Shown one piece after another: positions 1 through 36,658 of a stretch of 36,658 nt of DNA. The notes under the pieces were generated by a model. It searched no databases. It saw only the letters and a list, made by a program, of their open reading frames with translations, and was not told the origin of the DNA. A program made the translations under genes and the position numbers. The stretch covers positions 40,151-76,808 of the forward strand of contig PLZG01000022.1 of NCBI GenBank assembly GCA_003152075.1, in the 5' to 3' direction. Origin of the DNA: a candidate division FCPU426 bacterium. GTDB taxonomy: Bacteria > Oederibacteriota > Muellerivitia > Muellerivitales > Muellerivitaceae. Position 1 is the first letter of the stretch; each line of letters opens with the position of its first letter.

Positions 1-203
1 AGCACGTCGGTTGTTTTATCCTTCTTCCGGTATTGGCGATTCAAACGGCGGACTTCCGAATCCCCCGTCAGGACAATGGAAAGTTCCGAGCGTTTTTCAA
101 AAGCGGGGCCTTTTACCTTTTTGAGCACGAGAGAAGACAAGCGACGAAGCCATGCCGGGGAAACAGGCTGGGATTTTACCGAACAGCGGACAAGAAGTTT
201 CAA
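1..203 (-). CDS. ybeY: rRNA maturation endoribonuclease YbeY, 5' part (runs off the window start)
   Basis: Not in the ORF track; translated by hand from TTG at 203 (GAGG SD upstream): MKLLVRC...ELSIVLTGDSEVRRLNRQYRKKDKTTDVL, matching the YbeY LNxxYRxxDxxTDVLSF motif; directly downstream of phoH. Confidence 0.9.
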   Translation of the reverse strand, partial: MKLLVRCSVKSQPVSPAWLRRLSSLVLKKVKGPAFEKRSELSIVLTGDSEVRRLNRQYRKKDKTTDV

Positions 204-215
204 AAAAGACCTCTC

Positions 216-288
216 AACACAGAGTGAACAGAGTACAGCCTAAGTATTTTCCGAAAAAATAAGTCTTACTCCGTTTAACTCTGTGGTT
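216..288. repeat. Imperfect inverted repeat in the phoH-ybeY spacer (CACAGAG...CTCTGTG type)
   Basis: aacacagagtgaacagagta (216-235) pairs with tactccgtttaactctgtggtt (267-288). Confidence 0.6.
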
Positions 289-1267
289 AATTTTTCGGTT
301 TCTTTTCTTCCTCATGGGAATGGTAAGCCTCCAGGATATCTTTCACCAATTGATGCCGAACCACATCCTTTGGGCTGAAGAAAACGAACTCAATCCCCTT
401 CACCTTGGAAAGAATGTGCTGAATCTCGATAAGGCCCGAGCTCTTTCCCAAGGGAAGATCGATTTGGGTGACGTCGCCGGTGACCACAACCTTGGAGCCC
501 GTCCCCATGCGGGTGAGGAACATCTTCATCTGCTCGGGGCTTGTGTTCTGGGCCTCATCCATGATGATGAAAGCGTTCGACAGGGTTCGGCCCCGCATAT
601 AGGCCAGGGGGGCCACTTCCACCGTTCTTTGGTGGAAAAGCCGTTGAAGCTTTTCGTATTCGACCATGTCATAGAGTGCGTCATAGAGGGGGCGCATATA
701 GGGATCCACCTTGTCCTGCAGGTCGCCAGGAAGGAAGCCCAACTTTTCACCGGCCTCAACCGCGGGCCGGGTAAGGATCAACCTTTCCACTTCCCCATTC
801 CGCAGGGCGGCTACCGCCATGGCCATGGCGAGGTAGGTCTTGCCCGTTCCCGCTGGACCGATTCCAAAAACGATATCCTTGGCCTTAATGGCTTCCACGT
901 ATTTATGCTGGTTGTCCGAGCGGGCGAAGATGGGTTTCTTATGGGAGGAAACCAGGATGGTCTCCCGCGTCGGACCTTCTTCCTCCAGGGGATGCCCTTT
1001 GGCCTCGGCAATAAACTTCTTAACCGCCCCGGGCTGAAGGTATCCCTCGTAGCCCTTCTTTAAATGTCCCCTCAGGCGCTCAATGACCTGGGTAGCGTGG
1101 GAAACTTCCAGGGGCTCCCCGGTAAGGATGATCTCATTCCCACGGGCCACCAGGGTAACGGGGAAGGAATCCCTGAGCAGTTTCAGGTTATGGTCCTTCT
1201 CCCCCACCAGTTGCAAACATTCCTGCTGGTCCTCGAACATAATTTTTCGGCTGACGGCTTGTGACAC
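287..1267 (-). CDS. phoH: PhoH-family ATPase (PhoH/YbeZ-like)
   Basis: GPAGTGKT P-loop, RPAVEAGEKLGFLPGDL, MRGRTL, DEAQN, GDVTQIDL motifs. Start reassigned to GTG at 1267 (GGAGG 5 nt upstream). Confidence 0.95.
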   Translation of the reverse strand: MSQAVSRKIMFEDQQECLQLVGEKDHNLKLLRDSFPVTLVARGNEIILTGEPLEVSHATQVIERLRGHLKKGYEGYLQPGAVKKFIAEAKGHPLEEEGPTRETILVSSHKKPIFARSDNQHKYVEAIKAKDIVFGIGPAGTGKTYLAMAMAVAALRNGEVERLILTRPAVEAGEKLGFLPGDLQDKVDPYMRPLYDALYDMVEYEKLQRLFHQRTVEVAPLAYMRGRTLSNAFIIMDEAQNTSPEQMKMFLTRMGTGSKVVVTGDVTQIDLPLGKSSGLIEIQHILSKVKGIEFVFFSPKDVVRHQLVKDILEAYHSHEEEKKPKN

Positions 1268-1283
1268 GAAAACCTCCCAAAAA

Positions 1284-1355
1284 GCTATCAGTTCGCAGCT
1301 ATCAGCTGTCAGTAAAATCTTTCCATAAACGACTTCGCTGATGGCTGACAACTGC
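1284..1355. repeat. Inverted heptamer tandem arrays (GCTATCA/GCTGTCA family)
   Basis: gctatca gttcgca gctatca gctgtca (1284-1311) facing ctgatgg ctgacaa ctgc (1338-1355). Confidence 0.65.
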
Positions 1356-1359
1356 CTTT

Positions 1360-1400
1360 AAATAAAAAACTCCCTTTTCACTCATGCGAGAAAAGGGAGT
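1360..1400 (-). terminator. Intrinsic terminator after the LysM lipoprotein gene
   Basis: Perfect 11-bp stem ACTCCCTTTTC/GAAAAGGGAGT (1369-1379, 1390-1400) followed on the minus strand by TTTTTATTT. Confidence 0.8.
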
Positions 1401-1443
1401 CATTATTCTAAAACTAACGTTAGGCGATCGAAACCGATCCCAC

Positions 1444-1965
1444 TTAGAAATAATCAATCGGCAAAGCTTCACGAGGCTTGTGATGGGGCACATAAACCGG
1501 GGTATCGCTGGCGTCCTTGCGGGACTTTTTGATTTCTTGTTCGTTGAAGTCCTGACGGATGCAGAATTCCTGTTTGGGATAAATCAAATCCGGGTCGACG
1601 ATTTGATCCCGGTTGGCCTTAAAGATCAGGGGCCATTGGAAATTGTCATGATAACCACTGCCCGATCCTGAAATATCCCAAAGGGTATCGCCCCTGACGA
1701 CGATGTACTTGTTGCAAGGGTTCGCTGCGGGTGGGGGCGGTGGTGCCGCAACCTCTTCGGCCGGCGCGGGAGGCGGCGGAGCCTCAGCTACTACTGGAGG
1801 AGGAGTCGGCGCCAGGGTGGGCGGCGCGATAGGAGGAGCGACCACCTCATTGGCCGGAGGCATGGTGGGGACTTCCGCGCCTTCAATGCGCTTTTTCCCC
1901 GCGCAACCTATGGATAACAGGAATATCGTCGCCGTAGCGGTTAAAAACCATTTCGAACCGTTCAT
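1444..1965 (-). CDS. LysM peptidoglycan-binding lipoprotein with Pro/Ala-rich linker
   Basis: Lipobox LSIGC, Pro-rich linker, LysM YIVVRGDTLWDIS...WPLIFKANRDQIVDPDLIYP. Confidence 0.88.
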   Translation of the reverse strand: MNGSKWFLTATATIFLLSIGCAGKKRIEGAEVPTMPPANEVVAPPIAPPTLAPTPPPVVAEAPPPPAPAEEVAAPPPPPAANPCNKYIVVRGDTLWDISGSGSGYHDNFQWPLIFKANRDQIVDPDLIYPKQEFCIRQDFNEQEIKKSRKDASDTPVYVPHHKPREALPIDYF

Positions 1966-2005
1966 TTCCTATTCCCCCTTGGTCGCTTCAGCTACCAGTT
2001 CGAAT

Positions 2006-2034
2006 ATTATGGGAGCAATCCCCCAACCCGTCAA
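2006..2034 (-). promoter_or_regulatory. Sigma70-type promoter of the LysM gene
   Basis: TTGACG (2029-2034), 17-nt spacer, CATAAT (2006-2011) on the minus strand. Confidence 0.65.
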
Positions 2035-2092
2035 GGATGACCAACTGGCCATTAAGCATGGAAAAGACGGCGTTTAACAAAAGCTTTCCAAC

Positions 2093-2101
2093 TGTTAAAA
2101 T
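2093..2101 (+). promoter_or_regulatory. Extended -10 element of the GH36 gene
   Basis: TGTTAAAAT ending 11 nt before the ATG; no SD visible, so a very short leader is likely. Confidence 0.4.
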
Positions 2102-2112
2102 CCCCAAGCCAC

Positions 2113-4290
2113 ATGATCACTTTTAATTCCAAACAAAAAATATTCCACCTGGAAGGCCAAGGGACCTCTTATGTCATTGGCGTCTCGCCTCGCGAAGACT
2201 TCCATCACCTTTACTGGGGCAAATCCCTTTCCTCAAAAAGCCTTCAAAAGATCCTCCGGGATTGGCAAAAAAGAGCCATTGAGACCGAACACCATATCAG
2301 CCGGGAATTCCAGACACGTGAATTTCCAGACTTCGGACATAACGACTTAAGGGCACCCGCTTTCCAAGTAAAACAAGCCGATGGTTCCCGAGTCAGTGAG
2401 TTTCTTTATGTCTCTCATAGCATCACTCCAGGCAAACCCGATTTCGGCCTTGGTCCCTCTTCCCAAGTTGAAGACAGCGACCAAGTCCAAACCTTGCGGA
2501 TCAATCTTGTCGACAAGCTCAAAAAACAGGAATTGGAACTTTATTACACCCTTTATCCTCAACGGAACATCGTAGTTCGCCGGACCATCCTGAGAAATAA
2601 GGACGCCAAGCCCATCAGCCTTTTAAAACTCATGAGCTCCAGCCTGGATTTTGCCCCCGGCCCCTATCGCCTGGTGCGTTTCCCAGGCGCCTGGGCCAAC
2701 GAACGAAAAATGGTTGAGGGGCCTCTGTTACCTGGCACCACCCGCTTGGAAAGCCGCCGGGGGATTTCTTCCCATGAGATGAACCCCTTCACCATGGTCA
2801 CCCGGGGGGAAGCCACCGAGGAGAAAGGTGAGGTTTATGGTTTCGCCCTAGCCTATAGCGGCAATTGGCTGATGGAGGCCGAACTGTTTCGCACCGGCGG
2901 CTTGCGGCTCAACGCCGGCTTAAACGATTTCGACTTCGAATGGCAGCTTAAACCCGGCGAAAACTTCACCACCCCCGAATGCGTCCTGGCCTATTCCCCC
3001 AATGGCTATTCCCAACTGAGCTTGGATCTTCACCATTTCACCCGAGAAAAAGTAATTCGGGGAACTTGGCAATATAAGCCCCGGCCCATTCTCATCAACA
3101 ATTGGGAAGCCACCTATTTCAAATTCAACCATGACAAATTGATGAAAATCGCCAAGGCTGGCAAGGAAGCGGGAATCGAGTTGTTTGTCCTAGACGATGG
3201 GTGGTTCGGCAAACGGGACAACGACACCACTTCCCTGGGTGACTGGTTCGTGGACAAAAGAAAATTACCCAAAGGTTTACGCGGCCTTTCCGATGACATC
3301 CATGGCCTGGGACTCAAGTTCGGCCTTTGGATAGAGCCCGAAATGATTTCTCCTCAAAGCCAGCTTTACAAGAAACATCCCGACTGGTGCTTGCATGTTC
3401 CTGGCCGAAAACGCCGTATGGCCCGAAGCCAGTTGGTGCTGGACATGAGCCGTCCTGAGATAAGGGATTACCTGTTCGATACCATTAGCAAAGCGTTGGA
3501 AGAGGCCCGGGTGGATTACGTGAAGTGGGACATGAACCGCTCCCTCTCGGAAGTGGGAAACAGGGTTCTTTCGCCCCAAAAACAGGGTGAGCTATACCAC
3601 CGTTACATGATGGGAGTTTATGACCTGATGGACCGCCTAAACCGGAGATTCCCGAGGGTGCTTTTTGAGGGTTGCTCTGGCGGCGGCGCAAGGTTTGACC
3701 TAGGGGTTTTGAGCTACCATCCCCAAATTTGGACTTCAGATAACACCGACGGCCTAGAACGCCTCTTTATCCAATATGCCACAAGCTTCGCTTACCCGCC
3801 CATCGCCATGGGTGCCCATATTTCCAGCGTTCCCAACCACATCACCCACCGGTCCATCCCTTTGAAATGGCGGGCCTTGGTGGCCATGTCCGGCAACTTC
3901 GGGGTGGAAGCCGATATTTCCAAATGGAGTCCACGAGATCGAAAGGAACTGGCCGGTTATATCCGATTTTATAAGGAAATCCGCCCCCTAGTTCAATTCG
4001 GCGATTTCTACCGGTTGGAAAGCCCCTATAACTCCCTACAAACTTCCTGGATGTTTGTGAATAAAACCCAAACGGAGGCATTGCTGTTTGTGTTTCAGGT
4101 GAAGCCTTGGACCAAAGGCACAAAGGTCCCGCCGATCAAGTTGCGGGGTTTAAATCCAAGTAAAACTTATGAAATCAAGGGAGAGAAGTTAAAAATTTCA
4201 GGGAAAAAGATGATGAAAGTCGGCTGGCTACCAAAGGCTTTTAGAACCGCGCGAGGAAATTACCATAGTTCGCTTTACCGTTTAATATGA
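2113..4290 (+). CDS. Alpha-galactosidase, GH36 (melibiase type)
   Basis: NNWEATYF, FVLDDGWFGKR, GLWIEPEM, YVKWDMNR, CSGGGARFD, WTSDNTD motifs. Confidence 0.95.
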   Translation: MITFNSKQKIFHLEGQGTSYVIGVSPREDFHHLYWGKSLSSKSLQKILRDWQKRAIETEHHISREFQTREFPDFGHNDLRAPAFQVKQADGSRVSEFLYVSHSITPGKPDFGLGPSSQVEDSDQVQTLRINLVDKLKKQELELYYTLYPQRNIVVRRTILRNKDAKPISLLKLMSSSLDFAPGPYRLVRFPGAWANERKMVEGPLLPGTTRLESRRGISSHEMNPFTMVTRGEATEEKGEVYGFALAYSGNWLMEAELFRTGGLRLNAGLNDFDFEWQLKPGENFTTPECVLAYSPNGYSQLSLDLHHFTREKVIRGTWQYKPRPILINNWEATYFKFNHDKLMKIAKAGKEAGIELFVLDDGWFGKRDNDTTSLGDWFVDKRKLPKGLRGLSDDIHGLGLKFGLWIEPEMISPQSQLYKKHPDWCLHVPGRKRRMARSQLVLDMSRPEIRDYLFDTISKALEEARVDYVKWDMNRSLSEVGNRVLSPQKQGELYHRYMMGVYDLMDRLNRRFPRVLFEGCSGGGARFDLGVLSYHPQIWTSDNTDGLERLFIQYATSFAYPPIAMGAHISSVPNHITHRSIPLKWRALVAMSGNFGVEADISKWSPRDRKELAGYIRFYKEIRPLVQFGDFYRLESPYNSLQTSWMFVNKTQTEALLFVFQVKPWTKGTKVPPIKLRGLNPSKTYEIKGEKLKISGKKMMKVGWLPKAFRTARGNYHSSLYRLI

Positions 4291-4300
4291 GGTTGAAAAG

Positions 4301-5377
4301 TTATGGCTGAAATTTCACAATCCGTTCGTTTCCATAATCAGCCACAAAAACACTGCCATCTTTTCCAATGCCAAGACCCATAGGATAAAGGGATATTTTT
4401 TTGGTTCCTTGTGCTCTCCCGCAAACCAGCACATTACCTTTCGAATCAAACTTTTGTATACGGTTATTATCCGAATCCAAAACATACATCTCTCCATTAT
4501 TCCCAAGCGCAATCCCAACTGTGTTATTAAACTGACCCATCCCGCCTCCATTTCTTCTCCAAGACTTTAAAAATTTTCCGTTCGAATCAAATTTTTGGAC
4601 ACGACAATTCCCAGAATCAACAACATAAACATTTCCAAAACTATCAGCCTTAACACAGTTAGGATTGTAGAATTCTCCATCCTTTGAGCCTTTTCGCCCC
4701 CACTCAGTTACCGCTTTTCCCTGAGGATTGTATCGAATGATTTTCGAAAACTCCGTTTCCACAAGATAAACAAATCCATTCCGGCCCACTGTAATGCCAC
4801 AAGGTTTATGATATTGTCCAAACCCCGGACCATAACTTCCAAATCTTTCCAATAGTTTTCCATCATGATCTACCTTCAATACCGATCCCGTTTTACAATC
4901 AGAAATATAAATATTGTTCTTTTCATCAAGAGCCAAATACAACGGACAATCCACACGCCTCATTTCAAGGATTCCGCGATGAGCCTCCTCGCCTTCAGGA
5001 ACAAAAGGGGGTTTTCCAGATATCAGGAAACCCGCTTTTTCTTCACCCATCTTTTCAACTTCATCCGAAATAGAATGTTGGGGCAAATTCGGAAGATTAG
5101 AAACTTCCAATTTTTTTTGAGCTTGTTTGAAAAAGTCTTCCACTGACAAGACACTAACCAGAACCCCGACCTCATTAAATTCAACAATATTTCCATAATT
5201 GATATCCGTAACAAAAACATCACCATCATTGCCAATCGCCAAATCAAATGGTTTACCAACATCGCCTCTGAAGCCACGTGGTAATTTCCAGGATTGAATA
5301 AAGGATAAGGGATCAGAGAAAAGAGGGATGGGAAATAAAGCGCAAAGTAAAATTAGGACCAGCAAACGCTTCAACAT
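4301..5377 (-). CDS. Secreted NHL-repeat beta-propeller protein (low GC)
   Basis: Signal peptide; repeated GxxxGQFxxPxGIxV..G.VYVxDxxNxRIQKF units; nucleotide similarity between 4440-4490 and 4581-4632 (141-nt period). Confidence 0.88.
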   Translation of the reverse strand: MLKRLLVLILLCALFPIPLFSDPLSFIQSWKLPRGFRGDVGKPFDLAIGNDGDVFVTDINYGNIVEFNEVGVLVSVLSVEDFFKQAQKKLEVSNLPNLPQHSISDEVEKMGEEKAGFLISGKPPFVPEGEEAHRGILEMRRVDCPLYLALDEKNNIYISDCKTGSVLKVDHDGKLLERFGSYGPGFGQYHKPCGITVGRNGFVYLVETEFSKIIRYNPQGKAVTEWGRKGSKDGEFYNPNCVKADSFGNVYVVDSGNCRVQKFDSNGKFLKSWRRNGGGMGQFNNTVGIALGNNGEMYVLDSDNNRIQKFDSKGNVLVCGRAQGTKKISLYPMGLGIGKDGSVFVADYGNERIVKFQP

Positions 5378-5396
5378 AGGATAATTCTACACAATC

Positions 5397-5483
5397 TTAG
5401 CTAAGGTCTTCCAACTCAATCTTGATCTTCAATTCCTTGATCAATTCGGGGTCAATCTCCGAAGGCAAACCCGTCATCAAGTC
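5397..5483 (-). pseudogene. Orphan copy of the last 29 codons (incl. stop) of aspS
   Basis: Translates to DLMTGLPSEIDPELIKELKIKIELEDLS* versus aspS DLMTGSPSEIDEELMKELKIKIELEDLT* (6257-6343); 68/87 nt and 24/28 aa identical, no gaps. Confidence 0.92.
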
Positions 5484-5487
5484 TGGA

Positions 5488-5928
5488 TTATTCATACCTC
5501 CAAAGCCACACCACATCAACTCCCGCCCATTCGCCTAAGCGGCCTTGGATGCGGTCCGCCGTAAGAAGTGGAAAGCCCGTTTTTTTGGCAAGCTGAACGT
5601 AAAGAGCGTCATAAACGGTCGCTTTCGGGATTCCGTGTTTGCGGGCAGACGCCGTCAGAGCCACTGATTGAGCAAGAAATTCGGCGTCCCAAGGCGCCTT
5701 ATCCGATAACTGGGCCGCCGCCAGAAGAAACCAACGTTGACCCTGAGGCCCCATTCTTGTAAATCGGTTGGCTAATTCATAAAGCGCGAATTCGGGAACG
5801 ATCACGCGTACTTCCCCGTCCCCGAATCTCTGGTAAAGCTGATCTGCCTCTTCCCAGTTAGGTTCTTCTTTTCCCAGGTACCACTTGAGGAGCACTGAGG
5901 CATCTACCACAAAGACAGGGATGGTCAC
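5488..5928 (-). CDS. vapC: PIN-domain toxin, VapC family
   Basis: VVDASVLLKW...PEFALYELAN...YDALYV...LLTADR acidic PIN tetrad; GTG start overlaps the antitoxin TGA (GTGA). Confidence 0.9.
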   Translation of the reverse strand: MTIPVFVVDASVLLKWYLGKEEPNWEEADQLYQRFGDGEVRVIVPEFALYELANRFTRMGPQGQRWFLLAAAQLSDKAPWDAEFLAQSVALTASARKHGIPKATVYDALYVQLAKKTGFPLLTADRIQGRLGEWAGVDVVWLWRYE

Positions 5929-6188
5929 TTATGGTCCCGTTCCCTGTCCTCCCGGATCATCTTGATGGCCGTCTTCCCCTTGCCCCAACCTGTAGCCCTG
6001 GCCTCCTGAACGCTTAATCGCCATTCCTCGAAGCCAGTCCTCTCGGCAGGAGGAATATAAACCACACCCGAGAACCAGTGTCTGACCGCCTCACGAACGG
6101 CTTCAGAGCGGGTCATATGGTTTTTTTTGGCCTTATCATCCATACGCTTGAGCATTTCATCGGGAAGGGAAACAAGGATTTTGGACAT
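5925..6188 (-). CDS. Ribbon-helix-helix (CopG-like) antitoxin
   Basis: MSKILVSLPDEMLKRMD...TRSEAVREAV RHH pattern and C-terminal IREDR; ATG at 6188 has a GGAGG SD, so the ORF-track start at 6248 is too long. Confidence 0.88.
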   Translation of the reverse strand: MSKILVSLPDEMLKRMDDKAKKNHMTRSEAVREAVRHWFSGVVYIPPAERTGFEEWRLSVQEARATGWGKGKTAIKMIREDRERDHK

Positions 6189-6198
6189 TACAGCCTCC

Positions 6199-6248
6199 GG
6201 ATATCTAGTAGATATCCAAAGGATAAGCTGATTCAGAAAGGAAGTCAA
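6199..6248 (-). promoter_or_regulatory. TA promoter with palindromic operator
   Basis: TTGACT (6243-6248), 17 nt, TATCCT (6220-6225); perfect palindrome GGATATCTA-C-TAGATATCC (6199-6217) over the expected +1 and touching the SD. Confidence 0.75.
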
Positions 6249-6256
6249 TCTTCCGC

Positions 6257-8047
6257 TTAGGTTAAATCTTCCAACTCAATTTTGATCTTCAGTTCCTTCA
6301 TTAGTTCTTCGTCTATTTCCGAGGGAGAACCTGTCATTAAGTCCGTAGCCTTGGCGGTCTTGGGGAAAGCGATGACGTCGCGGATATTGGGCGAGCCCGT
6401 CAGGAGCATAGCGATACGGTCCAACCCGACAGCCATTCCCCCATGGGGCGGGGCGCCGTAGGTCAAAGCTTTGAGTAGGAAGCCGAACCTCTCCTGCGCC
6501 TTTTCAGGCGAGATATCGAGCATACCGAAGACTTTAGACTGCAATTCGGAATCGTGGATACGGATGGTTCCACTGCCCAATTCAAAACCATTCAAGACCA
6601 TGTCATAAGCGCGAGCCGTGACTTTAGTGGGGTCAGTATCCATAAGCGGTAAGTCCTTATCCATGGGGGCAGTAAAGGGATGGTTCATGGAAAAAAGCCT
6701 TCCCTTTTCGTCCTTCCCGAACATGGGAAAGTCCGTTACCCAGGCGAAGGCCCACTTGGGACCTTTCTCAAACAATCCCTTGCGCCGGGCCAGTTCTACC
6801 CTCAAGGCGCCTAGTGAATCGTTCACTACGGTCAGCTGATCCGCACCAAAAAGGAGCAGGTCCCCTTCCTCACCCTTCAGCACTTTTAATAGTTCCGTTT
6901 GCACTTCAGGAGAGAAATATTTGGCGATATTGGAATCCAGTTTGCCGTCCTTGACCTTGAACCAAGCCATCCCCTTAGCCCCATACTTGCCAACGAAGCC
7001 GGTTAATTCTTCGACATCCTTACGGGAAAAGTCCGCGCAACCCTTGGCGTTGATGGCCTTCACAATCCCACCTTGGGCCAACACATCCTTGAAAACCTTG
7101 AAGTCTGATTTAGCGGCCACCGAACCCACGTTCACCAGAGGAAGGTCAAAACGAAGATCGGGTTTATCGTTACCGTAGTTTTCCATCGCTTCGGCATAGG
7201 TCAAACGGCGGAAAGGAGTCTTTAAGTCCTCGCCCAGGGATTCTTTCACAATGGCCTTCATCAGACCCTCGCCGACGTGGTAAATGTCCTCCTCGTCGAT
7301 AAACGACATCTCCAAGTCAATCTGGGTGAATTCCGGTTGGCGGTCGGCCCGCAAGTCCTCGTCCCGGAAACACTTGGCTATTTGGAAATACTTATCAAGC
7401 CCTGCGATCATGCAGGTTTGCTTTAACTGCTGGGGGCTTTGGGGCAAAACGAAGAACTTGCCGGGATTGACCCGGCTGGGCACTACATATTCACGCGAAC
7501 CCTCGGGAGTGTTCTTTATGAGGATCGGGGTCTCGATTTCAAGGAACCCTTCCCCGCTCATGTAATTGCGGGCCGCCATGGCCATCTTGTGGCGAGCGAT
7601 GAGTTTGTTTTTCATGGTTTCACGGCGCAGGTCGAGATAACGGTATTCCATCCGGGTTTCTTCAGCCACATCCACATCGTCTTCGATCGGGAATACAGGA
7701 GTCAAAGAGGGGTTCAAGACCTTCACTTCGTTACAACGGATTTCCACTTCTCCTGTGGCAATCTTGGGGTTTATGGTTCCCTCGGGGCGTTTGGTCACTT
7801 CGCCTTTGACGGCCAATACCCATTCATTTCGGATAAGGTGAGATTGTTTCAAGGCTTTATCGGCCAATTGCGGGTCGAAAACGATCTGGGTCACCCCATA
7901 GCGATCGCGCAGGTCGACAAACACCAACCCGCCGTGGTCCCGGCGATGGTGTACCCACCCCATGAGGGTCACGGTCTTGCCGATGTCGGAAGCCCGAAGG
8001 TCCCCGCACTTGTGTGATCTTTTCCAGCCGCTCATCATTTCAGCCAC
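6257..8047 (-). CDS. aspS: Aspartate--tRNA ligase, probably non-discriminating (Asp/Asn)
   Basis: RRDHGGLVFVDLRDR, LPQSPQ, CFRDEDLRADRQPEFTQ, GAD insertion, GAPPHGG..GLDR, FPKT; GTG start with AGGAG SD. Confidence 0.98.
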   Translation of the reverse strand: MAEMMSGWKRSHKCGDLRASDIGKTVTLMGWVHHRRDHGGLVFVDLRDRYGVTQIVFDPQLADKALKQSHLIRNEWVLAVKGEVTKRPEGTINPKIATGEVEIRCNEVKVLNPSLTPVFPIEDDVDVAEETRMEYRYLDLRRETMKNKLIARHKMAMAARNYMSGEGFLEIETPILIKNTPEGSREYVVPSRVNPGKFFVLPQSPQQLKQTCMIAGLDKYFQIAKCFRDEDLRADRQPEFTQIDLEMSFIDEEDIYHVGEGLMKAIVKESLGEDLKTPFRRLTYAEAMENYGNDKPDLRFDLPLVNVGSVAAKSDFKVFKDVLAQGGIVKAINAKGCADFSRKDVEELTGFVGKYGAKGMAWFKVKDGKLDSNIAKYFSPEVQTELLKVLKGEEGDLLLFGADQLTVVNDSLGALRVELARRKGLFEKGPKWAFAWVTDFPMFGKDEKGRLFSMNHPFTAPMDKDLPLMDTDPTKVTARAYDMVLNGFELGSGTIRIHDSELQSKVFGMLDISPEKAQERFGFLLKALTYGAPPHGGMAVGLDRIAMLLTGSPNIRDVIAFPKTAKATDLMTGSPSEIDEELMKELKIKIELEDLT

Positions 8048-8062
8048 GTTATTTCTCCTGGT

Positions 8063-8088
8063 AATAAAAAAGGCCCCTAAAAGGAGCC
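8063..8088 (-). terminator. Intrinsic terminator between hisS and aspS
   Basis: GGCTCCT-TTT-AGGGGCC hairpin followed by TTTTTTATT on the minus strand. Confidence 0.65.
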
Positions 8089-8127
8089 GTATAATAACAC
8101 AACTTTAAAGACGCTCAACACCTCCAT

Positions 8128-9561
8128 TTAGTCTTCCACACCCTCCGAGAGCCGTTCCATGATGTCGTAAAGCTCGGCCAGGGGCATTTCCTTATCCTGG
8201 CGGGTGGAAAGCTGGCGGACTTTATAAGACTTTGGCCCGGGTTTGAAATCGGTGATGGCATAGTCAATACCGTTGGCTTGAGCGGTTTCCATCTGCTTTT
8301 TGAAGTCCTTCTTTTCCAAACAAGCTTCCACTTGGATACCTTCTGAGCGCAATTGCTCGGCCAAGGCCATGATGTCCTTTTCAGACTGCCCATTGTTGGC
8401 GATAAAAACCCGGGGGTAAATAGTCTGGGAAGCCGACTTTTCTTTTTCCACCAAAAGCAACATGATGCGCTCGAATCCCAATGAAATTCCTACCGCAGGC
8501 GTGCCCTTAGGCCCACCCAGTTTTTCAATCAACCCGTCATACCGTCCCCCTCCGCCAATGGAGAAGGAAAATTCTTTGTCTTCCACGTTGATCTCGAAAA
8601 CCAGCCCGGTGTAATAGTCAAAACCCCTGACGAGGAGTGGATCGAAAACGATTTGGGCATCCGGATTAACCGCGTGAATTCTTTGCCGGATGGATTTGAT
8701 ATTGAGCCATATCTTCTCGGCCTGGCCGATCTTGAAATGAACGGGATCAAGTTGTTTGTGCAGGGCGTTCTTGATGAATCCATCGACCTTGTTCAGGACC
8801 TCCATGGAATGGCCCAGGGCCTCGATCTCTTTCATGACCTGGTCGGGGGGCTGCTTGTCGAGCTTGTCGATGGCCACCGCAATCCCTGCCACCTGGTTAG
8901 CGTCCACCCCCATGCCGGTTAACAGGTCTGGAAGCAGCCGTTTGTCGCTGATCCGAATCTTGAATTTACCGACTCCCAGGGCCTTTAAGACCCGGTCGGT
9001 AGCCAGAAGCAACTCTACTTCGTAGGAATCGGAGGTCCCACCCACAATGTCGATATCGCATTGGTAGAACTCGCGGTAACGGCCTTTTTGGGGTCGGTCA
9101 GCCCTCCAGACAGGACCGATGTGATAACAACGAAATGGCTTAGGAAGGTTGTTGGAGTGGTTGGCGTAATAACGGGCCAACGGAACCGTGAGGTCGAAAC
9201 GAAGACCCATGTCGGATGAACTATTTTTAAGACGACTTATCCATTCATCAACAGATTCTTTGTTCTTATCGTCTTCTTCCGCAAAACCTTTTATATTTTT
9301 CCGGAAATAATTATGTGCCTCTATAGCCGCATTAGCGTAATCATCGCCACGTTTTTCAACTTTAAACATCAACTTCTCGTTCTCGCCACCGCCTTTACCT
9401 TGTAACACCTCAATGTTCTCCATGACAGGTGAATCAATGGGCTGAAAACCATAGAGTTGGTAATGGTGTTCAATTAGGCGGATAAGCTTTTGACGTAGGA
9501 GGGTTTCTTTGGGGAGCCAGTCTCGCATGCCCTTAGGCGGGCCGAATTTTGTGTTATCCAC
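8128..9561 (-). CDS. hisS: Histidine--tRNA ligase
   Basis: PKGMRD, LRFDLTVPLARY, WRADRPQKGRYREFYQCDID, RGFDYYTG, GGGRYDGL, GFERI. Start likely GTG at 9561 (ORF track runs to 9591). Confidence 0.96.
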   Translation of the reverse strand: MDNTKFGPPKGMRDWLPKETLLRQKLIRLIEHHYQLYGFQPIDSPVMENIEVLQGKGGGENEKLMFKVEKRGDDYANAAIEAHNYFRKNIKGFAEEDDKNKESVDEWISRLKNSSSDMGLRFDLTVPLARYYANHSNNLPKPFRCYHIGPVWRADRPQKGRYREFYQCDIDIVGGTSDSYEVELLLATDRVLKALGVGKFKIRISDKRLLPDLLTGMGVDANQVAGIAVAIDKLDKQPPDQVMKEIEALGHSMEVLNKVDGFIKNALHKQLDPVHFKIGQAEKIWLNIKSIRQRIHAVNPDAQIVFDPLLVRGFDYYTGLVFEINVEDKEFSFSIGGGGRYDGLIEKLGGPKGTPAVGISLGFERIMLLLVEKEKSASQTIYPRVFIANNGQSEKDIMALAEQLRSEGIQVEACLEKKDFKKQMETAQANGIDYAITDFKPGPKSYKVRQLSTRQDKEMPLAELYDIMERLSEGVED

Positions 9562-9600
9562 CGAGAACCCCTTAATAAGCAAATGCTTCAAATACTACGT

Positions 9601-9624
9601 GGGCGTCATAAATGCCACCCCTAC
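9601..9624 (-). repeat. GTAG-type REP-like palindrome
   Basis: Minus strand GTAG-GGGTGGCAT-TT-ATGACGCCC: GTAG tetranucleotide followed by an imperfect hairpin. Confidence 0.6.
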
Positions 9625-9733
9625 AACACCCCTCACCCTACCCATCTCTCCGAAGGCTCTCAAAGGGAAGACCCCCTATGAACCCTCAAAACCAAGGGAC
9701 GAGGATTTAGTCTTCGTGCCTTGCGATGACAAT

Positions 9734-9761
9734 CAAGAATTCAAAATTCATAATTCAAAAT
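9734..9761. repeat. Heptamer tandem array (TCAAAAT family)
   Basis: caagaat tcaaaat tcataat tcaaaat. Confidence 0.65.
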
Positions 9762-9766
9762 TGCCT

Positions 9767-12097
9767 TTATTGTACCTGCTGGTACTTTCCGCCCTGGATC
9801 TTCAAAATCGGCACCAGTTTTTCAGCCTCATTATGCCCGCCGAAACTTGTCTTGCCGCTAACCCCCTCGAAATCCTTGATGGCCAAAAGGCTGCTGTGGA
9901 TGTCATCCCGGGTGACGGCCGTTTCCGTGGCTTTTAACATCAAACGGGTCGCGTCAAAGGCCTGGGCCGCGTACCGGTCCGGCCTTTTGGCGAAGCGTTT
10001 CAGGTAATCATCAGTGAATTTTTTAATCAGGTCATTGGAGCTATCGACGTAGAAACCCGACACGAAATAGGAACCTTCCAAATCTTTGGCCCCTTCCTTC
10101 AAAACAATTTCATTTTCCCAGGACTGAGCGCCCAAGAAAACGGGGTTCAAATCGTCGAAATGAATTTGGGAGACAATTGATGGAATCTCCACCGCGTGCG
10201 CCGGAAGGTAAAGACCCTGGTAATTCGAGGCCATTCGGATGAGCGCTGGGGGCTTTAAGGGATTGTAGGGAATCTTGCTTTGGTAAACCTTCACAAATTG
10301 GTTCTTCTTGGCGTCCATTTGGAAAGCCTCGAAATAAACCAAAAAATCCCAAGTGGGGTGGGCGCTCCAATCGTTTGGCGGGTTCGTTTCAATCACCCTC
10401 CCCGTGACAATCAGGGAAGCTTGAATGTCCTGGGCTATATCCCCCCATTGCTCAGCGCTAACCGCCAATGTGGTACCCTTGAATTCCACGGGCAAACGGC
10501 CCATTGCCTGTTGAATCAAGTCATCGCTCCTGAGGATGTAATCGGTTTGGGTTTTGAGGGATTCCTTAACGGCATCGTTAACGTTTTTCACAATCGAGGG
10601 ACAAGTCGTATTGGTTAGCCCTTCCACCAATGGGACAAACGCCATGGTAGGGATTACGACCGAAACCCCCGCCGCGCTTGTCGAGGCTCCGGAGACTTCC
10701 TTGGCCTTCAGCAAAATTTTGCCCACTTCTTTTTTCAAGTTGTATTTGAGTTCCTCAATGCGGCGATTATTCTCCCTCTCAATTTCCTTGAGAATCTCGG
10801 GGTCCTGGCCACCAATGGAAACCAATTGGCTCTTGAAATCCGTGGAGTTGGGAGGATAAGTGACGGAAGAGGTTACGGTGGCCCCCATGGATTGCACGGT
10901 TTTCTGGAATTCATTGGAAAGGGTCTGGCCGTAATCGTCCTCGGGCGCCAGAATGGCGAACCGTTTGAAACCCAGTTTCTCCACCGCGTATCGGGCGATG
11001 GACTGGCCCTGCATCTCGTTGGTCATCCCGTTCCCCATGACATAGGGACTGATGGTAAAAAGCTCATTTCCCACAGCAGAAGGCACCAACAAAACAATCC
11101 GTTGTTGATTGGCCTGAGGGGCTAACTCGGCCGTTTCGGCGTCCCGGAAGGGGCCAATGATAGCGTCCAGGTTTCCATCCTTGGTAAGTTCCTGATAAAC
11201 CTTTAAAGCCTGCACCGGATCACCCATGGTGTCACGTACCATTACGGACATCTGCTTGCGGGTTCCCCCTGAGGGGCTGGCCTGCTCAAGCGCCAGGCTG
11301 ATTCCATTCCAAATCGATTCCCCATAACTTTTAAAGCGGCCCGTTTTAGGCAACAGCACCCCGATCTTCCAGCTTTTGCCCTGCTGTTGGTTTTGGAGTT
11401 GTTGAAGAAGCAACTGGGCGGCCCCTGCGGAAGGGTTATCGGGGCATTGCTGGGTAAAGGTGTTTAAATGCTCAATGGCCTCGCTTTGCATTGCCGCCTG
11501 GGTCTCACGGCTTCCCAATTGGAACAGGGCGAAGCAATTCATGGGTGAGTCAGGGTAATTGGAAACGTAGCGTTTCAAATCCTCCAGGCCCATGGAATAG
11601 GTCAGCATGAATTCCATCATTTGGCGGCTTTGAACCACATAGGGGGATTTGGGATATTTTTGCATAACCGTCTGGAAGGCCGCTAAAGCGGGAAGGTAAT
11701 CTTTTTTGTCGTTATAAATCTGGCCTACCATGTACTGGGACTTGTCCAACTGGGACGCGGCGTTTGGAACTTGCAGGATCTTCTGGAAAGTTTTCAACGC
11801 TTCGGCCAAATTGTCATGGTTGTATTGGTATTGGGCTACGATGTAGTGGGAAATGAGATTGTGATGGTCCGCGGCCGCGGTCCCGATGGCCGCCAAGGCA
11901 GACTGGTAGTCCTGGTTGGTTACGTCTTCATGAACATTCACCAAGGCGGGAATTTTAGGGCCCGCGGAGGGGGTGGGAGAGGCTTGGGAAGTTGTCGGCT
12001 GGGGTTTCGTGGCCGATTCTTCGGGCCTGATGGTCGCCCGACCCCCGCAACCAGCTGTCAGAAGAGCCAAAACTAAAAAGGTTGATCGAAATTTCAT
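9767..12097 (-). CDS. TPR-containing lipoprotein with type-1 periplasmic-binding fold (LpoA/LppC-like putative PBP activator)
   Basis: Lipobox LTAGC; TPR-like helices ending in YPKSP/YPDSP; KIGVLLPKTG...AIIGP...AAQAFDA...FEGVSG periplasmic-binding fold. Confidence 0.75.
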   Translation of the reverse strand: MKFRSTFLVLALLTAGCGGRATIRPEESATKPQPTTSQASPTPSAGPKIPALVNVHEDVTNQDYQSALAAIGTAAADHHNLISHYIVAQYQYNHDNLAEALKTFQKILQVPNAASQLDKSQYMVGQIYNDKKDYLPALAAFQTVMQKYPKSPYVVQSRQMMEFMLTYSMGLEDLKRYVSNYPDSPMNCFALFQLGSRETQAAMQSEAIEHLNTFTQQCPDNPSAGAAQLLLQQLQNQQQGKSWKIGVLLPKTGRFKSYGESIWNGISLALEQASPSGGTRKQMSVMVRDTMGDPVQALKVYQELTKDGNLDAIIGPFRDAETAELAPQANQQRIVLLVPSAVGNELFTISPYVMGNGMTNEMQGQSIARYAVEKLGFKRFAILAPEDDYGQTLSNEFQKTVQSMGATVTSSVTYPPNSTDFKSQLVSIGGQDPEILKEIERENNRRIEELKYNLKKEVGKILLKAKEVSGASTSAAGVSVVIPTMAFVPLVEGLTNTTCPSIVKNVNDAVKESLKTQTDYILRSDDLIQQAMGRLPVEFKGTTLAVSAEQWGDIAQDIQASLIVTGRVIETNPPNDWSAHPTWDFLVYFEAFQMDAKKNQFVKVYQSKIPYNPLKPPALIRMASNYQGLYLPAHAVEIPSIVSQIHFDDLNPVFLGAQSWENEIVLKEGAKDLEGSYFVSGFYVDSSNDLIKKFTDDYLKRFAKRPDRYAAQAFDATRLMLKATETAVTRDDIHSSLLAIKDFEGVSGKTSFGGHNEAEKLVPILKIQGGKYQQVQ

Positions 12098-13152
12098 TTA
12101 ATCCCCGATTGAAGAATTTCCAGCATTTCCCCGTCCAATGGTCCCGTTTGGCCATTAGCCGTTTTGGAATAAATCCCAAAATCCAGCCACTTGTAATTCC
12201 AGTAAGCCCAACCAGTTTTCATCTCAGAAAAGAGGCTGACCACATCCCTCGTCCAATTCAGGCGGGCTTCCCTGGGGGCCTGGTCGTAAACCCCAAACTC
12301 CCCGCAATAAAGGCCATACCCTTCCTTGGCCAACCGGCGTACGGGGCTCAACAATTCTCTCAAGGCTTCCCTATTCCAAACCCGGTTCTCGAATTCCAAT
12401 GTTTCCCGTGTCATCGTCGGCAGATTCCTGGCAAGATACTCAGCCGTCTTTGGGACAGCTCCGGGATAGGCAACCGTTTCTTTATAACCTTCCCCGCCCT
12501 GCCACCAAGGGGCCTTTTGATGGGTCACCAACATGGGAAGGTAAAAATGAAAACTGTAAACCAAGTTCGGCCCCTGAACCGCTTGGGCCAAATCCTCCAG
12601 TTTAAGGACCGAACCCCAATAGGTCGATTCCACCATGATCACCCGAAGCCGGTCCTCGGCTTGGATGGCCTTACAAACTTTCACGGCCACCCTGTTCCAA
12701 TCGGCGGCATGGCTTGCCGTTGGCTCGTTTAAGATATCAAACCAAAGAGGAGCGTCCATTCCCTTCAGGGCATGGGCCAATTCAACCCAAAGGCCGCAAA
12801 AAGAGTCTAAATCTTCGTCGTTTTTCCACAAATTATCAAGTTCGGGTTTGGCGAAGGAATGCCAGGGAACCTGGTGCAAATCTAAAACCGTTAAGAGTTT
12901 CGCGTCCCTTGCCCAACCCAAAACCTCTTTGAGGAAAGCCAACCTTTTTGGCGAAAGCTTCCCCCGCCCGGCTTTTTCGAATAACCAGGGCCCATCCACA
13001 GGCAAGCGAATGGAGTTAAAACCCCACTTGGAAATCGTTTCGAAATCGCTCTTCTTGATGAAATTCTCAATGTGCTTATCGGACAGGTCGGATTGGGAAA
13101 GCCAGCCGCCCAAGTTGAAACCAACGGGGCGAACTAGAATCGGAGAGATCAT
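12094..13152 (-). CDS. Glycoside hydrolase family 5, cytoplasmic
   Basis: GFNLGGWLSQ, GFNSIRLPVD, LDLH, NEP acid/base, SFHFY, CGEFG nucleophile, WAYWNY; no signal peptide. Confidence 0.9.
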   Translation of the reverse strand: MISPILVRPVGFNLGGWLSQSDLSDKHIENFIKKSDFETISKWGFNSIRLPVDGPWLFEKAGRGKLSPKRLAFLKEVLGWARDAKLLTVLDLHQVPWHSFAKPELDNLWKNDEDLDSFCGLWVELAHALKGMDAPLWFDILNEPTASHAADWNRVAVKVCKAIQAEDRLRVIMVESTYWGSVLKLEDLAQAVQGPNLVYSFHFYLPMLVTHQKAPWWQGGEGYKETVAYPGAVPKTAEYLARNLPTMTRETLEFENRVWNREALRELLSPVRRLAKEGYGLYCGEFGVYDQAPREARLNWTRDVVSLFSEMKTGWAYWNYKWLDFGIYSKTANGQTGPLDGEMLEILQSGIK

Positions 13153-13170
13153 GGAATTCCCTGTCGCGAA

Positions 13171-13620
13171 TTAAATGCCCGTGTGTCCAAAGCCGCCCGC
13201 GCCCCGGATGGTCTCTTCCACCTTCTCCACTTGGACAATTTTGGCATGGGCCACGGGGGAGATTAATAGCTGGGCGATCCGATCGCCTCTTTTCAAGGTA
13301 ACGGTTTCCTGGCCAAGGTTGATAACCAGTACCTTCACCTCGCCACGGTAATCCGAATCGATGGTTCCTGGGGCGTTAGTCAGGGTTAACCCCTGTTTCA
13401 TCGCCAATCCGCTGCGCGGTCTCACACACCCCTCAAACCCTGGCGGGATCTCCATTTTGAGCCCCGTCGGAATAATCCCCCGCTCCCCCGGTTTTAATAG
13501 GACTGGTTCGCCCAAGGAGGCTTTTAAATCCAATCCCGCAGCCCCTTCCGTTGCATAAGTAGGTAAACCCAAATCGTCATTGCCTGGCAAGAGTTCTATT
13601 TTCAATAAGGGTTTTTCCAT
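13171..13620 (-). CDS. dut: dUTP diphosphatase
   Basis: AAGLDL, RPRSGLA, NAPGTIDSDYRGE, RIAQL, RGAGGFGHTG motifs. Confidence 0.98.
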   Translation of the reverse strand: MEKPLLKIELLPGNDDLGLPTYATEGAAGLDLKASLGEPVLLKPGERGIIPTGLKMEIPPGFEGCVRPRSGLAMKQGLTLTNAPGTIDSDYRGEVKVLVINLGQETVTLKRGDRIAQLLISPVAHAKIVQVEKVEETIRGAGGFGHTGI

Positions 13621-13689
13621 GATTTATCCAAAAAAAGTTTTATAGCCAGGCCGAATGGCGCCGGAAAAATATTATTCTAAAAATTATTG

Positions 13690-13717
13690 AGAAAATTAAA
13701 AATCAAGAATTCAAAAC
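13690..13717. repeat. Heptamer tandem array (TCAAAAT family) overlapping the stop of the 536-aa gene
   Basis: agaaaat taaaaat caagaat tcaaaac. Confidence 0.55.
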
Positions 13718-15313
13718 TTTATTGTTTTTTTCAACGTGGGCGGCTTCCCGAATCTTATCTTCCATATCAACAAAGGTTTTCGGAGGGAAGCAAAAGAAAG
13801 GATATTCCCGAAAACCCAGCACATTCCTGGTTTCCTTCAACTTGCCGATATCCAGGAGGCCCTGTTCCAGGATTCGAATAGCCTCTGTATAACCCTCATA
13901 GAGGGCGAAGTTAAGTTCCTTTATTTTATAGGCCGCTTGGGTTTTCTGATTTGGATCCTGTAACGCCCCAAGCCACTTCACTTTGGAATCAGCTAAATTC
14001 TTTAAAAAGGCGTTACTCAAGTACTCCTTGAATTTCGGTTGCATGAAAAGGGGCAGTTCCTTTTGCCAGGCTTCGGATTTCGTAAAAAGGTACTCGGGAT
14101 TTTTGGCCAGGGCCCTTCCCCACCACTCGATTTTTTCCTCATGGGAAAGGATTTTTTCCATGGCCCGGCTTTCCTCCGGATCTACCAAGTAAGTGGCCGA
14201 AACGACCCCATAGGCTAAGGGGTTCATCTTGAACACCTTGGTAAACAACAGGTCCCCCACTTCCTCATAAGTCGACCCGCCGACGCCATGGATGAAAAAA
14301 TCACAAAGGTACATGCGGCAGAAAAGGGTTTGGGGAATGGCCTTGGGCCAGAGGGAAAGAGCCAAAGTACCTATCTCCCCGGTAAGCTCATCAAAATTCA
14401 AGCTAAAGGACTCGCCGCCCTTAGTTTTGATCATCATGTGCTTACCTTCTTTTTTAGCCATGAGGGAATGGCGCTGGTGATATTTGGTCGCCCCCCAGAA
14501 AGGTATCTCAAACCACCAATTTTCGAATTTGAGGTTCGGCATGGGGGTGAGGTCATGGGTAATCCCGTGTTTCTTTCGGTACTCATCCAGGGATTTGTTG
14601 TAGCTTTCCGTCATCTCGGGCAGGTTCGTAAGCCATTGGGCGACAAATTGGAGGAAGGGCTCGGAAGCCCAAAGCTTGCTCCCAATAAGAATGGTTCGGC
14701 TGGTGCCGCAAATTTCGTCCAACATCTTAATCGTGTGGATATGGACATCGTTCCAAGTGGGGGTTTTCCCAACACCCTTCATCACTTTTTCGCTGAAGTC
14801 ACTCAGGAGGGGTTTGATCTTTTCAGGGCAATAGACCTGGCCGTCGGCGAATATTTTCTCAAGGGCCTTGGCCTCGGGCGCTGGCAGGAAGGCGTAAGGG
14901 GTCACCCTCTCCTGTTGTTTCATGTCCTTGGACGAATAAAATTCCAATATCTTTTTCCGGGCCTTGCCGTTTTCCTCCACTTCCGGAAGGTAATGCAAAA
15001 ATTCCGGAACCAGAGCTGTGTCGGTGATTTTATGGCAAGCCGTGCCCGAAATGGACTCAGCCAGGATACTGGCGGAGAGGCACTTGGCCCATACTCCAGG
15101 ATGGAAAAAGATAGGTTGGTGGCCTGAGAGAACAAGGGGTTGTTCAGTGGGTAGTTTGAGGAACTCCCGGACCTTATGGGCGGTTTGGCCCCACAAAGTT
15201 TGTTTAACCAGCCTTTCCCGGTTGCGAAGGGCATCTTCCTTCCACTGGACAAGGGGCGGTTCAAAGTAAAATTCACCGTGGTGCTTCGGTATTTTGTCCG
15301 TGATGTCAGCCAT
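13703..15313 (-). CDS. Uncharacterised protein, putative HIGH-superfamily Rossmann ligase (BshC-like)
   Basis: Long ORF with GAGG SD; SGHQPIFFHPGVWAK near the N-terminus, DFFIHGVGGSTY mid-protein, helical C-terminal region ending REYPFF. Function inferred from motif resemblance only. Confidence 0.55.
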   Translation of the reverse strand: MADITDKIPKHHGEFYFEPPLVQWKEDALRNRERLVKQTLWGQTAHKVREFLKLPTEQPLVLSGHQPIFFHPGVWAKCLSASILAESISGTACHKITDTALVPEFLHYLPEVEENGKARKKILEFYSSKDMKQQERVTPYAFLPAPEAKALEKIFADGQVYCPEKIKPLLSDFSEKVMKGVGKTPTWNDVHIHTIKMLDEICGTSRTILIGSKLWASEPFLQFVAQWLTNLPEMTESYNKSLDEYRKKHGITHDLTPMPNLKFENWWFEIPFWGATKYHQRHSLMAKKEGKHMMIKTKGGESFSLNFDELTGEIGTLALSLWPKAIPQTLFCRMYLCDFFIHGVGGSTYEEVGDLLFTKVFKMNPLAYGVVSATYLVDPEESRAMEKILSHEEKIEWWGRALAKNPEYLFTKSEAWQKELPLFMQPKFKEYLSNAFLKNLADSKVKWLGALQDPNQKTQAAYKIKELNFALYEGYTEAIRILEQGLLDIGKLKETRNVLGFREYPFFCFPPKTFVDMEDKIREAAHVEKNNKVLNS

Positions 15314-15330
15314 GAACCAAACCTCGAAAT

Positions 15331-15432
15331 TCAGGTGTCAGGTTTCAGCCAAAAAAACCGACATTAACTCTTTAACAAAAGAAATGGCGGTTGGTTTCAT
15401 TATAAGCCGAGAACTGATGTCTGATAGCTGCT
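15331..15432. repeat. Inverted heptamer arrays (TCAGGTG / CTGATAG family)
   Basis: tcaggtg tcaggtt tcagcca (15331-15351) facing agccgag aactgat gtctgat agctgct (15405-15432). Confidence 0.55.
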
Positions 15433-15433
15433 T

Positions 15434-16153
15434 TTATGCGGGCGAAAACGAGGAAGAAAGGCCAAGAATTTTAGATTCCCTTTCAATGACCCCCAAATAG
15501 TGATTTAAACGTTCATCCCTGTCCGCGAATTGGTTGTTGAAATTCCGGCTGTAATCCTTGTAGATCAAAGGAACGGCGATTTCGGTGATTTTCAGCCCGG
15601 CTTTGGCCGCCTGAAGCCAGAACTGAATAGGAAACCCATAATTGGTCTCGGTGAGATTTAGTTTTCTTAAGGCCTCGACCTGATAGCCCTTAAACCCGCA
15701 AAAGCTGTCGGTCAAGTTATATCCCGTCAGCAAGCGAAGCTTTTCCGTGATGACGCGGTTAACTTCCAACCGGTCTTGGGGGGGATGGTCGGTGGCCAAA
15801 AGCGGGTTCAGGTACCGGCTCCCGGAAACGATATCAAATTTGTCCAAATGCTCCAAAAAGCAGGGGACGAATCCGGGCTCATGCTGTTCGTCCGCGTCCA
15901 TGGTGACGCAAAAACGATAGTTGTTGGCCTTAACGAACTCGAATCCATCCATCAGGGATTTTCCATAACCCTCGTTTTGGGGATGGCGAATAATCGCCTT
16001 GACGGAAAGCCGCTCGAGAATGGAGGGAGTAGCGTCATCCGAACCATCGTCCACAATGACCACATCAGCGTTTTTATACTCGGAAAGCCGGGAAAGGATT
16101 TTTTCCAACGTGGGAGCTTCGTTATAAACGGGAACAATGATGGCGAAACGCAT
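15434..16153 (-). CDS. Glycosyltransferase family 2 (DPM1-like)
   Basis: IIVPVYNE, VDDGSDD, MDADEQH, GSRY, TDSFCGFK. Confidence 0.9.
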   Translation of the reverse strand: MRFAIIVPVYNEAPTLEKILSRLSEYKNADVVIVDDGSDDATPSILERLSVKAIIRHPQNEGYGKSLMDGFEFVKANNYRFCVTMDADEQHEPGFVPCFLEHLDKFDIVSGSRYLNPLLATDHPPQDRLEVNRVITEKLRLLTGYNLTDSFCGFKGYQVEALRKLNLTETNYGFPIQFWLQAAKAGLKITEIAVPLIYKDYSRNFNNQFADRDERLNHYLGVIERESKILGLSSSFSPA

Positions 16154-16176
16154 TTAAGGCTCCCAAAAAAGTTATA

Positions 16177-16291
16177 AGTCGGCAGTCGACGGTTTGTAGC
16201 AAGGCTTTCCAAATCTAGTAAGGGCATCTCAAAAAATCAACAGGGGAAAACCTGAGGTTAGTTATCGACCGTGGCCTGTTGACTGTCAGCT
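16177..16291. repeat. Inverted heptamer arrays (AGTCGAC family)
   Basis: agtcggc agtcgac ggtttgt (16177-16197) facing atcgacc gtggcct gttgact gtcagct (16264-16291). Confidence 0.6.
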
Positions 16292-16292
16292 A

Positions 16293-17543
16293 TTAGTGAG
16301 GAATCGTACCCACATTGGGGTCAGTGGTGGGTTGGGCGACCTCAACCGGAACAATTTGGGTTGCCGGGGTCGGGGTGGGAAGTATTTGGGGCGGGGCCGG
16401 GGAGGCCGCGGAAGATTTATTTTTACCGCTCTTAGGAGAAAGAGCAACGGGAGTATCCTGCACCGGAGCCGCCGAGGTGTCCTGGCCTGGAATTTTCGGG
16501 ATTGCTTGCGGGCCATTGGGGTTGCTGCTGGCCGCGGCCTCATTTTGGGCAAGCTTTTTTTCCATGGCCAGCTTCTCGGCTTCTTTCTTGGTCATCATCG
16601 GCTTGCGAATTTCAATAACGTGAGCTCTGGCTTCCTCGTCCTTGGGATAGACTTCCATGTATTTTTGCCAGTGATAGAGCGCCAAACCCATCTGGTCATC
16701 ACGCTCATAGATCAAGGCGACTTCCTTATGAGCCTGGGTTTGCTCGTCATCCGCATCCAAAATCATGAGGTATTCCCGCCTGGCATTGTCCCAGTCGCGG
16801 ATATTTTTATAGTGCTCAGCCAGGCGATAATGAGCGGGGATGTTGTTTGAGTCCAGGTCCGCAGCGGCCCTATATTGCTCAACCGCCTTTTTCTCATCAC
16901 CCTTATCCAGGTAAGTGTCTCCCAGTTTTGCCCGCGCCGTCGTGTCGACCGGATTGGCCAGGATAGATTGGCGGTAATAGGCAAGGGCCTCGTCGGTTTT
17001 CGACATGGCCCTATAGGCATCTCCCAGCCTCTCGTACACCTCAGCGTTGTCTGGAAAAGCCCTCACCGCGAGTTTGAGCTCGGGAATAGCGTTGTTATAT
17101 TGCTTCATCTCGAAGTAAGTCATGCCCAGGTTGTAGTGAGCCGAGCCGAAATTGGGATCCACCCTCAGGACCCTTTTCGCGTAAAGAATGGCCTGGGAGT
17201 AAATCTTCTTTTGGAGGTAAACATAGGACACGTTAGAAAGGGCCTGGGGATATTTGGGAAGGATTTGGAGAGCCTTTTGAAATTGTTCCAGCGCCTCATC
17301 CAACATGTTCTTCTTCGCGTAAAGCATCCCTAGGTTGTTGTGGGCTTCGGCGTTGTAGGGATCCCTCTCGACGGCTTCCTGGAAATACTGGATGGCGGTT
17401 TCCTTGCGGCCTTCTTTGATGTAAACATTGCCTTTATCCAGGTAAAACTGCCCGTTCGGCTGATCCGCCCGAAGGCTCGCCGTTAGGAAGGAAAAAAGAA
17501 CGGTGAATAGGTTTAGGGAAATAATTCTTGAAGAATGGGACAT
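16293..17543 (-). CDS. Exported tetratricopeptide-repeat protein with Pro-rich C-tail
   Basis: Signal-like N-terminus; about 8-9 TPRs (AEAHNNLG, SAHYNLG, AEVYERLG). Start likely ATG 17543 (track: 17567). Confidence 0.88.
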   Translation of the reverse strand: MSHSSRIISLNLFTVLFSFLTASLRADQPNGQFYLDKGNVYIKEGRKETAIQYFQEAVERDPYNAEAHNNLGMLYAKKNMLDEALEQFQKALQILPKYPQALSNVSYVYLQKKIYSQAILYAKRVLRVDPNFGSAHYNLGMTYFEMKQYNNAIPELKLAVRAFPDNAEVYERLGDAYRAMSKTDEALAYYRQSILANPVDTTARAKLGDTYLDKGDEKKAVEQYRAAADLDSNNIPAHYRLAEHYKNIRDWDNARREYLMILDADDEQTQAHKEVALIYERDDQMGLALYHWQKYMEVYPKDEEARAHVIEIRKPMMTKKEAEKLAMEKKLAQNEAAASSNPNGPQAIPKIPGQDTSAAPVQDTPVALSPKSGKNKSSAASPAPPQILPTPTPATQIVPVEVAQPTTDPNVGTIPH

Positions 17544-17594
17544 CCCGGCTCCTTGAGGGCGGTTCACAGGCGGTCAAGACCCAACAGCCAAACG

Positions 17595-17623
17595 ATTTTA
17601 CGGGAGGGGGTAAGACCCGTCAA
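17595..17623 (-). promoter_or_regulatory. Sigma70-type promoter of the TPR gene
   Basis: TTGACG (17618-17623), 17 nt, TAAAAT (17595-17600). Confidence 0.7.
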
Positions 17624-17634
17624 CGGTCAAAAGC

Positions 17635-17781
17635 AGTCCACAGTTCACAGTCGACAGCTGACAGTCAGGCCAAAAAATACGGAAAAAGCTTTAAACACTT
17701 CGATAAACCAAAGGCAGTGTCGTCAACTTTGGCTTCACGAATTAAGCCGGACTGTCGACCGTCGACTGCCAACTGTTAACG
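17635..17781. repeat. Inverted heptamer arrays (AGTCGAC family)
   Basis: agtccac agttcac agtcgac agctgac agtcagg (17635-17669) facing ccggact gtcgacc gtcgact gccaact gttaacg (17747-17781). Confidence 0.75.
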
Positions 17782-19170
17782 GTCTTTAGCCAGCTGATTC
17801 TTGGCGGCATTTAAGAGAGCCTGAACTTCCTTGTGGGAAGGCGCTTCCGCGTAGAGCCTTAAGAGGGGTTCGGTTCCTGAAGCCCGGACCAAGAGCCAGC
17901 CCTTTTCCAATTTGAGTTTCACGCCGTCCATGGTGTTAATGCCGGTCACCTGGTGCCCGGCCACGTGGGTAGGAGGGGATTTTTTCAACCGTCCTAAAAT
18001 CCGCGCCTGGCGCTCAAAGGAAATGTTCTCCAGGTCGATTCGGCCGGAATTAAAGGGACCAAATTCCTTTTGCAGGAAATCAATGGCTTGGCTTACGGAT
18101 TTTTTCATCGTGACCAGAGCCTCCAAAAGAAGCAATCCGGACAAAAGCCCGTCTCGCTCCGCCAAGTGTCCCTTCACCGCGATTCCACCACTTTCTTCCA
18201 GGCCCAAGAGGATATCCTCCCTCAGCATGACCTCACCAATGTACTTGAAGCCTATGGGGGTTTCATAGACGGGTATCCTCCACCGTTTTGCCATACGCTC
18301 AATCATGAGGGTACCCGAAACCGTCTTAACGATCCCGCCTCTTAAACCCTTGTTGACCCAGAGGTGATACAAAAGGAAGGCGTGAAGTTTGTGAACATCG
18401 ACGAAGTTCCCTTTCTCATCCATCATGCCGATGCGGTCCCCATCGCCATCAGTGGCGAAACCCACGTCGGCTTTGGAAGCCTTGATGGCTTTGGAAAGGG
18501 GGCTCAGGTTCCCGCCTACGGGCTCCGGCTGGCGGCCCCCAAAAAACACGTCTCTTTCACCGGCTACCGTTTGGGCCTTGGTGCGGCCTCCTGAGATGAG
18601 ATGTTCAAAATGCCTTTCATCCACACCATGCATGGAATCCACGACTACTTTGAGTCCAGCCTTGCGGATAAAAGACAGGTTGACCTTTTTTTTCATGGTG
18701 TTCAGGTAAAAAGGAAGCCAATCGGTTTTTGGGAGCTTGGCCTTTTTGGCGGATTCAACGGGTTTGGAAGGAATAGCCTTCTCAACTTGCTGGGTGAATG
18801 AGGAGGGGGCGGAAACACCAGGGGGAAGCTTGATCTTGAAGCCGTTGTAGGCACCCGAATTATGGCTGGCGGTGATCATGACGCCCGCGTCGGCTTTCTT
18901 TTCCTTGATGGCTAGGGAAAGGGCCGGTGTGGGTAGCAAGCGGGAGGCCAGCGTAACCTGGTGTCCGAGTGAGGCCAACACCTCGGCTGCGGCCAAAGCG
19001 AACTTGTCGGAGAAAAAACGGGTGTCATATCCCACGAACACCCGGCTGGATTTCTTCTTGCGGCGAAGAATCATTCCCAGGCCATAAGCGGCCCGGCGAA
19101 CATTGGGAAAGGTGTAGGTCTCAGCGACCTTCGCCCGCCAGCCGTCTGTACCAAACTTAATTACGTCCAT
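17776..19170 (-). CDS. Phosphoglucomutase/phosphomannomutase family protein
   Basis: IKFGTDGWR, ITASHN phosphoserine loop, DGDGDR metal loop, EESGG, RASGTEP. Confidence 0.95.
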   Translation of the reverse strand: MDVIKFGTDGWRAKVAETYTFPNVRRAAYGLGMILRRKKKSSRVFVGYDTRFFSDKFALAAAEVLASLGHQVTLASRLLPTPALSLAIKEKKADAGVMITASHNSGAYNGFKIKLPPGVSAPSSFTQQVEKAIPSKPVESAKKAKLPKTDWLPFYLNTMKKKVNLSFIRKAGLKVVVDSMHGVDERHFEHLISGGRTKAQTVAGERDVFFGGRQPEPVGGNLSPLSKAIKASKADVGFATDGDGDRIGMMDEKGNFVDVHKLHAFLLYHLWVNKGLRGGIVKTVSGTLMIERMAKRWRIPVYETPIGFKYIGEVMLREDILLGLEESGGIAVKGHLAERDGLLSGLLLLEALVTMKKSVSQAIDFLQKEFGPFNSGRIDLENISFERQARILGRLKKSPPTHVAGHQVTGINTMDGVKLKLEKGWLLVRASGTEPLLRLYAEAPSHKEVQALLNAAKNQLAKDR

Positions 19171-19222
19171 GACTCGTCTTCTTTCCCAACAACCCGGAAG
19201 CAGAGTCCACGCCGCCAGGGGT

Positions 19223-19257
19223 TTGGAATTATGAATTTTTAATTCTTAATTTTGAAT
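19223..19257. repeat. Heptamer tandem array (reverse complement of the TCAAAAT family)
   Basis: ttggaat tatgaat ttttaat tcttaat tttgaat. Confidence 0.7.
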
Positions 19258-19306
19258 GATTGAAATTTCCGCTTCCCGGAAATAACAAAAATTTAAATCT
19301 GCCTTT

Positions 19307-20938
19307 CTAGTAAAGGATAATTCCCGAAACCGACCTAGCCTGGATAGGCAACTGCAAGGGTTTGTCCGTCTTGAATGTTCCACGGTAAGGCTTAATGGGA
19401 TCAATCGGGAAAGGCCCGCCGCCCCCTAAGGGGCCAACTGTTCCATTCCAAGAAACTTGTTTTTCATTCAGGCTTTTACCCGTCAAAACCCAACCCATAA
19501 GTTTGCCCTTGGGGGTAAAGCCAGCCAGGTCGAAAGTGACCGTTTGGTTCTTATCGTTCTCGTTTACGATGATCAAGCCAACCTCTCCGCCTGAAAAGCG
19601 GCTGGCGTAAACTTTGACCGCAAGATCAGAACTTTCAGCCGCAACCATCTTGTCCCCAAAGGCCCGGGAATAGAGGGCATAGGCGTAATAGGAAGGGCGG
19701 GGTGTCGCGTCAGGTGTGGAATTGTCCCCCGAAGCCAACATCGCCATGTCTCCGTGCAGCTTGGCGTCCAAGCCATTCTTCCAATCCCAATAATTGGAGG
19801 CCACATAACCGGCCTTAATATGCTCACCCAACACCTCGGCGGTAAAGAGACCGTTCAAAAGTTGGATCTCAGGCTCCGGGGAAGCGTTGACCAAGTTGAA
19901 CTCGGTCAAGGCCACGGGAATCCCCTTTTCCGCGGGGGCATATTTGTCGACCATAACTCCGGCAGATTTGTAACCATCGGCGATCTTGTGCAGGTTTCCC
20001 AAGAAAGTTTCGTTGGTGGGATTCAAGTAGGTGTCGCCGTTGAATGGCCACATGAAATATTGATGCAGGATCAAGTAGTCGGCCTTTCCCTTCAACTCAG
20101 GAAGCAAACCTCTCATCCACCAGAAAAAACCCGTCCATTCGCCACCGTCGTCCGTATCATGGCCAACCGCACCGATATAAATATCGGGATCGACTTTCTT
20201 CATGGCGTCAGCGATGATCCGAAGGTCTTTGCCGTAGACATCGCCCGTCAATTGGGCCTTGCCTGCCATCTTGTTTCCTTCTTCCCAGTTTCCATAAACC
20301 TCATTACCGATTTCCCAATAGCGGACCTTGAATTTCTTTTCGATATTGCAATATTTAACCCAACGGGCCGCCATATCCGCCGCGTACTTGACGTCCATAT
20401 ACCTTGCCGCACCGTAATTCACAGTAAAAATAGCCTCCGAATTTGTCTGACGACAAAACTCGATGAAATCATCCGTCAAAACCATTCCAGACTTAGTCAT
20501 TCGAGTCGCGTCACCCCCATCATGTTCCTTTGTATGGGTGCCATATTTATCATCCCAATGATAGTTGTCGGAGGAACTTCCGCCGGGCCAGCGCCAGAAC
20601 TTGATGCCAGACTGTTTGGCTTTTTCGATGCGGTCTGGATCCATGAACCAGTCCTTGCCACTCCACCAGGAGGCATTATTGCCGAACTGGTAAGGGGTAA
20701 CATTGTGAAGAACTTTGGAAGCGTCAATCTTTAAGGTAACTTTGGAACCATACTTGAATTTCCAGAGCTTGCCATCGGTTTGGAATTCCGGGGCCGCCTT
20801 AGTAAAGGTGGTCGGTTCCGCGTCATTGGTGGCGGGGTAAAGTTCGAAGGCCTTGGGCCGGGCCGCTTGGGGGCTGTCTGCCGCCTGGACGGAGGGGGTC
20901 AACAAGAGTAAACCGATTAAAAAAAGCAGAAACGGCAT
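19307..20938 (-). CDS. Secreted clan GH-A glycoside hydrolase (GH51/GH44/GH79-like)
   Basis: Signal peptide (VQA); RWPGGSSSDNYHW, YWEIGNE, ALTEFN; C-terminal beta-sandwich. Confidence 0.8.
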   Translation of the reverse strand: MPFLLFLIGLLLLTPSVQAADSPQAARPKAFELYPATNDAEPTTFTKAAPEFQTDGKLWKFKYGSKVTLKIDASKVLHNVTPYQFGNNASWWSGKDWFMDPDRIEKAKQSGIKFWRWPGGSSSDNYHWDDKYGTHTKEHDGGDATRMTKSGMVLTDDFIEFCRQTNSEAIFTVNYGAARYMDVKYAADMAARWVKYCNIEKKFKVRYWEIGNEVYGNWEEGNKMAGKAQLTGDVYGKDLRIIADAMKKVDPDIYIGAVGHDTDDGGEWTGFFWWMRGLLPELKGKADYLILHQYFMWPFNGDTYLNPTNETFLGNLHKIADGYKSAGVMVDKYAPAEKGIPVALTEFNLVNASPEPEIQLLNGLFTAEVLGEHIKAGYVASNYWDWKNGLDAKLHGDMAMLASGDNSTPDATPRPSYYAYALYSRAFGDKMVAAESSDLAVKVYASRFSGGEVGLIIVNENDKNQTVTFDLAGFTPKGKLMGWVLTGKSLNEKQVSWNGTVGPLGGGGPFPIDPIKPYRGTFKTDKPLQLPIQARSVSGIILY

Positions 20939-20979
20939 GGGATTCCTTTCAAATGAAGTGGCGAGATTCTACCATCCCA

Positions 20980-21294
20980 TCAATACAATTTCACCCAAAC
21001 AACTCCAGCCTCGATGAGCGTTGGAAAGGTATTCAACTTCAAGTCCGGCTCGTTCAAACACTCGCCCGTTTTAATGTTGGATTTGTAGCCATGCGCCTTG
21101 CAAATGATCAGGTCGCCAGTACAGTTACGGGGGTCCAACCTGACTTCGGCGTGGGGGCAATAAACGCCCGTGGCGTAAACCTGTTCCCCCCTGCGGTGAA
21201 GCATGAGGGCCATATTCTCAACTTCGGTTTCGACGCTTTTGTTGTCCGGGATATCTTGAAGGAAAAGGGATTTTTTATACCCGAGAATATCCAA
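20980..21294 (-). CDS. Rieske [2Fe-2S] ferredoxin
   Basis: CPH...CKAHG ligand motifs and TGEC...P; start codon uncertain. Confidence 0.8.
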   Translation of the reverse strand: MDILGYKKSLFLQDIPDNKSVETEVENMALMLHRRGEQVYATGVYCPHAEVRLDPRNCTGDLIICKAHGYKSNIKTGECLNEPDLKLNTFPTLIEAGVVWVKLY

Positions 21295-21307
21295 GAGGAG
21301 GGGTCAG

Positions 21308-22348
21308 TTAAACACGGGCGTGGTCACCCAATACGCTTCCAGCGCCCACGCGGGAATGGCTTGAAATCCGACAACCACGGCCCAGGATGACCTCGTCTAG
21401 GTTGACATGGTCTCCAACAAGCACGTCATCCCAAAGAACGCTTTTGGAAACCATGCTTTTCTTGCCGACAACGCAGTTCTTGCCCAGCACAGCGTAAGGA
21501 AGAATACGGGCGTCATCATGTATGACACAACCATCCCCGATAATCACCGGGCCTTTCAACAAGACCCCTTTTCCAAGCTTTACATTCTTACCCATGAAAA
21601 TTTTATTCTGTCGACGGTTCAATTTGGCGTAAACCGGGAAGGCCCCGTTCAACACGTCCCAATGACTAGTTAAGTATTTGCGGGGGGTGCCGATATCCTG
21701 CCAATAGCCTTCCCAAACGAACCCACCGAAGGGGTGGTTGTCCTTCAAGAGATGGGGGAAAAGGGCCCGTTCGGCTGAGTAATTCACGCCAGGAGGAATA
21801 AGGTCGAAGACTTCCGGTTCAAATACGTAAACACCAGCGTTGATGGTATCAGCCACCACCTCTTCCGCCGCGGGCTTCTCGAGGAATTTCGTGATTCCTC
21901 CCTTAGGGTCCATTAATACCAAACCGTAAGCCGTTGGGTCCTCAACCCTGACTAAGCCAAGAGTGGCCCAGTGCTTCTTTTTCTTATGGAGGGCGATCAT
22001 GGTGGAAAGCGGGATATCGGTCAAAATGTCCCCATTAAAAATGACAACCGGGGATCGCTTCACAAATTTTTCGGTATTTTTAATGGCTCCGGCGGTTCCC
22101 AAGGGATGATTCTCTAAGGCGTAATGGATCTTCACACCCAAATGGCTTCCGCTTCTAAATACTTTTTTGATATCCTGCGGCCGGTAACCGATGGAAAAGA
22201 CGATTTCGCGGATGCCGACCTTCCGAAGGGCTTCCACTTGGTAGGTTAGGAAGGGAACGCCGCACAAAGGCACAATGTTTTTTGGAATGTGGTTGGTTAG
22301 GGGCCTCATGCGGGTTCCCTGACCGCCTACTAAGATGATGGCTTTCAT
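21308..22348 (-). CDS. NDP-sugar pyrophosphorylase (mannose-1-phosphate guanylyltransferase-like) with left-handed beta-helix
   Basis: ILVGGQGTRMRPLT..PK, PLGTAGA, NGDIL, FLEKP, INAGVY, WQDIGTP, hexapeptide repeats. Confidence 0.92.
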   Translation of the reverse strand: MKAIILVGGQGTRMRPLTNHIPKNIVPLCGVPFLTYQVEALRKVGIREIVFSIGYRPQDIKKVFRSGSHLGVKIHYALENHPLGTAGAIKNTEKFVKRSPVVIFNGDILTDIPLSTMIALHKKKKHWATLGLVRVEDPTAYGLVLMDPKGGITKFLEKPAAEEVVADTINAGVYVFEPEVFDLIPPGVNYSAERALFPHLLKDNHPFGGFVWEGYWQDIGTPRKYLTSHWDVLNGAFPVYAKLNRRQNKIFMGKNVKLGKGVLLKGPVIIGDGCVIHDDARILPYAVLGKNCVVGKKSMVSKSVLWDDVLVGDHVNLDEVILGRGCRISSHSRVGAGSVLGDHARV

Positions 22349-22374
22349 TAAAACCTCTTAAAAATTTTAATCGC

Positions 22375-22505
22375 TGTCATTGCGAGGAGTGGCCGCCGAA
22401 TAGGCGGCCGATCACGACGAAGCAACCCCAGTTTAAATATGCTTTTGGCAAGACCACACATGAACTGAGGTTGCTTCGTCGCCAACTTCGCTCCTCGCAA
22501 TGACA
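22375..22505. repeat. 131-bp nested palindromic element (GTCATTGCGAG...CTCGCAATGAC type)
   Basis: Perfect 15-bp terminal IR tgtcattgcgaggag/ctcctcgcaatgaca; inner IR cgacgaagcaaccccagtt/aactgaggttgcttcgtcg (18/19); small hairpin ggccgcc-gaata-ggcggcc. Confidence 0.85.
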
Positions 22506-22519
22506 ACTAAACAACTACC

Positions 22520-23437
22520 CTATAACTTCTTGTAGCATTCAACAGTTTCTTCAAGTCCAGCTTTGAGGTCGAACTTCGGTTCCCATTTTAAGAGTTTTTT
22601 TGCTTTGGAGTTGTCCAAAACACTCTTCTTTAAATCCCCCAACCGGGCAACCCCATGTTTAGGCGCCTTGGAATAGCTGGTTGCCTTGGCCAAGGTCTCA
22701 AAAAGCTGGTTGGTGGTAACGCTGACGCCCGTTCCAATATTAAAGGCCTCGTTTTGGGGGTAATCCAAGGCCAGCATATTGGCCCTGGCCACGTCCTTCA
22801 CATAGACATAGTCCCTAACGTTATAACCATCTCCGTGGATTTGGAAATCACCCCCATGGAGCATGCAGTTGGTGAAAATAGCCACCACTCCCCCTTCACC
22901 GGAAGCATCCTGCCGGGGACCGAAGACATTGGCATAACGAAGGGTCACATATTCCAACCCGAAGTTCTGGGCGAAGACATCCAGGTAATGTTCCACTGAG
23001 TATTTACTGGCTCCATAGACCGAGAAAGGCCGAGCGGGATAGGTTTCAGGGAAGGGACCCTGTTCCGCCTCGCCATACATGGCCCCGCCCGAGGAGGCGA
23101 AGATGAATTTTTTCACGTCCGCCCTGCGGCAAAGATCCAAGAGGAGAACCGAACCCAGTACATTCACCTTCACGTCGAAGTAAGGATCCTCCATCGAAGC
23201 CTTAACCTTGATCTGCGCCGCGTGGTGGTTGACCACCTCAATACCCTCACCCTTCATTACATCTTGGAGTTTATCGTCCAGGATGTTCATGTGATAGAAC
23301 TTGGCTTTGAGGTTAAGGTTTTCTTTTTTGCCCGTGGAAAGGTCATCGACAATCACCACATGGTGCCCCGCCTCAATATAGGCATCCACCACATGGCTAC
23401 CTATGAACCCCGCTCCGCCGGTTACTAGAATTTTCAT
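22520..23437 (-). CDS. NAD-dependent epimerase/dehydratase (UDP-glucose 4-epimerase-like SDR)
   Basis: TGGAGFIGSH, HHAAQ, ASSGGAMYG, YGASK, LRYANVFGPRQ, RDYVYV. Confidence 0.93.
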   Translation of the reverse strand: MKILVTGGAGFIGSHVVDAYIEAGHHVVIVDDLSTGKKENLNLKAKFYHMNILDDKLQDVMKGEGIEVVNHHAAQIKVKASMEDPYFDVKVNVLGSVLLLDLCRRADVKKFIFASSGGAMYGEAEQGPFPETYPARPFSVYGASKYSVEHYLDVFAQNFGLEYVTLRYANVFGPRQDASGEGGVVAIFTNCMLHGGDFQIHGDGYNVRDYVYVKDVARANMLALDYPQNEAFNIGTGVSVTTNQLFETLAKATSYSKAPKHGVARLGDLKKSVLDNSKAKKLLKWEPKFDLKAGLEETVECYKKL

Positions 23438-23464
23438 AAAAATGGCTCCATGTATTAAGCGGCT

Positions 23465-23968
23465 TCATAATTTCAATGTTTGAAGAATCTTCTCAACAAC
23501 CTTTTCCGGCAAATCAGATCCAACCTCAACTTGGTATTCGTTCTCTTGCGCAGGCCTACCTATAAGAACCTTATTTTCATGAATTGAATTTTCATAATCA
23601 CGATTGCCACTATCCCTGGATGGATTCAAGATTCGTCGTTTCAATTCGTTGGAATCATCTAAGAATAAGGTAAGAATCGCACAAGCAGCGTTTGGAAACA
23701 AACCTTTAAATCGCACCATTCGTTCCACTTTTGCGTCTACCACCAGGATATTCTTGTAACCAAACTTTAGATATCGTTCCAATTTGAATATAAGAATTTC
23801 TTCAGATAACCGCTCTTCTTCCGGTGATGCATCCCGCCAATCCTCCTGAAGATGTGCGCTCCGGATCCAATCCAACTCCAAACATGGCGATTTCAGTTTT
23901 CCCTTAAGAATCCGGCTGAGGGTGGTCTTACCAACTCCCGGCGCACCTACAATAAAAATAATATCCAT
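23465..23968 (-). CDS. Small P-loop kinase-fold protein (low GC)
   Basis: N-terminal GAPGVGKTT, LELDWIR, LKRR..R lid-like motif. Confidence 0.75.
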   Translation of the reverse strand: MDIIFIVGAPGVGKTTLSRILKGKLKSPCLELDWIRSAHLQEDWRDASPEEERLSEEILIFKLERYLKFGYKNILVVDAKVERMVRFKGLFPNAACAILTLFLDDSNELKRRILNPSRDSGNRDYENSIHENKVLIGRPAQENEYQVEVGSDLPEKVVEKILQTLKL

Positions 23969-23980
23969 TAATGGCTGCCG

Positions 23981-25369
23981 TTAATATGCATGCTTATGTT
24001 CCAAAATATCTAGAACCGTCCTCAAGATGATCTTTATATCGAACAACAAACTCCAGTTTTCAATGTAGTAAATGTCATACTTCACCCGCTCATGCAGGGA
24101 CGTGTTGCCCCGGAATCCGTTCACCTGGGCCCAGCCGGTAATGCCCGACTTCACCTGGTGACGCTCAAAATATCGAGGAATTTCCTTCTCAAACTTCTCC
24201 ACCAATCCCGGCACTTCGGGGCGTGGCCCCACCAGACTCATGCGGCCCGTTACGACATTCAAAAGTTGGGGTATCTCATCCAAACTTGTCTTACGCAGGA
24301 ATTTGCCAAAACCCGTAACCCGGGGGTCATCCTGAGCGGTGAAAGCCACACTCTCCGTTCCCACCTTCATGGTGCGGAACTTCCGCATGTGAAAAATACG
24401 GCCATCCCGCCCCACCCTTTTCTGGTGGAAAAGAATGGGGCCAGGCGAGGTCAGCTTAATCCCCAAGGCCAGCAGAAACCAAACAGGGCTCAAGAGAATG
24501 ATCCCAACCAGGGCAAAAACAAAATCAAAACCTCTTTTAAGAACTCGGTTGTGCAGGGCGCTTAAGGGGGCCTCCTTCATTTCAAAGATCGGCATGTCGA
24601 GCAGTACATCGCTTTCCAGCGGGCTTGTGATAAGGCCAAAAAGATCCGATACGATTTTGTACTTCACCCTTGTGTCCTGCAGTGAAACCAACATGGATAT
24701 CAGCTGGCCATGGGCGGAAGAGGGCAAGGCGAAAATGACCTCATCGGCCTTGTATTGTTCGTTGAGTTTGGTGAATTGGGCGAGTGTCCCAACGATCTTG
24801 AATCCCTCCACTTCCCCCGAGGATTTCCCTTCCGAAACAATTCCCACGATCCGGTAACCCAACCCCGGATCTTGCTTGATCCTTTGCAGTAAAACCTTAG
24901 CCGTCTCCCCTGTTCCCACCACAAAAATCCGTGTAACCCCCACGCCCCGGCGCCGAAGGATGATTTGAATTCTTCTTAACAAAACCCTCTCCAACCAAAC
25001 GCTGACAACCACAAAAAGCGCCGAAAGGCCGATGACTAGGCGCGAGAAGGTAAAAAATTGAAAGAGGAACGTTGAAGCCGATATGAGAACGGAGGAAATA
25101 AAGACTGCCTGGATCACCTTTGAAAGTTCGTCCACCCCCGAAATACCACGCCTTTTACGGTAAAGCCCTATGTACTTGAACACAAGGAGGTGGACCCCTA
25201 CGAACATTAAGATAAAAGACCTGTAATGGGCGTAAGGGGTAATGGTTTCAACTTTTATCCACCCGGAATAAAACCGGGCCCAGTTCGCCAATAGGAAGGA
25301 ACCGGCCACCAAAAGGCCATCACCGAAAAAACTGGCGACCGAAAAAATGGATGGGATTCTTATCTTCAT
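23981..25369 (-). CDS. wcaJ: Undecaprenyl-phosphate glucose phosphotransferase (WcaJ-type initiating transferase)
   Basis: Four N-terminal TM helices, Rossmann-like domain, [44 protein letters not shown]. Confidence 0.92.
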
Positions 25370-25402
25370 TGGGTTCCGTTCTTCTGATTAAGGAGTCGTT
25401 AT

Positions 25403-25431
25403 AGTTTAACCATTGGGCACTGGTGGGGCAA
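25403..25431 (-). promoter_or_regulatory. Sigma70-type promoter of the wcaJ operon
   Basis: TTGCCC (25426-25431), 17 nt, TAAACT (25403-25408). Confidence 0.5.
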
Positions 25432-25441
25432 AGGGGAATGG

Positions 25442-26077
25442 CTAGACTTTTAGGTTCTCTTCTTGGATAGCAGCCCCGTAAATCCGGCGGAAATACACCT
25501 GCATCTTGAACAAAAACTTGGCATCCAAGGTTGGGGGAATCACTTCGGCCTCGCGACCGTAGAGCTTCTGAATAAGACCCCTCGCCTCATCCGAAACGGT
25601 CAAGAAATGAGTCACCCCCCGGCTGGATTTGAGGTCGCACCCTTGGAGGTAACCTCGAAAAAGCCAGCCCTTCTGTCGCGGGATGGCGGTTTCATCCCCT
25701 TCGTCCCAAAGACCATCCATAGGGCTTTGAAAATAACAAACATGTGTGGCGCTGACGAATGGGCTTACCCATTTGGCGCAGGCCGAGTGAAGCGAAATCA
25801 CCAAATCATAAGGGGTAAGGTTTAGGCTCCTCATCGCCCCCCAATAAAGGGGACGGTACCAAGAAGGATGGCTTTGCCCAAAGGGCAGCCTTTGAATGAA
25901 GGTCGTGGTAATGCGGCGGTCCCGAAAAAGGGGGTCCATTTTTTCGGACTGGTAAACCAGGGTGAAAAGGTCCGCTTTCGGGAAAAGTTCCAAAAACGAG
26001 AGAAGGACTTTTTCTTTTTCCCCCATATTGGTCATCCAGTCGTGGATTAAAGCGATTCTCACTTTTTGAGCCTCCAA
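25442..26077 (-). CDS. GT4 N-terminal domain only (truncated glycosyltransferase)
   Basis: IALIHDWM, LFPKADLFTL, YDLVIS, HVCY..SPM, EVIPP, then ends; no C-terminal EX7E domain. Confidence 0.7.
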   Translation of the reverse strand: MEAQKVRIALIHDWMTNMGEKEKVLLSFLELFPKADLFTLVYQSEKMDPLFRDRRITTTFIQRLPFGQSHPSWYRPLYWGAMRSLNLTPYDLVISLHSACAKWVSPFVSATHVCYFQSPMDGLWDEGDETAIPRQKGWLFRGYLQGCDLKSSRGVTHFLTVSDEARGLIQKLYGREAEVIPPTLDAKFLFKMQVYFRRIYGAAIQEENLKV

Positions 26078-26187
26078 CTGGATAACATTTTTTTGAAAAG
26101 AGCGAAAAGTCTAACTTGAAAAAAGGATATTTCCAAGGTTTTCCTCCGTCGAGAAGGTAAAATGAGGCCCGTAACCCATCAACCCCA

Positions 26188-27402
26188 TTGGAAAGAATCG
26201 TGCGAGGAAATTCCCTCTTCAAAAAAATTGACCGCTGGCTAGGTATCCCGTTGGTGATGTTTTTCGGCGCCCTCGTCCACGCTTGGCGGTGCTTCTTCCG
26301 TTCGCCACCTAAAATCCTGAAGGCCGGGGATAGGGTTTTAGTGGTCAAATTGTCCGCGTTAGGGGACACACTCCTGCTTTTGCCGGTTTTCAAGTCCATC
26401 AAACAAAAAGTAGGCCCTCAGGGTCGTTTATTTATGATCGCCACATCGGTGAATCAGGCGGCCTTGGAAAAATTTCCTTTTGTGGACGAGGTACTGATAG
26501 TCGATTTTTTCCGGATCTTCAAAAACCCCTTCGCGCTTCTAAAATTCTTGGCCCAATTGAGGGCATTTAAGCCCAAATTGGCCCTGGATTTCGACCAATG
26601 GCTGAGAATCTCGCCGATACTTTGTTTTATTTCCGGCGCCCCCCGACTCTTGGGGTTCCGCACCGCCCACCAATACCGGCACGCCCTTTTCCATCAAAGT
26701 GTCCCTAACCAAAAGGGCGAGCATGAATCCGAGCAATTCGCCAAGATAGCCCAGTTGGCGGGCGTTCAGCGTGAATCCATCGAAGCTTATAACGGCTTTC
26801 TGGAGCGGGAAGGTTTGTTCAAGGGACCTGCCACGGATAAAACCGCGGTGGTTAAAAAAACGAGGATTCATTTTCATCCCGGTTGCGGTTCCTATGGTCG
26901 GCTGAGAGCCTGGCCCGAGGAATATTACGCCAAACTGGCCCAAAGCCTGGCCGTAACCCAGGATGTCCTTATTCAAATAACAGGCATGGGAAGTTACGAG
27001 GAAAACCTTGTCAGGGATATCATCCGGCAGTCCGGCATTGACATTCAGGACCATTCGGGCCGTTTGGAGATCACCGAGTTGGCGGATTTATTGAGGAAGG
27101 CGGACTTGGTGGTTTGCGGCAATACTGGCGTGATGCATTTGGCAACGGGCCTGGGCAAGGCCCTGGTGGTAACGAACGGACCTGCGGACCCCGTGAAATG
27201 GGGGCCCAGCTTGCCGGAATCAAATAGCGTAAAAAAAACTGGAATGGGTGAAGTAAAGGTACTATCCGCCAATTTGCTTTGCAGTCCCTGTACGACTTTG
27301 GGATTCGAGTACGGATGCCCTTTCAGGTGTTGCATGGAATCTATCGAAGTGAAAACGGTCTTGAAAGAATGCCTTGATCTCTTGAAAACGGCTAGGGGAT
27401 AA
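26188..27402 (+). CDS. Glycosyltransferase family 9 (heptosyltransferase-like)
   Basis: VKLSALGD, FHPG, RAWP, ADLVVCGNTGVMHLA, GPADPVKWGP, C-terminal CSPC...C..CM. Confidence 0.9.
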   Translation: MERIVRGNSLFKKIDRWLGIPLVMFFGALVHAWRCFFRSPPKILKAGDRVLVVKLSALGDTLLLLPVFKSIKQKVGPQGRLFMIATSVNQAALEKFPFVDEVLIVDFFRIFKNPFALLKFLAQLRAFKPKLALDFDQWLRISPILCFISGAPRLLGFRTAHQYRHALFHQSVPNQKGEHESEQFAKIAQLAGVQRESIEAYNGFLEREGLFKGPATDKTAVVKKTRIHFHPGCGSYGRLRAWPEEYYAKLAQSLAVTQDVLIQITGMGSYEENLVRDIIRQSGIDIQDHSGRLEITELADLLRKADLVVCGNTGVMHLATGLGKALVVTNGPADPVKWGPSLPESNSVKKTGMGEVKVLSANLLCSPCTTLGFEYGCPFRCCMESIEVKTVLKECLDLLKTARG

Positions 27403-27410
27403 ACCGGACT

Positions 27411-27767
27411 TTAGGAAATGAAGAGATAAATGAGAAACCAGGCCGTACCAATGGCCAGCGCGCCTAGGAAAGAGACAAAGAGGGCCTTTTGCCAATCCCA
27501 GCTGAAGCCGCCCCTTCTCTGCCCTACCGGTGAAGTGGCCATTCCATCGTTTTCCGCCATATGGCCGCAAGCCTCAGCCGCGAAAGACTTGGTGGCCCAA
27601 ACGCCCGCCCAGCATTGACGGCAGACCATCCTTTGGCAGTGGGGACAAGCCGCGAAATCCTTCGGATAAAGGGTTAGTTGGGTTCCGCAAATTTGGCATC
27701 GTTGCGGATCGTCAATGAGTGTGTTTTTCTTATCGTTCTTCAACAAGTCAGCCTCCAACTTTTTCAC
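27411..27767 (-). CDS. Small zinc-finger protein with C-terminal membrane anchor
   Basis: CxxC-x13-CxxC-x4-CxxC-x14-CxH plus a hydrophobic C-terminal helix. Confidence 0.7.
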   Translation of the reverse strand: MKKLEADLLKNDKKNTLIDDPQRCQICGTQLTLYPKDFAACPHCQRMVCRQCWAGVWATKSFAAEACGHMAENDGMATSPVGQRRGGFSWDWQKALFVSFLGALAIGTAWFLIYLFIS

Positions 27768-27821
27768 GGCTTTAAGAGCCCAAAGTCTACTCTGAAACCA
27801 AGGGAATTTTAAGTTTAAACT

Positions 27822-29126
27822 TCAGCTTTCTTTCGAGAATTCCATGACTTCCAAACCCACCACCAGGCAATAGGCCAGTGAAAGGAAATTCAGGCCGCGG
27901 GAAAGTAGTCCCTTGTCACGGGAAACCCGGCCGCTTAAAAACTTCAGAACCGCGATATCACAGGCCTTTCGTTTTTCCTGTAGCACATGGCGTTTGCGGT
28001 AAATAGCCAGGGGGTGGCTCAGGATCCAAGTCACCGCGAAAAAGTTCCCCAGGAAAAAATTAAAACCCAGCCCCAGGCTTTGCGCCAGCCGCCCCAGGGC
28101 TTCCCCGACGATCCAGGGAAGAATTTTTAACAGGTTACCCGTTTCATAAAAGAGGAATAGGTTCAACCACCGGTTGCGGGTCTGGTAATAAACCGTTTTC
28201 CAGCCCTGGAACTTGGACATGGTGCCGCCCGGCTCGTGAAACACCTTGGCGTCCGGGGACTTGCGAACCTGGCGGTTTTGAAGCCTGAACCTCCAACCCA
28301 GGTACACATCCTCCTGGTAAATGAAATAATCGGGGTCAAAGGGCCCCTCGGGCGCGAGAAAGCGAGCGTACATGAGGGAACAGCCCTCGGGATAAAATAC
28401 CGCCTGGGGGTCCTCAAAATAACCTTCCACGGGATTCCCCAGGAGGTTAAGGGTCCATTGGTCTTCTTTCCTGTTTTCCTCCACCCCCTTGTTGGATTTA
28501 ACCGCCGAGGCCAACACCCCCACCTTGGGCCAATGTTCCTGAAAGTCCGAGACCATCCTAGCCAACCAATCAGGTGTCACTACCGCGTCATTGTTCAAAA
28601 GCACCACCAGGTCCCCGGTCGCGTACTTTGCGCCCAGATTGCTTCCCATGGCGAATCCGAAATTTTCCTGGCATTCCATAATCTTCACCTGAGGATAATT
28701 AGCCTTCACGAAGGAAACGCTGGTGTCCTCCGAGCCGTTGTCCACCAGGATGATTTCATGCGGAAGATAAGTCTGGGTTTTCAGGGCAAAGAGGCAGTGC
28801 CAAAGGAAATCCACCCCGTCATGGTTGACCACGACCACCGAAACCCTGGGTCTCCCCAGGGAGCCCTCGAATTCCTGTTCCATGCGCCGCAAAAGCGAGA
28901 GAGTCGGGGGGTAGCCTTCTGGAAGCGGAAGATAATCTTTCTTTGTGGGCAATGAACTGGGCTCAAAGATCTTCCGAACCGGCTTAAAAGAAATTATTTT
29001 TTTCGGAGAGTGCTTCTCGGGGACGGATAACCTTTTTATCGGCTTTGGGCGCCGAATGGGTTTTTGGAATTTTCTCTTTGGACGGATTTTTAACCGGGGT
29101 ATTTTTCTAATTCTTTTTTTAGCCAT
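27822..29126 (-). CDS. Glycosyltransferase family 2 with highly basic N-terminal extension
   Basis: VSVVVVN, VDNGSED, NFGFAMGSN, LLNND, FIYQEDV, RNR motifs. Confidence 0.9.
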   Translation of the reverse strand: MAKKRIRKIPRLKIRPKRKFQKPIRRPKPIKRLSVPEKHSPKKIISFKPVRKIFEPSSLPTKKDYLPLPEGYPPTLSLLRRMEQEFEGSLGRPRVSVVVVNHDGVDFLWHCLFALKTQTYLPHEIILVDNGSEDTSVSFVKANYPQVKIMECQENFGFAMGSNLGAKYATGDLVVLLNNDAVVTPDWLARMVSDFQEHWPKVGVLASAVKSNKGVEENRKEDQWTLNLLGNPVEGYFEDPQAVFYPEGCSLMYARFLAPEGPFDPDYFIYQEDVYLGWRFRLQNRQVRKSPDAKVFHEPGGTMSKFQGWKTVYYQTRNRWLNLFLFYETGNLLKILPWIVGEALGRLAQSLGLGFNFFLGNFFAVTWILSHPLAIYRKRHVLQEKRKACDIAVLKFLSGRVSRDKGLLSRGLNFLSLAYCLVVGLEVMEFSKES

Positions 29127-30264
29127 GAGCCTGTACGGTCATCTTCAAGGCAGTCAAGGTCTGCTTAGCGGTGTTTTCCATTTGGAACAGGCTGATTCGA
29201 GTTCGCCCCTTATCCTTCAAAACTCCTTTGAAGGATGGCTCGTTCACGATCCTTTCCATGGCATTGGCCCAATCCCCCACGTTGGAGGGGTCAATCATCC
29301 AGGCTCCATCCCCCGCGACTTCCGGGATAGCGGCGCTATTGGAACAAATAACGGGCAAGCCGCAACCCATGGCTTCCAAAATGGGCATCCCGAAACCTTC
29401 CTTGATCAAGGGATAAACCAACGCCTCCGCCCCGGTGTACAAACCCGGAAGGACCTCCCCGGGTACGTAATCCAGCCAACGAACCTTGTTGGCCAATTGG
29501 GGCGATAGAATAAAGTGCATAAAATCATCCCCGATCCAACCCTTGGGACCCGCCAAAATCAACTCATGGTCTGATTGAACCTTTTGCTTGAATAAAAGGA
29601 AGGCGTGGACGAGGCGCAGGAGATTTTTTCTGGGTTCCATGGTACCCACGAACAAAAAATAAGGCCTCGTTAAACGGTACTTGTCCCTTACGGCGAGGAC
29701 TTTATCCAGTGAGGCGGGATGGCGAAATCCATCGGGAAGGCCATGGGGTATGACCCTCACCTTGTTTTCCGGAAGATGCTTGTAATGTTTTAACATTTCC
29801 TTCCGGTTGTAATCCGAACAGGTCAGGATTAAATCAGCTTTATCCTCTTCTTTTTCCAAAGTGTGGCCAAGGGTCTTAATCGCTTCTTGGGAAGCCATCT
29901 CGGGATTCGTCAGGAAGGTTAAATCGTGGACGAATAGGACTTTTTTACCTTGTTTTTGGGGCGTTGGCAGGTAATTGGGGTAAAAATAAACGTCCGCAGG
30001 GCGGCCGATAAGGCTATCCATGGCGGGGGTTCCCAGGGTATTCCAGGTGAGCTTCAGGGCCGCCCAAGGATAATGGGTTGCGCTGACGGACACGAAACGG
30101 TTTTCATAAACCCGGTCCTTTTCCTCGGGGGTTGGATTGTTCATCCAGACATATATTTTATCCTCTTCCAGGATGTGCGACATGGCTTCCAAAAGGTGGG
30201 TCAGGTACCAACCCACACCCTTGCGCGCGCCTTGGAGACAGGTGCCATCAATTCCAATGATCAA
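29119..30264 (-). CDS. Glycosyltransferase family 4
   Basis: IGID, GVGWY, HDL, FVGTMEPRKN, EGFGMPILEAM. Confidence 0.93.
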   Translation of the reverse strand: MIIGIDGTCLQGARKGVGWYLTHLLEAMSHILEEDKIYVWMNNPTPEEKDRVYENRFVSVSATHYPWAALKLTWNTLGTPAMDSLIGRPADVYFYPNYLPTPQKQGKKVLFVHDLTFLTNPEMASQEAIKTLGHTLEKEEDKADLILTCSDYNRKEMLKHYKHLPENKVRVIPHGLPDGFRHPASLDKVLAVRDKYRLTRPYFLFVGTMEPRKNLLRLVHAFLLFKQKVQSDHELILAGPKGWIGDDFMHFILSPQLANKVRWLDYVPGEVLPGLYTGAEALVYPLIKEGFGMPILEAMGCGLPVICSNSAAIPEVAGDGAWMIDPSNVGDWANAMERIVNEPSFKGVLKDKGRTRISLFQMENTAKQTLTALKMTVQAHG

Positions 30265-30393
30265 TTGTGTTCTCCGGGAAAATTAAATCGATGGTTCAAG
30301 GGTTTCTAGTATACTTTAGCCCTTGTGGTTTTAAAGTTATAAGTAAACTCACAAATCTTTGTTTATTTCAACCCAAGGACGCGTTTGTTTCCC

Positions 30394-31767
30394 ATGAAAG
30401 CGGATACCTACCCCAGTGGCTCGAGCCTTTTTCATTTTTTTTTAAAATCCAAAGCCATTTCAACCTTTCTTTTTGCCGTGCTTTTCTTCCTCTGTTTTTC
30501 GGATCAGGTTTTTTCGACCCGAATACTCGGGTTCAATTTTCGCTGGGGTCAAATTCTTCTTTTATTACTGGCTTGGCCCTCTCTAACACGATTGATAGCC
30601 GACGTTCGGAAAGGCTCACTTGAGGGAAATAACCGGTTAAGGCTTTTATTTTATTGGGCCCCCTTTTTCCTTATCTATGGGCTTGCCGCCCTGAACTCAA
30701 CCTCCCCTTTTTTAACGGGGATAAAAGGATGCTGGGGAATATTCAACATAGGTTGCGCTTTATTAGTGGTATTGAACCCGCAGTGGGACCTTTGGACGAA
30801 AAACGCTTTTCTTCGGGGTTTCCAATGGGGCATTGGGTTAGTCGCCGGGATAATCTGGGTTCAATTGTTGGCGTCCTGTTGGTTTGGAATATCCCAAGCT
30901 GGCAATATCCACGATCAGATTAGTCAACGCGTAACCATTTCCTTCCCCCACTTCGTTCTTCTTTTGGGATTCGGTCAACCCATTGGAACATTTGATAATA
31001 TTAACCTATTTCGTCCATGTGCCTTTTACTATGAACCTTCCTATGCGGGTTGCGCGTTGTCTTTCGCCCTCCCCCTCTTGTTGATTTTGGATGAACAAGA
31101 GGGATCTGCCCGGAAGGGTTGGTTACCCGGTTTCATTTTGGCGACAGTTTTTCTGGTTAGTTCCCGGTCCGGCATTTTGTCGGCCTTTTTGAGCCTATCC
31201 CTGGCCTCTTTTTATTTTCTCCTTCAAAACCAAAAAACATTCCTCAAAACCATCGGTAAATGCCTTGGAGTCGGGTTTCTTTTGGTCCTTATGTTTTGCG
31301 CCACCCCCCATGCCAGGAAATTCGTCCATTACATCTTTTTTCCCTTGGGCATTGAGTCCGTTTCCAGATTTAATAATATTGGAACCAGCGAGGGCGGGCG
31401 GTTCGCGAATATTATCCAAAGCCTTAAAATTTGCAAGCTACATCCTTTTCTGGGCAACGGGATTTACGCCGGTTCGGGAGTAGGCGGCAACGGCCTGGGG
31501 CAACTGGCCATGAATACTTGGCTCGAAATCGGGCTTGAGTCTGGGGCTTTTGGAGTATTAACTTTCCTGGGAGCACTCTTGGCTTCGATGCGTTGGGCCC
31601 TGAAAGGTGGTTTTTTTCCGGGAGAAAAGTTCTGGGCCTTCGCCGCTTGGACATCTCACCTTGCCTTGAATCTGAATTTAACTCAGACATTCCCCCGGCT
31701 GGACTACTGGTTGATATTTTATTTTTCAATCTATCTCTTAATCCGCTCCGGCCTGAAAAAGTTTTAG
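30394..31767 (+). CDS. Multi-TM O-antigen polymerase/ligase-like protein (Wzy/WaaL)
   Basis: About 10-12 hydrophobic segments, R..AFYYEPS, SRSG, HPFLGNG, NTWLEIGLESG. ATG 30394 preferred to TTG 30385. Confidence 0.75.
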   Translation: MKADTYPSGSSLFHFFLKSKAISTFLFAVLFFLCFSDQVFSTRILGFNFRWGQILLLLLAWPSLTRLIADVRKGSLEGNNRLRLLFYWAPFFLIYGLAALNSTSPFLTGIKGCWGIFNIGCALLVVLNPQWDLWTKNAFLRGFQWGIGLVAGIIWVQLLASCWFGISQAGNIHDQISQRVTISFPHFVLLLGFGQPIGTFDNINLFRPCAFYYEPSYAGCALSFALPLLLILDEQEGSARKGWLPGFILATVFLVSSRSGILSAFLSLSLASFYFLLQNQKTFLKTIGKCLGVGFLLVLMFCATPHARKFVHYIFFPLGIESVSRFNNIGTSEGGRFANIIQSLKICKLHPFLGNGIYAGSGVGGNGLGQLAMNTWLEIGLESGAFGVLTFLGALLASMRWALKGGFFPGEKFWAFAAWTSHLALNLNLTQTFPRLDYWLIFYFSIYLLIRSGLKKF

Positions 31768-31786
31768 GGCCCGATCGCCCTTTTCA

Positions 31787-32515
31787 TCATTTCTTTTTCT
31801 TTTGCCTAAGCTTTTGGGCGCCTAAATAAAAATTCGTTTCCAAGCTTTGGACAAGGGGGAAATCAACAAAACCCCGTTCATAACCTTTTAGTTTCTTTAA
31901 TCGAAAAAAAATTCCCCAAGCCATTGTGGGAAAAAGAAGAGCCAAAGGCCTGGCGATAAAAGGGGGGAATGGGTAAAAATTAGCCCCTCCAAAACCCATT
32001 AGCTGATAAACCCCGGGAGCGCAGCTTTCAAGGAAATTCAAGATGTCCCCCTTCGTGAAACCCCTCACATGGGCTGAATTGGTTTTGCAGGGACTCGGTT
32101 GCTTCCCGAAAGCCAGTAATATCCGGTTATGAAGGGCGGCCATGTTTGGAATTCCAAGAATCAACGTCCCCCCCGCCGAAAGAACCCGCGATATCTCATG
32201 AAATATCCAAAACACTTCCTTCGTGTGTTCCAGCACCTGGTTTATGATCACAACATCCACCGTGCCGTCACCGAAAGGCAGACGGTCTTTCTCGATGTTT
32301 AAGCCATAAACCTTTATGCCCCCCGCCGAAAGCTTCCTGGCGTACTCCGGGTGGACCTCGATGCCGTAAAGCTTGGATTGCGGACAAACCTCCCGCGCCA
32401 ATCTTAAATCATCACCCCCGCCAGCACCTAAATCCAAGACGGTTTGATAAGGGCCCGATTCTTGAAGAAAAAGCTTAATGAGCGGCCTTCCATAATTTAA
32501 GGATCGATCAATCAT
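31787..32515 (-). CDS. Class I SAM-dependent methyltransferase
   Basis: VLDLGAGGG, GIE, LPF...VDVV, VLEH, RVLSAGG..IPN. Confidence 0.9.
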   Translation of the reverse strand: MIDRSLNYGRPLIKLFLQESGPYQTVLDLGAGGGDDLRLAREVCPQSKLYGIEVHPEYARKLSAGGIKVYGLNIEKDRLPFGDGTVDVVIINQVLEHTKEVFWIFHEISRVLSAGGTLILGIPNMAALHNRILLAFGKQPSPCKTNSAHVRGFTKGDILNFLESCAPGVYQLMGFGGANFYPFPPFIARPLALLFPTMAWGIFFRLKKLKGYERGFVDFPLVQSLETNFYLGAQKLRQKKKK

Positions 32516-32542
32516 TTTTTCTCCCCAAAACCATTGTTGGAT

Positions 32543-33622
32543 TCACGAAAGGTTAATTTTATCCATTAAAGCGCTTGTCTGGGCAGCGCATTTGTCCCAG
32601 GAAAATTCCTTGGCCCTTTTTAAGCCCTTTTGGATCAAATCATTCCTCAGTTTTTTGTCCCGTATCAGCCGAAGTGTTTTTTCGGCTATATCGGCGGGAC
32701 TATAGGGGTCAAAATAAAGTGCCGCGTTGGAACAAACTTCGGGGATCGATGCGGCATTGGACGCCGCCACGGGACAACCGCAAGCCATGGCCTCCAGCGG
32801 GGGCAGGCCAAAACCCTCGTAAAGGGATGGGAAAATCAAGGCTTCCGCCTGGGCATAATAGCCTTTCAACTCTTCAGCGCTGACCTTACCCGTGAACCTA
32901 ACCCTCCCCCCAAACCCTTCCGCGATTTTCTGAACTTCCCGGTCCCCCGTGATAAACCCTTCTTTTTGGCCGACTAGGACCAAGTCGTGGGGTAACTTGT
33001 CCTTCAACAGTTTGAAAGCTTCCAACAACCTTTTCAAGTTTTTATGGGGCTTGATGTTTCCGACGTAAAGCAAGTAAGGGTTAGCGCCGGATTCTTTCTT
33101 TCCCCTTAGCTCGAAAAAAGACAGGTCGACACCCAGGGGGATGACTTGGATTTTTTCCGGTTGGGCGCTCGTAAGCCTCATCAATTCTCTTTTCGTAAAT
33201 TCCGAAATGACGGAGATGGCCGAGGCCTTCCTCACCGCTCGCCCGAACATGAACTTGGCGTATAGGTGCCGATGGAATCCCCCCACGAACTCCCCCATGG
33301 CCAGGTGGAACAGGTCATGCACCGTTACTAGCATTTTCCCACCATAAAACACCGGAATATCGTAATGCGGAACCCAAAGTAAATCAGTATCCTTGGGTAT
33401 TTTCCTGGCCAGCTCCCATTGCTGGCCCAGGGAATAAATGGGTGAATGGCATTCCACCCATTGGACAGCCGGACCTTTCGCCCAATCCGGGGCCTCCCCT
33501 TTCTTCCCTAGAAGACAAAAGGAATCTTTTGACCGGAGCCGAACGAGACGCAGTACGACGTTTTGAATGTAGATGCCAATCCCAGAGGAATAAAGCATCC
33601 TAATATCGATGGTGATTTTCAT
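32543..33622 (-). CDS. Glycosyltransferase family 4
   Basis: SGIGIY, TVHDL, YVGNIKPHKN, FPSLYEGFGLPPLEAM. Confidence 0.95.
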   Translation of the reverse strand: MKITIDIRMLYSSGIGIYIQNVVLRLVRLRSKDSFCLLGKKGEAPDWAKGPAVQWVECHSPIYSLGQQWELARKIPKDTDLLWVPHYDIPVFYGGKMLVTVHDLFHLAMGEFVGGFHRHLYAKFMFGRAVRKASAISVISEFTKRELMRLTSAQPEKIQVIPLGVDLSFFELRGKKESGANPYLLYVGNIKPHKNLKRLLEAFKLLKDKLPHDLVLVGQKEGFITGDREVQKIAEGFGGRVRFTGKVSAEELKGYYAQAEALIFPSLYEGFGLPPLEAMACGCPVAASNAASIPEVCSNAALYFDPYSPADIAEKTLRLIRDKKLRNDLIQKGLKRAKEFSWDKCAAQTSALMDKINLS

Positions 33623-34773
33623 TTGGTTTTCCTCGAGATCACTTCAAGGATTTGGTCAACTCTCTTATCCCAGGAATTCCGGCGGGCGAACCGGACATAA
33701 GAAGCCTTACGAGATTTGGCGGCCATTGCCTTGCGGATGGCCCGGATAAAAGAAGGGGCGTCCTGGGTTAAATAAGTGGGAGACTTAAGCCCCTTTAATT
33801 CCTCCCATTCCACGCTTACCACGGGTAATCCACAGGCCATGTACTCGTAGAGCTTGATGGGGCTGACCGAGTTGATTAATTCATTGTTCTTGAATGGGAT
33901 CAACCCCACTTGGCAGGCCTTCAAGTTGGCTGGAATGGTTCCGTAAGGCCGGGGCCCCAACACATGGATATTCTTAAACCGCGCCAGCCCTGATAAATCA
34001 ATTCGCGGGGGGCCGATCAACACGAAAGAAACTTTCGGAAGTCCTTTTGCCGCGGCCTCTAAAAGTTCCAGGTCAAACCATTTTTCCATGGCGCCCACAT
34101 AAACCGCCCGTGGCTTGGGGATAGTCCTTAAGTCTTCCGGTTCCCTTTCGGGCGTCCCGTTGAAATGCTCAAAATCCACTCCGTTTGGAATATAAATGGA
34201 ATCCCGAAAGCCGAACTTTTTCTCCAACCATTTTTGAAGTGGCCGGGCGGTGACGATAACCGAATCACAATGCTCGATCGCGTATCGTATCAGCCCTTCC
34301 ATCGTGCGGGGTGTTGTCTCAAAACCCAACACATTGTCAGTCAGGCGGAGGATATTTTTTTTAGCCCCGACTTCGTTCATCAAGGGCACGAAACGCGGAT
34401 CTCCCATTAAGAAAAGGTCAAAAGGTCCACGTTTTCCAATCACCCCATTCAGGGGTGGAAAAGTGAATTTGAGGTTATTCCAAGCGGTCCAGGAATTATC
34501 GAAAGGTAACAGGCGCGCGAAAGGAAAAAGGGAAAAGGGAACGTAGGAAAAGAGGCCTGGCATTTGGGTTTTACCGACCGCCAGCCAATTTTTCAGGCGT
34601 TTGAGGGTCTCGCCCCGTTTGGAGGTAAAAAGGTTCGCCAGGTGCAAAGGGGTTAGTGGGGTTGAAAGATAAGTCACTTGATAGCCCTTTTGGACAAGCC
34701 CCCGGGCCAGATGGTGGCAACCCACTTGGAAAAGCGAGTCGAAATGAGTATGTTCCCCCATTAAAATTTTCAT
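33619..34773 (-). CDS. GT-B glycosyltransferase (TuaH/GumK-like)
   Basis: PNGVDFEHF, YVGA...WFD, GLIPF, SPIKLYEYMACGLPVV. Start at ATG 34773 overlaps the upstream TGA (ATGA). Confidence 0.88.
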   Translation of the reverse strand: MKILMGEHTHFDSLFQVGCHHLARGLVQKGYQVTYLSTPLTPLHLANLFTSKRGETLKRLKNWLAVGKTQMPGLFSYVPFSLFPFARLLPFDNSWTAWNNLKFTFPPLNGVIGKRGPFDLFLMGDPRFVPLMNEVGAKKNILRLTDNVLGFETTPRTMEGLIRYAIEHCDSVIVTARPLQKWLEKKFGFRDSIYIPNGVDFEHFNGTPEREPEDLRTIPKPRAVYVGAMEKWFDLELLEAAAKGLPKVSFVLIGPPRIDLSGLARFKNIHVLGPRPYGTIPANLKACQVGLIPFKNNELINSVSPIKLYEYMACGLPVVSVEWEELKGLKSPTYLTQDAPSFIRAIRKAMAAKSRKASYVRFARRNSWDKRVDQILEVISRKTK

Positions 34774-36658
34774 GGTTGTGTCCGATTCTGAATTTTCCAA
34801 GCAACGCTTTTGGAGGTTGATCTTAAAACCAGGACAGGAGCGGGTTCTTTCTCGCCATAGGCCTTTGAGACAAACCCATTTTCCATTTCCCAACGGCCAT
34901 CCTTGGAGGTCAATTTAACGAAAACCCCGTCCAGGTTTACCTCCACTTCATCAGGGGGATAAAGCTGAACCCGACTGCCCGGGGCCAGGTGGAAATAAAT
35001 TGATTTTTGGCCCGGGAGATCGCATTCATCTGTTCCCTCCAAACGATCCTCTTTCAAATTTAGGGTCCGCCTTACGGTTACCCCATATCCCTCATGTTCA
35101 CCGACAAAAATTTTTTGATCGAATTGGATCACCTTGGCGTTGGAACGCTCCTTCATTTGAAATAGTCCTGCCGGTCCGGGCTCCCATGCATTCTGTTCCT
35201 TCCCGTCAACAACCATGGTGTTGTGCATCGCCGTGGATCGGAATAAATTCCGTTGTTCCGGCAGGGGCGTGTAGAGGTAGGTTCCAGGGTCCACAATCAG
35301 TGAGACGCCCCCAACAGCCAACTCAAAGGAAAGCTGGTCGTTATGGGCATGCCCGCCGTTTCCATTTTGTCCCACCGGACCACAGCGGACGGTTAAATCA
35401 AACCCACTTTTTTTGAAACGGTAAAGCCCAAAGGATTCATATGCAATTCGGGCACGTGGGGCCGCACCTCTTCCGGCATGGATTTCTTCTTTTAGCGCCA
35501 GTTGAAAAACCACCTCAGCCTCGGCCTCGTAGCCAACGGCAAAATCCGTTAATTCTTTTCGATTTAATAGGCCGTTGAAAGCCGCAACCAAATGACGGTG
35601 GTCCAGGGAGTTTTCCTCCACCGGCAATAATTTGAAAAATCGACCGCTGTCATTATCCCCAATTTGAACTATCTGGCCGTTCGGTTTGGACAAATCCATC
35701 GTAAAACCTGGTATCTTTCCGAACTTGTCCCAATATCCCTCGGAAAATTTTTCATAAAAACCATCCCAACGGCCGCCCTCAATCTGCAGTCCAACCAAAA
35801 GGGTCGTCGAATAGACAACCATTTCCGCCGACAACCTGTGATAACTGGCGGAAGCCTCAAAATTAGCCCCGTCTTTTCCAAACTGGGACACTACCTCTTT
35901 ATTCAATTCCTCAAGCACGAAGGTCACCCAACGGTCCGACTCTTTTCCTTCCGGCAAATGAGCCGTGGCCCAAAGGAGACCTGCGATATCGGCCAAATAA
36001 TGATTGGATCTGAGTACCGGATCCCATTCCAAGTGGTTGAAAATATGGTCCGCGTGTTCCCTGACGCTTCGCAGAAGGACACTCTCGAAATCCGGGTCGA
36101 ATTCCGCGCCGAAGGAATGGAACAAATCATAAGCCAATGCCCAATTGGCAACCCGGATGGCCACATCCATCGTGCAGGACCAATTGACGCCGTACCGGGG
36201 CGGATTGGTGGCGATGAAATCGAGGATTTGATTCCTGAATTCCTTAAGGTAAACCGAAGGTTCAGAAAAACCATCGGCCTTCCGTAAGGCCGAACCATAG
36301 GCCCAGGCCAGGGCTGTCAGGTGCTGCATCCGGGCAAGTTCCCAGGGAACCTTCACGTCCTGTCCCGGTGTTTTTCCATAAAGGATGTCTCGGCTCAAGA
36401 CATTTTCCTTCCAACGGTGCCCGGACTTGAAATCCAACTGCCAATCAATAGGTTCGTAGTTCTGTTCGATCAGTCCCCAAATTCGCCTGGATTCAGGTAG
36501 ATTCTTGCTGTTAATCCGCGTCAGGAGCCAGCGTCCCTCCGAATCGGCTATGACCGATCCTTCCGGCTCAAAAACGATTCCTTCAAGTCCCGCGCATTTC
36601 ATCCCGTGCTTTATTTTTACCCAACCGGATCCCAATAGGTTGAATTCGTGGTCCAAAA
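34770..36658 (-). CDS. Heparinase II/III-like protein, 5' end outside the window
   Basis: KVPWELARMQH, NW.CTMDVAIR, NHYLAD, EASASYH, GDNDSGR, GHAHND.LS, DPGTYLY, RSTAMHNT. Confidence 0.88.
   Translation of the reverse strand, partial: LDHEFNLLGSGWVKIKHGMKCAGLEGIVFEPEGSVIADSEGRWLLTRINSKNLPESRRIWGLIEQNYEPIDWQLDFKSGHRWKENVLSRDILYGKTPGQDVKVPWELARMQHLTALAWAYGSALRKADGFSEPSVYLKEFRNQILDFIATNPPRYGVNWSCTMDVAIRVANWALAYDLFHSFGAEFDPDFESVLLRSVREHADHIFNHLEWDPVLRSNHYLADIAGLLWATAHLPEGKESDRWVTFVLEELNKEVVSQFGKDGANFEASASYHRLSAEMVVYSTTLLVGLQIEGGRWDGFYEKFSEGYWDKFGKIPGFTMDLSKPNGQIVQIGDNDSGRFFKLLPVEENSLDHRHLVAAFNGLLNRKELTDFAVGYEAEAEVVFQLALKEEIHAGRGAAPRARIAYESFGLYRFKKSGFDLTVRCGPVGQNGNGGHAHNDQLSFELAVGGVSLIVDPGTYLYTPLPEQRNLFRSTAMHNTMVVDGKEQNAWEPGPAGLFQMKERSNAKVIQFDQKIFVGEHEGYGVTVRRTLNLKEDRLEGTDECDLPGQKSIYFHLAPGSRVQLYPPDEVEVNLDGVFVKLTSKDGRWEMENGFVSKAYGEKEPAPVLVLRSTSKSVAWKIQNRTQP

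Follow-up and report, generated by a model that had tools for sequence, protein, structure and literature searches.

Introduction

Toxin–antitoxin (TA) modules move between genomes, often without an adjacent mobile element. Some integrative elements target a gene's 3′ end, which they restore on insertion, leaving a diverged direct repeat (e14 in icd and ICESt-type elements at fda are examples); CIMEs are integrase-less relics of such elements, and in decayed elements TA genes are frequently the last survivors.

Gene ends are also displaced at rhs, CDI, and T6SS effector–immunity loci, where C-terminal displacement with orphan arrays is treated in sections of PMC2935791 (Jackson et al., 2009) and PMC5361080 (Kirchberger et al., 2017). 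As described in those sections, a full-length gene gains a new 3′ end together with companion genes while the old end becomes a downstream orphan; no integrase takes part, the anchor is upstream homology, and the models call on an illegitimate join or a circular intermediate. What those loci exchange is a tip with another toxin domain and the matching immunity gene, and the new tip is under selection. A mechanism with one such anchor, homology-facilitated illegitimate recombination (HFIR), is described for transformable bacteria and E. coli conjugation in passages of PMC5361080 and PMC2884548 (see also PMC3240628), the primary papers as cited in the first two being de Vries & Wackernagel (2002), Prudhomme et al. 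(2002), and Meier & Wackernagel (2003). In these accounts HFIR combines one homologous anchor with one illegitimate end, adds foreign DNA beside the anchor, and replaces the recipient DNA between both joints.

The locus that we analyzed, at the 3′ end of aspS in an uncultured peat bacterium, would be a case of an already known kind of displacement, and the TA module that it contains is itself ordinary. Most likely the scar arose when DNA of a related bacterium was spliced in by general recombination, with no dedicated mobility enzyme. Compared with rhs, CDI, and T6SS loci, the displaced gene here is a single essential aspS, its tips are functionally equivalent alleles, its cargo, a type II TA operon, is independent and has a predicted promoter of its own, and one orphan rather than an array is present. 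Whereas HFIR was defined experimentally in the work cited above, here it is read from a footprint, the anchor identity would be only ~80–87%, and the microhomology would be at most GAC. With 3′-end-rebuilding elements and CIMEs the locus shares live and displaced, diverged gene ends that form a direct repeat around an insert, but an integrase, an identical core, recurrence at the same target, and element ends were all looked for and not found.

Results

In the window (the whole 36.7-kb stretch of DNA that was analyzed, from genome G000), an ordinary TA pair is sandwiched between the working end of aspS and a second version of this end left stranded. The features of the locus are as follows.

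2113–4290, plus strand: GH36 alpha-galactosidase gene, convergent with aspS
4301–5377, minus strand: NHL-repeat secreted protein gene (Pfam NHL), beginning 19 nt past the orphan stop
5397–5483, minus strand: orphan aspS tail, 28 codons and TAA (repeat search and alignment)
5484–5487, minus strand: 4-nt junction (coding strand TCCA) separating the orphan from the vapC stop (5488–5490)
5488–5928, minus strand: PIN-domain VapC-like toxin gene, 146 aa (PF01850 PIN, E 1.6e-11, residues 7–131)
5925–6188, minus strand: RHH antitoxin gene, 87 aa, start MSKILV (PF01402 RHH_1, E 1.2e-8)
6194–6249, minus strand: predicted TA promoter and operator (promoter scan; inverted repeat I4)
6257–6343, minus strand: live aspS tail, last 28 codons and TAA
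6257–7599, minus strand: aspS 3′ part, nt 449–1791 (catalytic core, GAD insert, motif 3, live tail), clade A
7600–7708, minus strand: zone of the putative left homologous crossover, aspS nt 340–448 (maximum chi-square)
7709–8047, minus strand: aspS 5′ part, nt 1–339, anticodon-binding domain, with species/genus signal

A preliminary description of this DNA had reported two gap-free versions of the aspS end bracketing the TA pair, and our analysis confirmed it: a reading of the sequence, an alignment, and a script agreed that the tails are identical at 68 of 87 nt without gaps, and the orphan begins 4 nt past the vapC stop. Their translations, DLMTGLPSEIDPELIKELKIKIELEDLS (orphan, 5397–5483) and DLMTGSPSEIDEELMKELKIKIELEDLT (live tail, 6257–6343), both on the minus strand, share 24 of 28 residues and end in the same TAA stop. 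A repeat search returned the pair as an 88-nt direct repeat of 78% identity, and when the cassette was compared by BLAST with the whole 4.1-Mb genome the second tail was its sole significant second match (E 3e-13), with no third copy in the genome. The homology has two sharp limits, the stop codon (TAAG) at one end and the GAC of codon 569 at the other; the longest identical run (14 nt) lies inside the repeat, and the first identical runs at the borders are 5, 5, and 4 nt. The orphan, which lacks an in-context start codon, is a pseudogene fragment.

The four bases at 5484–5487 would mark an illegitimate join. At this end of the cassette G030 has TCCTGAC, similar to the TCCAGAC of the junction, which makes GAC a candidate 3-nt microhomology. 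The two tails also behave as diverged alleles rather than as a fresh target-site duplication, as had been suggested: 10 of the codon differences are purely synonymous and 4 change the residue, 12 of the 19 nucleotide differences are synonymous (P ~0.02 for such an excess under free drift of an orphan made by in-situ duplication), and three of the four replacement states of the orphan occur in natural alleles.

The assembly is not chimeric at this locus, two studies agreeing base for base across the junctions at the level of contigs. The near-identical 10.7-kb contig of X18 comes from one study; contigs of run X1, from another, covered positions 5319–5749 and 5754–6478 with 0 differences from the window, bridging the NHL/orphan/vapC junctions and the TA/aspS junction, and an X5 contig added coverage of 5310–5460.

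By its sequence, the TA is a normal RHH–PIN (VapBC-type) module with its own predicted promoter and operator, and nothing in the module is unusual. Like other type II TA systems of the VapBC type, it has the antitoxin before the toxin, an antitoxin stop (5925–5927) overlapping the vapC start (5926–5928), RHH_1 and PIN domains, four conserved acidic PIN residues, and a palindromic putative operator within the promoter. The acidic residues D9, E46, D107, and D125, which we take to be the catalytic quartet of the PIN toxin, are invariant relative to the G007 homologue. The module differs in the rarity of its sub-family: among 5.8 billion protein clusters only 4 VapC proteins reached E ≤ 1e-20, and one of these is a piece of the protein encoded in the window. 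The VapC relatives are 75% (G030), 73%, and 63% (G007) identical, the antitoxin is 78–79% identical to its G007 homologue, and the TA is present in 3 of 31 family genomes.

The module had earlier been placed at 5488–6248; its RHH–VapC identity stands, but its upstream limit does not. The antitoxin most likely starts at the ATG of 6186–6188 rather than at the TTG of 6248, because homologues likewise begin with MSKILV, and positions 6194–6249 instead hold the predicted promoter and operator. This promoter (−35 TTGACT, a 17-nt spacer, −10 TATCCT) starts 8 nt past the aspS stop and was the 1 site returned by a scan in which 0.9 were expected by chance. A 14-nt palindrome over the −10 box (GGATATCTA/TAGATATCC), the only tight palindrome at the cassette, is the putative operator. 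Promoter elements and palindrome are kept in G007 and G030, homology to the cassettes of both genomes begins precisely at ATTGACTT, and over the span between the −35 box and the vapC stop the G007 cassette is 71% identical in nucleotides (547/770).

No genes other than the TA pair lie in the insert. The claim that recombinases, transposases, and terminal inverted repeats are missing was borne out by a Pfam scan of the 28 window proteins (25 matched families and 3 had no match; none was a recombinase or transposase) and by an inverted-repeat search, which found no flanking or terminal inverted repeats at the cassette ends. An att core with a cognate integrase had been named as a competing explanation, and a search of the repeat borders and the window proteins found neither: there was no att-like motif or identical core at the borders, and no attC-like imperfect palindrome or terminal inverted repeats with a target-site duplication at the cassette. 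No other orphan aspS tail was found among 99 phylum genomes, of which G000 is the sole carrier. The earlier idea of a minimal TA element that spreads by hitch-hiking was not supported, given an orphan in 1 of 99 genomes, a TA in 3 of 31, four VapC relatives, and non-TA cargo at the other scars described below.

The body of aspS, which is single-copy in the genome and matches tRNA-synt_2, GAD, and OB-fold families in Pfam, has a history of its own: ~1.35 kb of it (codons ~141–596) lies in an allele clade that conflicts with the neighboring genes and with rpoB. Codons 141–568 of G000 fell in clade A with 100/100 support, a G000+G002 grouping was rejected (p-AU 1e-128), and 69 of 79 informative sites in nt 449–1791 were of the A type. 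In contrast, rpoB grouped G000 with G001 and G002 (0.97), and four neighboring genes gave ((G003,G001),(G002,G000)), with the genus at 100/100. Among nine other genes compared, G002 was clearly closer than G004 to G000 in seven (percent identities for G002/G004: PBP, 70/58; 536-aa protein, 69/64; GT2, 84/77; TPR, 65/52; PGM, 84/73; GH5, 70/68; hisS, 77/67) and within a point of it in two (dut, 83/83; rpoB, 93/94), whereas aspS reversed the order (79/91).

The maximum chi-square breakpoint in aspS falls within nt 339–448, and the observed value was reached in only 17 of 5000 shuffles. Of the six informative sites up to nt 339, five matched the state shared by G001 and G002 and one matched clade A, and in IQ-TREE analysis of this 5′ segment G000 was placed without support, its grouping with G002 being neither rejected nor recovered. 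The 5′/3′ mosaic fits a 3′ replacement in G000 or in G001/G002. Inside clade A, G000 and G003 were weak sisters (53/54); the aspS genes of G001 and G002, which lie in the G002/G005/G021 sub-clade, were sisters (97/92). The nearest genomes were only 72–80% identical in nucleotides, and the donor is not among the sampled genomes. Incoming DNA had been proposed to bring a foreign aspS end and the TA; its size needs revision, as it would comprise ~1.35 kb of aspS and not only the tail. The live tail groups with the aspS body, a pattern that the preliminary description had set against its own idea, but the idea survives because the body itself is of the discordant clade-A type.

Downstream of the orphan, the NHL gene is clearly foreign in composition, with a GC of 0.40 and a GC3 of 0.33 that ranks among the lowest 1% of 1022 long ORFs. 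Its best relatives are 39–51% identical, and it is absent from the aspS locus in all relatives examined, an unrelated NHL gene following aspS in G015. GH36 directly abuts aspS in G003 and G020, with gaps of 67 nt and 12 nt, respectively, which shows the empty site; the gap is 230 nt in G002, and most family genomes have the order aspS–LysM–phoH–ybeY. In G007 the TA also lies downstream of a clade-A aspS, 140 nt past its stop, without a tail repeat and behind a terminator hairpin that is common to G003 and missing in G000; the TA of G030 has no tail repeat either.

We lean toward the orphan being the original host tail and the live tail the imported one, as had been proposed; nucleotide placement, clade-diagnostic sites, and parsimony within the genus give no decision on this direction. 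In a free search with 84 nt the orphan fell beside G026 in clade A (88/63), and constraining it to clade B gave a slightly higher likelihood than the free search (p-AU 0.549). No clade-diagnostic nucleotide sites were found in the tail region, a profile log-odds for tail clade failed its leave-one-out control, and parsimony within the genus needed two events in either direction. At the protein level, the live tail is identical to the tails of G003, G004, G020, and G006, and the orphan states P12, I15, and S28 match natural alleles found in the G002/G005/G021 group, a sub-clade that holds the congeners G001 and G002; all three occur jointly in the G021 tail (26/28). Among 14 clade-B tails (including the partial G017 tail, L025), 4 have P12 and 3 have I15; the 7 other clade-A tails have neither. 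A single step separates the P12 codon of the orphan (CCC) from GCC in G026.

The earlier argument from codon usage stood in its counts, with G/C-ending codons at 20 of 28 in the orphan and 13 of 28 in the live tail (371 of 568 in the aspS body) and TTA (twice), ATA, CTA, ACA, and TCT among the codons of the live tail. As an argument for a foreign live tail it is weak: scored by genome codon preferences, this tail reached −31.4 against −28.95 ± 2.98 for aspS windows, 21% of which scored as low.

A search of the genome for other TA modules followed by orphaned C-termini had been suggested; the same kind of scar lies at four other loci of this genome, with non-TA cargo. These gene–insert–orphan 3′ end arrangements in G000 involve clpB, a PMT_2 protein, a T9SS protein, and a GH43–malectin protein; their cargo is unrelated, and no junction motif common to the five scars was found.

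Discussion

We tentatively read the locus as a 3′-end (C-terminal) displacement scar produced by HFIR, and not as a self-mobile element, an account to which we would give slightly less than an even chance. One-sided homologous plus illegitimate recombination, as suggested in the preliminary description, was the best-fitting mechanism. DNA of a related bacterium would have carried the 3′ ~1.35 kb of a clade-A aspS and directly thereafter the RHH–VapC cassette, a hypothetical donor arrangement with the TA 8 nt past the aspS stop. We infer a homologous crossover at nt ~340–448, within the conserved 5′ third of the aspS gene, combined with an illegitimate join 4 nt past the vapC stop that landed on codon 569 of the resident aspS. 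Resident codons ~141–568 would have been replaced, and the last 28 resident codons would have been pushed downstream to stay as the orphan before the resident NHL gene. The aspS part and the TA would have arrived together, with the TA as cargo that is predicted to be transcribed from its own operator-bearing promoter and probably also by read-through from aspS. By the logic of TA addiction, loss of the imported segment would be penalized, which would give the TA a stabilizing role. Such a mechanism has published precedent in sections of PMC5361080, PMC2884548, and PMC2935791.

The same recombination anchored on the other side would predict an identical final structure. The resident clade-A aspS and the TA would then be older and the orphan a foreign passenger, on a fragment comprising the last 28 aspS codons, 19 nt, NHL, and the 3′ end of GH36, with a homologous crossover in GH36 and the other end joined illegitimately 4 nt past the vapC stop. 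The foreign composition of NHL and its absence from this locus in all relatives speak for this alternative, and both the weak sisterhood of G000 and G003 (compatible with a long-resident clade-A allele in G000) and the nucleotide placement of the orphan (compatible with either clade) accommodate it. Even so we consider it unlikely. The C-terminal region of GH36 would be a poor anchor, at 59–69% amino acid identity to relatives, and no switch of nearest relative is visible there (G003 is closest at residues 405–597, 88%, and at 598–724, 69%). The orphan, with 20 of 28 codons G/C-ending, and NHL, with a GC3 of 0.33, are unlike one donor's native DNA, and the sampled genomes with a P12-type tail all lack NHL after aspS. 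More separate events would also be needed (a clean TA insertion, gain of NHL in the donor, and the transfer), and the aspS discordance would be left unexplained.

The remaining alternatives would make the repeat itself the product of integration, decay, or duplication. Exact bracketing of a compact cassette by two tails could reflect a ~860-bp circle of aspS tail and TA that entered by a single Campbell-type crossover in the 87-nt tail homology, making both tails hybrids; circles were proposed for C-terminal displacement at rhs tips in the section concerned of Jackson et al. (2009, PMC2935791). This we regard as improbable: the tails are only 78% identical, with a longest run of 14 nt. RecA-type crossover normally needs identity far longer than that. 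The discordant clade of the 1.35 kb of aspS upstream of the tail would stay unexplained, no circle junctions were seen in the contigs, and a second copy of such an element was found nowhere in the genome, the 99 phylum genomes, or the protein clusters. We think it very improbable that the locus is a CIME-like, att-flanked relic of a site-specific element at the aspS 3′ end whose integrase was deleted or acted in trans. Such elements do leave a diverged direct repeat, with TA genes often the last to survive, but the 28 proteins of the window include no integrase, the repeat borders lack an identical core and inverted repeats, the orphan occurs in a single genome while the TAs of G007 and G030 have no tail repeat, and the five scars share no motif. 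Moreover, the non-TA sequence left between the repeats amounts to no more than 4 nt and 8 nt, which would have required exact deletions. Although a tandem duplication is the simplest route to a direct repeat, an in-situ duplication of the aspS end followed by TA insertion and long divergence is hardly credible, as is an assembly artefact: the synonymous excess (P ~0.02 or less) argues against duplication with free drift, E12P takes three base changes and yet equals natural alleles, and the identity of the two-study assemblies across the junctions disfavors an artefact.

If the displacement reading is right, a TA beside the displaced end of an essential gene represents a concrete integrase-free route that can be searched for elsewhere. 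With five scars in one genome, one-sided homologous recombination may account for a measurable share of the genes gained by uncultured bacteria of soil and peat. A broader proposal, which we hold to be doubtful, is that small accessory modules, a TA pair at this locus and a secreted-protein gene elsewhere in the genome, enter the chromosomes of this lineage without mobility enzymes when a neighboring housekeeping gene such as aspS or clpB undergoes allelic replacement. That gene would provide the homology, and a sloppy second join would strand its old end; a TA as cargo would make the recombinant hard to lose, and hitch-hiking anchored on essential genes would be a real and general route of TA spread between related genomes. 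If true, it could explain how the aspS catalytic module crossed genus borders at least twice in the family. Codons ~141–596 of aspS appear to be a horizontally exchanged module there, which matters for the use of aaRS genes as markers. The aspS of G014 is an independent and firm mosaic of the same kind, its 5′ segment pairing with that of the congener G024 (99/98).

A second aspS 3′ end lies beyond a toxin–antitoxin cassette

The genome under study (G000) carries a single aspS copy, which is followed on the minus strand by a toxin–antitoxin (TA) cassette and then by a displaced second version of the aspS 3′ end (the orphan tail, as opposed to the live tail of the intact gene at 6257–6343). The features of the locus are as follows.

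8128–9591, minus strand: hisS, first in minus-strand order
6257–8047, minus strand: aspS, 596 aa, with OB-fold, class II core and GAD domains
5925–6188, minus strand: RHH gene (antitoxin; Pfam RHH_1)
5488–5928, minus strand: PIN/VapC gene (toxin; Pfam PIN)
5397–5483, minus strand: orphan aspS tail, a 28-codon fragment in gap-free alignment to the aspS 3′ end
4301–5377, minus strand: NHL-repeat gene (NHL), encoding a secreted protein, downstream of the orphan
2113–4290, plus strand: GH36 alpha-galactosidase gene (GH36), convergent, beyond NHL

The alignment of the orphan with the final 28 aspS codons needs no gaps, 68 of 87 nucleotides and 24 of 28 amino acids being identical, and TAA is the stop codon in both copies. 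Of the differing codons, ten leave the residue unchanged and four replace it. The homology begins with codon 569 (GAC), in the orphan copy 4 nt past the vapC stop, and finishes at TAAG; in the 4.1-Mb genome the cassette gives no other significant internal match. The displaced tail is real and not an assembly artefact. Contigs from run X1, which comes from another study than run X18, cover 5319–5749 and 5754–6478 with 0 differences and all junctions present, and a 10.7-kb contig from X18, which may be the source assembly, covers the whole stretch. Mapping of contigs alone (with uncovered stretches in X5 and X6) showed neither joints nor deletion variants. The 7-mer AAGATTG (coding strand) occurs both directly past the orphan stop (TAAGATTG; 5390–5400) and at the left edge of the cassette (GGAAGATTGAC; 6242–6256), which could be chance or the trace of an earlier junction.

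The 3′ part of G000 aspS belongs to another allele clade than that of the congeners G001 and G002

Over aspS codons 141–568 the family falls into two allele clades, A and B (100/100*). Clade A comprises G000, its congener G003, and G004, G020, G026, G007, G010 and G014, whereas the congeners G001 and G002 are sisters in clade B (97/92*) and 94% identical. Grouping G000 with G002 was rejected for this segment (p-AU 1e-128). The rpoB tree, by comparison, places G000 with G001 and G002 (0.97, FastTree; the gene is absent from G003), and four neighbour genes (1965 columns) recover a monophyletic genus (100/100*) with the topology ((G003,G001),(G002,G000)). In seven of nine other genes G002 is clearly nearer to G000 than is G004, the two being within a point of each other for dut and rpoB; aspS reverses that order, with G002 79% and G004 91% identical to G000. 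Identities for hisS were noisy over the shared range (G002, 80%; G011, 82%; G015, 81%).

To locate the breakpoint we used sites at which G001 and G002 agree and both differ from the clade-A consensus. Up to nt 339 there are six such sites, at five of which G000 resembles these two congeners; at 69 of the 79 sites that follow it resembles clade A. This puts the breakpoint between nt 339 and 448; the observed statistic was reached in 17 of 5000 shuffles. A scan against the whole clade-B consensus gave no signal (1189 of 2000 shuffles reached the observed value), because the clades are not yet differentiated over the first 400 nt. A second mosaic, and a firm one, is G014, in which the 5′ part groups with its congener G024 (99/98*) and the 3′ part falls in clade A, where G014+G024 is rejected (p 1.5e-4). 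Together, the two mosaics indicate that the aspS catalytic module moves between genera of this family and that the G000 copy is a probable chimera. The two allele clades cut across genera (window 6257–7600, codons ~141–596; loci L001–L030); between G004 (genus g2) and G026 (genus g5) the identity is 96%, and G007, a congener of G026, is 88% identical to it. This amounts to recurrent horizontal exchange of most of an aminoacyl-tRNA synthetase gene, the left borders falling within ~450 nt of its start. The preliminary description had proposed an imported tail; it needs correcting in that the discordant tract covers most of aspS rather than the tail alone.

The space downstream of aspS is an insertion hotspot

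We compared the neighbourhood across 16 larger and 8 short loci. Ancestrally, aspS is followed by LysM, phoH and ybeY in that order; GH36 stands between the first two genes in G000, G002, G003, G004, G007, G010, G020 and G026. An extra gene occupies the aspS–GH36 site in G007 and G026 (DUF429) and in G004 (a 173-aa ORF), and among the loci compared NHL is found at aspS in G000 alone. In G003, of the same genus, and in G020, aspS directly abuts GH36, at 67 and 12 nt respectively. The varied insertions and these abutting genes mark the space 3′ of aspS as an insertion hotspot. NHL itself, 19 nt from the orphan tail and 10 nt from the GH36 stop, has a GC content of 0.40 and a GC3 of 0.33, compared with a genome mean of 0.62 ± 0.09; just 9 of 1022 long ORFs are equally low (the lowest 1%), so in composition the gene is foreign. 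Across 99 phylum genomes no close relative turned up, the best being 39–51% identical, and NHL is therefore probably a recent foreign gene. In G001, one contig (L022, C185) stops within aspS at residue 482 and the next (C138) begins about 230 nt before the GH36 stop, leaving the aspS tail region unassembled; this gap may hint at a repeat there.

The cassette has few relatives

The cassette reads as a standard VapBC-type module. The antitoxin matches RHH_1 (E 1e-8) and the toxin PIN (E 2e-11), the antitoxin stop overlaps the vapC start, and the VapC acidic residues D9, E46, D107 and D125 are conserved. A predicted −35/−10 pair (TTGACT-17-TATCCT), with a palindrome across the −10 box, starts 8 nt past the aspS stop. 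Because no terminator-like site occurs anywhere in 5250–6450, transcription likely reads through from aspS into the cassette.

Homologous cassettes occur in G007 (RHH 79% and VapC 62–63% at the amino-acid level, 547 of 770 nt) and G030 (VapC 74–75%), the similarity among the three being confined to the segment from ATTGACTT through the vapC stop. The G007 cassette also lies downstream of aspS, 140 nt from its stop, and has no orphan tail; it is preceded by a terminator hairpin that G007 shares with G003. The G030 cassette sits at a different locus. This TA sub-family is rare, being present in 3 of 31 family genomes, and a large protein collection held only four VapC relatives at E≤1e-20, one of them a fragment of the window's own protein; the relative P0002, 73% identical, lies on a 2.6-kb contig. 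Searches with a VapC alignment returned only two distant partial matches in genome contigs (44–47% over about 40 residues), and in metagenome contigs not one of 149 pattern matches was confirmed.

Both g5 genomes have a DUF429-family gene between aspS and GH36 (L031 in G007, 6300–7121; L033 in G026), and the cassette lies between aspS and this gene in G007 and is absent there from G026, giving a second presence/absence pair. In G030, whose VapC is the closest relative, the aspS reading frame (L084, C53, 3259–5045) is fragmented by TGA stops and frame changes, which may reflect a broken gene, mixed assembly or sequencing errors; its 3′ part is clade-A-like (88%, residues 366–596), and its congeners G012 and G023 have clade-B alleles.

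Which tail is older

We lean towards the orphan as the older resident tail, without counting this as a result. Its replacement states P12, I15 and S28 are jointly present in G021 (26 of 28 aa); in our sample P12 and I15 are limited to clade-B tails (4 and 3 of 14, including the partial G017 tail, L025) and are missing from the 7 other clade-A tails. By nucleotide the orphan is most similar to G002 (71/87), G001 and G002 belong to the sub-clade that carries the orphan's replacement states, and in G007 the cassette is linked to a clade-A aspS. The preliminary description had suggested that the orphan is the original host tail, and these observations agree with it; other evidence is neutral or adverse. 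There are no clade-diagnostic nucleotide sites in the aspS tail, and profile log-odds for the orphan fail their own leave-one-out control. A free tree of 84 nt sets the orphan beside G026 of clade A (88/63), whereas the likelihood is slightly higher with the orphan constrained to clade B (p-AU 0.549), and its P12 codon, CCC, is one step from the GCC of G026. IQ-TREE does not resolve the 5′ aspS segment of G000; G000 and G003 are weak sisters inside clade A (53/54), the genus tree needs two events for either ancestral state, and the 5′/3′ mosaic by itself is silent on which congener had the replacement.

Codon usage had also been offered as a mark of a foreign live tail. Recounting upheld the reported G/C-ending codons (20/28 in the orphan, 13/28 in the live tail), but the argument built on them fails: the synonymous-codon log-likelihood of the live tail (−31.4) lies within the range of aspS windows (−28.95 ± 2.98), 21% of which score as low, making this a weak marker.

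One-sided recombination as a candidate mechanism

At rhs, CDI and T6SS effector–immunity loci, C-terminal displacement has been described (PMC5361080 and PMC2935791): a conserved upstream stretch anchors incoming DNA, the other end is joined illegitimately or via a circular intermediate, and the old 3′ end stays downstream. Homology-facilitated illegitimate recombination is described in PMC2884548. The anatomy of the aspS locus matches such displacement. The donor DNA would have comprised a clade-A aspS 3′ part, its stop, 8 nt and the cassette; the left crossover would fall within aspS nt ~340–448, and the right join, 4 nt past the vapC stop, would connect to codon 569 of the resident gene, perhaps through GAC microhomology. 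This one-sided recombination is the best fit, and we put it a little short of an even chance.

The rivals yield the same final structure or account for part of it. That the orphan came along with NHL, on a fragment anchored in GH36, seems unlikely; a mosaic test of GH36, of low power, left its nearest relative unchanged. We regard as improbable a circle of tail plus cassette that integrated inside the 87-nt homology, where identity is just 78% and no identical run exceeds 14 nt. A decayed site-specific element appears more improbable still. In agreement with the preliminary description, none of the 28 window proteins matched a recombinase or transposase family in Pfam (three lacked any match), and no terminal inverted repeats or attC-like structure were found at the cassette. 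We give very little credence to duplication in situ, against which the excess of synonymous differences gives P about 0.02, or to an artefact, given the confirmed assembly. G000 has no third aspS tail copy, and when the final 59 aspS residues were searched against 99 phylum genomes, a second tail appeared in G000 only, the other second matches being a conserved motif of lysS/asnS-like paralogues. In the openly accessible literature that was searched we found no account of a TA inserted by gene-end displacement at an aminoacyl-tRNA synthetase or other housekeeping gene. The locus adds an example to a known class of recombination scar, in an unusual place, an essential aminoacyl-tRNA synthetase gene, and with unusual cargo.

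The same scar occurs at four other loci

A self-comparison of the whole genome looked for direct repeats that pair a copy finishing at a long ORF's stop codon with a downstream copy outside any long frame; it yielded the aspS pair and four more loci.

Further displaced 3′ ends in G000 (gene; contig and orphan; identity; insert)
clpB; C31, 50229–50353; 85%, differences mostly synonymous; ~940 nt with a 93-aa secreted ORF
PMT_2-family protein; C33, 5567–5667; 94%; 141-aa ORF
DUF7948/SBBP/CHU_C protein; C54, 33106–33167; 89%; 436-aa CHU_C protein
GH43-malectin gene; C90, 15955–16178; 89%, one in-frame stop; no ORF recognised

At all five scars the homology terminates at the stop codon, and the five inserts have no common sequence and no common junction motif. 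The allelic tails, the absent recombinase and one-sided recombination are the parts of the original interpretation that we retain as the best fit; a hitch-hiking element specific to TA modules is unsupported, the cassette being one cargo type among several. Outside clpB, the scars span C33 5567–8639, C54 33106–37585 and C90 13130–16178 (L092–L094), and no Rfam family was found at three of the other scar loci. The clpB scar lies at C31 46700–50360 (L091 700–4359), where the last ~41 codons are repeated 938 nt downstream. In 15 relatives examined, the gene 3′ of the clpB orphan was not found within 1.5 kb downstream of clpB, so that this scar favours neither direction of the event. The 93-aa ORF in the insert is Cys-rich and secreted and has no Pfam family, and both clpB tail forms are natural alleles among relatives.
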